Part shown: piece after piece, positions 1 through 64,000 of the stretch | Layout: each line of letters begins with the position of its first letter | Position numbering within the stretch: position 1 is the stretch's first letter | IMG/VR virus record: IMGVR_UViG_3300007171_000061 | Span: 1-64,000 of that record | Source: a virus | Lineage: Duplodnaviria > Caudoviricetes | DNA length: 64,000 bases | Reading direction: 5' to 3' (one strand) | Program-made: the position numbers and the translations under genes | Notes under the pieces: model-generated | Told to the model about the DNA's origin: nothing | The model's database searches: none | Seen by the model: only the letters and a program-made list of their open reading frames with translations

Positions 1-1280
1 GGTGAGGTATTACCCATGATGATGGAACTTGATGCATTGGGTGCTACAGCCATGACATGACTACAACGCTTCATTACACCCATAGTAGCAGCATCTGGAC
101 ACGGACCACGTACTAGAGCTAGTTTTTCATTTGCAGCATCTAGTTGTGTTCTGATGTGTTTAAACATACGCATGTTTGTACTTTTAGCCAATGCACCCTC
201 AAATACAATATTGTTCTTTTGTAAATAAGCATGATAACCCAAAGCACCGACACCTACACTTCGCTCTTGTATTGCACTGAATCTAGCTCTCGCAATTTCA
301 TCAGGAGCATTTTGAATAAAGTACTCAATAACATTGTCAAGCATTTCCAGTACATCAGGAATAAATTGTTCGTCAGTTTTCCAAGTATCAAAGTATTCTA
401 AGTTTAATGAACTCAAGCAACAAACTGCAGTACGCTCTGCCGATGTAGCTAGTGAAATTTCACTGCACAAATTTGAACCATGATTCTTCAATCCTAGTTT
501 CTTTTGGTATTCAGGTAAACCTTCGTTTGCACGATCAATGAACCACAAGTAAGGCTCACCAGTTTGCATACGTAACTCAAGTAATTTCATCCACAGTGCT
601 TTAGCAGAAACAACTTCAGTTACTTTACCGCTATGTGGTTGTACAAGTTCCCAAGTATCATCTGCAGTAGGATCAATCATACAGCGTTCGATAATTTGCA
701 TAAACTTATCACTGATGTTTACACCGTGATTCAAATTCAATGTACGCATGTTTTGGTCACCAGTTGGTTTACGCATTTCTAAGAACTGAGTAATATCTGG
801 ATGACTAATATCCAAATAAGCAGCATATGAACCTCTGCGAGTTGTACCTTGCTTATAAGCCAAGCTGGACGCATCATATACTTTTAAGTGCGGCATCACA
901 CCTGCAGACTTATCATCGCAACCACGAATACCTACGTGTACACCTACACCACCACCCATCATTGATAACCAGTTGGTTTCAGATAAGTTATTGACCAAAC
1001 CTTCAGATGTATCATCTAGAAAATTTAGATAACAGCTAATTGGTAAACCACGTTTATTTCTACCAAAAGATAGAATTGGAGTTGAATAGGATAACCAATG
1101 TTTTGATGCATAGCCATATAGACGTTGAGCATGTGCTTCATCGGTTGCGAAAGATTCTGATACAAAAGCGAATCTATCTTGAGGTGATTGTTCATCCTCT
1201 CGCATGTACGATTCTTTTAATCGTTTCAAACCAAGTTCATCGAACAATGAATCTCTGGTGTAATCTTTCTTAATTTGCAT
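1..1280 (-). CDS. nrdA: Ribonucleotide reductase class I alpha subunit (partial, runs off window start)
   Basis: Manual translation from ATG at 1280: MQIKKDYTRDSLFDELGLKRL...STPILS...LPISCYL...SNLCSEI...AVAPNASSSII; contains the RNR catalytic NLCxE and APxxSSS motifs. Confidence 0.93.
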   Translation of the reverse strand, partial: MQIKKDYTRDSLFDELGLKRLKESYMREDEQSPQDRFAFVSESFATDEAHAQRLYGYASKHWLSYSTPILSFGRNKRGLPISCYLNFLDDTSEGLVNNLSETNWLSMMGGGVGVHVGIRGCDDKSAGVMPHLKVYDASSLAYKQGTTRRGSYAAYLDISHPDITQFLEMRKPTGDQNMRTLNLNHGVNISDKFMQIIERCMIDPTADDTWELVQPHSGKVTEVVSAKALWMKLLELRMQTGEPYLWFIDRANEGLPEYQKKLGLKNHGSNLCSEISLATSAERTAVCCLSSLNLEYFDTWKTDEQFIPDVLEMLDNVIEYFIQNAPDEIARARFSAIQERSVGVGALGYHAYLQKNNIVFEGALAKSTNMRMFKHIRTQLDAANEKLALVRGPCPDAATMGVMKRCSHVMAVAPNASSSIIMGNTS

Positions 1281-1691
1281 TTAGTCTTCCTCTGTTGTTG
1301 TCGCATATTTATCTCTAGATTCTAACAGTGCTTGAGCATCTTCTGTTTCATATCTAGCACGATAAAGGTCTTCTGTTAATTTACTTCCACTGGCTTTATC
1401 AATCGCTGGTCTACTTGCGTATCCACTTTTGATCCAAGCACTATCTAACCGTTCCTCACCAACCCAACGACTGCATACAACAATTTGATTAAATCTGTTT
1501 CTGTGCTGTAAACCATCTTGTCGTTGATATGGTCGAGCTACGTTCATTCCTAGCGAATAAAGGAAATCCTTAAATTCTTCATCCCTGTATTCAAATTCAC
1601 TGCTGTAATTGGGCATTACCTTTACGATCTCTGATTCAGAAATAATACATAATGCTACAATTGCATTGGGTCGAGTTGTGTTTTTATTCAT
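1281..1691 (-). CDS. Hypothetical protein
   Basis: 136-aa ORF with RBS, downstream of a TTGATT-17-TATAAT promoter, abutting nrdA. Confidence 0.7.
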   Translation of the reverse strand: MNKNTTRPNAIVALCIISESEIVKVMPNYSSEFEYRDEEFKDFLYSLGMNVARPYQRQDGLQHRNRFNQIVVCSRWVGEERLDSAWIKSGYASRPAIDKASGSKLTEDLYRARYETEDAQALLESRDKYATTTEED

Positions 1692-1729
1692 TGTTACTAC
1701 CTTTCAGAATAAACGAGAGTCCTATTATA

Positions 1730-1882
1730 TCACTGCTTATTAGTTAAATCAAGGTTATCTTGATCGTCTTCTTTTTTATTATGCAACTGGCGATGTTCAT
1801 ACAGCATCTTAATTGCAACAGCATACATTGTTACAACAATAGCTACTACTATCAATAAACTAATTACTTGAAAAGTTATCAT
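1730..1882 (-). CDS. Small membrane protein (50 aa)
   Basis: Manual translation MITFQVISLLIVVAIVVTMYAVAIKMLYEH...; ATGA overlap with upstream gene; one hydrophobic segment. Confidence 0.6.
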   Translation of the reverse strand: MITFQVISLLIVVAIVVTMYAVAIKMLYEHRQLHNKKEDDQDNLDLTNKQ

Positions 1883-2451
1883 TTGTTATCCTTTTGTTTA
1901 AGTTCAGGGTCCAGCATAAATTCCAACAAGAACATTGCATTGACAGCTACAGCAGCGAGATGAGGCATGTCCGGTACGCTACTGTCACGATCATACACTT
2001 CGCCTTTTCTATGCGCCTCTAAGTGCCTGTAAAGAGCATCTAGATATCGCTGTTCTGCACCTTCAACTTTCTTCCAGTTATTACGCTCTTTGTACTTCTT
2101 TAGACCAACTGTAAGATTCTTAGCAATTTGTTCTAAAGCATATGGTGGAATTAAGCTGTATTGTAACTTGTCTTGATCATATTTAGTACCTATAGGTTGG
2201 TTTTCATGCATTGTAATAGTAGTCGTAGGTTTCCAATCTTGCATTTGCTGTGTATCCGATCGTAAGTCTACTACTGATGCTGGTATAAAAAATACATCAA
2301 TATCTGAACAGTTCATAATTAGGTTTGCCTCCCTGCAACCTTTGCTATCATTGCGAAATGCACAATGATCACATCCATGAGTACCAAGCCGATCCAATAC
2401 AGGTGTATATTCCTTACCAATAACTGTAATATTTTGTAAACTCATGTTCAA
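1879..2451 (-). CDS. dATP/dGTP diphosphohydrolase-like protein (DUF5664) with Cys-rich N-terminus
   Basis: KYDQDKLQYSLIP...GLKKY...NNW...YLDALYRHL motif typical of the family. Confidence 0.8.
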   Translation of the reverse strand: MNMSLQNITVIGKEYTPVLDRLGTHGCDHCAFRNDSKGCREANLIMNCSDIDVFFIPASVVDLRSDTQQMQDWKPTTTITMHENQPIGTKYDQDKLQYSLIPPYALEQIAKNLTVGLKKYKERNNWKKVEGAEQRYLDALYRHLEAHRKGEVYDRDSSVPDMPHLAAVAVNAMFLLEFMLDPELKQKDNK

Positions 2452-2951
2452 TCCTCCTTAAAACCATTCAGTAGTAAATCTGCAGGGATGCAATTGCTAA
2501 GGTCATTACTCTCAAATCCAACAGGTTTCATTACTTTGTCTTTCAAGTTCTTAATTACAAACATGTCATAATCAGAATTATACTCAACAGTAACTTGTGT
2601 TCCGTCTTGTTCATATTTTTGTGCAGTTTCAATAGCAATGCGTTCATCAGAAGGATATTTGGTGAGATTATTGTATCCTGTATCTCGCATAGCTTTATTC
2701 ATGTCTACACCTAGATGTTCTAGCTTTTGTACTAAACCTAAAGCAGTCACCATTACATCTACTACACCATCTACGACTTCTTTTACATTATTGCGATCAA
2801 TGCCTTTTTCTTTAATCTCTTTAGTTTCCTCTAAGATTAAGTTATATTGAAACTCAATATCTTTTAAAGTACAAAGTTTATCTTTACCTGCAATTTCATT
2901 GAATGCATAACAGTCAATTTGAAAATCTGAAATATTATAGTCGTAAATCAT
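2448..2951 (-). CDS. MazG-like NTP pyrophosphohydrolase
   Basis: LILEETKE...EVVDGVVDVMVT (EExxE...ExxD) and KVMKP motif of phage MazG-like proteins. Confidence 0.75.
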   Translation of the reverse strand: MIYDYNISDFQIDCYAFNEIAGKDKLCTLKDIEFQYNLILEETKEIKEKGIDRNNVKEVVDGVVDVMVTALGLVQKLEHLGVDMNKAMRDTGYNNLTKYPSDERIAIETAQKYEQDGTQVTVEYNSDYDMFVIKNLKDKVMKPVGFESNDLSNCIPADLLLNGFKED

Positions 2952-3118
2952 AGGTCGCCTTTCTTTGCGTTTTTAATATAGTTAAGTTCATAAAGCGCAT
3001 CATCTACTGCATCTTTTAGATATACTAAAAGAAACAATGGAAGAATTAGCAACCATACAACATACACAATAAACTTCATATTGTGATCAATACACCATTT
3101 TACCCAAGGTTTAAACAT
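2948..3118 (-). CDS. Small membrane protein (56 aa)
   Basis: Manual translation MFKPWVKWCIDHNMKFIVYVVWLLILPLFLLVYLKDAVDD...; ATGA overlap with downstream gene. Confidence 0.6.
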   Translation of the reverse strand: MFKPWVKWCIDHNMKFIVYVVWLLILPLFLLVYLKDAVDDALYELNYIKNAKKGDL

Positions 3119-3141
3119 AGCACTCCTTTGCTAAGAAAAAT

Positions 3142-3161
3142 CCCCGGCTGTTAACCGGGGT
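3142..3161 (-). terminator. Rho-independent terminator
   Basis: Minus strand CCCCGG-TTAACAG-CCGGG(G/A) followed by ATTTTTC. Confidence 0.65.
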
Positions 3162-3201
3162 GTGAACTCAAATTGTAAGGTGCTAGTATAGCACAAGTTG
3201 G

Positions 3202-4161
3202 TTACATCAGCAAGCTTTTACGCTTTTCTTTTGTAGTTTTCGGTGTTCTATGCCGATGTACAGCACCACATTCATTACAACGCATTTCATCAAAGACATT
3301 CAGTGCTGTTTCTGTTGTACGACCTATAGCTTCAACTTCTGAACTACCGCATACACGACAACGAATTAAATCATCATTAAAATACAAAGCTGCATTGAAG
3401 TCAGAACCTGCACGACCTAGTTGACGAGTGCGTAGATATACATCATACAACAAATCAACGTCTTGTAGGCAGTATTCCACCATCTGTTCCATCGCTTCTT
3501 CATCACCTTCTTGTACTCTACGCCAGAGTGAAATACCACTAGTGCTGATCTTACGACCTAGACCAAAGAATTCACCAATTGCATCCAAACGGTTGCTAGG
3601 TAACTTCAAGTATTTCTTTACCAGTTGTAGTGTATCTAGTACTTTAACTTGTGGTAGTGGAGGAAAACCATTATAAATTGCTCGTGTCTGTACAACTTTG
3701 TGATCGAAACCTTGTGAGTTATGAGCGAGTACAGCATCAGCTTCTTCGTACAGTTCAAATAGCTTTGCAACAATTCTGGAATCATCTTTATTTAGTACTT
3801 CGTCTTGTGTAAGATGAATACTTTCTGTAGTATTGCTACCTAACCAGCGCCAGCAAGCGCACAGTAACCAACCACCGTTATCTAAGATGTTATCTTGTGA
3901 CAGGTTAACTTTGAATCGACCAAATGTAAGTGCAGTAGCTGCTGCAGTTTCAGTATCAAATACTAAAATCTTTGGACCTTCTTTTTGTTTAAATGCTACG
4001 TTATCTGGATTGTAGAAAGGTTTAGGATTAGCAATCCAACGATTCCAAATATCATTAACTGTAGATTTACCGATACCTAGTTCTTGTGCAACTTGTCGGC
4101 TACTCATACCTGCACCTGTCATCCTTACGACTTTCTCTACGATATCCATTGTATGCTTCAT
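3202..4161 (-). CDS. HTH + RNase H-like (DnaQ/RNase_H_2) 3'-5' exonuclease + Zn ribbon
   Basis: N-terminal HTH (SSRQVAQELGIGKSTVNDIW), ILVFDTET, HNSQGFD, YCLQDV exonuclease motifs, C-terminal CxxC...CxxC. Confidence 0.8.
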   Translation of the reverse strand: MKHTMDIVEKVVRMTGAGMSSRQVAQELGIGKSTVNDIWNRWIANPKPFYNPDNVAFKQKEGPKILVFDTETAAATALTFGRFKVNLSQDNILDNGGWLLCACWRWLGSNTTESIHLTQDEVLNKDDSRIVAKLFELYEEADAVLAHNSQGFDHKVVQTRAIYNGFPPLPQVKVLDTLQLVKKYLKLPSNRLDAIGEFFGLGRKISTSGISLWRRVQEGDEEAMEQMVEYCLQDVDLLYDVYLRTRQLGRAGSDFNAALYFNDDLIRCRVCGSSEVEAIGRTTETALNVFDEMRCNECGAVHRHRTPKTTKEKRKSLLM

Positions 4162-4340
4162 TCTAAGTTTCCTTCCGTTACAGTTGCGTCATGTTTGTAA
4201 ATCCAGTTGAGAGCATTGAATGTACCACCTTCTCTAGTCCAGTAAGCTTTGTCATCAATGAATCTTACTTCAAATTCTTCTCCGATACGTTTACTGTACC
4301 AAAGAAGAGCATCGCTGCAGTCTATTACTTTAATTTTCAT
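4158..4340 (-). CDS. Hypothetical protein
   Basis: 60-aa ORF overlapping both neighbours in operon. Confidence 0.6.
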   Translation of the reverse strand: MKIKVIDCSDALLWYSKRIGEEFEVRFIDDKAYWTREGGTFNALNWIYKHDATVTEGNLE

Positions 4341-4848
4341 CTCGTTCCTTTACTTCCTGTATCAAAGCACGAATTGTATCATAACTGTACTCTCGTGTCA
4401 ATACTGCTCGTTGAAATAACTTTTTGCGTTCGCTAGCATTTTTACCTTTAGTTTGACCTAAAGCTACAATTACCGTATCTTTACTTGATTCTTTTAGTTT
4501 ATTAAATTCTGTATTAATCTTGCGTATCCAACCATTATGACGGTATCTACCATTAGGTTTCTTCTCAAGGTAATCAGCGCATTCTCTAAGTAGTGTAGGT
4601 AAATCATTAGGATACCACCAAGCGATTAGTCTTGTATAAGCATTTTCAGCTTTACCTGCAAAAGCATTAACTTGACGATGTAATACTCCACGAACAAACT
4701 GCGTTTCATCATGAGCATGATCAAGTACGTGTTGTTTAGCTGGAATTTCTAAACCAGTTACAGCGCATTTATTATCTTGCTCTTTAGTTAGTAGTTCACG
4801 TACTTTCTTCACATCTGCTGTATTGTACAGGTCAATCGTCATTTGCAT
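4330..4848 (-). CDS. Recombination endonuclease VII-like Holliday junction resolvase
   Basis: CAVTG...VLDHAHDETQFVRGVLHRQVN matches the Endo VII core. Confidence 0.8.
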   Translation of the reverse strand: MQMTIDLYNTADVKKVRELLTKEQDNKCAVTGLEIPAKQHVLDHAHDETQFVRGVLHRQVNAFAGKAENAYTRLIAWWYPNDLPTLLRECADYLEKKPNGRYRHNGWIRKINTEFNKLKESSKDTVIVALGQTKGKNASERKKLFQRAVLTREYSYDTIRALIQEVKERDEN

Positions 4849-5068
4849 TTAACCTACGTTCTAATCGGTCAATGATATCATCCATTTCACCAATTACAGA
4901 TTCCAACTTGTAGATTTCATCAGCAGCTTCTTCAAGTAAATCAGCAATACGATCTGGTTTACCTTCTTGTACTGATTTACGAGTTTGAATATTCCTGCGG
5001 ATTTCTGCACGTTTTCTCAAACGATAAACTAGTGATTCTTCTGGTTTTTTTAGTTTGATTTTAATCAT
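4832..5068 (-). CDS. Hypothetical protein
   Basis: LVYRLRKRAEIRRNI...DRIADLLEEAADEI; probable start MIKIK at 5068. Confidence 0.6.
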   Translation of the reverse strand: MIKIKLKKPEESLVYRLRKRAEIRRNIQTRKSVQEGKPDRIADLLEEAADEIYKLESVIGEMDDIIDRLERRLNANDD

Positions 5069-6056
5069 AAGGATTGACCCCTCTTTCCATTGCAAATTGC
5101 ATAAAGCTGCTAACGTCATCCCAACTGCGTTTCATGTATGCACAACTCCAGTATAACTGCAGCATGTCAAACCAATCCGCTTCTTCATGCAGAACACCAT
5201 GACAATCAGTATAACTGAAACTTTCAGGATATAGGCGTTTAAACTCAGAGATAATTACTTTCAGAATCTCTTGCTCTGTTGTACAACCTTCTAGTGCTTT
5301 CATTGCTTTAGCCGGACCATAACTTACCTTAGATAGCTCGTAAGGTTTATAAGTATCTGCTAAGTCACCAGATAAAACTTGCAATGCTAAAAACATCAAC
5401 CCATCACCCTTGATTGTAGTTACTGTTGTTTTCTTAACTTTACGCAAGTGTCCAAGTGTTGGTATCAGATGAACTTTAGGATCATCATCAGTCCAGTTAT
5501 AAAGCGAAATTCCTTGACACTGGTAGCTGTCCTTGTCTACGCTTGCTAACACGGCTTCTTGACCGTTTTGAAGGCATTCGTAAGCACGTATGGTGACCAC
5601 ATCATCTACTTCCATTCCATTATCAACAACCTTTGTTTTGTACTTGCGTCTTAGATGGTTTCTCACTGCAGTTAAGTGCGTGGGCTTTATGTTGTCATCT
5701 CTATTGTTTTTATACGGTGATGGTAAAGGTAACTTGTGTCTGAACGTTTCTCCACCACCAATGTAGATTTCTACATCATCACACCAAGTGTTTTCAAGTA
5801 ATGCACTGATACTTTTATTGACTGTACCAATTGCAATTGAAATGTCCATAGGATGTTGATGATCGGTAATCTCATAAGCTTCAGGTTTAAATTCAATGTT
5901 CTTAGCTTGTAGAAACTTCTTAAGTTCAGTCCTAGTTTTAAACTCTTTTTCATTTCCTGATTTTAAGTGCTTTGCAATGATTGAACGAGTTTCAGCAGCA
6001 GCAGCATGTTTGTATGCTACTAAGTCACCATCTACAATAAGTAATCTATTACTCAT
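5061..6056 (-). CDS. 5'-3' exonuclease / flap endonuclease (T7 gp6 / T5 D15-like)
   Basis: LIVDGDLVAY, PYKNNR, EVDDV, SVDKD, GDLADTY acidic FEN motifs. Confidence 0.85.
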   Translation of the reverse strand: MSNRLLIVDGDLVAYKHAAAAETRSIIAKHLKSGNEKEFKTRTELKKFLQAKNIEFKPEAYEITDHQHPMDISIAIGTVNKSISALLENTWCDDVEIYIGGGETFRHKLPLPSPYKNNRDDNIKPTHLTAVRNHLRRKYKTKVVDNGMEVDDVVTIRAYECLQNGQEAVLASVDKDSYQCQGISLYNWTDDDPKVHLIPTLGHLRKVKKTTVTTIKGDGLMFLALQVLSGDLADTYKPYELSKVSYGPAKAMKALEGCTTEQEILKVIISEFKRLYPESFSYTDCHGVLHEEADWFDMLQLYWSCAYMKRSWDDVSSFMQFAMERGVNPYD

Positions 6057-6070
6057 GGCTCTCCTTAAAG

Positions 6071-6100
6071 AAAAACCCCAAGGGTATTAGCCTCGGGGTA
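6071..6100 (-). terminator. Rho-independent terminator
   Basis: Minus strand CCCCGAGG-CTAATAC-CCTTGGGG-TTTTTC. Confidence 0.75.
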
Positions 6101-6105
6101 AAATA

Positions 6106-6324
6106 TTAGCTTCGGCTAATGTCGATAGCTTTCAGAATTTCATCTGATTTAGCTTTTAGTTCATCAACCTTATTTTTAACGATTGCTTTTGCTACTGCAC
6201 TAACAATTGCTGGATCAAGACCTGATTCTTTAGCTTCATCTTTGATTTCCTTAGCTTCTTCAGCTAGTGACTGCTCTTCGGTATAAATACGAACTAGTTT
6301 TGCGATTGCTTCTTTCTGATTCAT
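6106..6324 (-). CDS. GapR/DUF2312 or T4 DsbA-like DNA-binding protein
   Basis: EEQSLAEEAKEIKDEAKESGLDPAIVSAVAK pattern characteristic of GapR/DsbA helices. Confidence 0.65.
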   Translation of the reverse strand: MNQKEAIAKLVRIYTEEQSLAEEAKEIKDEAKESGLDPAIVSAVAKAIVKNKVDELKAKSDEILKAIDISRS

Positions 6325-6325
6325 A

Positions 6326-6535
6326 TTAATCCTTTCGAGTAAAAACTGCTTTGCTGAAAACTGTCAAGTTCAATAGAACTACCGCTGCCCACTGATAGAA
6401 ACCAAATGGAATTGCTAGGATCGGGAACAGTGTGTTCAATGACCAGATAATAGCAAGAGGTCCGAAAATGAGTAATAGTACAGCAAAAGTAAGTAACGCT
6501 ACAATTGCAATAATGTCCTTAGTTTGTTTTGTCAT
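6326..6535 (-). CDS. Small two-pass membrane protein
   Basis: Two hydrophobic segments (LLIFGPLAIIWSLNTLF; FYQWAAVVLL). Confidence 0.65.
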   Translation of the reverse strand: MTKQTKDIIAIVALLTFAVLLLIFGPLAIIWSLNTLFPILAIPFGFYQWAAVVLLNLTVFSKAVFTRKD

Positions 6536-6560
6536 GATAATTTATTCCTCTATGTTAAAT

Positions 6561-6998
6561 TCAAAAATGTCTATGTAATGTCAGATGGCAACTACCACAA
6601 AGCCAAGTAACACATAGAAACATGTCTTCTGAATATGATGAATGATGCGCGTGTGGTTTACAAAGTTTACCACAAAATTCACAAACATTCGGTCTAAACA
6701 ATTTTCTATCTCTAACAGCATTATTAACTGCCGAGTTAGCTCTCTTCTTGTTAGGGAAAAGTTTATCTCTTTCTAATTGATAAGAACTTCTTCGCTCTTT
6801 GTCTGGTTTCTTGAGATATTTTTGTTTATCATACTGTACGTAATATTCGATATTTGACCTTCGATTTTTACGAACATCTTTCTTACTGCATTCTTTACAC
6901 TTATTTAAGTGACCATCCAACATTCTCGGATGTTTATAAAATGCAGAGAGTTCTTTATTCTCTCCGCACTTAAAACAACATTTGTGTTTTCCTGACAT
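6561..6998 (-). CDS. HNH homing endonuclease
   Basis: N-terminal CxxC...CxxC Zn module; CEFCG...HAHH...WLCGSCH HNH core. Confidence 0.8.
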   Translation of the reverse strand: MSGKHKCCFKCGENKELSAFYKHPRMLDGHLNKCKECSKKDVRKNRRSNIEYYVQYDKQKYLKKPDKERRSSYQLERDKLFPNKKRANSAVNNAVRDRKLFRPNVCEFCGKLCKPHAHHSSYSEDMFLCVTWLCGSCHLTLHRHF

Positions 6999-7649
6999 TT
7001 AGAAAGGAACTTCCCCATCATCTTCATCGGCAGGTGTCTCAACCTTAGCACGAGCTTTTGGTTTAACTTCTGCTTTAACTTCAGTTTTAGCTTTTGGAGC
7101 TTCTGCTTCAGGCTCATCATCGAATTCGCTTCCGGGTTCGTATTCTGGACCTGATTCAGCTACATATTCGATCATTTCAGTGACTAGAACGTTCTTTAGA
7201 TACAACGATGCCGTACCATTAGTGCGCTCAAACTTGTCAATACTGATTGAACCGTAAGAACCATTCGCAGGTAGTTTGCTGTTAGTAACGTCAACTAGTG
7301 CTTTACCGACTTTCTCAAAGACCTTTGGCTTGTACAAGTCAGGAACAGGCTTACCAGTTTTACCTAGTTCTGTACTCTTGCGCAAAGTTACAACCCAAAT
7401 ATTCTTACCTGCATCTTCTGGAGGTGCTACTTTGTAGATACCTTCAAATTCAGTAGTCTTTACTTTCTTGACGGATGTTTGGGCATCAATACCTTTGGCA
7501 AACTCTTCGTACTCATCTACTACATCTTCATCTGTAATAGCTACTGAAGCTTTCCATTCATCTGGCTTTGCTGGCTCTCCGGGTTTAACATAAGCTTTTT
7601 GAGGCTTGTTTAGTGACACATAGAGAAGCATACCTGTTAGTTTTTGCAT
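6999..7649 (-). CDS. Single-stranded DNA-binding protein (T7 gp2.5-like)
   Basis: Position in replication module; acidic tail ending DEDDGEVPF. Confidence 0.7.
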   Translation of the reverse strand: MQKLTGMLLYVSLNKPQKAYVKPGEPAKPDEWKASVAITDEDVVDEYEEFAKGIDAQTSVKKVKTTEFEGIYKVAPPEDAGKNIWVVTLRKSTELGKTGKPVPDLYKPKVFEKVGKALVDVTNSKLPANGSYGSISIDKFERTNGTASLYLKNVLVTEMIEYVAESGPEYEPGSEFDDEPEAEAPKAKTEVKAEVKPKARAKVETPADEDDGEVPF

Positions 7650-7712
7650 AATATTTCCTTTCGACTATTAATAAAAGACTCTACTTGTAACGGAAGTAGT
7701 AACCGAAGTGCA

Positions 7713-7741
7713 ATTATAGCAAATTGCAAATGCTGTGTCAA
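7713..7741 (-). promoter_or_regulatory. sigma70-type promoter for the SSB operon
   Basis: TTGACA-17 nt-TATAAT on minus strand. Confidence 0.75.
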
Positions 7742-7759
7742 TAGTTTATTGACTTTATT

Positions 7760-7834
7760 TGGTGGGTCAGACTGGACTTGAACCAGCACTATCTCGATTA
7801 TGAGTCGAGGGCTTCACCTTTAAGCTACTGACCC
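7760..7834 (-). tRNA. tRNA-CAT, probably Ile2 (lysidine type); Met possible
   Basis: GGGTCAG/CTGACCC acceptor stem, CTCGA-CT CAT AA-TCGAG anticodon arm, GCTGGTTCAAGTCCAG T-arm, encoded CCA. Confidence 0.9.
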
Positions 7835-7872
7835 TTATGTATCATAAACAATACCTAAGATAACATTAGATA

Positions 7873-8247
7873 TCATTTATGATGCTTTTTCTTTTTAAAT
7901 ACAGTGATAGTTTTCTCTACAGGTTGTACCTCATAGAACTCATCATAGGTGGAACCATTGTAAGAAGCATACCAACCATCGAATTTAATGAATACAACTT
8001 GCATACCATCACTGAACGAATATACAGACCAGTAATCAGAACCTTGATCTTCACCACCGTAACGATCTACTTCTTTAAACGTAATCTTTTCATCTTTCAG
8101 TAGCTTGCGAAAAGCTTTTACTTCTGTATATTCCCAATCGTACTCTTTATCACCAATCTCGCAATTGAAAAACTCTCTGAGTACATCACTATCAGCTTCT
8201 GCAAGTAAAGCTACAATTTTATCATTAAGCATGTCATTTCCTTTCAA
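7873..8247 (-). CDS. Hypothetical protein, paralogue of 8244-8738
   Basis: C-terminal YASYNGSTYDEFYEVQPVEKTITVF. Confidence 0.7.
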   Translation of the reverse strand: MKGNDMLNDKIVALLAEADSDVLREFFNCEIGDKEYDWEYTEVKAFRKLLKDEKITFKEVDRYGGEDQGSDYWSVYSFSDGMQVVFIKFDGWYASYNGSTYDEFYEVQPVEKTITVFKKKKHHK

Positions 8248-8738
8248 GGGTTATAAGCATTAAACACTGTACAAGTAATTTCTTTTGGTTTTACAAAGTA
8301 GAAGTTACTGTACTCATTACCATTATACGATGAATATTGGCAATTGATCTGAACGTAACCAACAATTTCTTTATCTTCAAGTACAGCAAATACAGTATAC
8401 ACTGGATATTCGCTCAAGTCGTACTGATCAACAAGATTGTTAGTTGCACTTTGATTGTACAGTGAATTATCAAAAGTTGCTGAATCGTATTTAACGCTCA
8501 GATTAACTTCACGAAGTTCATCGTTAATTGAATGAACGATATCGTGTGGTTGATGCCCATTTAGTTGTTCAGTAATTTCATTTTCATGGTGTCTGATATA
8601 CTTTTGAAACGCATTGTGAAAACGCTTATTCCAAGGTAGTGCATTTTGAAGTTGCTTGATCTTCTCTGCAGCTTCTTTTTGAATCTGAGCGATCTGCTGC
8701 TCTACTGTCAGTTCTACTACAGCTTTAGTTCGTGCCAT
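8244..8738 (-). CDS. Hypothetical protein, paralogue of 7873-8247
   Basis: C-terminal YSSYNGNEYSNFYFVKPKEITCTVF. Confidence 0.7.
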   Translation of the reverse strand: MARTKAVVELTVEQQIAQIQKEAAEKIKQLQNALPWNKRFHNAFQKYIRHHENEITEQLNGHQPHDIVHSINDELREVNLSVKYDSATFDNSLYNQSATNNLVDQYDLSEYPVYTVFAVLEDKEIVGYVQINCQYSSYNGNEYSNFYFVKPKEITCTVFNAYNP

Positions 8739-9543
8739 GTTCTAGTTCCTTTCTGATGTTGTCAAACTTCATTGTATCACACAAATTGAAGATTTCAGGA
8801 TAATTATCTATCGCAAAATCTCTAAACCAACCACTGCACAATGTAGTGCATACTTTATCAAGTGCTTTTAAGTACGCATGTCGTGGTGCATAATTCCAGT
8901 TGCTTGGTACAAGAAAACGCTCAATTGCAATGACTTGTGCTTCTTCAGCTACGCATTTGATTTTATCATCTTTTGATAGCTTATCCCACAAATCTTTGTC
9001 ACACCATGCGCTACTTGCGTTGCGTTGAAGCTGAGTATACAACGGTTTGTCGTGATATGCAACAAGTTCGTGCAAATAATCATGATTGTATTTCTTCTCA
9101 ACGTAATCATCAAAGAACTCATCTACTGTTTTCTTCAAGCTAGGATGACCTTGTGGGTAAGCGGTCATAGTTAAAGCTGTGCGGTTTCGTAATACACGTT
9201 CATCAAACGCAGTAAATGCAGGACGATACCTTGCAAGATGCTTATGATAATGTGTAATGTGCTTTTGAAAGCTTAGATCACGCCACAGGTGACTGCGTTT
9301 GATAATCGCTAGTCCAATCGGATTAACGATGTATACACGTTGACCTGCAATCTCAATGAACTGCTCAGATGCATATCGTTCCATATCATAGTTACCTACC
9401 GTATTGAAATCATGCAATTCAATGCGCTTAGTTGCATCTTCAATTCCATGCAAACTAATAATGTCCCAATCAGTAGTAGGTTTGCACTTGAAGCTATCAC
9501 TCCAGTATTCCAATGCACGAGAACCAATCAGTAGGTTTTTCAT
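8725..9543 (-). CDS. Putative Pol-beta-superfamily nucleotidyltransferase-like phage protein
   Basis: N-terminal IGSRAL...DWDII (GS + DxD) motif; C-terminal FFDDYV...HDYLHE helical domain; strong TAAGGAG RBS. Confidence 0.6.
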   Translation of the reverse strand: MKNLLIGSRALEYWSDSFKCKPTTDWDIISLHGIEDATKRIELHDFNTVGNYDMERYASEQFIEIAGQRVYIVNPIGLAIIKRSHLWRDLSFQKHITHYHKHLARYRPAFTAFDERVLRNRTALTMTAYPQGHPSLKKTVDEFFDDYVEKKYNHDYLHELVAYHDKPLYTQLQRNASSAWCDKDLWDKLSKDDKIKCVAEEAQVIAIERFLVPSNWNYAPRHAYLKALDKVCTTLCSGWFRDFAIDNYPEIFNLCDTMKFDNIRKELEHGTN

Positions 9544-9554
9544 ATTACTCCTTA

Positions 9555-9673
9555 GTTATAGTTCAGTATATTCCGTATCTTAGTTCCTCGTCATGCTTTA
9601 GCTCACATGCGTCATAAAACCCAAATAGTAAACCCCGGACGTTTACCCAACCTGAAATATACTGAACTATAAC
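9555..9673 (-). ncRNA. Structured element closed by a perfect 18-bp inverted repeat
   Basis: gttatagttcagtatatt (9555-9572) is the reverse complement of aatatactgaactataac (9656-9673); internal GTAAAC/GTTTAC hairpin. Confidence 0.5.
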
Positions 9674-9676
9674 CTC

Positions 9677-9827
9677 TGGTCCCTAAACCAGCATTATAGT
9701 GTCTTGTTACACCCGGACGACAATCCTTGGGCCTTTGAAATCCGCAGTGTACCACGCCATCAGTACATCTGTTTTTAATGACGGGGCTTACACCCGCCTC
9801 GCTTGAAGTGTGCCGCTAACTCTAGGG
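9677..9827 (-). ncRNA. 151-nt tRNA-like RNA with acceptor stem and encoded CCA but non-tRNA body
   Basis: 5' CCCTAGA pairs with 3' TTTAGGG, followed by A-CCA; internal hairpins GGCGGG/CCCGTC, GTACTG/TGGTAC, GGTGT/ACACT. Confidence 0.5.
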
Positions 9828-9860
9828 ATATGAGCAACAGGCATAAGCGGGACTAAATTC

Positions 9861-9937
9861 TGGTGCGAGTGGAGGGATTCGAACCCCCGACCAATGGTGT
9901 AGAAGACCAGTGCTCTATCCAACTGAGCTACACTCGC
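9861..9937 (-). tRNA. tRNA-Arg(TCT)
   Basis: GCGAGTG/CACTCGC stem, TAGCTCAGTTGGATAGAGC D-arm, CT TCT AC loop, GGTTCGAATCC T-loop, CCA. Confidence 0.93.
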
Positions 9938-9946
9938 TTAACCTCA

Positions 9947-9976
9947 ATTATACATCAGTTTTCAACTCCAAGTCAA
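9947..9976 (-). promoter_or_regulatory. sigma70-type promoter driving tRNA-Arg, the ncRNAs and the NTase operon
   Basis: TTGACT-18-TATAAT on minus strand, about 10 nt upstream of the tRNA. Confidence 0.65.
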
Positions 9977-10496
9977 CATTTCGCAAAATATTTTCTTTGA
10001 TGTTTAACCTAGCCAGTTCGTTCAGATCAGATTGTGGCATAGACATGCTAGATCGTAGCATACCGTCTGCATCAAACTGCTGTAACGTCTGGTACTCTTT
10101 ATTATACTCGTATTTGTACTTCATGATCCACCTGCATCGTAATATTTCATCAAATAATTGTACACTGTTCTTGGTGCTACAGCAAAAATAACTTCAGGAG
10201 TATCATCGCAAAAAGCTTTGTTGGGTGATTTCCACCAGTTATCAACAAGTTTTTTACCAACTAGTGCAGTTAGCAAAGCATCACAGCGTTTGCGAAGCAT
10301 CTCAGATTCATTTGTCATAATTCCAACCTCCAACATCGTGTGTTTTAAACGTAGCTCTTGAAATGCTAATTACATGCTCAGGTAGAACTTTAGATGTACC
10401 AGCAAACCATTCATCTTCAAAGCAGCATTGCATCTGTGCTACATCGTGCTCATAAATTGCTTGGTATACCCACCAAGGTAGTGCTCCCCAACTCAT
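9948..10496 (-). CDS. Three small hypothetical ORFs (9948-10124, 10121-10336, 10308-10496)
   Basis: Overlapping stop/start junctions downstream of the DNA polymerase gene. Confidence 0.55.
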
Positions 10497-10509
10497 GTTC
10501 AATCCTTTC

Positions 10510-12624
10510 TTAGTGAACTTCTTTCCAGTTCTTACCAACTTTACCCTCACCGACTAGTGGCACTTTAATTTTCAGTAGTGTACCAGCTTTAGAAATAGCC
10601 CTCTCAATCATTTGCGATACTTCTTTAGCTACTTCCTCTTGGCATTCGTACTCAAGCTCGTCATGAAAGTATCCAATCCTTCGGACAATACAGCCTTTAT
10701 ACAAATAGTGGGGTCTGCGTTTTTCATCAAAGTTTAAACCACCAAGCCAAACATCCATAAAGCAACCCGCATAATCCATTGAGATACCACCACAACTTTG
10801 AAAGATAGTGTTAAGCAATGCAGACTTCTTCCGAGTAAGTAAAATTCTACCATCAATTGCTGGCAAATATTTCTTCTTACCTGCAGACTCCCAGTATTTC
10901 TCTAAACTTTTCTTAAGCTCGGCAGTACCGGGATTAGCTTCCCAGAACGCTTCTAAGGCCTCTTTACCGTACTGTTCAGGAATTCCAAGGGTAGAGGCTA
11001 CCTTTGGTGCTGCAGCGCCGTATAGAATCGCATAGAAGCCGTTCTTTGATTTATTACGATAGGGTTTCCACTTCGGATTCTCCTTATCGAAATCAGGTGC
11101 ATTATAGATGGCTGCAACCTCTTCGTAAATACTGCCATAGAAAGCATTAGCATTCTTAGAGTGTACATCGCCCTTGAGCAATTCGTCAGCAGTTGCACCA
11201 TCGTCATACTTATATGTATAGTGACCTTGTACTCGACCTTCCAATGCAGCAGCATCACCAGCAGCAATTAGGTAGCCATCTTCTGCAATCCACAATTCAC
11301 GGAATTCATAGCCTAATAGAACTTTAGGGTCAGCTTTGGGTACGTTCACAACAACTTTATGCTTTTGACGGTGTGTTGCAGCAATACCAGTACGACCTGC
11401 ACCAATACGACCATCATAGATGATGCGCTCGTTCTCAAGCCAACCCGTAAGTACTGAGAGTCTATTACGAAGTGATAACCACTTAACTACATCCTTTACT
11501 AATTCGCCATCAAGTTTTTCTAGATTTGGACACAGCTTGCCAGTCTCCTGAATTTTAGGTGACGTTGGAATTAGCTGCCTTGTAACAGGGTCACGCACAG
11601 GTTTACCATCTGGACCTTTCTTGTAGTTAAATAGTGTAGGTTTCCACCCTTGCTCTAAAAACCAATCTTTCATCTGATCCTGATTCGCCATTTCCATTGG
11701 CAGCTTAACATCTAGAATCTTATCAGGCTCAACCTTAACTTCTTTGTCATAGAACATCCACAGATCATCGCCAATATGGATAGCTTTGTGCTTCTTTGCG
11801 AACTTCTCCCACGTAGTAGAATACTCACCATCTTTACGGTAGGGTTTAGCTGGCATCTTGTATTCCTTTTCTTCAGTCTTTTTAAGACCTCGCGGTGGCA
11901 ACTGCGGCTCTACTCGCTGACGGATATCTTCCATCATACCTTCGATTCTAATCTTCAGCTTACCTGCAGCGTCAACGTCAAACTTCCAGCCTGAAAGCTC
12001 TTGACAACTCATAAGGTAAAAGCTCTTCTGACCAGATTTAAAGTGCCGAGGCCATTCAGAATTGTCCCATGACCCATACACATCAACCCATTCAGTGATA
12101 AGTGACTTAAATACCATCTTGCCAATAAGTGTATCTCGTTCACAGTACTTATCCATGATTTGATTATATTGCATGAATTCTGCACCATCAGGAGCATCTG
12201 CAGCAATAGCACCTGCACTAATCATCTCTTTTCTAAAGTCAATTTTAGGCATGTCAAACTTATTACCCCAATACTCAATCGAGTGACGCTCACGGTCAGG
12301 GTTAAGGTACATAGACATATAATATGTATCTGCAAAGTTTACAGGCATACCTTCCAATGTGTCTGGACCTACAGAGTATTCAATGCCCATTACGAACATC
12401 ATCACAAAGATATCATACCCAAGACCGTTGTGGAAGCACACATTAGGTGTGTCGTACTTTTCAACCCATGCAGCAAATTTAGCTTTAGCATCTGTATCTC
12501 TGAACGGGTGCAACTTCAGCTTTTCATTACTGTCAAGGTCTTCAAGGCACATCACCCACACATTGTTAGCCTGAAAGATAAAACCATCTGCTTCAATGTC
12601 AATAGAAAAACCGTTATATTTCAT
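10510..12624 (-). CDS. DNA polymerase family A (T7 gp5-like) with 3'-5' exonuclease
   Basis: IDIEAD Exo I, HNGLGYD Exo II, YCERD Exo III; GDAAALE motif A, RNKSKNGFYAILYG motif B, HDE motif C. Confidence 0.95.
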   Translation of the reverse strand: MKYNGFSIDIEADGFIFQANNVWVMCLEDLDSNEKLKLHPFRDTDAKAKFAAWVEKYDTPNVCFHNGLGYDIFVMMFVMGIEYSVGPDTLEGMPVNFADTYYMSMYLNPDRERHSIEYWGNKFDMPKIDFRKEMISAGAIAADAPDGAEFMQYNQIMDKYCERDTLIGKMVFKSLITEWVDVYGSWDNSEWPRHFKSGQKSFYLMSCQELSGWKFDVDAAGKLKIRIEGMMEDIRQRVEPQLPPRGLKKTEEKEYKMPAKPYRKDGEYSTTWEKFAKKHKAIHIGDDLWMFYDKEVKVEPDKILDVKLPMEMANQDQMKDWFLEQGWKPTLFNYKKGPDGKPVRDPVTRQLIPTSPKIQETGKLCPNLEKLDGELVKDVVKWLSLRNRLSVLTGWLENERIIYDGRIGAGRTGIAATHRQKHKVVVNVPKADPKVLLGYEFRELWIAEDGYLIAAGDAAALEGRVQGHYTYKYDDGATADELLKGDVHSKNANAFYGSIYEEVAAIYNAPDFDKENPKWKPYRNKSKNGFYAILYGAAAPKVASTLGIPEQYGKEALEAFWEANPGTAELKKSLEKYWESAGKKKYLPAIDGRILLTRKKSALLNTIFQSCGGISMDYAGCFMDVWLGGLNFDEKRRPHYLYKGCIVRRIGYFHDELEYECQEEVAKEVSQMIERAISKAGTLLKIKVPLVGEGKVGKNWKEVH

Positions 12625-13402
12625 AGTACTCCTTTACAGTTGACACATTATAGCATCTTTCTTCACTTTTCCAAATAAATCCACGATAAGATTTCTTATA
12701 CCCGTTACAAACACTGTAGATAGCTTTGTCATGCCAATCTGGATGTGCAAGCATAATTTCACGAATAGAATTCCACTCTTGTATTAGTTCACCTGAAATC
12801 TTACAATATTGGTAGAACTTAAGTATAGACTTAGCCTCTGCAACTTTCTCTGCCATTATTGCTTTTTTAGCTTCATCTTTCCACAGCAGTTTGGAATTTT
12901 CAGATAACTTTGCTTTCCATTCAGGCGACTTCATCCAGTCATACATGCCATCTTTGAATTGCTGAGACTTAATTTCTGACATTCTAGACTTCTGTTCTTC
13001 GCTCCACTTGTTGTCATAATTTGGATTACCTTCACCCGAATTTATTTCTGAAAGTAAACGCCTAGTTTCATCGTGTACGAAACTTGCCGTTGAACTATCC
13101 CTGCGAAGATTATAGCCAGAGTCTCTTTCACAAGACCTGTAAAAATCCATCCAATAAAGTTCACGATCTTTTAATATTTGTTCATCAATCTCAGGTAAAA
13201 CTTCAAGAATTATAAACTCGAAGTTATCTAGTCCGTATTTTTGAACTGCACTGTGCAAGTATCTGTTTGTCTTTTTCTTATCTCGTTCTGCTTTTATAAG
13301 TACTGCCCTGTGTGCTGAAAATCTGTGTTCAATATTGATTGATTTACCGATGTACTTTTTATCATTGATCTTATTCCTGATACAGTATATTCCAATAGTC
13401 AT
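12614..13402 (-). CDS. GIY-YIG homing endonuclease
   Basis: GIYCIRNKINDKKYIGKS...GYNL; NUMOD-like C-terminus; own TTGACA-17-TACAAT promoter at about 13424-13452. Confidence 0.9.
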   Translation of the reverse strand: MTIGIYCIRNKINDKKYIGKSINIEHRFSAHRAVLIKAERDKKKTNRYLHSAVQKYGLDNFEFIILEVLPEIDEQILKDRELYWMDFYRSCERDSGYNLRRDSSTASFVHDETRRLLSEINSGEGNPNYDNKWSEEQKSRMSEIKSQQFKDGMYDWMKSPEWKAKLSENSKLLWKDEAKKAIMAEKVAEAKSILKFYQYCKISGELIQEWNSIREIMLAHPDWHDKAIYSVCNGYKKSYRGFIWKSEERCYNVSTVKEYYEI

Positions 13403-13477
13403 TTCACTCTCCTAAACCTATATTGTATCATGGTTGTACCCAAATGTCAAGGGTAAAAGAGGGCCGAAGCCCCCTTG

Positions 13478-15217
13478 TTAAAATCCTGAGTTGTTCTCTG
13501 CAAGCCAATCATCTAAGTTATGCAAAGTATGAGTGTCGTTATCATAGTAGACATTACCAGCAGGGCCAGTTAATCCACAGATACGATTTTTACTGAGTAC
13601 AACTTTGGTTGTATTACGTTCAACAGGGTCTTCTGCGTACTTATTTCGACTTAACAAAATGTTAGCTGAAGCTGATTTAATGATAGTAGAACTACCTTGA
13701 ATTTCCTCTTCAGTGAATGCACCACCTTGTGAAGAATTCTGTACACCAGAAGCTGACTTACGAACGTGATTAATGAAGATCAGCGTTACGTTGTGGCTCT
13801 TGATGATACCTTTGGACCACTTCATGAACAACGCTTGGTCTTCATTGGACAAACCGTCAAGAATATCCTGCAAGGGGTCCAGCACAATGATTCTACAACC
13901 GCATGATACCACAAGCTCTTCTACTGTATCTTGAATCTCTTCGATTGTACCATCACGGTTATCGAGCAGATAGAAACGATGTTGACCATCGGCATTGTAG
14001 AAAAGCTCATTTGCTTTTTCACGTACTTTGTCGGACTCTAACAGGTCTTTCTTGGCTTCATCATCTTGAATCAACGAAATCTTACGACTCAAGTGCCTTC
14101 CTAGTAGTGTCTCACCGTATTGACCTGAATCTAACTCCATTGAAACAATACCGATTTTGTGCGGTGAATTGAAAATCCAATGATAAATCATTCCATTAAC
14201 AAACGATGTTTTACCTAGACCTGTACCTGCAGCAACGTTAATGATGTGACCCAATGGTAAACCACCTACAAGCATTTCATTCAGAGTGTTCATGAATGGT
14301 GGAAACGGTACTTTTGGTACTGTAGCTTGCTCTAGGATTTTACTATACAAATCACCACTACCCAATACACCAACAGGAGTATAACGCTTTGCATCATAGA
14401 AATTGCGAATAAATTCATCTTGCTTACCTTCTTCAAGATAAGTGTTAGGGTCTTTATATCGCATGTGCATAATCTTAACTTTACCTTTTGGCAAAGCCTT
14501 GACTACATCTTCTGTTGCTTCTTTACCAGCTTTGTCATTATCATAACAAACAATGATGTTATCAAAACTATCAAAGAAACGATACTGCGCTGCGATTTGT
14601 TTATGTGAGTTAGCACCTGTAGTTGGTGATACTACAGCCATTTCATAATCACCATTGCGACTTTTATTGTAATCAGCAAACATCTGATATGCAGATAGTG
14701 CATCAAGCTCACCTTCAGTGATCAGAATGTACTTGCCGCCACGGTTAAACTTAAACTGCATGAACAATTCACAGTCAGCACCTGTTCGACCTTTGGAATA
14801 AAAATTCTTTGGTACTTCACGGATTTTATATCCTACGATTTGACCGTCTTGTGTGGTTGGGTAATACTGCTCTTCAACTTCACCGTCATCATCATACGCA
14901 TACCGTACACCAAAAGGTTTTGTAGTTTCATCTTTTAATCCACGGAAACCCTTACCAGCTACACCAGTTACGGATTTAATCTCTGCATTTTCATCTGGTG
15001 TCATTGCAGGTTTACCACTTGGTTTAACTTCCATACTCTTTTCTTCCTTTGCTGTTGATCTTACTTTGGTTGTCTTCTTAGGGTTTAACTCCTTGAATTC
15101 ACTAGACGGTACTGTATGTTCACAGACAAAGCAATGTGAAGAGCCACCTTCGTATACTGCCTTACCATCTGAGCTACCGCACTTATCGCAATTTGTATGC
15201 TTGATGAATGCTGCCAT
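13478..15217 (-). CDS. DNA primase-helicase (T7 gp4-like)
   Basis: CxxC...CxxC Zn finger; ITEGELDALS and YDND TOPRIM motifs; AAGTGLGKT Walker A; VLDP; LSKNR DnaB motifs. Confidence 0.95.
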   Translation of the reverse strand: MAAFIKHTNCDKCGSSDGKAVYEGGSSHCFVCEHTVPSSEFKELNPKKTTKVRSTAKEEKSMEVKPSGKPAMTPDENAEIKSVTGVAGKGFRGLKDETTKPFGVRYAYDDDGEVEEQYYPTTQDGQIVGYKIREVPKNFYSKGRTGADCELFMQFKFNRGGKYILITEGELDALSAYQMFADYNKSRNGDYEMAVVSPTTGANSHKQIAAQYRFFDSFDNIIVCYDNDKAGKEATEDVVKALPKGKVKIMHMRYKDPNTYLEEGKQDEFIRNFYDAKRYTPVGVLGSGDLYSKILEQATVPKVPFPPFMNTLNEMLVGGLPLGHIINVAAGTGLGKTSFVNGMIYHWIFNSPHKIGIVSMELDSGQYGETLLGRHLSRKISLIQDDEAKKDLLESDKVREKANELFYNADGQHRFYLLDNRDGTIEEIQDTVEELVVSCGCRIIVLDPLQDILDGLSNEDQALFMKWSKGIIKSHNVTLIFINHVRKSASGVQNSSQGGAFTEEEIQGSSTIIKSASANILLSRNKYAEDPVERNTTKVVLSKNRICGLTGPAGNVYYDNDTHTLHNLDDWLAENNSGF

Positions 15218-15225
15218 TTTACTCC

Positions 15226-16245
15226 TTATTCATTTTTCAGTAACCAAGAATTTGAGATTGACTTAAAGCTACGATCATGCACAGTATTGCTCTTGAATAC
15301 AACACCTTCACGATTGCTACCATTTAGCAAAGATTTACCTTCTGCAAAATCCAAGATAGACTGAATACTTTGTTCTTTAATATCAGTAGATTCTGCAATA
15401 ATTGGTACATGTTTCAAACCAATACGTTCACACGCTGCTTTAAGCTGCACAGGCAAAATGTATTGCCCCGTATGAGTATTGTACATGTCGTACACATAGA
15501 AGTCAAGCTGTGTTTTGTACTGATTACCTTGGATGCCTTCACCAATCATTTCACCTTGAATAGCCATGCCCTTCATAAAATTGCGGCGCATAACATCTTC
15601 AATCTGAAACTTACGTGCTACTTTCCAGAATGAATTTGCTTCGTCTTCTTTCAGATCAAGATTGCGTGAGCATACGTGAAATACGTCTTCATCGTCAAGA
15701 TAGAAAGTGCAAGATGAACCATCAAGTTTTTCTGTAATAGACCAAGTGTCAAGCATGAGTTCATCGAACTGTTTACTTAAGTTTTGAATACGCTCTTGAT
15801 CAGTCTTTGGTACTAACGAAGGAAAATTGCCTCGTGCCATACCAGCGAGTTGAGCATTCATTGGGCGTTCCCACTTTAGGATGCCAAGATGTTCTGTAAG
15901 GTCCAATCCTTCCGCAACAAGATGACCAGCACCTTTGATTGTATCCTCTGGAATCGGCAGCAACAAACCTTGTGAGAGTTGACCACGTAGTTTTACTGTA
16001 CGTAGACGTTCACCTTTTACACCTTCAAATTCCCTTGGCTCTTTGCCTTTGGATAGGAATGGTGCTAATTCTGTTGGAATCCATGCATCAATTTCTACGT
16101 AACAAGCGAGTGAATCAACTTGAAATTCACCCTTCTTAACTACCACTTTCCAACCATCGACTACAGCTACTTCAATAGCGTCTGCACCTTCGATTGGTTC
16201 AATAGCTGCAATCTTACGAATCGTTGCTAATTTTCGTTCTGTCAT
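15226..16245 (-). CDS. RNA ligase (Rnl2 / DRB0094 family)
   Basis: N-terminal OB-like IEPIEGADAIE...; TEKLDGSS motif I, QGEMIG, REGVVFK, FKSIS. Confidence 0.85.
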   Translation of the reverse strand: MTERKLATIRKIAAIEPIEGADAIEVAVVDGWKVVVKKGEFQVDSLACYVEIDAWIPTELAPFLSKGKEPREFEGVKGERLRTVKLRGQLSQGLLLPIPEDTIKGAGHLVAEGLDLTEHLGILKWERPMNAQLAGMARGNFPSLVPKTDQERIQNLSKQFDELMLDTWSITEKLDGSSCTFYLDDEDVFHVCSRNLDLKEDEANSFWKVARKFQIEDVMRRNFMKGMAIQGEMIGEGIQGNQYKTQLDFYVYDMYNTHTGQYILPVQLKAACERIGLKHVPIIAESTDIKEQSIQSILDFAEGKSLLNGSNREGVVFKSNTVHDRSFKSISNSWLLKNE

Positions 16246-16261
16246 AACTTCTCCTTTTCTG

Positions 16262-16537
16262 TTATTTGAAATATCTAACTCTAGATAAATAAAGCTGATG
16301 AACTTCAGGTTCTAGATCACAGTGGAAATAAATTCTCCAATACTCTCGACCCATGAGTTTTTCTCGTGCATTTGTACAAGTCTGAAAGCATATCACAAAA
16401 TCTTCAGTTTCAACTTCAAGATTTCTGTAGCTAAATTTTGTAAAAGAAAGTTCTTCTGTTGCTTTCGTAAAAGCTTCCGTAGCTTCTACTTGTGTTGCAT
16501 ACACATTTAGTATTGGAAGTTTCCGGCGTTGCATCAC
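16262..16537 (-). CDS. Hypothetical protein
   Basis: 91-aa ORF in operon. Confidence 0.55.
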   Translation of the reverse strand: MMQRRKLPILNVYATQVEATEAFTKATEELSFTKFSYRNLEVETEDFVICFQTCTNAREKLMGREYWRIYFHCDLEPEVHQLYLSRVRYFK

Positions 16538-17439
16538 AAATCATCTTTATGCCGGATACCGACAAGAACGGGAAAGCGTGGTACATTATACCCGTTTCCA
16601 ACATCAAAATACTTAACCTTTGCAAGTTGACCCATCAGTGTTTCCCTGCGTTCCCACAAGTCCTCACGGATAGCATCAGTCATACCGCTACCACAACTGA
16701 ACGTATCGCCTTTAGAGGTGCATAGAATCAACGATCCCATAGTGTCTAAGGCTACCATACCATCCTTAGCTGTAGAGCGTGCTGTACGCCCTAATTCATT
16801 GGTCTTTGCTTCATTGGTGTTGGTGTACTTAGGCTCCCAACCGATGATTTCAAATTCATTGTCAACAAAGCGTTTTACTTTTTGTAGCTCAGGATTCTTT
16901 GTGCCAGATCGACCGCATTTGTATTTAGCATTTGGATCATGAAGCATGATACCTTCAGCACCTTGCGCCAGCATCTTAGCTTCAAATTCATCTATGTCTG
17001 AATCTTCCCATACAGGTAAATGCTCTAGTACTTCTACTCTAAAGGGTAGTGCATCTCTTCTTTGCAATTCAATCAAACGAGCATAACGCTCAAGCCAATT
17101 AGCAGTAGGATGCCAGCGATCAAATACCCAAAAGGTAAAGTTGGGTTCACCTTCAATACGCATAACGCCAGAGGTACTTTGGTTAAATACATCAGGTGCA
17201 TTCTTATCACCTACGATAAGCTCACCGTCCATACCATCTAGCATTTCCCAATGGTGTTTAACATAAGCTTGAATGCTCAGGTTAGGAATGCGCTTAAGGC
17301 TTCGGGTGTAAGCTACACCACCAAATACAATGCAGCGAATACCATCAAGCTTTTCAGACATGTAGAGATTATCTGGTTGTGTCTTTACTTTTGTTTGTTC
17401 GATTGCGAGTTGTGGTTTAAAACCTTCAGGTATAGTCAT
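16534..17439 (-). CDS. ATP-dependent DNA ligase
   Basis: SEKLDGIRC, DGELIVG, EGIML, KVKRF; C-terminal OB fold with PRFP. Confidence 0.93.
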   Translation of the reverse strand: MTIPEGFKPQLAIEQTKVKTQPDNLYMSEKLDGIRCIVFGGVAYTRSLKRIPNLSIQAYVKHHWEMLDGMDGELIVGDKNAPDVFNQSTSGVMRIEGEPNFTFWVFDRWHPTANWLERYARLIELQRRDALPFRVEVLEHLPVWEDSDIDEFEAKMLAQGAEGIMLHDPNAKYKCGRSGTKNPELQKVKRFVDNEFEIIGWEPKYTNTNEAKTNELGRTARSTAKDGMVALDTMGSLILCTSKGDTFSCGSGMTDAIREDLWERRETLMGQLAKVKYFDVGNGYNVPRFPVLVGIRHKDDL

Positions 17440-19708
17440 ACTTCAATCTCCTTAATTACTTTGCGTGATTTCTTAAAGTTTTTGTTTCTAAGATAGTCTC
17501 TTGCTAGTTGTTGCATTGCACTTTCTGCGCGATCTAACTCATTTCGAATATGATGAGTTTGCCAAAAGAGAGTATACGGAATTTTTGATTGTACAAAATA
17601 TTTGGTTTCCCATATGTCGTACCAGTTACTGTACACTGACTTTTCAAGGATGCGAAATTTCATCGTGCTACCACCTGCAATATCATATTAATACCTTGGA
17701 TAACCATCTGCTGTTCCATAGGGTTCAACTGATGCCAATTGCGATTGTCACCAAACTTAGCTGCTACTGCAGTCCAAAACTTTTCTACATCACTCATGAT
17801 TTTCTCCTAAAGTTAGAGTACCTGTTCTCAGCACCAATTCTTTCTTGAATAGCATCTCAACGAAATTACCTTTAATCTGCTTCTGAGTCTCAAGTATAGC
17901 ATGAATATGATCAGTTGTCATATCGCACAAAGGAATATAAATTCCATCAGGTAGGTGCTCAAAGTTCTTACCATAGCTCTTCCACACGAAAGCTTCACGC
18001 ACTACATGAAATGGATCACTTAGGTATACCGTCAAGTCTTCTGCTGGTGTTGTATTAATGCTACGGCGCAAGTAGTCGTTACCACCATCTACAATGTACA
18101 TTTCACCAGTGAACTTATCTAAGTGCTGTACATAGTCATGCCTGTGATAGCTACGCAAGTAAGTACCATCAGGTGTCATGATTGCATTACGGATGATAAT
18201 ATCAGTCATCGTTGTCATTCCATATTTCTACAAGTTCAGGATCATGTGCAGTTGGATCAAAGCATTGCATTGCTCGTTTGATAGCTTCCTCTGAATTGCA
18301 CACATCATCAATGACAAGTGTTTCTTCGACTTTGATAGTTACATAATAGATCATGGTTTACCCTTTCAAGTTAAAAGCTGCGGTTAATACTACACGAGCA
18401 TCTTCAATGAGTTCTTCACTGTAATACTTCCATTGATCACTCTGATCTATATTGCAGGTTTCAGCTACACGATTACACAAAGCTTTAGCACCAGCAATAA
18501 TCTGCTCTTGTGTAGGTTGACCACCTACCAATGCACCTACCAATGCTTCCAACCTATCATTACGGGCACGTAACAGACGGTTCTCTTGCTCTAGTTCATC
18601 AATTGCATTTTGCATGCGTTCTTCTGCGATATCACTCATAGTTTCTCCTTTGTTAGATATTTATTAGCAAAATATTTATAAGCCTCAAATGCAATTCTAT
18701 CCATCCAAATAGTTACATTTGTAGTACTATTTATGTTTTCAATCCAACGTCTAGTTATAACTCTAAGAGTGCAGTCACCGATAAAACCATCATTAGAAAA
18801 TTTTTCATGATCTAGAATTATTGCTCTAAACTCATTTTCAGTTATAGAAGACAAGAACTCGTTCCAGCTAATCATAGTTTCTCCATTTTAATATTACGTA
18901 AAGAAGGACTTTTATGCATTTGCATCAGATACCAGCTTGCACTTTTATCATCACAAGCATAAGTACGATTTGAGATTGTACCATCACTTTTGACTTCTTG
19001 CCAACTTAGACGAACATTTTTAACGTCTGTTTTCTTAAAGGTCTTCATTGTGTCTGTTCTCCGGTGTAGCTGCAGTGAATCGCTTGTGAATGATGTTCCA
19101 AGCTTCGTAGTTAACTTGCATTGTAGCAGATAAATCACGAAAAGCTAAGTTCTTGATCTTTAATACATCATTGCGCTTATTCCAGATAAACTGCCAATCT
19201 GTAGTACTATCTGCATATTCTAAAGCTTGCTCATGTGTATACTCAGGTACTCTTCGCATTCTACACAAAGAAAATTTTGTCTGTTTGATATAGTAGTGAT
19301 AGAAATTCTTTTTGGTTTGCTCTTTAGCTTTCTTTAAAGATTCTAAGTACTCACAACAAAGAGTAAAGATAACCTCTGCTGGAACGTTTGTTGTTACTTC
19401 TGGTGTACTCATGATCCCATCCCTTCTGATCCTAGTGGTTTGTAGATTGTGTTGCGAGTGATAATTGTACCGTCAAAAAGAACTTTCTGTACACTTGATG
19501 TTCTTACATTGCTACAATTACCTAAAGCTGGATGACCGATGACGTACTGCAGATGAGCTACTTGATGTTCACCCCATTGAGAGAACTGAGGTGTACCGAT
19601 GTAGTATACCTCTGGTTTCTCTTGTACTTCAAGCTTTACCTTTGGGATGCACCCATGTTGCATGCAATGATTTACTGTTTCGCATTCATCACAAATAACT
19701 CTATTCAT
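17436..19708 (-). CDS. Array of small early hypothetical ORFs (17436-17663, 17660-17797, 17790-18218, 18202-18354, 18358-18639, 18636-18875, 18872-19048, 19035-19412, 19409-19708)
   Basis: Tightly overlapping ORFs with RBSs, downstream of the leftward promoter at 19865-19893. Confidence 0.6.
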
Positions 19709-19746
19709 AAATACTCCTTTAACGTTTGATGATTCATTTCGCTCAT

Positions 19747-19861
19747 ACCTGCATTGTACAGCAGATTTACCTAATGTTAACCTAAGATCAACCTGAGTTC
19801 AACCTTGAGACGAACCCTTCGACTATACCCTTCGCTAACCCCCGTAACCCCCTTGATGACC
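19747..19861. repeat. Degenerate ~11-bp tandem repeat (consensus about GWTYAACCTRA)
   Basis: gatttacctaa tgttaacctaa gatcaacctga gttcaaccttg (19764-19807), then aaccctt/aacccc units; ACC at 19769, 19780, 19791, 19802, 19814, 19827, 19838, 19847, 19859. Confidence 0.75.
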
Positions 19862-19864
19862 TGA

Positions 19865-19955
19865 ATTGTATCAACTTCCGCAACTCTTGTCAAGCCCCTA
19901 TCTGCAAAATAATTTAAAAAATATTTGTTGCATTGAGCAAAAGCTGTGCTACAGT
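19865..19955. promoter_or_regulatory. Divergent sigma70 promoter pair with AT-rich UP element
   Basis: Minus: TTGACA(19893)-17-TACAAT(19865); plus: TTGCAT...TGCTACAGT; AAAATAATTTAAAAAATATTT between them. Confidence 0.7.
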
Positions 19956-19988
19956 AGAGCCTTCAATCAACAACCGAAAGGAAGCAAC

Positions 19989-20414
19989 ATGCTGCTAAAA
20001 TCTGAATTTGTACACATGGTCAATCATCTAGGTCTTGAAGATGGTGAACTAGCTCTAGCTGAAATTGTGTGGGAGAAAGCTGAACGAGCAATGCAAGGTA
20101 AACCAGTACAGGAAGCTAAGTTGCTAAAGAGTGAAGTGTTTACTCGCAATGAGAATCCTAATGCTCTAACACAAGCGGAACTGCAGATGCTAACAGATGG
20201 TCTAGCTGGTGTACTTGCAGGTGATGAGCGTCAACTCAACCTGTTGAAGATTCGTATTGATCAGTGCTGGAATAAAAGTAACCCGGATGACAAAGATAGT
20301 GAACCATATTTTGATATGATGAATCAGTATCGCAATAACCAGCGCAAGATCAAGAAAGCACACAAAGCTCTTGCACATATCCAACACAAGCTTAAAAAGC
20401 AGATGGGGCGCTAA
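19989..20414 (+). CDS. Hypothetical coiled-coil protein
   Basis: Probable start MLLKSEF after GAAAGGA RBS. Confidence 0.65.
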   Translation: MLLKSEFVHMVNHLGLEDGELALAEIVWEKAERAMQGKPVQEAKLLKSEVFTRNENPNALTQAELQMLTDGLAGVLAGDERQLNLLKIRIDQCWNKSNPDDKDSEPYFDMMNQYRNNQRKIKKAHKALAHIQHKLKKQMGR

Positions 20415-20415
20415 A

Positions 20416-20760
20416 TTGACACGCAAACGCTATGAAATTGTTGCAACCTGCTTTGATCGCAAAGGTAGAGTGCTTGGTACAGGTGTAAATGATTACAGCC
20501 GTAGTCATCCATTGGCAAAGCACTTTGCTATAGTAGCTGGTGAATCAGAACAAAAAGATAAAGTGCATGCTGAACTAGCTGCTGTACTAGCATCTGGTCG
20601 CAAGAATATTCATAGTATTTTTGTGCAACGCTTTCATAATAATGGCACAATGGCAGTAGCTGCACCATGTCCTACTTGCAAAGCTATGCTCAAAGGTTTT
20701 GGTGTTAAGATCGTGCGTTATACACATCCAGAGGGAATTAAGGAGTATCAAGTTGGCTGA
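20416..20760 (+). CDS. Cytidine-deaminase-superfamily protein
   Basis: HAE (VHAELAAV) and PCxxC (APCPTCKAML); TTG start. Confidence 0.8.
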   Translation: MTRKRYEIVATCFDRKGRVLGTGVNDYSRSHPLAKHFAIVAGESEQKDKVHAELAAVLASGRKNIHSIFVQRFHNNGTMAVAAPCPTCKAMLKGFGVKIVRYTHPEGIKEYQVG

Positions 20761-21190
20761 TCAAAAACAATTAGATGAAACCTACATGGGTACTGCCTTA
20801 CTTCATGCAAGGCTATCCAAAGCGAAAAGAGCGCAGGTAGGAGCCGTTTTAGTTACTAGTCAAGGGGTTACCCTCACTGGTTACAACGGTACTCCTAGAG
20901 GGCTTCCTAATGAGTGTGAAGATACTTACTGGGATGCAAATCATGGTGACTATCTGGTAACAAAACCCGAAGTAATTCATGCTGAACTCAACTGCATCTT
21001 AAAAGCTGCTCGTGAAGGCGTAAGCTGTATTGGTGCTACAATGTATGTTACTCTATCACCTTGTGTACCTTGCGCTGCTATGATGATTCAAGCTGATGTA
21101 AAACGCTTGGTGTACAAAGATTTGTATCGTGATCAAGGTGGCACTGATTTGTTGCAACGTGCAGGTATTTTGGTAGAATGTTATGCTTAG
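20753..21190 (+). CDS. dCMP deaminase
   Basis: VGAVLV...GYNGTPRG...HAELNCI...TLSPCVPCA; TTG start after AAGGAG. Confidence 0.9.
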   Translation: MADQKQLDETYMGTALLHARLSKAKRAQVGAVLVTSQGVTLTGYNGTPRGLPNECEDTYWDANHGDYLVTKPEVIHAELNCILKAAREGVSCIGATMYVTLSPCVPCAAMMIQADVKRLVYKDLYRDQGGTDLLQRAGILVECYA

Positions 21191-21392
21191 ATGGTCGGGT
21201 ACAATCTTCTACATGATCGGCATGCTGCTAACTGCACTAAATATTTTTCCATTGAATTTAATCTTTGGTGCAATTGGTGGTATACTCTGGTGTATCGTAG
21301 GCTTTAACTATAAAGATAAAGCTCTAATTTTAGTGGAAGCTGCTTCTGCAGCTATCTATTTGTTTGGTCTTTTACATTGGTGGATAAAATGA
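21183..21392 (+). CDS. Small multi-pass membrane protein (PnuC-like fragment, weak)
   Basis: Three hydrophobic helices; WxGT...LW...K.DKALI...N pattern. Confidence 0.5.
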   Translation: MLRWSGTIFYMIGMLLTALNIFPLNLIFGAIGGILWCIVGFNYKDKALILVEAASAAIYLFGLLHWWIK

Positions 21393-22076
21393 AAGGAAAT
21401 GATGTGACTAAAATTATTGCTGAACTTGAAACTAGGCTTGCAAATAAACGCAAAAAGTATGAGCAAGTTACAAAACTTGTAGAGTTACTACCAATGTTTA
21501 AAGATCGTATTATCAGCAATGAAATTACTGGTGATCGCTTTGAAGAGTTAGCTTCGCACTATAAGGGTGTGTACTTTGCATGGGGTATCAATCTAGGTGT
21601 AAACGAGCCTACAAATTATGAAGGTGAATATAAAGATCAACTGCATGTAAGTGTATACTGCAATTGCATCAGTATGTTTGGTGAAGACTTGTATAATTAC
21701 GCCAACAGGACAATGCACGAAGCAATGAAAGATGTACCAATGTTTCACAACGATGCTATGAACAGTACATTTTATTTTGAACCACATCAAGTTGAACATG
21801 GTTTAGATACCATTGTTGCGTGGTACAATGAAGTTAAAGCTAAAGGTGATGCAATCTTGAAGCAAAAACGCAAAGAAGAACTTGAGCGTCAACTTAAAGA
21901 ATTGGAGAATTGAAATGAGCAATCTATGGTTTAATATTCGTTTTGGAGCTAGGCATTTCCAACTTACAAATGACTGGAAGTTTTCATTCAGCGTTAACCC
22001 GCACTGGATTGAGAATAAACCTGAGAAATTCTTTGAGGTTTATTGTATGTTTGGTGTACAGGTTTATTCAGCATGA
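21377..22076 (+). CDS. Two hypothetical ORFs (21377-21913, 21915-22076)
   Basis: ORF track plus RBS-supported starts. Confidence 0.6.
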
Positions 22077-22582
22077 ACGAAAATATTAAAGCTGGCGCTG
22101 ATATCCATGCTGGTGATGGTGGATATAGCGAAGGTACAAAAGAAGGTTATGAAGCATTTGTTAAAGCTCGTAACGCATCTAGAGGTAAACCTACTTTGTA
22201 TCTAATCCGTGGTGTACCCGGAAGTGGTAAATCTACTTTTGCACAATCTCTATTAGATAGTCGTGTAGTACAACGTGTGTATGAAGCTGACGATTATTTC
22301 ATTCAAAATGGTGTATATCAGTTTGATCCCACACAACTTGAGCAAGCACACAATCAATGCAAACGTAATACTTGGCTGGCGCTGTATGAAGGTTTGTCAG
22401 TAGCTGTATCAAATACATCTTGTGCTGAATGGGAAGTTGAAACTTATGCTACAATTGCAAAAGAGACTGAAGCTAACTTCGTGAGTATCATCCTTGAAAA
22501 TCGTCACGGTGGTAAAAATATTCACGGTTGTCCTGATGTTAAAGTCGAACAGATGAAAAGGAAATTCCATGTTAAGCTATGA
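22073..22582 (+). CDS. P-loop kinase (Pnk 5'-kinase-like, AAA_33)
   Basis: LYLIRGVPGSGKSTFA, EADDYF, AVSNT, HGCP...VEQM. Confidence 0.85.
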   Translation: MNENIKAGADIHAGDGGYSEGTKEGYEAFVKARNASRGKPTLYLIRGVPGSGKSTFAQSLLDSRVVQRVYEADDYFIQNGVYQFDPTQLEQAHNQCKRNTWLALYEGLSVAVSNTSCAEWEVETYATIAKETEANFVSIILENRHGGKNIHGCPDVKVEQMKRKFHVKL

Positions 22583-23459
22583 TCAACAAATGCAACTAGT
22601 CAACCGTGGTCTTGCTACTCTTAAAAACGATGGTAAGTACACTACTTTCAAGTACGCTCGTAAGGCAATGTACGAATATCTATGGTATAAAGTACCTGAT
22701 CTACTCGAATGTAGAGGTCATGTATATTGCAATAGCACAAAAGAACTTGTACAAGCTGCTCCACGCAAAAGCTTCAATTATCTTGAGCGCAATTACTGGA
22801 AAGATATGCCTTTGGATACTCCAGTTGAAATGTATAAGAAAGTCAATGGTTTCATGGCTTGTGTTACTTTGCATAACGATGAAATTATTGTATCTACTAC
22901 GGGTACAACTACTAGTGATTATGCAAAGTGGGCTAAAGAATTAGTCCTTCAAAATTGGCATTATTACGACATGGTGATTGCACCTGATGTTACTACACTA
23001 TTTGAAGTTGTAGTACCACAAGACCCTCACATTGTGCAAGAGCGTGAAGGTTTGCATCTACTTGGTGTACGTGAGAAAGCAAACGGTAACTTTCATCCAA
23101 TGGGTGCTAATGCACGTTGTACACTAGAGCAAGCATTAGAAATCGCAAAGCATGACCGTGGTGAAGGCTTTATGATGTATGCTTTACAAGCTGATGGTAC
23201 TTACAATTACAACGAGTGCTGTAAACTAAAGACTGATTACTACATTGGTAAAAAGAAGTTAATGTGTATGACAGCAAAGAACATTGAAATAATGTATAAA
23301 GATGTGCATCACTTTAAATCTGAGTTATCTAAAATGTGGTACACTGCTGCAAAATTCATTGTGAAAGATTTCAATAAAGATGCTTGGTTAAATTCTACAG
23401 ATCAAGAACGTAGACTAATCCTTGATAACTTTAGATGGAATGAACATGCAGGGTCATAA
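22569..23459 (+). CDS. RNA ligase (T4 Rnl1-like)
   Basis: LECRG, APRKSFNY, YKKVNGFM motif I, LFEVV, GEGFM, KLKTDYY. Confidence 0.8.
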   Translation: MLSYDQQMQLVNRGLATLKNDGKYTTFKYARKAMYEYLWYKVPDLLECRGHVYCNSTKELVQAAPRKSFNYLERNYWKDMPLDTPVEMYKKVNGFMACVTLHNDEIIVSTTGTTTSDYAKWAKELVLQNWHYYDMVIAPDVTTLFEVVVPQDPHIVQEREGLHLLGVREKANGNFHPMGANARCTLEQALEIAKHDRGEGFMMYALQADGTYNYNECCKLKTDYYIGKKKLMCMTAKNIEIMYKDVHHFKSELSKMWYTAAKFIVKDFNKDAWLNSTDQERRLILDNFRWNEHAGS

Positions 23460-24298
23460 CTTCAACAGAACGCTACACGCCAAAGGTATGTTTGTATACT
23501 GTGGTCGTTGTGGCTTGATTCGTCTTGGTAATAGAGCAACTGAAAAGCAGATTAACAAAGCTTGTGTTGGCGCTCGTGAACTAGAAGACGAAGAGTATCT
23601 TAAAATCAAAGGACAAATGAAAGGTAACAATGCAAGATAAAATCAAACTATTAGCACAAGAAGCTGGTTTCTGTTTCTTTTCACCAGAAGAAGACGAAGA
23701 TGAACCCATTGATTGGTCCTGTGACTATGAACAGGAGTTTAAAGTATTTGCTGATTTGCTGCAGAAACAAACTCGCAAAGAAACAGTTAAAGAAATTGTA
23801 AGTTTACTCAAAGAATTGCACGAGATTAGTAAAAGCAGACATAATCTGTATTTGTGTACAGCTAACTTAATCGAAGAAGATTTTAAGGAATGATATGATA
23901 AACGCTGAAATACTTGAGATTCACCGAATTAGTAAAGCTTTTCAAGCTACAGAACTTGGTGCTTTGTTCAATAAGTTTACTCGGTTACATGCTCGTGCTT
24001 GGCAACTGGATAGTACTGATTATCATCGTTCACAAGATAAGGCATGGAAAGAATTAGAACCAGTTGAAAAAGAACTACGTGCTAAACTCATGGAAATTGC
24101 AGGAGTTAAAGTATGAAGTATTATCCGATTAAAACACCAAACGATGACCCGTACATTACTATAGTTGACAATGAAGATAATACATTTTGTTTTAAAATTG
24201 ATAGATACAAAAATGTACTTGTGTGGTGCGATAAACGAGCAATACCTGATATGATTAGAATTTTACAGGAGATAAATATATATGCGAATTTTCACTAG
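23422..24298 (+). CDS. Four small hypothetical ORFs (23422-23640, 23630-23893, 23895-24116, 24113-24298)
   Basis: Coupled stop/start junctions. Confidence 0.6.
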
Positions 24299-24851
24299 TG
24301 ATCTACATCATGAACACAAACGAATTGTAGAATTTACAAATCGAGGTGTAGACACAACACAAGAAAATCATACTGACTGGTTGATAAGTCTGTGGAATGA
24401 AAATGTAAACCCCGGTGATCTTGTATATCACTTGGGAGATTTTTCATTTGCTAAGAACTATGATAGCATTGCTTCATTTACCGAAAAATTAAATGGTCAA
24501 AAGATTTTTATTAAAGGTAATCATGATAGGCGTGAAAACTTAGATCAACTTGTAAAAGATAATTTGATTTCAGCATGGTATGACTATAAGGAAATTAAGA
24601 TTGTAGACAAGTATGTTATACTATTTCACTTTCCTATTTCAAGCTGGCATCGTCAAGGTTACGGTGCATTGCATCTTCATGGTCATTGTCATGGAAATCA
24701 CAAAGATAATAAAGGTAAAATGCTTGACGTAGGTTTAGATTCCGCATATAATATCTTTAAAGAACACTGTTTCTTTACTGAGTATGATATTGAAGAGTTA
24801 ACAAAATCGAAAGAAACATACATTTCTGATCACCACAAAGAAAGGCTATAA
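24282..24851 (+). CDS. Calcineurin-like metallophosphoesterase
   Basis: SDLH, HLGDF, KGNHD, HGHCH motifs. Confidence 0.9.
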   Translation: MRIFTSDLHHEHKRIVEFTNRGVDTTQENHTDWLISLWNENVNPGDLVYHLGDFSFAKNYDSIASFTEKLNGQKIFIKGNHDRRENLDQLVKDNLISAWYDYKEIKIVDKYVILFHFPISSWHRQGYGALHLHGHCHGNHKDNKGKMLDVGLDSAYNIFKEHCFFTEYDIEELTKSKETYISDHHKERL

Positions 24852-25523
24852 ATGCACAAAATCGAAGATTACACCACCGCAAAGCTAATTGCTTACTCAC
24901 AAGCTACCGAAGAGTTTAAAGGGCAATTTAAGACGATTAAAGACCTTGTGGCCTACTGCGCTAGGGTATCTAACCCAAGCAATCAACTCAATATGGAAAC
25001 TTCAGATAAGTTGATTAGTTATCTATTAAAGCACAAGCACTTTAGTCCCTTTGAAATGGCAAGTGCAACTATTGAGATTGAAACAACTCGTGATATTGCA
25101 CGACAGCTATTACGTCACCGTAGTTTTACATTTCAGGAGTTTAGCCAACGCTATGCAGACCCCACGAAGGACTTGACGTTTGTAACTCGTGAAGCACGAC
25201 TGCAAGACCCCAAAAATCGTCAGAACTCTGTTATTACTGAGAATCTAGCATTGCAATCGCTATGGGAGAACTACCAGAATAAAGTAATCGAAACTGCACA
25301 AAATGCTTATGCTTTCGCTATTGCCAATGGTATCGCTAAAGAGCAAGCTCGTGCTGTTCTACCAGAGGGTTGCACTATGTCTCGTTTGTACGTACAAGGA
25401 ACAATTCGCAGCTTCATTCACTACATTGAAGTGCGTAAGGCTAACGGTACTCAGCTAGAACATATTGTACTGGCGCAGAAAGTAGCACAAGCTATTTCAC
25501 AGGTATTTAAGCATGATTTCTGA
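24852..25523 (+). CDS. thyX: Flavin-dependent thymidylate synthase
   Basis: HFSPFE and RQLLRHRSFTFQEFSQRY ThyX signature. Confidence 0.95.
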   Translation: MHKIEDYTTAKLIAYSQATEEFKGQFKTIKDLVAYCARVSNPSNQLNMETSDKLISYLLKHKHFSPFEMASATIEIETTRDIARQLLRHRSFTFQEFSQRYADPTKDLTFVTREARLQDPKNRQNSVITENLALQSLWENYQNKVIETAQNAYAFAIANGIAKEQARAVLPEGCTMSRLYVQGTIRSFIHYIEVRKANGTQLEHIVLAQKVAQAISQVFKHDF

Positions 25524-25764
25524 TATTGATGTAAAAGACTGGGTGATGCTCACAGAACCTTTAAAACTTGAGCAGTTAAAAGAAGGTGACATATTCAGTT
25601 TATTTGGTGACAGTCGCATGTACAAAGTCCAGCATGTTCTACTGGACATTGCATACGCTGAAACTGCAGAAATTTGGAACGCATTGGTATTTCCTAGAAC
25701 TTTGGAGGTATTCCCTTGGGTGATAAACAAAAACGTAAATCAAAGCAGTACAAACAACTGCTGA
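25513..25764 (+). CDS. Hypothetical protein
   Basis: 83-aa ORF in operon. Confidence 0.55.
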   Translation: MISDIDVKDWVMLTEPLKLEQLKEGDIFSLFGDSRMYKVQHVLLDIAYAETAEIWNALVFPRTLEVFPWVINKNVNQSSTNNC

Positions 25765-25766
25765 AA

Positions 25767-26042
25767 ATGACAGCACAATCTTCAGGTTACTATGAATATG
25801 AAGTAGAAGATGTAGTTAGGCATCTAATAGGTAATATTCAAGTATTACTTGCCGAAGGTACAGATGTAAAGCTTCGTGGTCTTGGTACGATGCGTGTAAA
25901 AAAGATGCATGTATCCCGTATGTTTTCTACAGAAGGTGAAAAAGTGTGGTACACTGCTTATAGATTGTCAGTTGCATCTGATACTCTTTTACAGCAACAT
26001 CTAAAGGAACATTATGCAGAACCAACAGAACCCGACCAATGA
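25767..26042 (+). CDS. HU/IHF-like DNA-binding protein
   Basis: EVEDVV...LLAEGTDVKLRGLGTMRVKK resembles the HU/IHF helix-beta arm pattern. Confidence 0.65.
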   Translation: MTAQSSGYYEYEVEDVVRHLIGNIQVLLAEGTDVKLRGLGTMRVKKMHVSRMFSTEGEKVWYTAYRLSVASDTLLQQHLKEHYAEPTEPDQ

Positions 26043-28562
26043 TGCTTGGCCTTTCGCTTTCGTCAATGGTGAAAGAACACAAGCATCAGAAGAACTCATG
26101 GATTCCAAACAGTACAACACCAAAGATGTATTTTCTACAGATGACTACGAAGAGGCAATGTTTTGAGTGAAGCAATTAAGAACTTTCGATTAATTAGTAT
26201 TGACAAAATTCTTACTAATAAAAAGCTTCCCAATTGGGTACTCAAGGCTGCTTTCGAGGTCAAGCACTCTGGATTTCTACCTGCTGGTGAGTACTTTGAA
26301 AAACTAGATGATGTTGAAGTCTACGAAATGGCAAGTGCTTTAGAGTACATTCATACTGCTAACTTTCAGCAATTCAATGTACTATCTCAGCAAGCAGAAG
26401 AAGATTTGCAGAGTTTATCTTTGTTGTGCTTTATCTTGGCTTTAGGCGAAGGTGAAATAGAAGTTGATCATGAGAGTCTTTCTTCTATGCTACAATACTT
26501 GTTCTTGCTGGTGAGCATCGAAGGCTTGCACCGAGAAGGTAAAGTAGAAGTTATCCGTGAGCATTACAGTTTGTTTGGTGGTGATAAACCAGTCGTAAGA
26601 GAAAAGAGGTAAATATGAAAGTAAATATTGGACGTTATCCAAAAGGTGATAAACAACGCAAGATTAATATACAGATTGACCCTTGGGATACATGGAGCGC
26701 AGACCATACGCTGGCGCTGATTATTGTACCATTGCTGCAGAAAATGAAAGATGATAAACAAGGGTCACCTAATGTAGACGATGTTGATGTTCCTGAGCAT
26801 CTGCGTAGTAATGCAGCACCAGCTAAAGCGAACGATTGGGATACCGATATCTATTGGCATCCACGATGGGAGTATGTGCTGAATGAAATGCTATGGGCTA
26901 TGCAACAGATTGCTTCAAATAATGAAGATGATGAAAAATTCTATGATCATTCTGAAGTTGACGAATCTAAAGGTGTAATGGAGCAAATGAAGGCAGTCAA
27001 AATTGATATGGAAGGTTTGAGAGCACATCAAGCTCGTATTCAAAAAGGTTGCGAACTGTTTGGTAAATATTTTCAAGCACTATGGAGTTAAATATGCATA
27101 AAACATTTGAAGAATTAGAACGATTGGCGTATATAAATAATCTAACTGGTATTGCTAAACTTTATGCTCAACTTGATGATAATGAACGTGATGAATATGA
27201 AATTGAAAAACTGAAAAGTGAAATTGATTATCTAGAAATGGATACCAATTATCATGAACGCAATTCTGAAGCTTTGGAGAGAAGAGTTGAAGAACTTGAA
27301 AATAAACTTGAAAAAATTGCAGCCATCATCACGTATGATTGAAAAAAATTGATGTACAATCGCTATACTCTGAGGGTGATCTGGAGTATGTTACAGAAGA
27401 GGACAGCTATCAGGTGTTGCAATCATTTGATGGTTGGCATGAATATAATTTTGAAAGGAACGAAGAATGACAGAACAAGAATTTCGCCAACAACTAGACG
27501 CACTAGTAACTACAGCAATCCGTGAGATTGGTGCAGGTGCAGTCTATGGTCATCTATCTACTGTAAAACAATTCACAGAAGTAGTATATGATAGCAATAT
27601 CGTCAACTATCTGCAGAGTTTGCAAGTTAAAGCTGAAGAAAAAGGTAGTTTAAAATGACGCTAGATGACTTCCATGTTGGTATTCAGCAGCTATTCTTTC
27701 AAGCAAATCAAGCAGGTTTAGATATTGGTGATATCTATCATGTGCTAGATGGTCAGAAGATTATCGCTGAAACAATTTTAAAATTATCAATTGAAAATGC
27801 TTACAAAGAAAGGTTTAGTTTATGAAATACGTAGTAAAATTTACAAATGGTTACTGGAAATGCTTTGATACTTATAAATATGAGGATGTTTCCATGCATG
27901 GACTTAAAAGTGATGCTGACAAAGCTTGTTTTCGGATGAACAATCAGCGTTAAGCAGCAATACCCTAGTTCACTCTAGGGTTTTCTTTCGTTTTACATCT
28001 AGGAGAATCAAATGGAAAAAGATACAGAAGTTCTAATCATGCGGAATACTACAGTGAATCGTTTGTACGATCTGGTAGTGGTAAATTATTTTGAAGAAAC
28101 TGTAGAATTCATCGTAAAGGGTGTACAATACGATCAAGCTGTAGCAATGATGCTAGAGCTTGAAGAAGCAAACTAAAGACAAGGAAAGATCATGTCACAA
28201 GGTTCATTTTTGCAAAACAACAAACGCACTAAACGCAAGTTTGATGATGGAGGGTTTGAAGACGATTTGAAACCAACTAAGAAGCAAAAGAATAAAAAGG
28301 ATTTTAGTAAGCAACGTGAGCAAAAGCGTGGAGAATTTGTATGAATACAATACTTACAGAACTTGCCACGAAAGCTAAAGTTGAGCACTGCATTAGTCAT
28401 GTTCGATTGCAAGCTTTCGCTGAGTTGATTGTCAGAGAAACCATTAATCAAATGTGCATTCAAATGCTAGAGCATGGAGATGATCAAAGTAACAATCCTG
28501 TGTTTTATAAGGCAATTGAAGCAACTGAAAAGCATCTTGGAGTAAACAATGCAACTAATTAA
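26014..28562 (+). CDS. Array of hypothetical ORFs (26014-26166, 26163-26612, 26615-27091, 27094-27342, 27467-27658, 27655-27825, 27822-27953, 28012-28176, 28192-28344, 28341-28562)
   Basis: ORF track plus manual translation of sub-60-aa ORFs; terminator ACCCTAG/CTAGGGT at about 27962-27981. Confidence 0.6.
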
Positions 28563-29085
28563 ACGCTGGTTGACTTACCTTGCTATATTCTTTGTAGCAA
28601 TATGGGTTGTAGATCAATACCGTGAGTACAATCAGCTAAAAGAACTTGAAGAAGTACGCAGGGATTTGATTCGTCAAGAGAAGGAAGCTGATAAAAACTG
28701 CCTCAAGAATGCACTGTACTATGAAGCACGTAGTGAAGGTAAGCTTGGTATTCTTGCTGTAGCTTCTGTGATCGAAAACCGCAAGCAGCATCCAGCTTAT
28801 CCTAGTAGCTACTGTGGTGTGATTCAACAGCATAAACAATTCAGCTACACGATGGAAGGTAGACCTGATGTAGAAGCTATAGAACAGCGTTTGAGGGCAT
28901 CTGATAGAGCAGCATATGCACAGATATCAGAAGTAGCTGATAAGATGCTAGAAGGGCGATTTGAACCCCTGTTACCATCTAATGTATTGCACTACGCTAC
29001 AGTAAAAATAAACAATGCTTGGACTAAAACAAAGAAAGTGTATGCTACAATTGGCAACCATCGTTTTTATAAAGAAAAGAACTAA
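28549..29085 (+). CDS. Cell wall hydrolase, SleB/Hydrolase_2 family, with N-terminal membrane anchor
   Basis: CLKNALYYEARSEG...AVASVIENR...CGVIQQHKQFSY...HY...IGNHRFY. Confidence 0.9.
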   Translation: MQLIKRWLTYLAIFFVAIWVVDQYREYNQLKELEEVRRDLIRQEKEADKNCLKNALYYEARSEGKLGILAVASVIENRKQHPAYPSSYCGVIQQHKQFSYTMEGRPDVEAIEQRLRASDRAAYAQISEVADKMLEGRFEPLLPSNVLHYATVKINNAWTKTKKVYATIGNHRFYKEKN

Positions 29086-29762
29086 ATGTTTAGACTGATA
29101 GCAAAAGCACTTGGTGAAAAAAGTGGCAATACTGATGAAGAAGCTAACAAAATTGCTTGGATTCGCATAGTACTTATGCTACAAGCTATTGCTACAAACG
29201 CATTCATTGTTGCTGGTGTTCTGCACAAATGGTGAGACAATAACCTTTATTTCCCTGTGGGTATATCCTACAGGGATTTTTTGTTGTACAATCAAGGCTC
29301 ACAAACCAACTGATGGAGTTTAAGATGCAAAAGATTCAAGCTGTTACTCGTGGTGCTACTTCTGACGGTGAAACCCGTGATTGCACTGTTCGTGCTCTGA
29401 GCAATGCTTCTGGTATGCACTATGACAATGCACACGCTTTGCTTAAGAAACACGGTAGGAAAGATCGCCGTGGTGCTTTCTTCACTACAATGCTCAAGGC
29501 TTACACGGAAGCTGGCTTCGTTCTGGATGCTGTGCATGGTACAACAGTTTCTGCTCGTTGTGCTGCACGTATTGCTAAACGCCAAGCTCAAGATGGTGTT
29601 ACACTGGCAAAGTTGCTTCCTAAGCTTGCTTTCGGTGAGTACATCGTGAACACCACTGGTCATGCAGTTGCAGTTGTCAACGGTAAGATCATTGATACCT
29701 TCGATAACCCTGCAGGTAAGCGAGTGGTTGCCGTGTTTAAGAGACTGAATGAATTTGCATAA
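29086..29762 (+). CDS. Two hypothetical ORFs (29086-29235 membrane; 29313-29762)
   Basis: Second ORF has DCTVRAL...GHAVAVVNG, a common phage family; own promoter and RBS. Confidence 0.6.
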
Positions 29763-29886
29763 GATAACACTTGATTCTTCATCAAATATCTAATATAATT
29801 ATAAATAGAATAGTTGAGGATTAATTACCCTCAATGACAAGCCTCGATTCATCACCGAGGTTTTCTTATTTATATTATGATGAATC

Positions 29887-30441
29887 TTGATGGAGATTAA
29901 AATGTATAAGAAGTGCAGTAAGTGCAAAAAGAGTAGATTGTATAGTCAATTTAGCAAGAACAGAAGTGCCAAAGATGGTCGCCAGAACCAATGTAAGATT
30001 TGTGTGAAGCATCGTATTGAAGCTAACAAAGAACAAATTGCTATAAAAAAGAAGCAATATTATGAAGACAATAAAGAACAGCGATTGGACTATAGAAAGC
30101 AATACGCTGAATGCAATAAAGAACAAATTACTCAGTATCAAAAGCATTACAGAAAACAATACTGTAAAACCAACTCTGCAAAGATAAATGCTCATGCTGC
30201 CAAACGTAGAGCTATTAAACTTCGAGCTACACCTCAATGGTTAACTAAAGAGCATTTTTTAGAAATTGAAGACTTATTTATCTGCGCTAAAATGTTCAGA
30301 CTTTATACAGGTCAAGAATACCATGTCGATCATATAATACCACTAAAAGGTAAGAATGTTTGCGGTTTACATGTACCGTGGAATTTACAAATTCTGGAAG
30401 CTTCGGAGAATATTCGCAAATCAAATAAACTGTTGCAATAA
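29887..30441 (+). CDS. HNH homing endonuclease
   Basis: KKCSKCK...CKIC Zn module; YHVDHIIPLKGKNVCGLHVPWNLQIL; own TTGATT-17-TATAAT promoter at 29771. Confidence 0.9.
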   Translation: MMEIKMYKKCSKCKKSRLYSQFSKNRSAKDGRQNQCKICVKHRIEANKEQIAIKKKQYYEDNKEQRLDYRKQYAECNKEQITQYQKHYRKQYCKTNSAKINAHAAKRRAIKLRATPQWLTKEHFLEIEDLFICAKMFRLYTGQEYHVDHIIPLKGKNVCGLHVPWNLQILEASENIRKSNKLLQ

Positions 30442-30448
30442 AACGACA

Positions 30449-30483
30449 AACCCTAGGTAAACTCCTAGGGTATTTTTTTTTTT
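30449..30483 (+). terminator. Rho-independent terminator
   Basis: ACCCTAGG-TAAACT-CCTAGGGT followed by a T run. Confidence 0.8.
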
Positions 30484-30555
30484 ACCAACATGTGTTGCAA
30501 CAGAAAAGTTGTGCTATAATACAGACTTCAACAACACAACTGAAAGGAACTTCAA

Positions 30556-30819
30556 ATGCAAAGCTCTAAAATTTTCGCCTCCATGATCGACAACTCCAAT
30601 GGTAAGATGGTCACTGTGACTTTCATCAAACAAGATGGTAGCACACGAGTTCTTAATGGTCGTTTGGGTGTAAAGAAGTATCTCAAGGGTGGTAAACCCA
30701 ATGTCAATACCAATGAATACATCAGCATCTATGATGTGCAAAACAAAGGTTATCGTAGCATCAACCGCAATACAATCATTGGTTTGCGTATGCAAGGTAT
30801 TGAAGCTGTTGCTGTTTGA
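30556..30819 (+). CDS. Small SH3/WYL-like fold protein (weak)
   Basis: VTVTFIKQDGSTRVLNG...YDVQNKGYRSI pattern. Confidence 0.55.
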   Translation: MQSSKIFASMIDNSNGKMVTVTFIKQDGSTRVLNGRLGVKKYLKGGKPNVNTNEYISIYDVQNKGYRSINRNTIIGLRMQGIEAVAV

Positions 30820-33079
30820 TTGGAGTTAGCATGAAATTTGAACGCAATAAACATCTGTCAGTAACTGCACGTAAAGGACTCATTAAAGGTCTTACTAAGG
30901 TTGCTGAGTTGTATTTCAACGGTGAGTATGTCCAATATGTTGCACATCCTGATAAAGTAAACATTGGTTGTGGTATTTGTAAAGCATTGCATGATCTTCA
31001 GTTTTTTCATTCATATGATGCTATGCAAGAATTGATGCAAGAAACAAATGAATATTCATATGGTTAATATGTAGACACACCAAAAGATTGGGAATCAAGA
31101 GCTAATATGTGTTTATTTCTGGTAGAATATCTGAAGGATACAATCAAAAAGGAGAAAGCATGAAAGAATATACAATCGCTGAAATCTTGCATTACGCTGC
31201 AGATAAGAAACTTGCCAGTAAAGAAGAGCAGTGCTGGAATCGTGGTGGAACTAAAGAGAAGTTCTCATGCTGTGCTGTAAGTCAAACTGTATGGGAACTT
31301 TGGAATAAAGATGAGATTGTATCCGAAGGTGAGCGTGATGAACTTATCAGTCGTTGCTCTGAGGGTTTGAAAGCTATGGGTTGCCCTACAGATTCAATGG
31401 ATGCTTTCAATGATCGTGGTGAATTTAGTGTAAAAAATCAACAAGCTCGATACGCATGGTTGAAATTTGCTGCTATAATTGCAGAGGAACAAGGTGTATG
31501 AGTAGCAAACGTAAAAAGCTCAAGCAACGAAACTATCTGGTTGCTATTGTGATGCGTAAAGCTGTACGAAAGCACATTGATCGTAAACGCAAGGCTAAAA
31601 ACAAAGGGTATGACAATGAATAGAATCACCTACAATTCTTTCAACGGTAAGTTCTTCTATGAGATGACAAAGCCTGAGCTAGAGCATTGCATGGAAGTCA
31701 TCAAGACTCAAATTGATGCTTACTCTGCAAGTATTTCAGGTATTTGTATCTCAGATCAAGAACGTCAGCAAGAGCGTTGGAATGCATACCAGAATGCAAA
31801 CTACAACTTAACCAAATTACTAGAAGGAGAAAATCATGGAATTAGTATTAGCTAAAGAAAATGCAGATGGTAGTGCAGTATTTACCATTGATATGACACC
31901 AGAGGAAACACGAGCATTTGTATTGCTTGGGATTAAGACAGCGATTCTAGCGGGTATTGAGGATGCTAAAGCTTGGGATGGTACTGCTGATCTTGAAGAG
32001 CTACAGCAAGAGAACCAAGGTCTATCTGATTGAAATATTTGCTGTAGTTTGCGTTTGAAGTGATTTTCTCGTGTATAATTACTTCATCAACAACTGGAGA
32101 ACTATATGAAATGCAACTACAACGCTGGCTCAAACTTTGATCGTCAGGGTCAATGGGTTATTGCTAAATACCTCGATAGCGCATGGGTTACTGGTATCGT
32201 GCAAGAAACTCGTGTAAAATACGGTGGTAAAGTGCAGCACAGTATCTTGAGTGATTCGCCTACATACATCGGTGAAGAGTTGCGTGAAGTTGGTTGTACT
32301 TTTCTAGTAGAAGAAGAATTTGTAACAGAGGCTCAAGCTTTAAATTTTGTGCTATAATTGAATCCTCAACAACACAACAGGAGTTCCAAATGATCACTAA
32401 ATCAGACGCAATCAAAATCGTTAAAGCAATCGTTGCTGGTGCTAATCGTGAAAAAAATCAATACGCTGAAGCTGGTGTACGTTTTCATGTAAACGGTGCA
32501 TTGGTATATGCTTTGGATAACCTTTGGTACGATGTATTTAGTGCTAAACTGCGTGAAGCATTTGATTTTGATAGAGAAAATTTTTACAAAGTTGTGTGGG
32601 AATTGACGTAAACTGCTGTATAATCTAGTCATCAGCAACAAACCAAGGAAACAATCATGGCTTACGTTACAGAAGAAATCATCACTAAGGCTCGTACTGC
32701 TCTGAAAGCACTCAATAAAGAGTACGGTGTAAAAGCTACTCTGAGTGGCAAAGGAAGTAGCAGCTTGTGCTTGACTATTGCAGAAGGTAGTATTGACTTT
32801 ATCGGTAATTACTGCTCTACTGTTAAGAATAAATGCATACTCCGTGATATTGATCAAACAATTACTTGGGTTCAACGTGAACAAAACGTAAGCGTTAACC
32901 AGTACTATCTTGACAGTTCATTCTCAGGTGTTGCTCTGGAGTATCTGGAGAAAGCCAAAGCTATCATGTATGCTGATCATTGGGACAAGTCAGATATAAT
33001 GGCTGATTATTTTCACTGCGCATACTACGTTGATATGCGAGTTGGAAGTTATAAGAAAGGTTATAAATTGGTAAAATAA
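30816..33079 (+). CDS. Array of early hypothetical ORFs (30816-31067, 31159-31501, 31498-31623, 31613-31855, 31836-32033, 32106-32357, 32390-32611, 32657-33079)
   Basis: Several have their own TGnTATAAT promoter and CAACAACA-rich leader; last ORF has an SDIMADYF motif. Confidence 0.6.
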
Positions 33080-33089
33080 GATGAAGTAC

Positions 33090-33120
33090 TACCCGAGATT
33101 AATTTCTCGGGTTTTTTGCT
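33090..33120 (+). terminator. Rho-independent terminator closing the early region
   Basis: ACCCGAGA-TTAATT-TCTCGGGT-TTTTT. Confidence 0.8.
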
Positions 33121-33266
33121 TTAACTTTTACTTTTTGCTGGAAGATTAAATCGTAGAAATTTTGCTGCAATTTTTTGCAAAAACCCGCTTTGGGTATTCT
33201 TTTTGAAAAAGCCGTTTTGGTAATTCTTTGAGCAAAGACCTAAACTTAATCCGCTGTGCGACCGAG

Positions 33267-33336
33267 CAGTCACAAACCATACCGTTCAGTCACAAAATGA
33301 ACGATACAGTCACAAAATGAACGGATCAGTCACCAA
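33267..33336 (+). repeat. Four direct repeats with exact 20-bp period, core CAGTCACAAA
   Basis: Cores at 33267, 33287, 33307 and 33327 (last is CAGTCACCAA); units 2-3 share ATGAACG. Confidence 0.9.
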
Positions 33337-33347
33337 AAAAAAAAAAG

Positions 33348-33415
33348 TTATACACATATTGTCAGTCTTATATAAGAGTAAAATTGTGGATAACTAGCAC
33401 TAGTGGTGTGGATAA
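33348..33415. promoter_or_regulatory. Three consensus DnaA boxes
   Basis: TTATACACA (33348-33356); TGTGGATAA (33385-33393) and TGTGGATAA (33407-33415), both reverse complements of TTATCCACA. Confidence 0.7.
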
Positions 33416-33813
33416 CTTTTTCTAAGGGGATAGTACCAGCGACAAGGAAAACGGCTAAAAAGCGGGTTTAAAGCGATTCTAAGGGCATGGGTTTTTATAC
33501 AGTGTGCATTTTATCGGTGTAATATTGGCACGATTTATGCTACTCGCGTGCGCGTGCGTTATTTATTATGAGAGAATTCTAGCTTGGAAACCAAAGTATT
33601 CATTTAATAAAATGCAAATTATTTTCTAGGTGTTTACCCTAATAAATGCCAAAATGAATACTGAATCACTATATCGGGGGGTTTTTAGGTGTATAATCAA
33701 GGCTTACAATCAATCGGGGTTGTAAGGGTAAACGAAAGTTTACAGTTCTTTAAAAATTGAGAGTTTTCTATAATGTATGCAAATAAAAGTATACATTACC
33801 CCAAAACTCACAA

Positions 33814-35435
33814 ATGAAAGTATTCAAAATGAAATTATCAATTGACTATATGAGAAAATCAATCAAAGATAATCAGTTGGATTATGTTACGATTAAATCA
33901 ATTAGTGAAATGGATTATAATAAGATTAGTCTGATTATCGCATTATCAACGGGTTTTGCCCCATGTTCTGACGATATATATAATCTCACACAATCTTATA
34001 CTAATGAAACTGGAGATAATCAAAATGGATTATGAGAATATAAAGAATCAAGTATATAGTGCGACAATGCAAGCACTATATAATCGGGTAGATTATACGA
34101 TTATCGGATTTAATACAACTCTGGATTATCTGATTATCTGGGATAATAATGGCAAATGTAATATCAAATGGAGAAAATGATTATGACAAAATCAGAATTT
34201 ATTGATAGCGTATTATTTGCTTTATTTATTATTGCACCAGTATTCATTTATTGGAGATAAAATTATCTGATAATATATTGATTTATTTTCAGTATATTAT
34301 CGGGCTAATTTTGGCCGATTTTTGATAAACTATTATCATGCAAAACAATCTTTTCGTTTCCACTCAATTTGTCACTTTGAAATCACTTGAAAATAACCCG
34401 CCTAAAATCGGGCAGTGGATTATGATTGACGGAAATCAGCGCGGGCAATATATGGGCAAAACCCGCGCCGGGGTCATCGTTGTTCGATATCAGAATGGAA
34501 AATTCGGAAGCAAAGCCGACACAAAATCAAATCATTACTTGCGTCAATTTGCCAAAGTTAATGGCGCAAAATAACCCGATAGTATAAACTGGAGAAAATC
34601 TAATGATTATCGCAATTTATAACCATGAATATGGTAATGCTGTAAGGGCATTTTCCACAATTGAATCAGCCAATGAATGGAAAGATTCTATTGCAAATGA
34701 TTACTGGAATGATGTTTTTACAAGTGATACTCCAAAACCAGATACAAATATAGGTGACGCTTATTTTACGCTCATGATTGATTATGTTGGGTACAATGAA
34801 TCATTTGAAATTATCGAAAATATCACAATCGAAAGTTAATACCATGAAAACCCCACGAAATAACCCGCGTATTATTTTGACAGTTTCTGGCGATAATATC
34901 ACCGCAAAAGGCGTTTTTATAGATTATCGTGATAATATTCATTCATTCACAAAATCATTTTCTGATGAAAATCAAGCAATGGATTATTTGCACAATATGC
35001 GAGAAAATGAAAATAAAGAATTTTCTATTCAAGTTAATCGAATAAATTGGAAATAATACACAATCAACCGGAGATTATAAAATGTCAGCTTTCATTTGTT
35101 CAGACTTGCATTTCAGTATTATCGCTTATTCAATTGAAGGATTAAACCCTTCGGTTAACCCTCAGGAATTAGCCGATAAACTGAAAAAAATCAATATTGA
35201 ATCGGTCGATTTTAGGTACAAAACAAGAACACGCAAAACAAAATGTAAATTGACGCATGATAAAAACAACTATTCTACCGCCGATATTATCCGGCTAATC
35301 CAATGCTGGAGTTATCAGTCATGCGAAGACGGATATTCTCTTGATTTTCTAATGATGGATTCTTTTTTGTTGTCGCATTTTGATAATGAAGACATTAGAT
35401 TTGCAAGCAATATATCGGATAAATGGAGTATTTAA
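33814..35435 (+). CDS. Putative pre-early small ORFs (33814-34035, 34025-34180, 34338-34574, 34603-34839, 34844-35056, 35082-35435)
   Basis: ORF track; GGAG RBSs; lie between two long non-coding tracts. Confidence 0.6.
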
Positions 35436-35558
35436 TTATGAGAATCACTTATCTCTATTTTTGTACCCTCGGGGGAATTGCAGGCGGCAAAGTTTACAAG
35501 CGTGAGCACCACAATGGCAGTTTTGTTTATTACACCTACCACCTCTTATAGAATCAAA

Positions 35559-36209
35559 ATGGTAAAAATTAGCGTTACATCAAAACTCGACGGAATCAAA
35601 TCCTGGTCACTGCAAGCCCTAGACACTTGCCCTGGCAGCATTGAATCGCCCGGCGTATTAGTTGCAGCTTGCAGCGGTTGTTATGCCACAACGGGCAATT
35701 ATCGCTACCCTAACGTTAAAGCCCCGCGATTGGACAATAAAGAGGACTGGCAGCGTTTAGACTGGGTTAGCGACATGGTGCAAGCATTGCAGGATTCTAG
35801 GTTTTTCCGTTGGTTTGATTCAGGCGATATGTACTCGCTTGGACTAGCCGAGAAAATCCTAGAAGTGATAAAGCTAACCCCGTGGTGTAAGCATTGGGTC
35901 CCAACCCGAATGCATAAATTCCCGAAGTTCCTGCAGGTCTTGCAAAGCATGAAAGCACAACCGAATGCCAGCGTGAGATTCTCAAGCGACAGCATAAGCG
36001 GGGGTTACACTGCAGGGTTACACGGGAGCACGATAACCGCCAGCAACGAACCCGCCGATGTACCTGCAGGGGTTACACTCTGCAGAGCCTATGAGCACGA
36101 AGGCAAATGCAGCGGGTGCAGAGCTTGTTGGTCAAAAGAGGTTGACGTTATAGCATACCCTGCCCACGGTGTAAAAATGAAAAAAATCATTAAAATAAGC
36201 AAGGGTTAA
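35559..36209 (+). CDS. GP88-like (radical-SAM-related) protein
   Basis: SWSLQALDTCPG...CSGCYA (CxxxCxxC-like) and FRWFDSGD...HWVPTR; C-terminal Cys cluster CRA...CSGCRACW; start MVKIS. Confidence 0.75.
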   Translation: MVKISVTSKLDGIKSWSLQALDTCPGSIESPGVLVAACSGCYATTGNYRYPNVKAPRLDNKEDWQRLDWVSDMVQALQDSRFFRWFDSGDMYSLGLAEKILEVIKLTPWCKHWVPTRMHKFPKFLQVLQSMKAQPNASVRFSSDSISGGYTAGLHGSTITASNEPADVPAGVTLCRAYEHEGKCSGCRACWSKEVDVIAYPAHGVKMKKIIKISKG

Positions 36210-36905
36210 TTATATGCATATAAAAGACATTTTCATTTTTCTGTTTTCAGTGTATGTTTTTTTGTGGGTTTGCATTTTGGGGGTAATGGCAACAGCAATT
36301 ATCCGGTATAAAATCCAGCAAATTCTCGCATGATGTAAACAGGGGTTGACCTTCACGGGTTGACCCCCCTTTTTTTTTTGTTCTGATGTTTAAACCGAAC
36401 GCCAGCGACAGCGACAACAGCAAAACACGCAACAGATCAAAACAGCAAAAAAAAAAAAATCGACTCCCTACCGTTTATACGCTTAGTGATTTTTTGTGAT
36501 GTAATGACAGCTAATACCAAAAAATTCAAACCCAAAATGCATACAATAGATGCTAACGCATAGTGAAACGAAAGGAATACCAGATATTTTAAAATCGTAG
36601 TATATCCAACCCTTACCCAGTGCTGGCCTATCAAGCACCCATGACTTACAGCAAATAAAATCCACACATGCATCCCGTAAGTTTTAACCCTAACAAGACA
36701 CTAACAATTGCTTCCAAAGCTGTTATCAGTACTCTGACACCCTCAAGAAGCTGCTTAAAACTGCTGTAGACAGCCTTAAATAGCACTCAGGATACCAACT
36801 ACTAGTTATACTCAATATTGGCTTCTAGAGGCTTTAAACCCTTTGATATTTACCAAAAGAAAAAACCCCAAGGCTGTTAAACCAAGGGGTTGTAAATTTT
36901 AATTT

Positions 36906-37565
36906 TTATTTTTTAAGCTTCGTACTCTTAGCTTCAGCTTTAGCTTTCTTTTCCTGAAGTTCTGCTCTAAGCTCTAACCTTCGGATAATCTCTTCAGCAT
37001 CAAACCAAAGCTCTTTACCCATAATAACTTCTTCAAGTTCTTTATCGGTTAGAAAGTCCTTGTATACGCTACCCATGAGATTGCGAACTTGCTTATCTAC
37101 GAATGAAGCATGAGAGATAACATCCGACTGCTTACCAAAAGCTCCAAACGTAGCAGAGTGAACCATCATTGTAGCGTAAGGTGATACACTAATGCTCGGT
37201 GATGCCAGTGCAATCAAAGAAGCTGCACTAGCTGCTACACCTTCAATTTCAGCGTGTACATCTGCGTCAGTATTTTCAATAGCGTTGATAATAGCAATTG
37301 CACCATCCAGTTGACCACCGTAGCTATTAATCTTAAGGAGTAAAAGATCACCTTCACCTAAAGAATCAACTGCTTGTAGCATCGTGCGATAATACTTAGC
37401 TTCTCTGATATTTTCATCTAGGTATACTTTAACACAACGATTTGTTTTGGTACTCTCAAAATAAGTTAAATGCTGCAGCGATCCACGTACAGTAACTTCA
37501 TCATCATCATCATCGTCATTACGAGTCATCTTGGTATAATTCTTATAATTACTTACGTTTTGCAT
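36906..37565 (-). CDS. clpP: ClpP-like protease subunit
   Basis: INSYGG, AASAASLI (catalytic Ser), MMVH, ELWFDAEE. Confidence 0.85.
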   Translation of the reverse strand: MQNVSNYKNYTKMTRNDDDDDDEVTVRGSLQHLTYFESTKTNRCVKVYLDENIREAKYYRTMLQAVDSLGEGDLLLLKINSYGGQLDGAIAIINAIENTDADVHAEIEGVAASAASLIALASPSISVSPYATMMVHSATFGAFGKQSDVISHASFVDKQVRNLMGSVYKDFLTDKELEEVIMGKELWFDAEEIIRRLELRAELQEKKAKAEAKSTKLKK

Positions 37566-38328
37566 TGGTTACTCCTTTGGTATTAAATTCATCAATTACA
37601 CTGTTTTTCGTATATTCAGCTAAAATCTCATCTTCAAAAGCAATAACGAACTCTTTAGTCAATCCGCTGCGAACAACATGCTCTCTACTGAAGGTAGTAA
37701 AGCTGCAATCATTGATGTTGTACTTTACACAAATCTTCTCTAAGTACGTCAGTCCATCCATGCCTTTTTTAACATCAGTTTGTGGACCTGTGTTATCACC
37801 GCAAAAGATAATCTGAGAATCGTTACCTACACGAGTAGTTAATGCTTGAATCTCCGGTACAAACAAATTCTGACTTTCATCTACAATAATGATGCTATCA
37901 TTCCAGCTTCTACCTCGAATAGTCTCTAGGCTACAAATCTCAATGGTTTTATTCTTTAGATGAATCTCTGTAGTTGCTTTACCAAGATAATCCTCAAAGT
38001 AATCAATCATCTGTTGGTAAAAAGGAAGTAACTTCTCTTCTGCTGTTCCCGGTAAGAAACCAATACTTCTACCAGCCAACGGTTGATATGCACGAATCAA
38101 TACAACTTTCTTAATATCACCATAATGCAATTTCTTAGCTGCATGATGAATAGCTAACAAAGTTTTACCAGTACCTGCACTACCACGAGCTACAACCAAA
38201 GTATTATACTTCAGAGCTTCCAGTAATTCTTGCTGTTTATCGTTCATTGCATGTAAAACGGGGAATTGACTGCGCTGGAACTTCTCTTTTTGCACACGTT
38301 GTGATTGTACTTTTTGATTTCTTTTCAT
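37549..38328 (-). CDS. phoH: PhoH-like ATPase
   Basis: GSAGTGKT, GFLPG, ETIRGRSW, IIVDESQN, GDNTGPQTD, VVRSG. Confidence 0.93.
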   Translation of the reverse strand: MKRNQKVQSQRVQKEKFQRSQFPVLHAMNDKQQELLEALKYNTLVVARGSAGTGKTLLAIHHAAKKLHYGDIKKVVLIRAYQPLAGRSIGFLPGTAEEKLLPFYQQMIDYFEDYLGKATTEIHLKNKTIEICSLETIRGRSWNDSIIIVDESQNLFVPEIQALTTRVGNDSQIIFCGDNTGPQTDVKKGMDGLTYLEKICVKYNINDCSFTTFSREHVVRSGLTKEFVIAFEDEILAEYTKNSVIDEFNTKGVTNAKRK

Positions 38329-38365
38329 ATTATCCTTTCTATACTACTTTAGGATTTTGCTAATA

Positions 38366-38557
38366 TTAAAATTTTGCAATTCTTTTCTGTAAAATACCAG
38401 CATAAACCATCATAGAATAATACTGCATTTTTAATAATTCTTGCTCATCAATATCGAGTGAATCAAAAATTTTATTTGTAAAAAACATATAAAGTGCTTT
38501 AGCTTTATCATTTAAAGCATCATATTCGTCAATTACTCTTTGTTGATGTGGCTGCAT
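38366..38557 (-). CDS. crAss001_48-like small protein
   Basis: MQPHQQRVIDEYDAL...LLKMQYYSMMVYAGILQKRI pattern. Confidence 0.65.
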   Translation of the reverse strand: MQPHQQRVIDEYDALNDKAKALYMFFTNKIFDSLDIDEQELLKMQYYSMMVYAGILQKRIAKF

Positions 38558-38591
38558 AAATTTCCTATATTATGTTTATAATTAAATACTA

Positions 38592-38855
38592 TCAGGTATT
38601 ATCTTTTGGTTTACGACCTCGTTTAACTTCAGTATTAACTTCTGCATTATCTTGAGTAACAACTTCAGTGTGTTGTTGTACAATTTCTTTTGGTTTATCT
38701 TCAGCTTTAACCATACCAGTGACTAGCATTGAGCCGAATGCAATAGGTGCATTTTCATTAGATTCAAAATCAAAGCGCCAACCCTCTAAAATAGCTTGTT
38801 GCGTTTTATCGCAAAATTCAAACAGGCTGTAAGTTTCAATTCTTTTAGTTTCCAT
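38592..38855 (-). CDS. Hypothetical protein
   Basis: 87-aa ORF with GGAG RBS, ending KRGRKPK. Confidence 0.6.
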   Translation of the reverse strand: METKRIETYSLFEFCDKTQQAILEGWRFDFESNENAPIAFGSMLVTGMVKAEDKPKEIVQQHTEVVTQDNAEVNTEVKRGRKPKDNT

Positions 38856-38893
38856 AAAATCTCCTTGTTAAAATTACATTGTACCACAAAAAA

Positions 38894-39760
38894 TTAAGAT
38901 TGCAACCTCAAAGATAAAACTTCTTGTTGTTTATTTGCATACCATTCATTTGCCAATCTCCAAGCCTCATCTTTACCATATTTATTGTAAGAGAAAAATT
39001 TAGAGATTCGTTTATATTTTTCAACAGATACTCTGGCAAGAGCGCCATTTTGCATTTCCCTTATGTTGTTATGACCAGATGTGTTCCTAGAAGATAAACC
39101 ATTGTTGTTGAGTGACTTATTTTTTAAAGAGTTAGTCTCTTTGGTTACACATTCAAGATTTTCAATGCTGTTATTTGTTCTATCGTTATCTTTATGATTA
39201 ATTACTAAATTTTCATCTTGCAAATCATTGAATAAAAACCAAACAATTCTATGTGCAAGAAATATTTTTCCATTTACCTGAACTCTGTAATAATTGTCTG
39301 CAGATGAGTGCCAACCTGCAATATCACCTTCACGACATTTACTAAAAGGCACATTAATCTTCCAAGTAAGAAAACTAGGAGATGCTGGATCATATTGTAA
39401 TTTTGAACGGATATCTTCTAAGTCAATGATTTTTGTTCTTGAATTAGATAGTTTATTTACTAGTTTCCAATCCAATGGAGGATTATTTATATAATAATGT
39501 TCTAACTCTAAGGCATCCTCTTCAGATAAATTTTCTGCAAGTTTATCAACCTGAACACCTCCTGAATCTGACAAGCACTCATCGTATTTAGAACCTCTAC
39601 CTGAAAAACGCAAAGCTCTTGGACCACTACCTTTTCCAATATAGAAAACGACACCATCTGATACTCTTCTGTGAGTATATACGTAAAAATTATTATTTTG
39701 CATAAGTACCTTTGTTGTTGGATAAGGTTCCATTGTAGCATGTTCTAGTTGGAAAGTCAA
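38894..39760 (-). CDS. Chimeric homing endonuclease: GIY-YIG-like + HNH + AP2-like
   Basis: YVYTHRR...FYIGKGSG; AHRIVW...HKDNDRTNNSIENL; FSYNKYGKDEAWRLA; probable start MQNNN; own promoter at about 39731-39760. Confidence 0.85.
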   Translation of the reverse strand: MTFQLEHATMEPYPTTKVLMQNNNFYVYTHRRVSDGVVFYIGKGSGPRALRFSGRGSKYDECLSDSGGVQVDKLAENLSEEDALELEHYYINNPPLDWKLVNKLSNSRTKIIDLEDIRSKLQYDPASPSFLTWKINVPFSKCREGDIAGWHSSADNYYRVQVNGKIFLAHRIVWFLFNDLQDENLVINHKDNDRTNNSIENLECVTKETNSLKNKSLNNNGLSSRNTSGHNNIREMQNGALARVSVEKYKRISKFFSYNKYGKDEAWRLANEWYANKQQEVLSLRLQS

Positions 39761-39829
39761 GGTTTATTTAAGTCAACTAAAATATTTTGTAAAAGTACTT
39801 GACAAACGCTAATTTGTGTGATACCCTAT

Positions 39830-40130
39830 AGAATACATAAGTATATAACATAGGTTATTACATTAGTTAGTACCTATATTGTAATATACGTTATAATCTG
39901 CATTAACTCTATATTTAGTACTTATATAAGTATATCTAATAGTAACTACCGATGTTAACATTAAATGTACTAGTAAGTTAGTTAGGTAGTAAGTAAGAGA
40001 TATAAATAACTTAAGATTAATATAGGTTATAATATAGATTCTATTCACAGTAGTTAACGTTAACTACTTAGATTATAATCTATATTAATAATCTATATTA
40101 TCGGCAATAGTTTTATTATTTTATTTAATT
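39830..40130. other. Very AT-rich palindrome-dense non-coding tract (candidate replication origin)
   Basis: Perfect palindromes tacttatataagta (39919-39932), gtagttaacgttaactac (40050-40067), tagattataatcta (40069-40082). Confidence 0.5.
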
Positions 40131-40372
40131 AAAACATGCAGCTTGGTTCGCTCTAGCCGCGAGGCTTTCTTGCAGAAGGCTTGTTGAACTTGTACTAAAG
40201 CTGCTCAGTTAAAACCTTCAGCAAAGCCCCTAGAAGCTTCTGCAAGCTGTCAATTTTAAGTAGTCTAGGGCTAGGTAGCCTGAAGGCATGAAACGAGCAT
40301 ATAGAGCGTTTCAATCAATCTTCATGTTTGTTGTACAAGAGATTAAAAGGTCAACTTTAGGAAAGTATATTT

Positions 40373-40855
40373 ATGCAAGTAAAAGATTTAATTGATTATG
40401 ACATATTAACTGGTGACTTCTTTATATTGAAGAACAATATTAAATACCGCAAGATATTTCCAGATGAAGATGGTTATATTGTATTTTATAAAGACAATAA
40501 GAGAATTAAATTTAAAGCAAATAAAGTAGCAATTGAGTTGGTACAAAATATTATTGTACAAAAAGATAAAGTTGTACTGCATAAAAACTTAGATGAAACA
40601 GATTACAGATATTGTAACTTAAAGCTAATATCTAAAAAGACACACAATGCAATAAAGGAAGCTCATCGCAACTTATCTGGATATTTGAAACTACAGCCTC
40701 ATCAAAAGGACATGTTCTGTTATGTACTCATCTGGAAAGAAAACGGTAAGGATAGAGTCCTAGTTGTACAAGATATTGTAATAGCGAAAAGAATGTACAA
40801 TAAACTGCAGTTAAAGTACGCTAAGATTTTAAGTAAATACTGTGTGTTTGACTAA
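40373..40855 (+). CDS. Degenerate HNH-fold protein
   Basis: DYDILTGDF...DGY...KANKVAIE...VLHKNLDETDYRYCNL aligns to the HNH core but lacks conserved His/Asn residues. Confidence 0.55.
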   Translation: MQVKDLIDYDILTGDFFILKNNIKYRKIFPDEDGYIVFYKDNKRIKFKANKVAIELVQNIIVQKDKVVLHKNLDETDYRYCNLKLISKKTHNAIKEAHRNLSGYLKLQPHQKDMFCYVLIWKENGKDRVLVVQDIVIAKRMYNKLQLKYAKILSKYCVFD

Positions 40856-40870
40856 ACATTGATATTACGC

Positions 40871-40899
40871 TTGAAATATCTACTTTTCTATGATATAAT
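40871..40899 (+). promoter_or_regulatory. sigma70-type promoter
   Basis: TTGAAA-17-TATAAT with extended TG. Confidence 0.7.
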
Positions 40900-40938
40900 C
40901 AAGCATCTATGTAAATTAAACTTCTAGTCTTTAGTAAA

Positions 40939-41148
40939 TCGTTGTATTAAGCGCAACGACCCTGCTTATGACATTATATGGTTTAAACCTGCTGGATACA
41001 AACCTTTGTATGTTCGCTTGTGTACCCGTTTACTCCTTTCAGTCATAAGTATTTCAGTACAAGCTGGATAAGTAACCAGCACTAATTTCGCTTTGCTAAA
41101 TTCGTAAAGCACTAACAATAGTATCTCATTGTAGACAAATCTACAGTG
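40939..41148 (+). ncRNA. Candidate structured non-coding RNA
   Basis: Stems TCGTTG/CAACGA, GCTTATGAC/GTCATAAGT, GCTGG/CCAGC, GCTTT/AAAGC, CATTGTAGA/TCTACAGTG. Confidence 0.45.
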
Positions 41149-41158
41149 ATTGTCCATA

Positions 41159-41392
41159 ATGGCTAACAAAAAGAATAATACAACTATGAACTGCATTACA
41201 TGCAACCGTTACTTCAAGCAAAACGTTTTCAACAAGAGTGCTGAATGCGAAGACTGCTTAGATCGTGCTTTCTTGGATTTAGATTCAGAAGTACAAGTTG
41301 ACGTAGACTTACTAAGGAATCCTTCTGGTAAGACTAGTCCTGTATTCTATGACAGGGATGATCCTGAAATGGACTGCAGAGATTCTATCTGA
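41159..41392 (+). CDS. Small Zn-binding hypothetical protein
   Basis: CITC...CEDC. Confidence 0.55.
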   Translation: MANKKNNTTMNCITCNRYFKQNVFNKSAECEDCLDRAFLDLDSEVQVDVDLLRNPSGKTSPVFYDRDDPEMDCRDSI

Positions 41393-41458
41393 AGTGATAA
41401 TAACGAAAAGAGCATAAGCTCTTGACAGATAGTAAAACTGCTGTTACAATAGTTTATC

Positions 41459-41534
41459 GCTGAAGTAGCTCATCTGGTAGAGCAACGGTTTTGTACTCCG
41501 TAGGTGGTGGGTTCAAGTCCTACCTTCAGCACCA
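41459..41534 (+). tRNA. tRNA-Thr(TGT)
   Basis: GCTGAAG/CTTCAGC stem, TT TGT AC loop, GGTTCAAGTCC, CCA; preceded by TTGACA-17-TACAAT (41422-41450). Confidence 0.92.
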
Positions 41535-41555
41535 AGTTTAACAGATTGGAGTCTT

Positions 41556-41969
41556 ATGAAAAAGTGTTATCGCTGTGAGTGCATAAAATCAGAGCAAGAT
41601 TTCAACAAAAGTAAGTCAAGAAAAGATGGTTTACAATCTGTCTGTCGAGATTGCTCAAAAATATTAAACAATACAGGATATAAAGAAAATCCTAATCGTT
41701 CTAAGTCTGTAAAAGATAATAGAGATAAAGTTAAATCTCACAATAAAAGACTATTAAATAAATATAAAAGTATTTGTGGTTGTAAATTTTGTCAAGAAAA
41801 AGAACCTGTTTGTTTAGATTTCCACCATCTTGATCCAAGTGTTAAAGAGGATAATTTGTCTAGAATGTTAACAAATTCTTCCGATAAACTAAAACAAGAA
41901 ATACGAAAATGTATAGTTCTTTGTTCAAATTGTCATAGAAAATTACACGCAAATATCTTGACTCTTTAA
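41556..41969 (+). CDS. HNH homing endonuclease within the tRNA cluster
   Basis: CYRC...CRDC; CKFC...LDFHH...KCIVLCSNCHRKLH. Confidence 0.85.
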   Translation: MKKCYRCECIKSEQDFNKSKSRKDGLQSVCRDCSKILNNTGYKENPNRSKSVKDNRDKVKSHNKRLLNKYKSICGCKFCQEKEPVCLDFHHLDPSVKEDNLSRMLTNSSDKLKQEIRKCIVLCSNCHRKLHANILTL

Positions 41970-42054
41970 TAACGTGTATTCCGCAACTACGTTAAAAGTT
42001 CGGCTGCTCAATCGCCAACGGAAAGAGCGTAAGGTCACAGTTGGAAGAATTTAT

Positions 42055-42133
42055 TCCACAGAACCCGAGCTAGGTGCATGGGCTTGACTGTTAATCAATG
42101 GTTAGCTGAGTTCGAATCTCAGATGTGGAGCCA
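42055..42133 (+). tRNA. tRNA-Asn(GTT)
   Basis: TCCACA/TGTGGA, G73, CCA; TTGA-CT GTT AA-TCAA; atypical D-arm. Confidence 0.85.
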
Positions 42134-42138
42134 ATCAC

Positions 42139-42182
42139 GGGCGGGATAGGTGAGGTAATGCATCATTGAAGACTGTCCACCA
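42139..42182 (+). ncRNA. 44-nt CCA-ended minihelix-like element
   Basis: GGGCGG pairs with CTGTCC, followed by A-CCA; no D-, anticodon- or T-arm. Confidence 0.4.
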
Positions 42183-42186
42183 ATTT

Positions 42187-42276
42187 AGAAGTATGGTCGA
42201 GTGGCTTATGGCAATGGTTTGCTAAACCATCGGTGGCGAAAGCTGCCCACAGGTTCGAATCCTGTTACTTCTGCCA
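42187..42276 (+). tRNA. tRNA-Ser(GCT)
   Basis: AGAAGTA/TACTTCT, G73, ATGGT-TT GCT AA-ACCAT, long variable arm, CCA. Confidence 0.92.
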
Positions 42277-42283
42277 GTATTAC

Positions 42284-42357
42284 AGCGGGTAGGGTGGTCA
42301 CCACTGCAGTTTCATATGCTCGCAGCATCACTGGTTCGAATCCAGTACCCGCATCCA
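42284..42357 (+). tRNA. Divergent tRNA-Met(CAT), initiator-like (1:72 mismatch), possibly pseudo
   Basis: AGCGGGT/ACCCGCA, TT CAT AT loop with bulged anticodon stem, shortened D-loop, CTGGTTCGAATCCAG, CCA. Confidence 0.7.
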
Positions 42358-42386
42358 TTCGCTATTCGCAAATAGCAAACAATTTA

Positions 42387-42471
42387 GGAGTAGCCGCCGT
42401 AATGGTATGGCAGGGGATTGTAAATCCTCCGACTTAGGTCACAGTAGGTTCGATCCCTACCTGCTCCACCA
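42387..42471 (+). tRNA. tRNA-Tyr(GTA)
   Basis: GGAGTAG/CTGCTCC, GGGGA-TT GTA AA-TCCTC, variable arm, CCA. Confidence 0.92.
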
Positions 42472-42704
42472 CAGACCTACCTTGGGTCCGAAGTCACCTC
42501 GGTTTTAGGCGTCCCTCGAATCTGTTGCGAGGTAACATGAAGTGTAGAAGCTTCAGGTGAGTACCGCCAAGTACTCATGCAAAGGACACAGCGTATTATC
42601 TGCGGTAGATACGAAAAGGCTACCCCGCAATCGTAAGCGGGACTAATACATTAACAACTAGGTTAGCTCCCGAAAAGAGTGCAAGTCTACACTCCTGTTG
42701 TTAA
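42472..42704 (+). ncRNA. Multi-domain structured RNA following tRNA-Tyr
   Basis: Four-way junction (GTCC/GGAC enclosing CCTCG/CGAGG, TGAAG/CTTCA, TGAGTAC/GTACTCA); three-way junction (GTATTA/TAATAC); TTAACAAC/GTTGTTAA hairpin. Confidence 0.5.
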
Positions 42705-42736
42705 TATTTCATTAGACAATGTAGAAAGACACTACT

Positions 42737-43299
42737 ATGAACAAAGAATATTTATCAGAATACTTTTATTATGATTCATCCAGTCAAGTTGTTTGAGATG
42801 GAAAGTCTGGAATGGTCAGAAAAATCATTCAAAAAGACATTCTGGAGATGTTGCGGGACACATTTCAACGCCCGATGTTAATAATCCAGATTATAAAAGA
42901 TATAAAGTCTGTTTGTATAATAAAGAATACTTAGTTCATAGATTAATTTTGATTCTGCATGATATTGATCCTTCCAATCTTGCCGTGAATCATATAAATT
43001 GTGATCCACTTGATAACCGTATTGAAAACTTAGAAGTTTGTACAAGTAGAGAAAATAATACACGTAAGAAATCTCATACATTGGACATGATGCAATCAAA
43101 CAATACTTCTGGTGTTCTTGGTGTTAGAGAAACAGTAGTAGTTAGACCTTCAGGTAAAATTGACTACTATGCACATGCTTTCGTAAAAGCTGATGGTGAG
43201 TGTTTTCAGAAGAAATTCAACTACGCAAAATATGGAAAAGAAAAAGCTTGGCAGTTAGCCAAGGAATTTAGAGAAAATACATTTAAGGATTTATTATGA
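42737..43299 (+). pseudogene. HNH-AP2 homing endonuclease with a 1-nt frameshift near 42785
   Basis: ATG 42737 gives MNKEYLSEYFYYDSSS, then continues SCLRWK...LVHRLI...NHINCDPLDNRIENL in another frame; paralogue 38894 has YDPASPSFLTWK. Confidence 0.7.
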
Positions 43300-43640
43300 C
43301 CTTTAAAAAGGGCGAGAGTGGCAATTACAAAGGCCGACCCAAGAATCAATCACTATTGGATAAACCTACTAACCGTTCATTAAAAGAACGTGAACTAATT
43401 ACATTGTTACGTAAGATTAAACCTCAGATTGCTGACGCTATTATCACTGCTGCTCAGATCATGAAGAATGAAGAAGCTAGTCATCAAAACCAACTAAAAG
43501 CGGCAACCATCCTTTTGGATAACTATCGCAGATTAGTTTTGGACGTATATGACGGTGAAGAAAAAGCTGATGATGAAGGTACGGAGATTCAACAGCACAA
43601 TGCTCCTGTGTTTAGTCTCAAGGTAGTTAACGAAGAATAA
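43296..43640 (+). CDS. terS: Terminase small subunit (DUF5681-like)
   Basis: FKKGESGNYKGRPK motif; directly upstream of TerL. Confidence 0.7.
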   Translation: MTFKKGESGNYKGRPKNQSLLDKPTNRSLKERELITLLRKIKPQIADAIITAAQIMKNEEASHQNQLKAATILLDNYRRLVLDVYDGEEKADDEGTEIQQHNAPVFSLKVVNEE

Positions 43641-43650
43641 TAAGGATATT

Positions 43651-45120
43651 ATGGCAGAACAAATTACAATAGCACCTGCATCGAAAAAACAAGAGATGTT
43701 TTTGAACAGTGATGCGACCATTACTTTAGCTGGTGGTGCTGCTGGTTCTGGTAAAACATATACATCTTTGCTTATCGCTTTGAAGTTCATGCAGCACCCT
43801 AGAGCAACAGGTGTAATCTTTCGTAGAACTTCTAAGATGCTTACTGCTCCCGGTTCAATATGGCATGAAGCAGTGCATTTATACACAAGCATTTATCCTA
43901 ATCTAAGAATTAGAAGTAGAGAACTTGAGTTAGTGTTTCCAAATGGTGCATTGCTAAAGTTTTCTCATATGCAGCACGCAACCAATATGTACGATCACAA
44001 GGGTGGTCAATACTCATTAGTTATTTTCGATGAAGCAACTGACTTTGATGAAGAGATGGTTGTATATCTACTATCTCGTATGCGTAATGCCTATGTCGAT
44101 TATAAACCACAGATGTTTATGATGACTAACCCTGATTATAACTCATTTTTAAGATCGTGGATTGAAGACTATTATCTTGATCCAAATACAGGTATTCCTC
44201 TTCCAGAAAAAACTGGTCATCAGCGTTATTTCTTTCGTCAAGGTAACACCATGCTTTGGTATAACACCTTAGAGGAAGCTGAAGCTGCTCATGGTAAAGG
44301 TGATGAATCTGGTATTTCTTCATTTACTTTCATTGGTGCTACCTGCCGTGATAATCCACCACTACTTAAAGCACAGCCTGATTATATCAGTCGATTAATG
44401 TCATTACCTAGAGTAGAGCGTGAAAGACTATTGGATGGTTCATGGTTTGCTCGTCAAGAATCTGCTGGTCTATTTAAACGTGAATGGGTTGGTTTAGTCG
44501 ATCATGCTAACGGTAGAGCAAGAAAAAGAATCCGAGCATGGGACTTTGCGTTTAGTAAACCTTCTGAGCAATACCCTAATCCTGACTGGACTCGTGGTGT
44601 TTTAATCTCAAAAGACCCTAACAATTTATACACTGTAGAAGATGTAGTATCCATCAGAGATAGAGTACACGAAGTAGAAAAGCTAGTATTTGAAACAGCT
44701 TTGCATGATGGTCAAGATGTAATTATCAGCATCCCATTGGACCCTGCTGCAGCCGCTGGTGCTTATGCCAAGGACTTACAACGCAAGTTAGCTGAGATGG
44801 GTTTTAGCGTAAAGCTTACAAAGCCAGTTAAATCCAAGATCACTCGTTTTGCTCCATTTTCAAGTATAGCACAAGCTGGCTTCGTAAATGTAGTTAAAGC
44901 TAACTGGAATAAAGATTTCTTTGATGAACTTGAAGTTTTCGATGGTGACCCTAAGAAGAAAGACGATCAGGTTGACTGCTGTTCAGATGCAATGCTTTTA
45001 TTAAACAAAGATACACAACTACCAGTTTTTTCACTACCGGATTTTACAGGTAGTAACCCATTTGATGGAAGCATTACAGGTTCCAACATTCCTACTTTTC
45101 ACAGTTCAATAGTTTCATAA
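43651..45120 (+). CDS. terL: Terminase large subunit
   Basis: GGAAGSGKT Walker A, IFDEAT Walker B, MTNP, WDFA, DDQVD nuclease motifs. Confidence 0.95.
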   Translation: MAEQITIAPASKKQEMFLNSDATITLAGGAAGSGKTYTSLLIALKFMQHPRATGVIFRRTSKMLTAPGSIWHEAVHLYTSIYPNLRIRSRELELVFPNGALLKFSHMQHATNMYDHKGGQYSLVIFDEATDFDEEMVVYLLSRMRNAYVDYKPQMFMMTNPDYNSFLRSWIEDYYLDPNTGIPLPEKTGHQRYFFRQGNTMLWYNTLEEAEAAHGKGDESGISSFTFIGATCRDNPPLLKAQPDYISRLMSLPRVERERLLDGSWFARQESAGLFKREWVGLVDHANGRARKRIRAWDFAFSKPSEQYPNPDWTRGVLISKDPNNLYTVEDVVSIRDRVHEVEKLVFETALHDGQDVIISIPLDPAAAAGAYAKDLQRKLAEMGFSVKLTKPVKSKITRFAPFSSIAQAGFVNVVKANWNKDFFDELEVFDGDPKKKDDQVDCCSDAMLLLNKDTQLPVFSLPDFTGSNPFDGSITGSNIPTFHSSIVS

Positions 45121-45135
45121 TCAAAGGAGCCGTTA

Positions 45136-46611
45136 ATGGCACGTAAATCACAAAATAAAACCGTACAAAAAGCAGTAGATGATACGCCGGAACGTTTCAA
45201 GTTGAGTGAATCAGGATATTTAGGTTTGAATGTTTTCAATGGTGTATCCAACGATGAACTCAAACGCGAATTAAACTTCCCGAACAGCATTAATACTTAT
45301 AAGCAAATGTCTTATCACAGTACTATTAATGCAGCTTTGACATTGTACGAAAACTTAATCGGTAAAGTCGATTGGAGCTTTAAACCAATCAAAGATGCTA
45401 CGGATGAAGAACTAAGACAAGCCAAGCTAATCAATGAAATGATGCATGACCTTACTGATCAAAACTGGTCAGAGTTTATCTCAGAAGCACTATCTGCTAA
45501 TATGTACGGTTTCTCAGTGCATGAAAAAGTATACCGCAGAAGACTAAAAGCCAATGGTTCAAAGTACAACGATGGTGTTATCGGCTGGAAAAAGCTTCCG
45601 ATTCGCAATCAAGAGACTATTGAAAAGTTCATCTTCAGCGAAGACGGTAACGAAGTAAGAGGTGTAAAGCAAAACCTTTCCGCTGTCTCTGACGTTTACA
45701 ATCGCTACTCTAGTCGTACAAATAACGAAGTGATTCTACCTCGCAGCAAGATCATGCTATTTCGCGCAGGTAAACACAAAGGTGATCCTTTCGGTAAATC
45801 CATGCTTCGTGATGCGTATCTAGCTTGGAGATTCCTAAGTGTAATCGAAGAGATTGAAGCAAACGGTGTAGCTAAGGATTTAGCTGGTCTACCAGTACTA
45901 AAGCTTCCTCCGCAGTATCTTTCTTCAGATGCATCTCCTGAACAAAAGGCAATTCGTGCTTACTACGAAAACGTAATGCGCAACTTGCAGCTAAATCAGC
46001 AATCAGCTTTGATTCTACCACAAGCACACGATCCTGATTCAAAGCAGCCGATGTTTGAACTAGAATTGCTATCCTTAAATGGTAGCAAAGCAATGGATAC
46101 TTCCAAGATTAAAGAATACTACAAGAATCTAATCTTAACATCTTTATTTGCTGATATTCTAGTACTAGGTCAATCCGGTGGTGGTTCTAACGCTTTAGGT
46201 CAAGTTAAAAACTCCCTATCTGCTGCTGCTGCTGAAACAATGCTTCGCAAGATTCGTGATGTAATTAACGAAGATTTGATTAAACAAACTTATGAGTTAA
46301 ATGGTTGGGATACTTCTAGAATGGGTAAAATCGACTTTGATAATCTAGAATCTGAAGACCTAGAATCATTCTCCAAAGCTGTTCAGCGTTTCGCTAGTAC
46401 TTCTGTTATTGAAGTTGATCGTGCTGTACTCAATAGAGTTCGTGAATCAATTGGTGTAGATGCTCTACCTCAAGACATGGAACCTGACAAAGAGAAACTA
46501 CCCGCTATGACTTCCAGAAGTGGCGATGGTTTTAAGACAGCAGGTGAAGGTACAGCAACTAGTCCTTCCGGTAACGATACCAGTTCTGGTAACCTAGAGA
46601 ATGCTGCGTGA
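45136..46611 (+). CDS. Portal protein
   Basis: Follows TerL; YGFSVHE, GKSMLRDAY, KDLAGLP portal motifs. Confidence 0.9.
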   Translation: MARKSQNKTVQKAVDDTPERFKLSESGYLGLNVFNGVSNDELKRELNFPNSINTYKQMSYHSTINAALTLYENLIGKVDWSFKPIKDATDEELRQAKLINEMMHDLTDQNWSEFISEALSANMYGFSVHEKVYRRRLKANGSKYNDGVIGWKKLPIRNQETIEKFIFSEDGNEVRGVKQNLSAVSDVYNRYSSRTNNEVILPRSKIMLFRAGKHKGDPFGKSMLRDAYLAWRFLSVIEEIEANGVAKDLAGLPVLKLPPQYLSSDASPEQKAIRAYYENVMRNLQLNQQSALILPQAHDPDSKQPMFELELLSLNGSKAMDTSKIKEYYKNLILTSLFADILVLGQSGGGSNALGQVKNSLSAAAAETMLRKIRDVINEDLIKQTYELNGWDTSRMGKIDFDNLESEDLESFSKAVQRFASTSVIEVDRAVLNRVRESIGVDALPQDMEPDKEKLPAMTSRSGDGFKTAGEGTATSPSGNDTSSGNLENAA

Positions 46612-46993
46612 CGAGCCATGCGAGACAAAGCTCTTGCAGGATAAAATCGCTGCCTTATATTGGTTGCATTTAAAAGATGACACTGACGTATTTACACAAG
46701 GATACGTTGGTGTTACTACTCGCTTGATTGAAATCAGATTCAAAGAACATTGTAGTAAATATGTAAATTCTTACAATCCTTACAACCCTTTGCATTTAGC
46801 TTTTGATAAATATGGTTTAGAAAATATAATTAAAACCAGACTTTGTGTATGTGATGTGAAGCAAGCTTACGAATTAGAAAGAACATTTCGACCATTTGAA
46901 TACATGGGTTGGAATACTGTAGAAGGTGGTAAGTTATCACCACAGGTTATACAAATAATGCATAGGAGAAAACATGCCGTACTCAAAAAGTAA
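46601..46993 (+). CDS. Short GIY-YIG-like endonuclease
   Basis: LYWLH...GYVGVT...RFKEH...E...GWN. Confidence 0.7.
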   Translation: MLRDEPCETKLLQDKIAALYWLHLKDDTDVFTQGYVGVTTRLIEIRFKEHCSKYVNSYNPYNPLHLAFDKYGLENIIKTRLCVCDVKQAYELERTFRPFEYMGWNTVEGGKLSPQVIQIMHRRKHAVLKK

Positions 46994-47195
46994 TCCACCT
47001 CAGTGGGCATCTAAGAAATCAGAAGCCGTACAAACTGTAGCAATTGATGTTTTCAATCAGACTCTAAAAGATACTGGTTCTGAAGAAAAAGCTCGTATCG
47101 CTTCCTTAGCTGCAATGAAAAATGCAGAAGAAGCTAACAAGAAAAATAAAGTAAAGAAATCCGTAGAAGATATCATTAAAAGTAAATACACTTGA
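46974..47195 (+). CDS. ChaB-like protein 1
   Basis: MPYSKSNPPQW...AIDVFNQTL...EEKARIASLAAMK resembles ChaB. Confidence 0.6.
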   Translation: MPYSKSNPPQWASKKSEAVQTVAIDVFNQTLKDTGSEEKARIASLAAMKNAEEANKKNKVKKSVEDIIKSKYT

Positions 47196-47277
47196 ATTAA
47201 TATCAAATCTATGATATAATAGTTTACAAATGCCCCGGCTCATGCTCGGGGTTATTGTTGTTTATAAAGGAGAGAAT

Positions 47278-47541
47278 ATGCAATGGTCTGCAGATAATGT
47301 CCCAACTGCCATTCAAGGTAAATCTTTAAAATTAAGGGAATTATTCGCAAAAGTAGCCAATGCTTCTCTAGACAAAGGTTTCTCAAAAGAAGAATCAATC
47401 TTCGCTGGAACTAACGCAGTAAAAATAGAAGAACGTAAAAATCAACCTGCTAAAGAAAAGAAACCAAAAGTCCCATCACATGTATCTTCACTGAGAAGTT
47501 ACACAAATCCCTTTGATGTAGTAAGTCAAATCAATTTATAA
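47278..47541 (+). CDS. ChaB-like protein 2
   Basis: MQWSADNVP...LFAKVANASL...EESIFAGTNAVK; AAAGGAG RBS; promoter TTGAAT-17-TATAAT upstream. Confidence 0.55.
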   Translation: MQWSADNVPTAIQGKSLKLRELFAKVANASLDKGFSKEESIFAGTNAVKIEERKNQPAKEKKPKVPSHVSSLRSYTNPFDVVSQINL

Positions 47542-47554
47542 ATAGGAAATAATA

Positions 47555-47911
47555 ATGCAACCAGCACATATTGATCTGGATGTTTATAAAGGTTCTACCT
47601 TTGTTAAAATCATCCAATGGAAAACAGGAACGCCTCCTGTAGCAGTTAATCTTACTGGTTGTACTGCTAGAATGCAAATTAGAAAAGCAGTAAACGATAC
47701 CGTTGTATTGGATACTCTTACTACAGAAAATTCTAAGCTAGTAATTCATGAACCTTTAAATGGTAAATTTAAAATTGTAATCCCTGCTGTTGTTTCTAGT
47801 GCTTATCTTTTTACAAGTGCAGTTTATGACTTAGAAATCGTCTTTACTGATGGAACAGTAACTAGAGTAATTGAAGGTTGTCTTACTGCAGCACCGGAGG
47901 TGACTAGATGA
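47555..47911 (+). CDS. BppU-like beta-sandwich fibre adaptor
   Basis: IDLDVYKGSTF...NLTGCTARMQIRK...AVYDLEI...RVIEG...PEVTR. Confidence 0.65.
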   Translation: MQPAHIDLDVYKGSTFVKIIQWKTGTPPVAVNLTGCTARMQIRKAVNDTVVLDTLTTENSKLVIHEPLNGKFKIVIPAVVSSAYLFTSAVYDLEIVFTDGTVTRVIEGCLTAAPEVTR

Positions 47912-48186
47912 CAACTGAAGTTATTGTAGAAACAGTCTACGATACTATCATTGTAGATGATTCATCGGATACCATTTTAGTAGAAACTCCCGGTCTTGTT
48001 ACTGTAATTACTGCAGCAGAACAAGGTCCACCCGGACCATCAGGTATTCAAAACATCAGCGATGCTTTTGATGTAGATTCCACTAATAAAATAGAAGGTT
48101 CAGTTCTAGTTTATTCTACTCAGAATCAAAAATGGGTAGCAACTACCCAACTCGAAAACCAGAATGTTGAATCTGGACATTATTAA
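47908..48186 (+). CDS. Small fibre-associated protein
   Basis: GPPGPSG; DVD...GSVLVY...KWV motif; ends NVESGHY. Confidence 0.6.
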   Translation: MTTEVIVETVYDTIIVDDSSDTILVETPGLVTVITAAEQGPPGPSGIQNISDAFDVDSTNKIEGSVLVYSTQNQKWVATTQLENQNVESGHY

Positions 48187-48199
48187 TTAAGGAAAAATT

Positions 48200-50482
48200 A
48201 TGGCTTCTATTGTAAGAATTAAACGTTCTGAAACTGGTGGTAATCCAGCTACGCTTGGACAAGGTGAGTTAGCTTATTCAGCTTTGACAGATAACGGCTC
48301 AAACGGTGGTGATCGCTTATACATTGGTATGGGTACTGAAACAGCAGGTAATGCTGTTAATCACGTTGTCATCGGTGGTAAATACTTCACTGATAAATTA
48401 GACCATACTCCCGGTACTTTGACTGCAAATTCTGCAATCATTGTAGGTGTTGATAGTAAGATTGATAATTTAAAAGTAGACAATTTAGATATTGATGGTA
48501 ATACAATCAGTTCAACTAATGCTAATGGTAACATTACTCTTGCTCCAAACGGTTCAGGTTCCGTAGTATTAGATGGTCAAAACTGGCCTCAAACATCCGG
48601 TACAAATGGTCAATATCTACAAACAAATGGTAGCGGTCAAACTGCTTGGAGTACTTTACCTCCTAGTGACTTTACAATCGCTGGTGATACAGGTACTGAT
48701 TTGTTCAGCACTGGTGGTACACTAAACTTCATTGGTGTAGACCCAATTGATACTGCTATTACAAACGATACAGTAACCATTTCAATCAAAGATGCTTCCA
48801 GTACCAACAAAGGTGCAGCTTCTTTTAATAACATTGACTTCAGCGTAACCGCTGGCGCTGTAAGTATTAACAGCGAAGCTATTCAAGATATCGTTGGTGC
48901 AATGGTTAATACCAATACTGAAACAGGTATTGCTGTAACTTATGACGATGTAAATGGTAAATTAGACTTTGCAGTAAATAACCCCGTCATTACTATTTCA
49001 GGTGACGTAGACGGTAGTGCTACAATGACAAACCTAGGTAACACAACTATTGCTGTTACTCTAGATACAGTAAACTCCAACATAGGTACATTCGGTTCAG
49101 CTTCATCTGTTCCTGTATTTACTGTAAATGCTAAAGGTTTGGTTACTGCCATATCCACTGCAGGTATTTCTACTTCCTTTACAATCGCTGCTGATACTGG
49201 TGCTCCTGATGTTTTCAACAACGGTGAGACACTCTTTATCGTAGGTGGTGAAGGTATTGATACTACCATCAGCGGTGCTACAAATACAATCACAATTAGT
49301 GCTGAAGACGCTAGTACAACCAATAAAGGTATTGCAACTTTTAACGCAGCAAACTTCGCTGTAACTTCTGGTGATGTTATCATCAAAGATGCTGGTGTAA
49401 CTAACGCCAAGCTTGTTAACTCCAGTGTAACAATAGGTACTTCAAACGTAGCTCTAGGTGGTACAATCACTTCTTTAGCTGGTTTAGGTGAAGTACAAGT
49501 CGATAATATCAACGTTAATGGTAACTCAATCACAGCGACCGATGTAAACGGTAGTGTAGTGTTAGTTCCTAATGGTAATGGTGTAGTTGACGTAACTGAT
49601 TCTCGTATTACTGGTGTAGCTGCCCCTATTAACGCAACAGATGCTGCAAACAAGGCTTACGTAGATAATGCGATTACTGGTTTAACCTTCAAAGATGCTG
49701 TAAACTTACTAGCTAACACAAACGTTGCCTTAACAGGTTCAAGCGGTACTTTAGTTATTGATGGTCATGCTCAATTAGTTGCTGCCGATAGTGGTTACCG
49801 CATTTTGTTGATTGGTCAAACTACTGGTTCACAAAATGGTATTTATACTTATTCTGATAACGGTACTACTTATACGTTGACTCGTAGTTCAGATGCTGAT
49901 ACATACCAAGAGCTACAAGGCGCTGCAGTATTCGTTCTAGAAGGTAATGTTTACGCTCAAACAGGTTGGACTGAAACTAACTATACTCTAACAAGTTTCG
50001 CAGGTCAAACATGGGTACAGTTCTCAGGTTCTGGTGCTTATGTAGCTGGTCAAGGTTTGATCTTAACTGGCACTACTTTTGACGTAGGTGCTGGTTCAGG
50101 TATTACTGTTACTGCAAACGCTGTTAGTCTTTCAGCTTCAGTAGCTGGTGATGGTCTAACACACTCTGCTGGTGTTATTAACGCAGTAGGTACAGCTAAT
50201 AGAATTTCAGTAAGTGCTGATGCAATTGATATTGCTTCTACATATGTTGGTCAAACAAGCATTACTACATTGGGCACAATCTCAACAGGTACTTGGTCTG
50301 CTGATACGATTGCTACTACCAAAGGTGGTACAGGCTTGACAACTTACGCTACTGGTGATATACTATACGCTAATGGTACTAATAGTTTAGCTAAACTAAC
50401 AATTGGTGCTAATGGTAAAGTATTGCAGGTAAATGGTAGCGGTGTTCCAGTTTGGGCCGATATTGACGGTGGTACATACTAA
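48200..50482 (+). CDS. Virion fibre protein with Mtd_N-like N-terminus
   Basis: IRIKRS...LGQGELAYS; G/T/S-rich beta repeats (STNKGxASF, TIAGDTG); ends DIDGGTY. Confidence 0.75.
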   Translation: MASIVRIKRSETGGNPATLGQGELAYSALTDNGSNGGDRLYIGMGTETAGNAVNHVVIGGKYFTDKLDHTPGTLTANSAIIVGVDSKIDNLKVDNLDIDGNTISSTNANGNITLAPNGSGSVVLDGQNWPQTSGTNGQYLQTNGSGQTAWSTLPPSDFTIAGDTGTDLFSTGGTLNFIGVDPIDTAITNDTVTISIKDASSTNKGAASFNNIDFSVTAGAVSINSEAIQDIVGAMVNTNTETGIAVTYDDVNGKLDFAVNNPVITISGDVDGSATMTNLGNTTIAVTLDTVNSNIGTFGSASSVPVFTVNAKGLVTAISTAGISTSFTIAADTGAPDVFNNGETLFIVGGEGIDTTISGATNTITISAEDASTTNKGIATFNAANFAVTSGDVIIKDAGVTNAKLVNSSVTIGTSNVALGGTITSLAGLGEVQVDNINVNGNSITATDVNGSVVLVPNGNGVVDVTDSRITGVAAPINATDAANKAYVDNAITGLTFKDAVNLLANTNVALTGSSGTLVIDGHAQLVAADSGYRILLIGQTTGSQNGIYTYSDNGTTYTLTRSSDADTYQELQGAAVFVLEGNVYAQTGWTETNYTLTSFAGQTWVQFSGSGAYVAGQGLILTGTTFDVGAGSGITVTANAVSLSASVAGDGLTHSAGVINAVGTANRISVSADAIDIASTYVGQTSITTLGTISTGTWSADTIATTKGGTGLTTYATGDILYANGTNSLAKLTIGANGKVLQVNGSGVPVWADIDGGTY

Positions 50483-50545
50483 ATCAATTATGATTCATGG
50501 GCGGTTTTTACCGCCCTTTTCTTTTACCTTTGTTAAGGATTGCAG

Positions 50546-53143
50546 ATGGCAAGCAAGATTATATTAAAGAAGTCATCAGTAGCTGCTAAAGCTCCTGTTG
50601 CTGGCGATTTAGATTTCGGTGAGTTAGCGATTAATTATACTGACAGTAAATTATATTTCAAGAAAGCTGATGGCTCCATTGATGCTTTTTCAAGTGCTGC
50701 AGCTTCTGCTCCAGTTACTTCTGTTGGTGGTAACATCGGAGCAGTTACTGATGCACAACTACTTGCTTCTATTAAAAACGTAGATGGCACTGGTAGTGGT
50801 CTAGATGCAGATTTTCTAGATGGTTTAAATGCTTCAGCTTTTTATCTTGCAAGTAATCCAAACGGTTATACAAGTAATACAGGTACAGTAACTTCTGTAG
50901 GTGCTACTGCTCCTTTGGTTAGCTCTGGTGGCAATACGCCTTCAATCTCTATTCCTGCTGCCAATTCAACTACTAACGGTTTTATGTCTAGTGCATATGC
51001 TAGCAAGCTTGATGGTATTGCTGCAGGTGCGCAAGTTAACGTAGCTACAAACTTAGCACAAGGTACACGCACAACTACAGCAGTACCAGTTACTAGTTCT
51101 ACAGGTACAACAGCAACTTTAGATTCAGCTACTACACTTCTAGCTGGAGTTATGTCTGCTGCAGATAAAAGCAAGCTTGATGGTATTGCTGCAGGTGCTA
51201 CTGCTAATACAGGTACTGTGACCAGTGTTGCAACATCTGGTACTGTTAGCGGTTTAACGCTTACAGGTGGTACAATAACTACAAGTGGTACAATTACTTT
51301 GGGTGGTACACTCTCTGCTGGTATTGCTAACATAAGCGATGCTCATCGTTGGTGGAATAACTTTGGTGATAATCATAGTACCAGAACTGCTTTTGATACA
51401 ACTTCTCCTTCATATAATTTTGGATGGAGATATGTTCAAGGATCAACCAATGGTCCCGGTACGGGTGGTAATCAGTTCTACTCTTTATATACTGGATTAG
51501 GCAATGAGTATCCCGCTACAGGTGCAGGTTCATATGGTATGTTCATGGCAATTGATCGTGATAGTACTACACCATATCTTTCAATTAGATACAACGAGAA
51601 TAATTCATTAAGTACTTGGAGAAGAATTAGCGCAGGTCGAGCAGATAATTGGACTACAGCTAGAACTCTAACAGTAGGTAACACTGGTAAATCCGTTGAT
51701 GGTAGTGCAAACGTAGCTTGGTCATTAGCTGAAATTGGTGCTTATGCTGCAAGTAATCCAAGTGGTTATACAACTAACACGGGTACTGTAACATCTGTGG
51801 GTGGTACAGGTGGTTATGGGGGTTTAACTTTAAGCGGAACCGTAACTACTTCTGGTAACTTAACTTTAGGTGGGACTCCAACAGGTACTTGGCCTATTAG
51901 TGTAAGTGGTAACGCAGCTACGGCTACAAACGCAACAAATCTAACGGGTACTACCACAAGCAGTATCCCAACATCTGCACTGGCTACTGGCACTGCCAAC
52001 TCAACCACGTTTCTTCGTGGGGATCGTACTTGGGGAACCATTTCAGCAGGTGCTCCCGGGGGTTCAACCACGCAGGTGCAGTTTAACAATGCCGGGGCTT
52101 TCGGTGGCGATACAGGGCTGACATACAACTCAGCAACTAAAACGCTGACAATTTCGGGTATTCCATACTCAAACGGTGCCACTAGAAGCTTTACAAACAC
52201 TGAAATTGCAATCGGAGTTGATGCGCTGGCAAATGCAACTACTGCCTCCAATCAAATTGCAATTGGTAATTTTGCACTAAACGCTTCTACATCAGGTTCT
52301 TCCAACACGGCAGTCGGTTCTAGCGCTTTACAGTCAAACACTACAGGTTCCAGCAATGTTGCACTTGGTTCTAGTGCATCTAGATTTAATACAACCGGAA
52401 TCAACAACGTTAGTGTTGGTCTCTCTGCTGGTGAGGCAAACCAAGTAGGTTCAAATAATACAGCGATCGGTCGTTACGCATTATCGTCTTGTCCGGGTTA
52501 CAGTAATACTGCAATCGGTTCCGGTGCTGGATCGTTCATTAATGACGCAACATTAAACTACGAAAACACGGCAGTTGGTCGCGATGCACTTTCAAACGGT
52601 CGCATTTTCAACTGTGCAGTTGGGTTTCAAGCTTTAGGTGGTTCGCATACCGGAAGCTCGAACACGGCAGTTGGGCATCGGGCTGGTGTAAATGTAACAA
52701 GTGGCACTAATAATGTACTTATTGGAAGAGACGCAGGTACGGACGCTGTTCGTAATGTTACAACTGGTGCTAATAATATTGTAATTGGAAATAACAGTAG
52801 TGCAACCGCACACATTAAAATTGCATGGACAGTCACATCTGATGCCAGAGATAAAACTTCTTTTGCGCCTGTACCCCACGGTTTGGCTTTTGTTAATGCT
52901 TTAACACCAACAGCGTACCAGTTTCGTGTCTCCCGTGAGGACGAAACGCCTTCTGGCCCAATTCGTTACGGGTTTAAAGCACAAGATATTCTTGCTCTGG
53001 AAGGTGACAATCCAATTATTATTGATAACAAAGACCCTGAAAATCTAAAGTATAACCAAGACTCAATGATTGCTGTGCTGCTTAACGCAATTAAGGAGCT
53101 TGATGCAAAATTTGAGGCATATAAAGCAGCGCATCCAGATTAA
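50546..53143 (+). CDS. Fibre/spike (receptor-binding candidate) with YadA-like repeats and Peptidase_S74 chaperone
   Basis: IILKKS...LDFGELAINY; NTAVGxxAL repeats; SDARDK...GFKAQD...coiled-coil intramolecular chaperone. Confidence 0.85.
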   Translation: MASKIILKKSSVAAKAPVAGDLDFGELAINYTDSKLYFKKADGSIDAFSSAAASAPVTSVGGNIGAVTDAQLLASIKNVDGTGSGLDADFLDGLNASAFYLASNPNGYTSNTGTVTSVGATAPLVSSGGNTPSISIPAANSTTNGFMSSAYASKLDGIAAGAQVNVATNLAQGTRTTTAVPVTSSTGTTATLDSATTLLAGVMSAADKSKLDGIAAGATANTGTVTSVATSGTVSGLTLTGGTITTSGTITLGGTLSAGIANISDAHRWWNNFGDNHSTRTAFDTTSPSYNFGWRYVQGSTNGPGTGGNQFYSLYTGLGNEYPATGAGSYGMFMAIDRDSTTPYLSIRYNENNSLSTWRRISAGRADNWTTARTLTVGNTGKSVDGSANVAWSLAEIGAYAASNPSGYTTNTGTVTSVGGTGGYGGLTLSGTVTTSGNLTLGGTPTGTWPISVSGNAATATNATNLTGTTTSSIPTSALATGTANSTTFLRGDRTWGTISAGAPGGSTTQVQFNNAGAFGGDTGLTYNSATKTLTISGIPYSNGATRSFTNTEIAIGVDALANATTASNQIAIGNFALNASTSGSSNTAVGSSALQSNTTGSSNVALGSSASRFNTTGINNVSVGLSAGEANQVGSNNTAIGRYALSSCPGYSNTAIGSGAGSFINDATLNYENTAVGRDALSNGRIFNCAVGFQALGGSHTGSSNTAVGHRAGVNVTSGTNNVLIGRDAGTDAVRNVTTGANNIVIGNNSSATAHIKIAWTVTSDARDKTSFAPVPHGLAFVNALTPTAYQFRVSREDETPSGPIRYGFKAQDILALEGDNPIIIDNKDPENLKYNQDSMIAVLLNAIKELDAKFEAYKAAHPD

Positions 53144-53281
53144 TAATCCAGATGTAGCAAAGATGTTAGAATCTAATTAATTTAAGATTAAATCAAGTGC
53201 AATTATATACTATTTATTATTGTACTTGATTTTCTAATAAAAATATGGTATAATTATGTTTAAATACATTTATAATAAGAG

Positions 53282-54082
53282 GTGAGCATGAAAATAGTAA
53301 ATAAAGCTAAAAGTTTTGCTCCCACAGATGCAATGCGAAATAATGCAAAGCGTGGATTAGCACTGCGAGAGAAATATAATCGTGGTGGACTGGACGCTTC
53401 ACAAGCTAAAAGCGAAGGTGTAGGTTCTGGTGTAGCTAGAGCAAGGGATATCATCAATGGTAATTTGAGCTTAGATACAGTTAAACGTATGTATGCTTTC
53501 TCTAGTAGGCACGAAAAGAATTACAACCCTAAGAAGAAAATGCCTGACGGTGGACCTACTGCTGGTACTATCGCTTGGTTGCTTTGGGGTGGCTCTGCTG
53601 GTTTAGCGTTTGCTAGACGAGTATTAAAACAAGAAGAAATCTTAAAGAGTTATATCAAAGAGATTACAGATGAAGAAGTAAATGCAGAAGATCAACTACC
53701 GGGAGTAAAACTTCCGATTACAAAAGCAGTTGATGAAGAATTAAAGCAAGCTACATTTATTGTAATGGTTCCAGAAGAAATTGATGCTCACGGTGATATA
53801 ACCAGTGAAGCTGAAGTTCGTAAAGCTTGTCATAACTTTAATAAGTACAGTATGAAAGCTAACTTATTTCATTTAGTTGAAACTGACACGTTTGAATTCT
53901 GCGAAAGTTACTGCTGCCCAACTGACTTTGTATTGGGTGATAAATTCGTAAAAAAGGGCACTTGGTTAGCTACTATTCAATCCTTAGATGATAATCTTTG
54001 GGAATTAATCAAGTCTGGTGAAATTAATGGTTTGAGTATTGGTGCTTTAGCATCTGTCGAATCAATCGAAGAGGATGAATAA
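53282..54082 (+). CDS. Prohead protease (XkdF-like) with extra N-terminal domain
   Basis: DAHGD...EVRKACHNF...NLFH...GTWL...WELIKSGEINGLSIG; promoter at about 53227-53255. Confidence 0.85.
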   Translation: MSMKIVNKAKSFAPTDAMRNNAKRGLALREKYNRGGLDASQAKSEGVGSGVARARDIINGNLSLDTVKRMYAFSSRHEKNYNPKKKMPDGGPTAGTIAWLLWGGSAGLAFARRVLKQEEILKSYIKEITDEEVNAEDQLPGVKLPITKAVDEELKQATFIVMVPEEIDAHGDITSEAEVRKACHNFNKYSMKANLFHLVETDTFEFCESYCCPTDFVLGDKFVKKGTWLATIQSLDDNLWELIKSGEINGLSIGALASVESIEEDE

Positions 54083-55305
54083 TGGCAACACAACGTAAAG
54101 CTAAAAGAAAACTGTCTGATATTAGTTTTGAAAAAGAAGGTGCTCATGTGGCTCTTACAAGTAAAAGTCAAGGTGGTCCCGCTAATACACACGACTATGC
54201 TTTGGTGCTAAAAAGCAACAAGTTCAGTGAAGAATTCGTAGAGAAAATGCAACAAGTTCGTGTCACTATGGAACTACCTGATTTCCTACGCAAGTTCTTT
54301 GGAATGTACGGTGATGAAGTTGAAATTCTAGCTCGCATGATGGGCTACGAGAAGCCTGAGTCTGAAGACTACTCTGAACCTATGGAAAGCTACGAAGATT
54401 ATATTCAATCTAAGATGGAAGCTTTTGAGATTCTAAAGTCTGCTCACGAAGCTGAAAGTCTAGCTGACGTATTATCTGCTCTAGATGAAACAGAATATTT
54501 AGCAATACTCAACGATCAACAGCGTGTGGAAAAAGCATTTGAAGAATTAGAAAAAGCTTACAAACCAAAAGAGGGTGACATGGTGCAATGGAACTCCAGT
54601 GGTGGTAAAGCTACTGGTAAAGTTACCAAGATTGTAAGCAACGGTTCAATGTCTGTTCCAGATACAAATTTTACTTTAAATGGTACAGAAGAGAATCCTG
54701 CTGTAATGATTAAATTATATAGAGATGGTGAACCTACCGATGTAATGGTTGGTCACAAAGCTGGTACTCTAAGCAAAGTACAAAAGTCTCTAACACAAGA
54801 ATCTGCACCTGCTGCTTCCGCAGACGGTAATGATACCTCAACAAACGCTGGCGTTGAGAATATTGAAGGGGTGTCTACCTCTGTTAACAAAGAAGAATTG
54901 GAGAAATCTAAGATGGAAGACGAAGTAAAAGTCGAAACCGTTGAGAAAGCTCAATTTGAACTTGTACAAAAAGCTCTAGATGAGCAAAAAGTACAACTAC
55001 AAAAAGCTCTTGAGACAATCGCTCAATTTGAAGCTGAGAAAAAAGAAGCTATCAATAAAGCGAAAACTGAAAAAGTTAAAGCTATCGTTAAAGACGAAAG
55101 CAAAGTAGAAGCAATCGCCAAGGCTGCTCTATCTCTAGAATCTGATGATGATTTCAATGCGTTCCTAGATGCTATGCAAGCTATGGTAACTACTGTTGAA
55201 ACATCTGAGATGTTCGTAGAAAAAGGTGCTTCAACTCAAGAAGAACCCGCTGTTAAAGAATCTGCTGTGGCAAAATTACTTAAAGCCAAGCAAGTAACTA
55301 AGTAA
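54082..55305 (+). CDS. Capsid scaffolding protein with inserted DUF2945/Tudor-like domain
   Basis: HVAL...GGPAN; KEGDMVQWNSSGGKATGKVTKI...VGHK; coiled-coil C-terminus. Confidence 0.7.
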   Translation: MATQRKAKRKLSDISFEKEGAHVALTSKSQGGPANTHDYALVLKSNKFSEEFVEKMQQVRVTMELPDFLRKFFGMYGDEVEILARMMGYEKPESEDYSEPMESYEDYIQSKMEAFEILKSAHEAESLADVLSALDETEYLAILNDQQRVEKAFEELEKAYKPKEGDMVQWNSSGGKATGKVTKIVSNGSMSVPDTNFTLNGTEENPAVMIKLYRDGEPTDVMVGHKAGTLSKVQKSLTQESAPAASADGNDTSTNAGVENIEGVSTSVNKEELEKSKMEDEVKVETVEKAQFELVQKALDEQKVQLQKALETIAQFEAEKKEAINKAKTEKVKAIVKDESKVEAIAKAALSLESDDDFNAFLDAMQAMVTTVETSEMFVEKGASTQEEPAVKESAVAKLLKAKQVTK

Positions 55306-55322
55306 TATAAAAGGAAATTAAA

Positions 55323-55718
55323 ATGCCACTAATCGCAACAGAAGCAAAACGTCTTTCTAACGTTGTCAAACAAGAACTCTTCCCTGAGTCTGCATACTGC
55401 CGTGTAGTAGTAACCTATAACGGTACTGCTGGTACTCTAGTTCCCGGTACTGTTCTCGGTAAGGTCACCTCTGGCGGCAAGTACAAGATTGCTGTACAAA
55501 CTGCTACCGATGGTTCAGAAGTTGCTGACGCTATCGTAATGGTTGAGCAAGCTGTACCTGCTACCACTGATACCAAGGTTCTATGCCTAGTTCGTGGTCC
55601 TGCTATCGTATCTAAGGACGGTCTAGTTCTAGATGCTACATACAACCTCGATGCTGAGAAAGCTGCTGTATACGCTGCTCTAGAAGCCAAGGGTATTCTC
55701 TGCAACGATGCAGTCTGA
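55323..55718 (+). CDS. Head decoration protein
   Basis: GTVLGKVT...GKY...DGSEVADAI; precedes the major capsid gene. Confidence 0.85.
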   Translation: MPLIATEAKRLSNVVKQELFPESAYCRVVVTYNGTAGTLVPGTVLGKVTSGGKYKIAVQTATDGSEVADAIVMVEQAVPATTDTKVLCLVRGPAIVSKDGLVLDATYNLDAEKAAVYAALEAKGILCNDAV

Positions 55719-55755
55719 TACTAAGATTACCGAACAATAAAACAAGGAAATTATA

Positions 55756-56769
55756 ATGCAAACTCGTAGTTTTGAAAAACCATTTGAGCTAGTCGATTAC
55801 ACAGAAGAACTACTCTTAGTTCCCAATAAATGGGGTCTAATCAACGAACTAGGTCTATTCGGTGAAGAAGGCGTAGCTCAACACAGCGTTACCGTTGAAT
55901 CCAGCGAAGGTACACTAGGTCTAGTTACCGACAAAGTTCGTGGTGAGCGCAACAACGTAGCCAAGAGCGATACTCGTGCTCTACGTTCATTCGCTATTCC
56001 GCACTTCCCAATGGATGATGCTGTTAAGCCAGAAGATGTACAAGGTAAACGTGCTTACGGTTCCGCTGATCAAGCTGAAACTGAAGCCGCTGTTATCGCT
56101 CGTAAGCTAGAGCGCATCCGTATGAACCACTCAGTAACTCTAGAAGCTGCTCGTGCCTTCGCTATTACCAACGGCGCTATCTACGCTCCTAACGGTACAG
56201 TGTCAGGTAACTTCTACACTGATTTCGGTATCACACGCAAGTCCATCGACTTCGTACTAGGTACTTCCACCACTGACCTAAACGCTAAGTCAGAAGAAGG
56301 TATTGCTCACATTCAAGACACCATCCAAAGCGGTGAAGTCGTTAGCAACATCATCGTATTGTGCTCACCAGCTTTCTTCGGCAAGCTAATCAACCACGCT
56401 ACTGTCAAAGAAGCTTACAAGTACTACACCAGCACTCAAGAGCCTTTACGTAACCGTCTAGGTTCCGGTGTATATCGCCGTTTCGTACACGGTGGTGTTG
56501 AGTACATCGAATACCGTGGTTCATACAACGGTACTGCTCTAATCCCTGCTGGCGAAGCTTACATGCTACCACAAGGTACTGCTGACATGTTCAAAACTTA
56601 CTTTAGCCCTGCTAACAAGTTCAGCCATGTTAACACCATTGGTGAGCAAGCTTATGTATTCACTTACCGTGATCCAAAAGACAGCGAAATTCAGATTCAA
56701 TCAGAAGCTAACTTCTTGAACTTGATTCGCCGCCCACAAGCTGTTATTCAGCTAACCACTTCTAACTAA
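55756..56769 (+). CDS. Major capsid protein (lambda E-like HK97 fold)
   Basis: Highly biased codon usage; DVQGKRAYG, TLEAAR, F.H.GVEY.EY, QSEAN...RRP motifs. Confidence 0.93.
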   Translation: MQTRSFEKPFELVDYTEELLLVPNKWGLINELGLFGEEGVAQHSVTVESSEGTLGLVTDKVRGERNNVAKSDTRALRSFAIPHFPMDDAVKPEDVQGKRAYGSADQAETEAAVIARKLERIRMNHSVTLEAARAFAITNGAIYAPNGTVSGNFYTDFGITRKSIDFVLGTSTTDLNAKSEEGIAHIQDTIQSGEVVSNIIVLCSPAFFGKLINHATVKEAYKYYTSTQEPLRNRLGSGVYRRFVHGGVEYIEYRGSYNGTALIPAGEAYMLPQGTADMFKTYFSPANKFSHVNTIGEQAYVFTYRDPKDSEIQIQSEANFLNLIRRPQAVIQLTTSN

Positions 56770-56785
56770 TCGTTAGATAATTAGA

Positions 56786-56808
56786 TTGCCCCTTCGGGGG
56801 CTTTCTAA
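56786..56808 (+). terminator. Terminator after the capsid gene
   Basis: GCCCC-TTCG-GGGGC followed by TTT. Confidence 0.75.
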
Positions 56809-56880
56809 CATTAGTCTTGCGTTGTAACATTGCTTATGTTAGAATACAGAATTAATGTTAGAAATAGTAAAGGACACATT

Positions 56881-57285
56881 ATGACAATTCATGCACTTAG
56901 AATCGAACTAGGAGATACATCACCTGAATTTCCAATCATGAGTGATGATGAGTATAATTACTTTTTAAGTAAACACGATTGGAACATTCGTAGAGCTTCT
57001 ATGGATGCAGCTAAAAGTATCATGCTTAAGCTTTCAATGCGTACTGATGAAACAGTCGATATTTTTTCAATTAAGGGTTCTAGTGCAGCTAAGAACTATA
57101 TGTCAGCTTTACAACTCTTTATCAAGAATCCTGATTTAAACGCTCTTTATGACAAAGTACAGGGTTATGCGGGAGGGGTATCAAAGAGTGATATGCAAGC
57201 CAATGATGCTAATTTAGATAACAACATCGTAAAAGACCCTCAAGCTGAAACCTTCACTTACCGTCCTAGTTCATTCGGTATTTAA
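56881..57285 (+). CDS. Head-tail adaptor
   Basis: LRIELGDT...SDDEYNYFL; position after capsid gene. Confidence 0.75.
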   Translation: MTIHALRIELGDTSPEFPIMSDDEYNYFLSKHDWNIRRASMDAAKSIMLKLSMRTDETVDIFSIKGSSAAKNYMSALQLFIKNPDLNALYDKVQGYAGGVSKSDMQANDANLDNNIVKDPQAETFTYRPSSFGI

Positions 57286-57299
57286 GCCAAGGAAATACT

Positions 57300-57656
57300 A
57301 TGGATAAATACTTAGCAATAGCACTAAGGGCAATTAATACTCACGGTAAAACTTGCAGTTATACTATTGTAACTGAAGGTACTTATAATATTGAAACAGG
57401 TAGCACAACAAATACAGAAACTTCGCATTCTGTAAAGATGTACAAGAAACACATTAGAGCTAATCAATATAACTTCCCAAATATGATCGGAAGAGATTCT
57501 GCTTTGTTTTATCTAGCTAATAATAATTTAAGTTTTGTACCTGTAGTTAAAGATAAGATTACTTTTGACAGTGTTACTTATACTGTAGATTCTATTACAG
57601 AACATGCTGCTGATGGTCTTGTGATTTTATACAAGATTCTGACCATAAAGGGTTAA
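57300..57656 (+). CDS. Head closure / stopper protein
   Basis: Synteny; EGTYNIETG, DKITF..VTYTV. Confidence 0.7.
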   Translation: MDKYLAIALRAINTHGKTCSYTIVTEGTYNIETGSTTNTETSHSVKMYKKHIRANQYNFPNMIGRDSALFYLANNNLSFVPVVKDKITFDSVTYTVDSITEHAADGLVILYKILTIKG

Positions 57657-57658
57657 TC

Positions 57659-58186
57659 ATGCAAATAGCTTGTGATACTTCAAAACTAGAAGAAAGCCTA
57701 AAGAAGTTCCATGAAGAAGCTGTTCGTAAGATGCAAGGTATGGTCAGCATGTTCTCATACTGGGTAACTTGGGAAGCTATTGAAAATACACCAATGGGTG
57801 AAGTAACAGAAGCCAATCAGTGGTTATATAACTTACCTTCACGTTCAAGAGTGTTACCTCCAGAAGCGGGTTCTGCTAAAGGTGGTTGGACAATATCATT
57901 TAATGGTCCTACGAGAATCATTTTTCCTGAACGTGCTACAGATGAAAATGCACAAAACATAAAGAGTAATGCAGACATTGCCAGTGAAAAATATAAGCTT
58001 GGTGATACTGTTTTTATTATGAACAGTGTTAGATATGTTGCTTCTGAAGGTTGGACATTACCTAAGTTCGGATCACTTGAAGGTGGTTATTCATCGCAAG
58101 CACCAAACGGTATTATGGAACCTACATTACATGCCATCTATGGTATATATCGTTCAGACCTAAAATCATACTATGAGGCAAGTTAA
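57659..58186 (+). CDS. Neck / tail completion protein (HK97 gp10-like)
   Basis: TPMG...AKGGW...NSVRY...LEGGYSSQAPNGIM. Confidence 0.75.
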   Translation: MQIACDTSKLEESLKKFHEEAVRKMQGMVSMFSYWVTWEAIENTPMGEVTEANQWLYNLPSRSRVLPPEAGSAKGGWTISFNGPTRIIFPERATDENAQNIKSNADIASEKYKLGDTVFIMNSVRYVASEGWTLPKFGSLEGGYSSQAPNGIMEPTLHAIYGIYRSDLKSYYEAS

Positions 58187-58593
58187 TGGCAATTATAGAA
58201 ATTAAAAGAGCAGCCGAAAGAAAACTAAACGCATTAACTCCTGTGGTTACAACAGCATGGGAAGGTGTTAGTTTTAATCCACCAGATGGTTTATACCAAA
58301 GAGTGCAATTTACTATTCAAACTCCAGATGATCCTGTGCTTGGTACGGGCTTTCACAGAGAACGAATGACAATGCAGGTATTTATTGTTGGTGCTGCAAA
58401 CAAAGGAACTTCGGAAGTTATTAACCGTGCTGAGTTAATCAGAGCGCATTTCGCAAAAGGTTTAGTACTTCAAGAAGGTGATGTAAAGATTCATGTGCTC
58501 AGGACACCACAAGTTGCTGGTACTACTGTTGTATCCGAAAGAGTGATTTGTCCGGTTCTAATTGAATTGGTAGCTGAAGTTTACTCTTATTGA
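58186..58593 (+). CDS. Tail terminator (DUF4128-like)
   Basis: AWEGVSFNPP...GTSE...AELIRAHFAKG. Confidence 0.75.
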   Translation: MAIIEIKRAAERKLNALTPVVTTAWEGVSFNPPDGLYQRVQFTIQTPDDPVLGTGFHRERMTMQVFIVGAANKGTSEVINRAELIRAHFAKGLVLQEGDVKIHVLRTPQVAGTTVVSERVICPVLIELVAEVYSY

Positions 58594-58657
58594 ATACGGT
58601 TGCTGAACCTAAATCAGAACATTTGCAAATGTAAAAATTTAAATTAAGGAAAATATT

Positions 58658-59863
58658 ATGGCAATCTCAAAAGGTACATCAAAAGTCGTAGCCTACAAAA
58701 AAGAAAGTCAGTGGGGAAATTTAGCTGGTTCCACTGGTGGTAAACTACTTCGCCGTGTCACTGCTAGTTTCAACCTAGTAAAAGAAGCTTACGAATCAGG
58801 TGAAATTCGTACTGATCGTCAAATTGCAGACTTTCGCCACGGTGTTCGTTCTGCAGAAGGTAGTTTAAATGCTGAACTATCCCCTGCATCATACGCTGAT
58901 TTCATGGGTTCTATTGTAGGTCGTGATTTTGCTACCGTTACGTTAGGTTCCGCTGCTCAAATTACAGTCACTGTTGTTGGTACAACATACACTCTAGTTC
59001 GTGCCACTGGTTCTTTCTTGACAGGTGGTATCAAAGTTGGTATGGTTATTCGCGCTGCAGGTTTGACAACCACTGCTGATAACGGCAAGAACTTACTTGT
59101 TGCTTCCGTAACCGCTACAAACGTTGTTGTTGTACCTCTAAATGGTTCTACAATGACAGCACAAGGTACAGCCTCAAGTGTAACTTTGACTTCTCCTGGT
59201 AAGAGCACTTTCGTTCCTGCTGATGGTCACACTGATCAATCATACACTGTAGAAGAATTTTACGCTGACATTGCTCAATCTGAAGTTTATACAGGTATGA
59301 AGTTGAACAGCATGGCTGTACAATTACCTGCCACCGGATTAACTACTGTTGACTTTGGTTTTGCTGGTAAAGACCTAACGCAATCTGGTACTACTCAATA
59401 CTTTACTTCACCTACTGCTCAGAATGCCAACGGTATCTTTGCTGCTGTAAACGGTGTTATGCTTGTTGACGGTGCTCCTGTTGCACTAGTAACTTCTGCT
59501 GACTTCTCAGTGGAACGTGCTACTGAAAACGCAACTGCTGTAGGTTCTAACTCTGTAGCTGAGATTTTCACTGGTCGTATTCGTGTTACTGGTAACATAA
59601 GTGTTTACTTCCAAGATGCTGCTTTCCGTACTTACTTTGATGCTGAAACTCCAGTATCTATCGTATTGACATTGACTACAGATAACTCAGCCAATTCAGA
59701 CTTTGTAACATTTACAATGCCTAAAGTTAAGCTTGGTAGTTTTACCCGTGACGATGGCGAGCTAGGAATCATCGCCTCAGCAAGCTTTCAAGCTCTGTTG
59801 AATAACGATGGTACTACTGGTTTACCAACAAGTACTATTCAAATTCAAGACTCAGCCGCTTGA
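58658..59863 (+). CDS. Major tail tube protein
   Basis: AYKKESQWG...LRRVT...SGEIRTDRQ...YTVEE...FTMPKVKL. Confidence 0.88.
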   Translation: MAISKGTSKVVAYKKESQWGNLAGSTGGKLLRRVTASFNLVKEAYESGEIRTDRQIADFRHGVRSAEGSLNAELSPASYADFMGSIVGRDFATVTLGSAAQITVTVVGTTYTLVRATGSFLTGGIKVGMVIRAAGLTTTADNGKNLLVASVTATNVVVVPLNGSTMTAQGTASSVTLTSPGKSTFVPADGHTDQSYTVEEFYADIAQSEVYTGMKLNSMAVQLPATGLTTVDFGFAGKDLTQSGTTQYFTSPTAQNANGIFAAVNGVMLVDGAPVALVTSADFSVERATENATAVGSNSVAEIFTGRIRVTGNISVYFQDAAFRTYFDAETPVSIVLTLTTDNSANSDFVTFTMPKVKLGSFTRDDGELGIIASASFQALLNNDGTTGLPTSTIQIQDSAA

Positions 59864-59920
59864 CTTTAAGTTAACTAACTGATATAATCCCTACTGGTTA
59901 ACACTGGTGGGGATTTTATT
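59860..59920 (+). promoter_or_regulatory. Overlapping promoter, terminator hairpin and RBS of the endonuclease gene
   Basis: TTGACT(59860)-17-TATAAT(59883); hairpin 59889-59912 whose 3' arm contains the GGGGA RBS. Confidence 0.7.
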
Positions 59921-59922
59921 TT

Positions 59923-60591
59923 ATGTACTACGTATATTTACACAAGAAATTAAACGGTGAAGTTTTCTATGTCGGTAAAGGGAAAGGTGATCGTGCTTAC
60001 TCTAAACACAATAGGAATCCTCATTGGGAGAACGTTGTAAAGAAGCACGGCTTTACTACCGAAATTGTACTTGCTAATTTACAAGAGTGGTATGCTTTTG
60101 AGTTAGAAAAAGATTTGATATCATACTATGGTTTAAAGTCCGAGGGAGGAACACTTGTCAATGTAGTTTCAGGTGGTGGAGGTAATGGTAATTACGTTCT
60201 TACTGAAGAAGATCGAAAGTTAATTTCGCAGAAAAACTCAGGAAACGGCAATGGTCGTGATGATAAGAATGTTTATAATTTTCTAAGAATACACGATGGT
60301 GAAACTTTCACAGGAACTCGTCAGTCATTTACTGATGAATACAATATCGTAGTTTCGGATTTATTTAAATCAAAGATTATGACTGTACTTGGATGGTGTT
60401 TATTAGAGAATCTTGATAAGGTAAAGAAACCTAAGTGTGATTTAACAGAATATACTTTTCAACACACCGATGGTTCAGTTGTGACCGCTACTAGAAGAGA
60501 CTTCAAGAAAATTACAGGCATTGAGTCTAAAACTCTATTCAAATCAAAAGCAGATAAGACTGTAAAAGGTTGGAGCGTTACCCGAGGCTAA
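59923..60591 (+). CDS. GIY-YIG-like homing endonuclease
   Basis: YYVYLH...FYVGKGKGDRA...E..LISYYG...LVN. Confidence 0.85.
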   Translation: MYYVYLHKKLNGEVFYVGKGKGDRAYSKHNRNPHWENVVKKHGFTTEIVLANLQEWYAFELEKDLISYYGLKSEGGTLVNVVSGGGGNGNYVLTEEDRKLISQKNSGNGNGRDDKNVYNFLRIHDGETFTGTRQSFTDEYNIVVSDLFKSKIMTVLGWCLLENLDKVKKPKCDLTEYTFQHTDGSVVTATRRDFKKITGIESKTLFKSKADKTVKGWSVTRG

Positions 60592-60608
60592 TACCCTTGG
60601 GTTTTTCT
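60579..60608 (+). terminator. Rho-independent terminator overlapping the endonuclease stop
   Basis: CCCGAGG-CTAATAC-CCTTGGG-TTTTTC. Confidence 0.75.
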
Positions 60609-60683
60609 TTATTTGCACCTCTTGATTTATCTTAAAAAATATGCTATAATCAGTACTTCATTAACAATAGAAAGGAAACTATT

Positions 60684-61097
60684 ATGAAATTTGATTTAGC
60701 AAAACATAATTATACAGAGATTGCAGAAGCTGGTTACGAATTCGAACTAAAGCTTCCCGGTACAGGCGAAGGTACTGGAGTATTTATTACTGTACGTGGT
60801 GATCAATCCAAGACCGTAAAAGCATTTGGTCGTAAAAAGTACAGTGAGTTTAAGCTACGTGAACAACAGGCTAAACGCAGAGGTAAAGAAGTTGAAGACA
60901 TGACACTAGAAGAAGCTGAAGAACTAAGTGTAGAGTCTGCTATCGTGCGTGTTATCGGTTGGAAGAACATCACTGAAAATGGTAAAGAAGTAACTTTCAC
61001 AAAAGAAAATGCAGAACGTATCTTCAAAGAATATTCTTGGATTAAAGACCAAGTGATGGAGGAAGCGGGTCAACTGCTAAACTTTCGATGCGAGTGA
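60684..61097 (+). CDS. Tail assembly chaperone (G-like)
   Basis: Between tail tube and tape measure genes; GWKNI...FTKENAE...WIKDQV...NF. Confidence 0.85.
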   Translation: MKFDLAKHNYTEIAEAGYEFELKLPGTGEGTGVFITVRGDQSKTVKAFGRKKYSEFKLREQQAKRRGKEVEDMTLEEAEELSVESAIVRVIGWKNITENGKEVTFTKENAERIFKEYSWIKDQVMEEAGQLLNFRCE

Positions 61098-61476
61098 ATT
61101 AAATGATGCTGTAGCTTTTGCTAAACAAGAGTTTGAACTTGGTAGAAGATCAGGTAGTTCAGGTAGCCTTCGTGATCAGTTAAATTCCGTATGGAGACAA
61201 ACTGGTATAAAACCCAAAGAATTAGAAGAGCTTAAAGAATTACCTGATAGTTGTAGTCAAGTATGGAAATGGTTCATTGATCTTAATAATTCAAGATCAT
61301 CGAATGGTTTTGGAGTCAATCCTATATCATATTCAGATATCAAAGCGTATATTGATTTAATTGACATTGAAATTGAAGATTGGGAACTTGATTTAATTAA
61401 ACGTTTCGATCATGAAGCGTTAAACTCATACGCAAAAGAAGCAGAGCAAGAGCGCAAGAAAGCCTCTAAGAAATAA
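61084..61476 (+). CDS. Tail assembly chaperone frameshift extension (T-like), +1 frame, no start codon
   Basis: Open from 61081 to TAA at 61476 with no ATG/GTG/TTG; VWKWF..L...R..NGFGVNPISYSDI...WE..LI...D motif. Confidence 0.8.
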   Translation, partial: FDASELNDAVAFAKQEFELGRRSGSSGSLRDQLNSVWRQTGIKPKELEELKELPDSCSQVWKWFIDLNNSRSSNGFGVNPISYSDIKAYIDLIDIEIEDWELDLIKRFDHEALNSYAKEAEQERKKASKK

Positions 61477-61573
61477 AAGTAGCTTTGGTTTACTTCGGTA
61501 AATCAGAGCTTCTATATTTGTGAATCTGCATGGTTTATAAATATAGAATTGCCTTTATAACAGGAGAAATGCT

Positions 61574-64000
61574 ATGGATTTAGCAGAATTAAAGTTCGTA
61601 GTTGATACGAAAGAATTGGAAACTGCAGCTACTAGAGTTGCGGAATTAGGTACAGCCGTATCTAAATTAAATAAGCCGATGCAAGATTTATCTAAGGAAT
61701 CTGCAAAGAGCAACAAAGAATTGTCCAAAGCTGAAGAAGCTGCTGCAAAAGCTGCTCTAGCGCAATTAAAGCTTCAGCAAGCGCAGGAAAAATCTACAGA
61801 TAGCATTGGCAAGTCTGCGTCTGTATTAGAGCGTCAAAACCTCATTCTCGGCTACATGGCAACAGGTCTATCAAAAGGACAATCGTCTTACATGGCTACA
61901 GCCAAAGCTGCTGGTGCGCTGGATGATGAACTTGAGCAATTAGAAACAACATTAAAACTTCAACGTACTCTAATCGGTGGTGATCCATTTGATAAGAGTA
62001 TTGGTTTGATGCAAAAGCTTCAAAATGAGTATAAGATAACAACTGAAGTAAGTAATCTTTTCAATAAGAATTTAGGTTTAACTGAAAAGCAAATGGTTGA
62101 TCTTGCTCGTGAAAAAGAAAGATTAATTGCTTTGTATAGTATTGAAGGCAGAAGCTTAGATGGTCTTGCTGCAGAATACGATCAGTTGATTCAAAAGAGT
62201 GTAAAAGTTAATCAAGCTAATGATGCTCGTACGGCAAGTATGAAAGCTCAAATTAAAGCACAGGATGATGCAACTAGAGCCAATGCTTATCTTGCAAAAG
62301 AAATGGAACGTGTTAATCGCTTGAATTCTGAAGGTACAGAAGTTACTAGTGCAACAAACAATAAACTGATTCGTTTTGAACAAGAGTTAAGAAAATCAGG
62401 TTTAACTGCATCAGAACAAGCATCTAAGCTTGCATTATATCGTAATGAATTATTAGCTACACAAAAAGCTGCAGGTAACCGTCAAGTCGATTATCTCTCA
62501 AGAGCTTTAGGTCCACAGATTACCGACATTGCCGTTGGTTTAGCTACAGGTCAAGCACCTTTAACTATCTTGTTACAACAAGGTGGTCAGTTACGAGATC
62601 AGTTTGCTTTGGCTGGTGTTGCTAGTTCCGAAATGGGTAAGATGCTTATCCAAGCTAGTAAATCAATGGTTACCAGCATTAAAGATGTTGGTATGGCGAT
62701 TGGTCAAGTATTTGTCAGTGCTATCACTGGTTCAGGTAAAGCTATTGCCAATTTTGGTATGCAAATTACTGGTACTTCTGCTTTACTCGATGTTTTTAAC
62801 GCCAAGTTAATTGCTGTAGCAGGTGCAAATAGTTTACTTGTTAGAAGCTTTGCTTTCCTTGGTGCTGCATTTACTGCTTTGATTGGTACAACAGTTTTTG
62901 CTGCTATTGCTGCTTTCACAATGTTTGTTGTTTCAATCGGTAAAGTAATTAAAGAAGAAAACGAACTAAACCGTGCATTAAATCTTACTGGTGCAGCTAT
63001 GGGTCTTAATTTGAACATGGCTTATGATGCTGCTAGAAGTATGCAGCAATTTGGTGTTAGTACTGGTACTACATTAACTGTTCTTACTGAAATGTCTAAG
63101 ATCGGTGGTTTAAGTTCTAGGAGTTTACAAACTATTGCTACTACAGCTAGTGCATTAAAAACAGCTTTTAATATTCCTATTGCAGATACAGTAAAGCAGT
63201 TTAAAGAACTACAGGAAAAACCCACAGAGTCTTTAACTAAGTTAGCTAAGCAATTAGGTACAATTCCTCTTGAAGTTCTAAAGCAAGTCGATGCTTACGA
63301 ACGTGCTGGTAATAGTATAAAAGCTGCTCAACTTGCAACTGAAACATACGCTAAAGCAGGTAAGGATGCAGCGGATAAAACTGTAGAAAATTTTGGCACA
63401 ATTACTAGATTGGGTATATCTCTTGGTAAGATTTGGAATAAGACTTGGGAATCAATCATGGGTATTGGTCGTAGAGATACCAATGAAGAACAGATTTCTA
63501 AACTTAGTGAAAGATTGTCGAAACTATTGGCAGCGCAAGACCCTCGTCAGATTGCTGCTAGAAAACCAATGGTTGATGCAACTATTGCTGAAATAAAAGC
63601 TATAGCACTTCAAGTTGCTGCTGAAAAAGAATTAGAAGAACAACGTGATAAAAATGCAGCAGATGCAGAAAAGTTTGCCGACGATAAAAAGAAACGTGAC
63701 GAAGCTGCAAAGAAAGCCATCAAGGATAAACAAGATGCTGAGAAAGCATTTGCTGATGAACTAAAGAGAGCTAAAGAGTTTTACAATGCTCAAGTCGGTG
63801 CAGTTAATAATTTAACCAAAGCTGAACTAGCATTGCAAAAAGTTAAAGAAAGCGCAGGTTTTAAAGCTGGTTCTCCTGAAGGTAGAAAGCAAATTGAGCA
63901 ATTCTATGAACAAGCAAAAGCTAACGAATTGTTAGTTAAAGCTGAAAGAGACAGAGCTGCTCAAATGTCTGTAATTAATAGATTGGAAGGTAGAGTAAGT
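61574..64000 (+). CDS. Tape measure protein (partial, runs off window end)
   Basis: ATG 61574 MDLAELKFVVDT...; PQITDIAVGLATGQAPLTILLQQGGQLRD (TMP_2-like); Ala/Lys-rich helical; AGGAG RBS. Confidence 0.9.
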   Translation, partial: MDLAELKFVVDTKELETAATRVAELGTAVSKLNKPMQDLSKESAKSNKELSKAEEAAAKAALAQLKLQQAQEKSTDSIGKSASVLERQNLILGYMATGLSKGQSSYMATAKAAGALDDELEQLETTLKLQRTLIGGDPFDKSIGLMQKLQNEYKITTEVSNLFNKNLGLTEKQMVDLAREKERLIALYSIEGRSLDGLAAEYDQLIQKSVKVNQANDARTASMKAQIKAQDDATRANAYLAKEMERVNRLNSEGTEVTSATNNKLIRFEQELRKSGLTASEQASKLALYRNELLATQKAAGNRQVDYLSRALGPQITDIAVGLATGQAPLTILLQQGGQLRDQFALAGVASSEMGKMLIQASKSMVTSIKDVGMAIGQVFVSAITGSGKAIANFGMQITGTSALLDVFNAKLIAVAGANSLLVRSFAFLGAAFTALIGTTVFAAIAAFTMFVVSIGKVIKEENELNRALNLTGAAMGLNLNMAYDAARSMQQFGVSTGTTLTVLTEMSKIGGLSSRSLQTIATTASALKTAFNIPIADTVKQFKELQEKPTESLTKLAKQLGTIPLEVLKQVDAYERAGNSIKAAQLATETYAKAGKDAADKTVENFGTITRLGISLGKIWNKTWESIMGIGRRDTNEEQISKLSERLSKLLAAQDPRQIAARKPMVDATIAEIKAIALQVAAEKELEEQRDKNAADAEKFADDKKKRDEAAKKAIKDKQDAEKAFADELKRAKEFYNAQVGAVNNLTKAELALQKVKESAGFKAGSPEGRKQIEQFYEQAKANELLVKAERDRAAQMSVINRLEGRVS

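Follow-up and report, generated by a model that had tools for sequence, protein, structure and literature searches.

Positions 7760 to 9976 of the 64-kb stretch of phage DNA analysed here (the window) hold tRNA genes, structured RNA elements, a putative nucleotidyltransferase gene and two small paralogous genes, and the question that they raise is whether RNA and enzyme belong together as one system. The source genome is that of a complete 78-kb DC31-like (Limnohabitans) phage from freshwater. All features of the unit lie on the minus strand, starting with a near-consensus sigma-70-type promoter (TTGACT-18-TATAAT, 9947-9976, 11 of 12 consensus positions) that is kept in DC31 and in IMG/VR relatives just 5' of tRNA-Arg(UCU) (9861-9937, CCA encoded; ARAGORN; 70.5 bits with the Rfam tRNA model). 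The last gene is a tRNA(CAU), called as tRNA-Met and also with an encoded CCA (7760-7834; ARAGORN; Rfam 66.9 bits), and beyond it a second promoter (TTGACA-17-TATAAT, 7713-7741, 12 of 12 consensus positions) opens the ORF216 unit. No minus-strand terminator was found between the two promoters, so that a single leftward transcript is plausible; promoter and both flanking tRNAs are as a preliminary description of the locus had them.

That description went on to present the tRNA, RNA and enzyme stretch as a single new system, which holds only in part. Our preferred reading, to which we assign a probability of about 65%, is of one leftward unit made up of two separable modules, the RNA on the one hand and the enzyme with its partners on the other, that are neighbours through the ancestry of the phage backbone and do not constitute one obligate system.

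The predicted nucleotidyltransferase and its SYNG partners

ORF272 (272 residues, 8725-9543, with an AAGGAG Shine-Dalgarno element read from the sequence at 9548-9553) had been singled out as a GS/DxD protein, correctly so, and the nucleotidyltransferase fold expected of it is found in its structure model. Pfam identifies DUF7275 (1e-59, 202.1 bits, cut-off 27) and DUF7277 (5e-6, 27.5 bits, cut-off 27), and the AF2 model (pLDDT 96) places a helical C-domain after an N-domain with a Pol-beta fold (approximately residues 1-130). The motif hG[GS] is present as L5-I6-G7-S8, with G7 kept in 76 of 76 and S8 in 76 of 77 aligned homologues, where the model has a strand (3-6) followed by a helix (7-14); D25-W-D27-I, on strand 26-30, is invariant (80/80), and I41-E42-L43 falls on strand 41-45 with E or D at position 42 in 75 of 78 sequences. 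Judged from this alignment, ORF272 carries the complete Pol-beta triad (GS, D25xD27, E42). All aligned homologues keep G7, D25, D27, H85, H154, H158, E200, E201, E208 and R209, and the invariant C-domain residues among them (H85, H154-D155, H158, E200-E201 and E208-R209) could reflect a different chemistry or substrate.

The best PDB matches of the model are MenT1 (Z 8.0), MenT4 (7.0), TglT/MenT3 (6.7) and ANT(2'') (6.4). Eight of the 11 top VIA matches are nucleotidyltransferases (MenT1, MenT4, TglT, ANT(2''), 5uvd, 4ok0, 2ewr and LnuA, Z 8.0-4.7) and two more are antitoxin partners, AbiEi (Z 6.8) and Rv2827c/MenA4 (Z 4.8), all ten spanning ORF272 from residue 1 to ∼120-250. Foldseek places the same proteins on top with probabilities of 0.93-1.0 but E values of 0.03-0.16, and the likeness to MenT1 is moderate (Z 8.0 over 124 residues, rmsd 4.0, Foldseek E 0.03), of a kind that can also arise from common structural arrangements. 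In the protein atlas ORF272 lies closest to the clusters of AbiEii, DUF6036 and Aminoglyc_resit; the AbiEii profile PF08843 does not match ORF272 at E≤1, nor does PADLOC return a match. The resemblance to DUF1814 (AbiEii/MenT) toxins is at the level of fold and language model only. The DUF1814 profile includes C-terminal motifs III and IV that are unique to that family (PMC7450476), and K82-x-x-H85 of ORF272 might correspond to motif III.

MenT enzymes extend tRNA 3' ends and act on structured RNA 3' ends (PMC7450476, PMC10435456), and our leading guess for the role of ORF272 is modification of the 3' ends of tRNA or other RNA. Like MenT and AbiEii, it combines GS, DxD and a third acidic residue with a small adjoining partner gene. 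Unlike them, it has a C-terminal DUF7275 domain of its own with invariant H, HD, H, EE and ER; its partner lies downstream and is unrelated to MenA or AbiEi, whereas theirs is upstream; and its family is viral, from phages and giant viruses, whereas MenT and AbiEii belong to chromosomal toxin-antitoxin pairs. The ORF272 family comprises 1365 representative clusters, and in BFVD the structure matches DUF7275 proteins of phages and giant viruses with E values of 1e-31 to 1e-8. DUF7275 occurs in 692 sequenced phage records, about 260 of them named Escherichia phage and many T4-like, as well as in giant viruses, and to our knowledge no function has been assigned to the family.

It is possible, if doubtful, that ORF272 acts elsewhere than on RNA ends, nucleotidylylating small molecules in the manner of ANT(2'') or Lnu, or else working as an anti-defence enzyme that AMPylates proteins, as MNT antitoxins AMPylate HEPN toxins. 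The fold matches include ANT(2'') and LnuA (Z 4.7), the nearest clusters include Aminoglyc_resit and the large invariant C-domain is without a MenT counterpart; moreover, no tRNA was detected within 3 kb of the giant-virus homologues, and neither a SYNG partner nor a tRNA within 3 kb of those in T4-like phages and Otagovirus (25-29% identity). Set against this, three of the top four structural matches are tRNA-modifying MenT toxins, the same phage carries a tRNA repair kit and ORF272-type genes repeatedly adjoin tRNA genes in three phage lineages, an association that may be confounded by the tendency of large phages to carry tRNAs along with many accessory genes. In one distant relative (L094), for example, tRNA-Asn, Glu and Glu stop 15 nt before the enzyme gene. 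In T4-like phages the homologue has its place in the e.2-e.4 gene group, next to nudE and e; in T4 the e.6-e.8 genes come directly after the tRNA-Arg/rnaD/rnaC block, and on the T4 map the rest of the e region continues from them. As to the repair kit, the window encodes an RNA_lig_T4_1 ligase adjoining an AAA_33 kinase, which together are a T4-type kinase plus Rnl1 tRNA repair pair, and a second RNA ligase.

Two paralogues sharing a Y.SYNG motif had been reported downstream of ORF272, and BLASTP confirms their relationship (E 4e-9, 33% identity over 76 residues that include the motif). ORF164 (8244-8738), a helical N-terminal region followed by a C-terminal SYNG domain, matches phrog_8206 weakly and occurs at the majority of DC31-like loci. 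Its first 14 nt overlap the end of ORF272, which makes translational coupling plausible. ORF124 (7873-8232; phrog_8206, 2.8e-14) is a small SYNG-family protein that most likely starts at ATG 8232, giving 119 residues, and not at TTG 8247. Alignment of its family reveals invariant YGGE..G..YW.VY.F and GxYxSYxG motifs, almost all of its 145 homologues are entered as 'hypothetical protein' in the source records and its Atlas clusters are more than 80% viral. A fold search with the ORF124 model (AF2 pLDDT 92) returned no convincing match, the best Z being 5.0. In the survey of relatives that had been proposed for these genes, one to three SYNG genes come after the ORF272 homologue wherever sequence beyond it is available, to identities as low as ∼38%, and they are still present where ORF272 identity is 38-52% (L033-L038, L094). 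The SYNG paralogues are the true conserved partners of the ORF272 gene.

The R1-P7 RNA

Between tRNA-Arg(UCU) and ORF272 lies an RNA of ∼300 nt made up of a core, R1, that runs on into a long hairpin, P7 (9674-9555). R1 (9672-9857, 186 nt, 204.9 bits in the covariance-model match, single copy in the genome) folds into six hairpins, with two pseudoknots that covary and two complementary loops that are invariant. The helices are P1 (9849-9845 with 9804-9800), P2 with its loop AUAUCCCUA (9831-9823), P3 (9798-9780), P4 (9771-9745), P5 (9726-9715) and P6 (9691-9676) with its loop UUUAGGGA (9687-9680), and the pseudoknots are PK1 (9758-9756 with 9732-9730) and PK2 (9722-9719 with 9703-9700). The 151-nt CCA-ended RNA proposed earlier (9827-9677) was therefore wrongly bounded, the conserved unit being the 186 nt from 9857 to 9672 that the covariance model defines.

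Across 50 sequences, pairing holds in 95% of cells and falls to 34-43% once the partners are slid, and 27 of 43 pairs show compensatory changes, the observed values being reached by none of 500 shuffles. PK1 occurs as GGC/GCC, GGU/ACC, UGC/GCA, AGU/ACU, AGC/GCU and GUC/GAC, PK2 as GUC/GAC in some copies and CUC/GAG in others, and P6 as at least 11 different stems that enclose one invariant loop. Next to P5, A.G covaries with G.A, and in a mutual-information scan the top-ranked pairs are those of the proposed helices. Covariation of the helices and of both pseudoknots indicates that R1 is a real structured RNA. The pairing between loops, UCCCUA with UAGGGA, is backed at the wobble level only, since the two kissing loops otherwise never vary (in the L023 group U-A becomes U-G and G-U becomes A-U), and the same GGG could alternatively pair with the 5' GUCCC of R1.

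P7 (9555-9674) is a stem of 20-21 bp that closes a three-way junction, whose other branches are a GUAAAC/GUUUAC hairpin and an apical hairpin that varies. In 21 distinct copies 99.7% of its cells pair, and the inner hairpin has compensatory changes in five of six pairs. It had been described as a 119-nt element with an 18-bp stem; the inverted repeat is real, the stem length was underestimated. On the evidence of compensatory changes both of the RNAs proposed at the outset are genuine structured RNAs.

The R1 model finds 75 loci on phage and metagenome contigs, lake metagenomes among them, with one copy each at 72-206 bits, together with three weaker matches on fragments cut by a contig end. 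All are in or beside phage tRNA gene clusters. At gathering thresholds Rfam 15 matched only five tRNAs in the 64-kb window, and at E≤10 it gave no credible match over 7500-10200, with ROOL, GOLLD, T-box, RNase P, tmRNA and Y RNA included in the search; R1-P7 is an RNA family without an Rfam model.

Could R1-P7 act in cis, as a riboswitch-like sensor in a leader or through processive antitermination of the type that HK022 put RNA provides, here taking RNA polymerase across untranslated tRNA arrays? The complex pseudoknotted fold with its invariant junction nucleotides would suit such a role, as would the position of R1 directly 3' of a promoter and ahead of nine tRNAs in L125 (TTGACG-17-TATAAT) and ahead of twelve in L059, and P7 in the window stops 1 nt before the ribosome-binding site (AAGGAG). 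That site, however, lies outside all conserved pairing, no terminator or alternative hairpin was found, R1 is 3' of the tRNAs in the window and in L128, and what follows R1 changes from locus to locus (the enzyme gene, a membrane-protein ORF, tRNAs or other RNAs). The apex of P7 is moreover freely swapped for other modules, only its UAUAGU/ACUAUA base being retained. We consider a cis-acting leader unlikely.

The closest parallels are with RNAs of phage tRNA islands. T4 rnaD (species 2, 119 nt) and rnaC (species 1, 139 nt) occur in the same layout, which runs from a homing endonuclease gene (segB in T4, an HNH gene in DC31, L012 and L032) through tRNA-Arg(UCU) and two elements the size of small stable RNAs to small early genes, and they are co-transcribed with tRNAs, as R1-P7 is predicted to be. 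They are not homologous to R1 in sequence or structure: over 69.5-74.5 kb of T4 the R1 model, run with filters off, scored at most 5.8 bits, at a site outside both rnaC and rnaD, and neither the tRNA-like T-arm of rnaC nor the CACCA end of rnaD is conserved in R1. ROOL and GOLLD (RF03087, RF01998) are likewise phage and prophage RNAs with a complex pseudoknotted fold, frequently encountered near tRNA islands. They are far larger (∼580 and >800 nt) and, as in R1, have complementary loops; their loop-loop pairings, first taken as tertiary contacts, proved to be intermolecular and to build RNA cages (bioRxiv 10.1101/2024.12.08.627333). That R1 might multimerise in a similar way is pure conjecture by analogy. 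We know of no function for the large structured RNAs of phage tRNA islands, 50 years after T4 rnaC and rnaD were sequenced, and R1-P7 offers an unusually tractable case: it is compact, covaries clearly and has three candidate tertiary contacts, and both host and phage are in culture (Limnohabitans sp. DCL3 and DC31).

RNA and enzyme as probable separate modules

On DC31-like backbones almost every locus has R1-P7 upstream of the enzyme gene, at a distance of 0-330 nt, with tRNA genes or ORFs in between in several. On other backbones R1 is found without an ORF272-type gene in at least six contexts (L050, L054, L059, L125, L128 and L132; tRNAs are nearby in L128, L132 and L050), while the gene is found without R1 in at least ten (L014, L031, L033-L038, L094 and T4-like phages). 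In L014 and L031 the backbone is kept and tRNA-Arg abuts the enzyme gene, the RNA between them being absent. That the two are adjacent in DC31-like phages reflects the shared gene order of a single backbone and does not count as independent co-occurrence; R1 goes with the tRNA clusters of phages and not with the enzyme.

For the two-module reading we infer each functional step as follows. R1-P7 would be transcribed together with tRNA-Arg, or in other phages from a promoter of its own; processing of the tRNA 3' end would release the 5' end of the RNA, and its 3' side might be cut by host RNase III in the 20-bp P7 duplex or by RNase P at the next tRNA. The core would be locked by the two pseudoknots and by the UCCCUA/UAGGGA pairing, within or between molecules, and the product might serve as a stable trans-acting RNA in tRNA-related biology, a role also presumed for T4 rnaC/rnaD, ROOL and GOLLD. 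Independently, the DUF7277-DUF7275 enzyme would add nucleotides to RNA 3' ends, most likely to tRNA acceptor ends, with the SYNG proteins as its regulator, inhibitor or specificity subunit.

A bolder version of this scheme strikes us as distinctly unlikely. In it R1-P7 would be a new class of tRNA-island RNA, forming multimers through pairing of its loops between molecules, as a small counterpart to ROOL and GOLLD, or acting directly on tRNA metabolism or on tRNA-targeting host defences, and the enzyme with its SYNG partners would be a widespread viral MenT-type modifier of tRNA ends. If it is true, the latter could disable host tRNAs, or mend or mask those of the phage, and the phage would carry a three-part kit for tRNA warfare: tRNAs and RNA, the end-modifying enzyme and the kinase-ligase repair pair. 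An ORF272 that modifies tRNA ends would in any case be a viral addition to a tRNA-centred arms race whose members include anticodon nucleases, MenT, AbiE, tRNA repair and decoy tRNAs.

That RNA, enzyme and SYNG proteins work as one system, the RNA serving as substrate, decoy or RNA-type antitoxin, is quite improbable. Their predicted co-transcription and the close spacing in DC31-like loci speak for it, as does the fact that structured RNA 3' ends are what MenT-type enzymes target. But each is found without the other, the RNA has been lost with the gene retained in the same backbone, tRNA genes or ORFs intervene and the CCA end is not conserved. Nothing that we found supports the suggestion in the preliminary description that the RNA is tied to the enzyme as its substrate, decoy or regulator, and keeping the two apart prevents a wrong annotation as an "RNA-guided or RNA-antitoxin system".

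The P7 inverted repeat and the supposed CCA end

In polycistronic T7 early mRNA, RNase III processing hairpins separate functional units. P7, a putative cleavage site, resembles them in being a duplex of ∼20 bp between such units, immediately 5' of a ribosome-binding site, and differs in its conserved three-way junction or other apical modules. It is very improbable that the 20-bp inverted repeat acts instead as DNA, whether as a cruciform, as a palindrome bound by a protein or as the termini of a miniature mobile element. Its arms are conserved at the nucleotide level in loci whose protein genes are only ∼60% identical, and cassettes (R2a, R2b, R2c) replace one another in the interior, standing in tandem in L005 and L013. 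However, the copies were gathered with a regex that forced part of the apparent arm conservation, and the interior hairpin covaries. Every change in the long stem, all of them in the 3' arm, is to G-U on the transcribed strand and would be an A-C mismatch on the other strand or in a cruciform, which points to selection on this RNA strand.

There is next to no chance that R1 is built like a tRNA or tmRNA, complete with acceptor stem, discriminator and CCA, a reading that already fails on the comparative data: in the window CCCUAGA pairs with UUUAGGG and ACCA comes next, and Rfam gives a weak permuted-tmRNA match (14 bits, E 5.5) overlapping the T-arm of tRNA-Arg, but R1 is matched neither by ARAGORN nor by the Rfam tRNA, tmRNA and tRNA-like models, a conserved CCA, T-loop consensus, cloverleaf and tag reading frame are all missing, the supposed acceptor stem really links two hairpin loops, each on a covarying stem of its own, and 'ACCA' is part of the covarying 3' arm of P6, in which ACCAG pairs with CUGGU and which reads AUAGG, ACUGG, ACAAG, GCAG or GUGG in relatives.

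Transcription unit and genome setting

The IMG/VR virus record is complete at 78,356 bp, the window covering its first 64 kb, and among cultured phages only Limnohabitans phage DC31 is closely related to it, with 89% DNA identity over the region. DC31 is a long-tailed lake phage of 76 kb whose genome paper mentions neither the ORF272 and SYNG genes nor the R1 and P7 RNAs (PMC12195039). The cassette lies on the (-) strand, flanked by a DNA polymerase gene and an SSB-like gene. On that strand a near-consensus promoter (9976-9947, promoter scan) is followed by tRNA-Arg(UCU) (9937-9861; ARAGORN, Rfam), a gene-free stretch of 317 nt (9860-9544), ORF272, the enzyme gene (9543-8725), two SYNG-family genes, ORF164 (8738-8244) and ORF124 (8232-7873), and tRNA(CAU) (7834-7760; ARAGORN, Rfam), after which comes the perfect consensus promoter of the next gene (7741-7713). 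Because a scan found no (-)-strand terminator between the promoters at 9976-9947 and 7741-7713, the proposal in the preliminary description that the whole unit is read as one transcript is reasonable. A TATAAT within R1 was considered as a further promoter and rejected, since a -35 element is missing at 16-18 bp, the promoter scan did not call it, and the box drifts to TATAAA, TATTGA and TATGAA among relatives.

Two genes beyond the cassette merit description. ORF216 (6999-7649, -), which in all relatives is conserved directly after the cassette, gave no match in Pfam or PHROG; its acidic end, ...ADEDDGEVPF, resembles the C-terminal tip of single-stranded DNA-binding proteins from bacteria and phages. 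ORF145 (6561-6998, -), also with no Pfam match, contains many CxxC and HH motifs in an HNH/zinc-finger-like manner and is a possible mobile endonuclease; the matching position in DC31 is occupied by a gene of only 180 nt.

A structured RNA with an exchangeable apex

Relatives were collected via the ORF272 protein (37 loci), through two pattern scans of viral contigs (53 stretches) and in a single scan of metagenome contigs (34 stretches, 25 of them true), and a covariance model of the structured RNA core, R1, was built from 22 copies lacking inserts. The model finds exactly one copy per locus, that of the window lying at 9857-9672 (-) with a score of 204.9 bits. The consensus begins with a conserved 5' end, UAGUCCCG, and hairpin P2 with loop AUAUCCCUA, and continues through P3, an optional hairpin insert, P4 (with one bulged A), P5 and a second optional insert to a conserved AAGACACUAUAAU and, finally, hairpin P6, whose loop is UUUAGGGA. 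Over 50 sequences standard pairing occupies 95.0% of cells, as against 34-43% when the partners are slid, and compensatory changes are seen in 27 of 43 pairs, as against a mean of 19.6 on shuffling; the values for pairing, compensatory changes and covariation were reached in none of 500 shuffles, and the top ranks of an unbiased mutual-information scan are the same helices. The single-sequence minimum-free-energy fold does not reproduce the comparative structure and was therefore set aside.

Several tertiary contacts accompany these helices. The first pseudoknot, PK1, joins the P4 loop to the P4-P5 linker strand and occurs as GGC/GCC, GGU/ACC, UGC/GCA, AGU/ACU, AGC/GCU and GUC/GAC, while in the second, PK2, a GUC of the P5 loop pairs with the GAC of AAGACAC, replaced in four sequences by CUC with GAG. 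There is A.G to G.A covariation adjoining P5, and tandem sheared pairs beside that helix are suggested. At least 11 distinct P6 stems enclose one constant loop, UAGGGA, complementary to the equally constant P2 loop UCCCUA. Since neither loop varies we can only infer that the two would pair, the one piece of comparative support being wobble-compatible changes at both ends in a single group of loci (that of L023); the 5' GUCCC could instead pair with the same GGG.

This structure differs from the one first proposed, a 151-nt CCA-ended RNA at 9827-9677. Its start falls inside the P2 loop and its end inside P6, its supposed acceptor stem corresponds to the putative P2-P6 loop-loop pairing, and its terminal ACCA belongs to the 3' arm of P6, which reads AUAGG, ACUGG, ACAAG and so on in relatives with no conserved CCA end. 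Neither ARAGORN nor Rfam matched a tRNA or tmRNA model to the 151-nt RNA. The initial observation was thus largely right as to the features present, while the boundaries of the RNA and its structural reading have to be replaced.

The 119-nt element that had been described as closed by a long stem is confirmed as hairpin P7 (9674-9555, -), with a stem of 20-21 bp that closes a three-way junction and pairing of 99.7% over 21 distinct copies. All substitutions in the long stem lead to G-U and all are in the 3' arm, so that the pattern fits selection on this RNA strand and not on a palindrome in the DNA. Compensatory changes occur in 5 of the 6 pairs of the inner hairpin. In relatives the upper part of P7 is swapped for quite different modules while the base, UAUAGU/ACUAUA, is unchanged, and some carry two modules in tandem. 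One locus (L008) has an R1 98% identical to that of the window, yet its apex differs, and at least four unrelated apical modules sit on UAUAGU/ACUAUA among near-identical phages (window 9555-9674 compared with L008, L007, L006, L081 and others), which suggests exchange of the apex through recombination at the base of the stem. Small open reading frames in the modules, such as a 24-codon Cys-rich frame in module R2b, were discarded, the frame being broken by an indel in L030. Because even divergent R1 copies (L050, L053, L054, L059) have an AUAGU...ACUAU hairpin next, we take R1 and P7 to form a single RNA, ∼300 nt long, whose apex varies. The perfect 20-bp duplex of P7, located just before the ribosome-binding site, is as would be expected for an RNase III site and may be one.

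Searches of Rfam 15 returned tRNAs only, whether the gathering thresholds or E≤10 were applied. That R1 and P7 make up a new family of structured RNAs in phage tRNA islands is well supported. The layout in T4 is strikingly similar, with the segB homing endonuclease, tRNA-Arg, rnaD (119 nt) and rnaC (139 nt) in series, and the tRNA-Arg site of DC31, L012 and L032 likewise carries HNH endonuclease genes, a parallel to segB beside tRNA-Arg. There is no homology to rnaC or rnaD and the R1 model finds nothing in T4, so the two sets of RNAs are analogues and not homologues. Like R1, ROOL and GOLLD are phage RNAs found near tRNA islands; their conserved kissing loops join separate molecules (bioRxiv 10.1101/2024.12.08.627333), a possible precedent for R1. 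As to the HNH genes, that of DC31 (L001 5784-6148) sits between copies of the duplicated first 10 nt of tRNA-Arg, and the downstream tRNA-Arg(UCU) copy, missed by ARAGORN, keeps acceptor, anticodon and T arms with no normal D arm; in L012 the HNH gene is upstream of R1 and tRNA-Arg is gone, and the L032 gene is also upstream of R1.

The nucleotidyltransferase and its SYNG partners

ORF272 matches Pfam DUF7275 (1e-59) and DUF7277 and belongs to a family of 1365 clusters at 50% identity that tblastn locates in 692 phage records, many of them T4-like, though not in T4 itself, and that also extends to giant viruses (BFVD). An alignment of 80 sequences shows G7, D25 and D27 in all homologues aligned at those positions, S8 in 76 of 77, and an acidic residue (E or D) at position 42 in 75 of 78; as judged from these residues ORF272 carries the full Pol-beta triad. 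Within the C-domain H85, H154, H158, E200, E201, E208 and R209 are invariant, with D155 in 78/80. The AF2 model (pLDDT 96) places the N-domain closest to MenT1 (Z 8.0, 124 residues), MenT4 (7.0), TglT/MenT3 (6.7) and ANT(2'') (6.4), and Foldseek ranks the same proteins at the top with weak E-values. The assignment as a nucleotidyltransferase made at the outset is thus supported at the level of predicted fold and aligned motifs. Language-model neighbours come from the clusters AbiEii, DUF6036, DUF2204 and Aminoglyc_resit. The AbiEii profile of Pfam gives no match, and for this reason we file ORF272 as a MenT-like-looking Pol-beta nucleotidyltransferase, on model and sequence, and not as a DUF1814 member. 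For a possible HD-phosphohydrolase reading of the C-domain (H...HD...H...EE) the structural search gave a SAMHD1 match only, with Z 3.5.

PDB sequence searches with the single ORF272 sequence and its profile gave nothing, nor did PADLOC and NCBIfam for ORF272, ORF164 and ORF124, and no papers were found on DUF7275, DUF7277 or their accessions. Among 150 representatives fusions are to DUF7276 and unassigned extensions only, none to a SYNG domain. Among the larger homologues, such as P0115 (675 aa) and giant-virus BFVD proteins, some have three domains, DUF7277-DUF7275-DUF7276; others, including Klosneuvirus-like giant-virus members, have extensions of 200-450 residues with no Pfam match.

ORF164 and ORF124 are paralogues, and an ORF124-type gene follows the enzyme gene in 1-3 copies in every locus with downstream sequence, distant lineages included; no SYNG gene was detected in T4-like or Otagovirus loci. 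The predicted ORF124 fold (pLDDT 92) has three helices and a four-stranded sheet, for which a structural search gave no convincing relative, the best (Z 5.0) being generic NTF2/cystatin-like alpha+beta rolls. Atlas leads to T4 Y04K (0.85) and Tad3 (0.83) were dropped, both below the reliable range with no Pfam support. What adjoins R1 and P7 is a widespread, uncharacterised viral module of nucleotidyltransferase plus partner.

RNA and enzyme apart, and a candidate substrate

It had been proposed that RNA and enzyme form one integrated system. They are neighbors within the DC31-like backbone, where ORF58, tRNA-Arg, R1, ORF272, ORF164, ORF124, tRNA-Met and ORF216 follow in fixed order, an adjacency that is a matter of shared ancestry. 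The distribution gives the integrated system no support, R1 occurring without the gene and the gene without R1. Two loci (L014, L031) keep the backbone with tRNA-Arg abutting the enzyme gene and no RNA between, and the R1 model found no match beside enzyme genes of 38-52% identity (L033-L038, L094) or in T4-like phages, Otagovirus and distant enzyme loci. Conversely, L050 has R1 and ORF216 and lacks the enzyme cassette, L128 and L132 have tRNAs near R1 and no enzyme gene, in L059 R1 precedes twelve tRNAs, and in L125 it is preceded by its own TTGACG-17-TATAAT promoter and followed by nine. What accompanies R1 throughout is a cluster of tRNA genes rather than the enzyme.

For ORF272 itself tRNA ends are our leading guess as substrate, a tentative one held at somewhat below even odds, on account of its closest folds, its tRNA-gene neighborhood and a tRNA repair kit. 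Those folds belong to enzymes that extend tRNA 3' ends (PMC7450476, PMC10435456). The enzyme gene directly follows tRNA genes in the window and, with different tRNAs, in L094; its homologue in T4-like phages adjoins nudE and e within the group of e.2-e.4 genes. The tRNA/rnaC/rnaD island of T4 is directly followed by e.6-e.8, and the rest of the e region presumably runs on from these genes, downstream of the island. Elsewhere in the window, at 22043-23459 (+), the genes of a P-loop kinase (AAA_33) and of an Rnl1-type RNA ligase (RNA_lig_T4_1, 37.6 bits) overlap, and a second ligase (RNA_ligase and PHA02142 OB domain) is at 15226-16245 (-), kinase and ligases making up, by domain content, a tRNA repair kit in the style of T4. 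Each of the five tRNA calls in the window extends three bases past the Rfam model end and those of tRNA-Arg and tRNA(CAU) read CCA, so that plain CCA addition looks unnecessary; a small molecule or a protein is a serious rival to tRNA ends as the substrate.

Further details of the neighborhoods are as follows. In Mosigvirus, Karamvirus and Gaprivervirus (L096, L097, L099) the DUF7275 homologue is always in the e.2-e.4/nudE/lysozyme e block, and one neighboring gene is annotated as similar to a phage T5 tRNA-region ORF. ARAGORN calls a permuted tmRNA (tag ANDEVFALAA) at 846-1299 (-) of L132, ∼300 nt downstream of R1 and overlapping a tRNA-Ser call; this is either a spurious call or perhaps a tmRNA carried by the phage. 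In relatives L005, L009, L016, L019-L021, L024, L027, L030, L032, L081 and L084 the interval from tRNA-Arg to the enzyme gene contains several odd tRNA-sized genes that ARAGORN does not call. They encode CCA and have a T arm and an acceptor stem of 7 bp, but their D or anticodon regions are aberrant or expanded, in one case with a 6-bp stem and 20-nt loop in place of the anticodon arm; conceivably they are tRNAs with introns, decoys or degenerate tRNAs.

Follow-up and report, generated by a model that had tools for sequence, protein, structure and literature searches.

The window, i.e., the whole stretch of 64,000 nucleotides of caudoviral DNA that was analysed (positions 1 to 64,000 of the IMG/VR record IMGVR_UViG_3300007171_000061), carries on its minus strand, in this order, a promoter, a gene for tRNA-Arg(UCU), an RNA domain, an 18-bp inverted repeat (9673-9555), a ribosome-binding site (RBS) and the start codon of a protein gene (9543). 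The features that surround the RNA domain are the following:

9947 to 9976, minus strand: sigma-70-like promoter, TTGACT-18-TATAAT, with 11 of 12 consensus matches; the transcription start is expected a few bases before the tRNA-Arg
9861 to 9937, minus strand: tRNA-Arg(UCU) with encoded CCA, identified by ARAGORN and scored at 70.5 bits by the Rfam tRNA model; 6 nt upstream of the RNA domain
9555 to 9673, minus strand: Y:X2 stem of 18 bp (arms 9656-9673 and 9555-9572), which encloses an 83-nt exchangeable module and ends at the RBS of the next gene
8725 to 9543, minus strand: gene of 272 aa assigned by Pfam to DUF7275/DUF7277, with a GS...DxD motif

The original prediction, made from this single sequence, had read positions 9827 to 9677 as a 151-nt tRNA-like RNA devoid of a cloverleaf, whose two ends would form an acceptor stem followed by a discriminator and a CCA. 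The letters invoked are present in the window; indeed, the minus-strand heptamers CCCUAGA (9827-9821) and UUUAGGG (9687-9681) can pair throughout, with one G-U, and the second of them is followed by A-CCA (9680-9677). The expectation that no canonical match would be found was also borne out: ARAGORN reports no tRNA on the element and no tmRNA in the window, and for the element Rfam 15 gives nothing at the gathering score or at E <= 10, a search of 9400-10100 returning only the tRNA, to which the match of the Rfam tRNA model is confined (9864-9937), and chance-level rows; in fourteen related loci, searched at E <= 0.1, the same database yields tRNAs only. Since, in addition, the 151 nt alone do not reach a better minimum-energy fold than their shuffled counterparts do (z = -0.92), the single sequence decides nothing. 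The element occurs once in the window; the only other match to covariance model R1, a weak one at 54658-54810 (15.9 bits), lies in coding sequence, is without the motifs of the element, and is regarded as noise. A scan for terminator-like sites found none within 9300-10400. Six public RNA libraries contain small shares of the window; the four examined are stored as contigs, which cannot show ends, and the one 227-nt contig from an RNA library that spans 9526-9728 shows neither RNA ends nor transcription.

Relatives of the element and their genomic neighbours

The closest GenBank relative is the cultured Limnohabitans phage DC31 (89% identity over the region), whose host is Limnohabitans sp. 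DCL3 and which is the sole GenBank phage with an element of the type found in the window. Homologues were collected from IMG/VR by means of an exact 19-mer scan, which yielded 16 DNA stretches, while the neighbouring protein, used as a query, led to 37 further loci; a covariance model built from 13 sequences located the element in 36 loci at E <= 5e-10. Divergent members of the family were recovered by scanning phage contigs (up to 98 kb) and metagenomes with two degenerate patterns that fix the conserved 3' motifs alone, and the total comparison set comprises 87 distinct sequences. A strict pattern run against 185,579 species genomes gave 11 matches, all of them chance-like and lacking TAGGG at the loop position, a result that does not prove the absence of the element from these genomes; a blastn search of GenBank phages with two divergent members gave no match. 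The family is widespread in freshwater phages and is seen in phage and metagenome contigs, where it usually adjoins tRNA genes and sometimes lies inside large tRNA arrays.

A tRNA gene on the same strand is found within ~520 nt upstream in 60 of the 83 loci with enough flanking sequence, and it is tRNA-Arg(UCU) in 46; in the other 23 loci ARAGORN detects no tRNA within 520 nt upstream. The distance between tRNA and element, which is 6 nt in the window, ranges from 32 to 250 nt in the relatives. The divergent members reside inside arrays of 14-18 tRNA genes, some of which include a permuted tmRNA, where they are flanked either by tRNA-Tyr and tRNA-Ala or by tRNA-Ala and tRNA-Ile and have no adjoining DUF7275 gene. 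Conversely, in two loci that carry relatives of the DUF7275 gene (L032 and L049) a tRNA-Arg directly precedes the gene and the element is missing. Given that the element occurs without DUF7275, and DUF7275 without the element, the constant partner is the tRNA neighbourhood and not the downstream protein.

As for this protein, a literature search found no paper mentioning DUF7275. Its AlphaFold2 model (mean pLDDT 87.7) matched MenT1 in Foldseek at no better than E 7e-3, and a wider structural search was needed to place it; this returned MenT1 at Z 8.2, and TglT and MenT4 at Z 6.9 each. According to the predicted model, the DUF7275/DUF7277 protein has a MenT-like nucleotidyltransferase fold, which is of interest here as context for the RNA.

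Fold of the RNA domain and the supposed acceptor end

Comparison of the homologues reveals that the flagged stretch 9827-9677 is the inner 151 nt of a larger conserved RNA domain. Judged from the aligned sequences, the real unit spans roughly 9854-9666 (minus strand), is ~190 nt long and starts 6 nt past the CCA of tRNA-Arg; relative to the proposed ends, the RNA is thus extended by ~27 nt on its 5' side and by at least 11 nt on its 3' side. Its architecture consists of a four-way junction (Pa, P0-H1, H3 and H4) followed by the hairpins H5 and HP, with two covarying pseudoknots (PK2 and PK3). The parts of the domain, in 5' to 3' order, are:

9850 to 9854, minus strand: 5' strand of Pa, AGUCC, which pairs with GGAUU (9739-9743) and closes the four-way junction; 94.7% of cells paired (alignment A5)
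9845 to 9849, minus strand: 5' strand of P0, CGCUU, which pairs with AAGCG (9800-9804); core CG/CG conserved
9811 to 9843, minus strand: hairpin H1, with apical loop AUAUCCCUA (9823-9831) containing the invariant CCCUA
9780 to 9798, minus strand: hairpin H3, GGCGGG-UGUAAGC-CCCGUC, with the T-loop-like loop consensus UGNAARC
9745 to 9771, minus strand: hairpin H4, in which all 8 stem pairs change on both sides
9715 to 9726, minus strand: hairpin H5, GGAU-UGUC-GUCC, whose pair 135:142 is A-U in 22 sequences and G-C in 13
9694 to 9699, minus strand: X1, CUAUAA, which pairs with Y, UUAUAG (9667-9672), and contains TATAAT, a -10-box-like motif
9676 to 9691, minus strand: hairpin HP, CUGGU-UUAGGG-ACCAG, found with 40 distinct stems; its 3' strand is the earlier 'A-CCA'

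An alignment of 35 sequences (A3) served to define the fold, through an all-against-all pair scan and pair counts. In this alignment 97.6% of the cells are in standard pairs, as compared with 35-43% when the partners are slid by one to three columns, and 24 of the 41 pairs change on both sides; none of 500 shuffles reaches these values. Much the same is seen when Pa, P0 and H1 are included, in an alignment of 30 sequences: 96.9% of the cells are paired, 22 of 51 pairs show changes in both partners, and again none of 500 shuffles attains these figures. The frequency of G-U pairs (e.g., 33:49 and 136:141) identifies the minus strand as the RNA strand.

For Pa, P0 and the outer portion of H1, the comparison between subgroups was made by visual inspection and constrained folding rather than in a single formal alignment. 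In Pa, the replacements read from the sequences of other subgroups are GUCC/GGAC, GAGG(U)/(A)CCUC and AUGG/CCAU, while the extension of P0 covaries between classes (CUU/AAG, AUC/GAU, GUU/AAC, GU/AC). An alternative outer helix formed through G30/G31 (CCCG with CG-a-GG) was considered and rejected: in L041, L042 and L045 the H3 pair is kept by a compensating change, and UCC pairs better with GGA as Pa.

The hairpin GCGGG-UGUAAGC-CCCGU, which had been described as T-arm-like, is real and corresponds to H3; its pairs 34:48 and 35:47 are C-G/G-C in some sequences and U-A/A-U in others. The T-loop consensus being U-G-N-R-A, the loop UGNAARC fits it, and to this extent the description stands; the comparison with a T arm goes no further, given that H3 lies ~100 nt from the supposed acceptor and is absent or replaced in divergent subgroups (it is missing, for instance, in sequences of the L096/L097 type). 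Of the two pseudoknots, PK2 joins GGC in the loop of H4 (9756-9758) to GCC at 9730-9732 and is represented by GCUG/CAGC in a divergent subgroup; all 35 sequences form its pairs 100:129 and 102:127, which occur as 3-4 pair types. PK3 joins the H5 loop UGUC (9719-9722) to GACA (9700-9703), which become UCUC/GAGA in two sequences; accordingly, pair 138:211 is G-C in 33 sequences and C-G in 2.

The part of the RNA that had been taken for the end of a tRNA is resolved differently by the homologues. ACCA, a trait of the subgroup to which the window belongs, follows GGG in only 16 of the 87 sequences, the others having AGUG, ACUG, AUAG, AAGG, ACCG, GCUG and further variants, and what stands at this position changes together with the strand before the loop (CUGGU/ACCAG, CCUAU/AUAGG, GCAGU/ACUGC, CCGGU/ACCGG, CCACU/AGUGG). 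Since these four bases co-change with the five that precede the loop, the supposed discriminator and CCA are the 3' strand of hairpin HP, a stem in which four of the five pairs vary on both sides and whose loop reads UUAGGG in 75 of the 87 sequences and GUAGGG in 9.

The supposed 5' end is also part of a hairpin. In 85 of the 87 distinct sequences there is an H1 hairpin whose loop ends, on its 3' side, in CCCUA, and this hairpin takes 37 stem/loop forms; its stems differ by lineage (CUC/GAG, GUUUC/GAAAC, AUAGUC/GACUAU, ACAGAC/GUCUGU and GUACAAUC/GAUUGUAC), and in the 30-sequence alignment its inner three pairs are paired in 100% of cases, two of them covarying. The 'GA' that had been counted in the acceptor stem belongs to the stem of H1. 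The suggested extension of that stem, UUAGC/GCUGG, was rejected in turn, as it needs a G that is unique to the window (A in the relatives) and UUAGC is the 3' strand of H1. Neither of the proposed RNA ends is a terminus: position 9827 falls within the apical loop of H1 and position 9677 within the 3' strand of HP, i.e., both lie inside hairpins.

What had been read as an acceptor stem formed by the two ends of the RNA thus joins two apical loops, and the check by homologue covariation that had been suggested turns against the acceptor stem, the compensatory changes placing ACCA in HP and CCCUA in the loop of H1. The complementarity itself is well preserved: CCCUA in the loop of H1 and UAGGG in that of HP can form 5 bp and are nearly invariant amid variable surroundings, a near-invariance that argues for a function of both pentamers but yields no covariation. 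Hints of compensation come from two variant lineages only, one with CCCCUA and UGGGG (L150) and the other with UCCCU and AGGGA (the L095 type). The 'acceptor stem' is probably to be regarded as a candidate kissing-loop contact (PK1) between the loops of H1 and HP, either within one molecule or between two.

On the basis of these comparisons, the RNA family can be said to be real, structured, well supported and absent from Rfam 15. In this respect the original prediction is upheld, in that a structured non-coding RNA with no cloverleaf and belonging to no known family does adjoin the tRNA gene, as the covarying hairpins and the blank ARAGORN and Rfam searches indicate. The motif may be among the 10,006 candidate structured RNAs of viruses catalogued in PMC10690425.

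Exchange of pairing partners at the 3' boundary

The 3' boundary of the domain is marked by a strand, Y (GUUAUAGU...), which serves both as the partner of X1 within the domain and as the start of the downstream stem's 5' arm; the 3' arm of that stem, X2 (...ACUAUAAC), repeats X1. Both pairings are borne out by the comparison. In X1:Y, pair 213:245 switches between C-G (26 sequences) and G-C (9), and so does pair 217:241 between its own alternatives; Y and X2 form an exact stem of 7 bp or more (median 15 bp) in 71 of 84 sequences. Moreover, the three strands change in concert across lineages (CUAUAA/UUAUAG/CUAUAA, GUAUA/UAUAC/GUAUA, CUAUG/CAUAG/CUAUG, in the order X1/Y/X2), so that both pairings of Y are under selection; being mutually exclusive over six bases, they must be used at different times or in different states.

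The modules enclosed by Y:X2 are 11-199 nt long and fall into five or more unrelated types, two of them at times standing in tandem; they are themselves conserved and are consequently not mere spacers. The sequence past X2 is variable. An RBS and a start codon lie no more than 26 nt past X2 in 36 of 71 loci, the genes differing from one locus to another (e.g., L044, L038 and L096); in other loci X2 is followed by a tRNA-Met 2 nt away or by further RNAs, and a run of U residues past X2 is seen in 5 of 71.

Possible functions and comparison with known systems

The explanation that we prefer, tentatively and at somewhat less than even chances, is that the element is a processed stable RNA derived from the tRNA-Arg transcript, acting as a folded RNA together with some partner. 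The RNA would be co-transcribed with the tRNA from the promoter at 9976-9947 and would be released from the precursor on its upstream side by tRNA 3'-end processing and on its downstream side, conceivably, by an RNase III-like cleavage in the long Y:X2 stem; the retained 5' part of Y would then pair with X1, closing the mature domain, and the mature RNA may be a stable folded particle that binds some protein, RNA or small molecule (compare the T4 cluster RNAs and GOLLD/ROOL, below). The position of the promoter upstream of the tRNA and the lack of a terminator between RNA and ORF in the scanned region count in favour of such processing. A stem formed in the precursor and later replaced by the closing helix of the mature RNA would explain why both pairings of Y have been kept, while the order of processing would explain both the arbitrary nature of the downstream neighbours and the residence of the family in tRNA arrays; furthermore, the variety of what lies past X2 (ORFs, tRNA-Met, RNAs) fits a self-contained RNA better than the leader of one gene. 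That X2 ends at an RBS in about half of the loci (36/71) also fits a cis-regulatory role, however, and counts against the processed-RNA view, as does the failure of ARAGORN to detect a tRNA within 520 nt upstream in 23 of 83 loci.

Such a role is at the core of the main rival, a cis-acting, riboswitch-like switch, which we regard as possible though on the whole unlikely. In the folded state X1 would hold the first 6 nt of Y, leaving free the last bases of X2 together with the adjacent RBS, or the 5' end of the next tRNA; folding would depend on a ligand, a factor or co-transcriptional kinetics, and in the unfolded state the full Y:X2 stem would form up to that site. The competition of X1 and X2 for the same bases of Y, with covariation of all three, is the classic layout of an expression platform; the recurrence of a Shine-Dalgarno sequence and start codon so close to X2 although the genes differ, or else of a tRNA-Met 2 nt on, is consistent with a switch, as are the U-runs in 5 of 71 loci, the compact, aptamer-like fold with its multiple pseudoknots, and the absence of a terminator before the ORF. 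The downstream partners, however, range from a nucleotidyltransferase and unrelated ORFs to tRNAs and a permuted tmRNA region, and do not point to any common pathway from which a ligand could be guessed; in addition, Y:X2 encloses 11-199 nt of conserved, exchangeable modules, at variance with a terminator or a sequestering hairpin, and the RBS itself never lies within the stem. Two more specific proposals are doubtful even when taken jointly: the family may represent a new class of sensors in phage tRNA operons, gating what lies downstream by the X1/Y/X2 exchange, or else a small GOLLD/ROOL-like RNA that pairs CCCUA with UAGGG between molecules to form dimers or rings.

The remaining explanations compare poorly with that of a processed stable RNA. 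A self-cleaving ribozyme that cuts the tRNA precursor, by analogy with the HDV-like theta ribozymes found beside phage tRNAs, would agree with the position of the element 6 nt past the tRNA in the window (32-250 nt in the relatives) and with a compact pseudoknotted fold having invariant junction and loop bases, but it is improbable: many loci have no nearby tRNA, and no ribozyme family of Rfam 15 matches at E <= 10. To our knowledge, a loop-loop contact and two loop-strand pseudoknots around a four-way junction are unlike the layouts of HDV, twister, pistol and hatchet ribozymes. It is more improbable still that there is no RNA domain at all, the 3' part being a promoter, with GACACTATAAT as its -10 box, followed by a 5' UTR hairpin, and the rest a drifting spacer. 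Such a promoter could be suspected from the perfect TATAAT at 9694-9699 and from the block AAGACACTATAAT, which is highly conserved among the relatives; the promoter scan, however, does not call this TATAAT, which has no -35 box at a usable spacing (16-18 bp), the motif occurs once in the window, and homologues with TATTGA, TATGAA or TATAAA lack the critical final T of a -10 box while keeping the pairing with Y. The covariation, moreover, extends through the whole 190 nt and includes pairs that bridge both sides of the box.

As to the tRNA-like reading, according to which the ends and the CCA of a 151-nt RNA would serve RNase P, CCA-adding or charging enzymes, or would make it a decoy for tRNA-directed defences, the results leave it an extremely small probability. 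It could draw on the 7-bp complementarity and the ACCA of the window, on the tRNA upstream, on the T-loop-like UGNAA of the H3 loop and on the MenT-like nucleotidyltransferase gene that adjoins the element. Against it stand the restriction of ACCA to 16 of 87 sequences and its covariation with a hairpin partner, the location of CCCUA in a hairpin loop instead of at the 5' end, the lack of any helix stacked in T-arm fashion on the supposed acceptor, the loss of H3 in divergent members and the failure of ARAGORN and of the Rfam tRNA, tmRNA and YrlA models to match. Because ACCA is a covarying strand of HP, the stem consists of two loops and no T arm abuts it, the functions that had been inferred from tRNA mimicry, namely recognition by RNase P, aminoacylation and action as a decoy, are without support from the sequence.

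The same conclusion is reached when the element is compared with known tRNA-like RNAs (the tmRNA domain, YrlA and viral examples), with which it shares the adjacency to tRNA and the UGNAA loop of H3 and from which it differs in that the pairing joins loops instead of termini, with neither a conserved NCCA nor an abutting T arm, and in that H3 is dispensable. The permuted-tmRNA model reaches 14.1 bits in the window, against a cut-off of 47 bits, with a score that derives from the T arm of tRNA-Arg; YrlA (RF02553) has no match in the window at E <= 10, and its match in the relative L048 (30.1 bits against a cut-off of 69 bits) overlaps the tRNA-Arg and not the element.

The likeness to the stable RNAs of phage tRNA clusters, which had been suggested, holds as far as the layout is concerned. 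In phage T4, rnaD (species 2, 119 nt) and rnaC (species 1, 139 nt) immediately follow a tRNA-Arg in the same orientation, where the tRNA cluster ends and protein genes come next, and the T4 record assigns no function to them; the succession of tRNA-Arg, folded RNA and second RNA module is common to T4 and to the present RNA. Only this layout is common, since covariance model R1 finds no match in the T4 tRNA region at E <= 10; rnaC has a canonical T arm (CCGGG-UUCGAAU-CCCGG), which the present RNA lacks, and whereas rnaD ends in ...CACC(A), the ACCA of the present RNA is not conserved.

ROOL RNAs are several hundred nucleotides long. The GOLLD and ROOL RNAs of phages and prophages, which have no known function, are often encoded close to tRNA islands. 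Many pseudoknots and kissing loops hold them together, and some of the contacts initially assigned as tertiary turned out to be intermolecular; many GOLLD RNAs exceed 800 nt (bioRxiv 10.1101/2024.12.08.627333). The present RNA is likewise borne by phages, lies beside tRNA genes, and has several pseudoknots and a conserved loop-loop complementarity; at ~190 nt (~300 nt with the module), it is several times smaller, and it has no Rfam match to either family. A different likeness is to riboswitches of the cobalamin type. Cobalamin riboswitches combine a regulatory kissing loop with a strand-exchange platform, and the present RNA resembles them in having a sensor-like domain and a candidate loop-loop contact to a hairpin that stands beside a partner-swapping helix (X1:Y versus Y:X2); it is unlike them in that no Rfam riboswitch matches, the downstream genes have no common theme and the alternative stem encloses long conserved modules.

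The analysis of this locus carries a caution for the annotation of single sequences, in which an 'acceptor stem' followed by CCA can arise from two hairpin loops and one strand of a hairpin, a circumstance that only homologues reveal. It has long been known that the tRNA clusters of phages carry extra stable RNAs, from species 1 and 2 of T4 to the later GOLLD and ROOL. To these the RNA family described here adds a compact case strongly backed by comparison, with ~190 nt, a junction, two pseudoknots, a loop complementarity and the X1/Y/X2 swap; its presence in the Limnohabitans phage DC31, paired with Limnohabitans sp. DCL3, makes it testable at the bench, and its size suits structure determination.

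A module enclosed by the Y:X2 stem

The exchangeable module of 83 nt, enclosed by the 18-bp Y:X2 stem downstream of the pseudoknotted RNA domain, is a conserved RNA in its own right; the inner hairpin of the window-type module covaries (GUAAAC/GUUUAC, GUAAGC/GCUUAC, ACAGUA/UACUGU), at least four further module types occupy the same Y:X2 frame in relatives, and in some of these (loci L005 and L023) two modules stand in tandem. In two other loci, L047 and L050, the module carried on the Y:X2 stem resembles a tRNA-like element in circularly permuted form, in which a T-arm-like hairpin (GUCAG-UUCGAUU-CUGAC) is followed by a short capped helix and then by a D-arm-like hairpin.

Features of the module (L-numbers denote related phage or metagenome loci, with coordinates within each locus)
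Window 9555-9673 (-), module closed by the 18-bp stem
L047 ~1400-1490, T-arm-like module
L050 ~1400-1490, T-arm-like module

The surroundings of tRNA-Arg(UCU) in relatives

In seven loci, the Rfam tRNA model matches sequences of 98-112 nt, at 40-50 bits, located between tRNA-Arg and the element; none of the seven is called by ARAGORN, and each could be either a tRNA carrying a long insert or a tRNA-like RNA. In L032 and L049 the DUF7275 gene lies immediately next to tRNA-Arg(UCU), with neither RNA domain nor module in between; compared with these two loci, the RNA block therefore represents either an insertion or a deletion.

In the cultured Limnohabitans phage DC31 (PQ492658), an HNH-like ORF (L001 3223-3507) breaks the tRNA-Arg gene after its first 10 bases; past this ORF the 5' end of tRNA-Arg is repeated as a second copy, running into an odd tRNA-Arg-like sequence, not called by ARAGORN, which has the acceptor stem, the UCU anticodon arm, the T arm and CCA, without a D arm.

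Features near tRNA-Arg
L023 928-1028, Rfam tRNA-model match
L027 1061-1172, Rfam tRNA-model match
L037 1142-1239, Rfam tRNA-model match
L038 800-911, Rfam tRNA-model match
L042 949-1046, Rfam tRNA-model match
L048 1030-1128, Rfam tRNA-model match
L050 1072-1170, Rfam tRNA-model match
L032 1413-1501, tRNA-Arg(UCU) directly adjoining the DUF7275 gene
L049 1405-1501, the same arrangement
L001 3160-3590, split tRNA-Arg region of DC31

Larger phages and the DUF7275/DUF7277 protein

Divergent members of the RNA family occur in larger phages having tRNA arrays of up to 18 genes (seven are called in the 3.2-kb stretch of L102). These phages also have a permuted tmRNA, whose tag reads ANDE(V/T)(Y/F)ALAA.

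Permuted tmRNA and tRNA-array phages, and the protein gene
L102 860-1250
L106 9072-9491
L115 8607-8989
Window 8725-9543 (-), DUF7275/DUF7277 protein gene

The DUF7275/DUF7277 protein carries a GS...DxD motif, and its predicted fold comes nearest to those of MenT1, TglT (MenT3) and MenT4, nucleotidyltransferase toxins which target tRNA acceptor ends; a version of such a putatively MenT-like protein on a phage, adjoining tRNA genes, is noteworthy.
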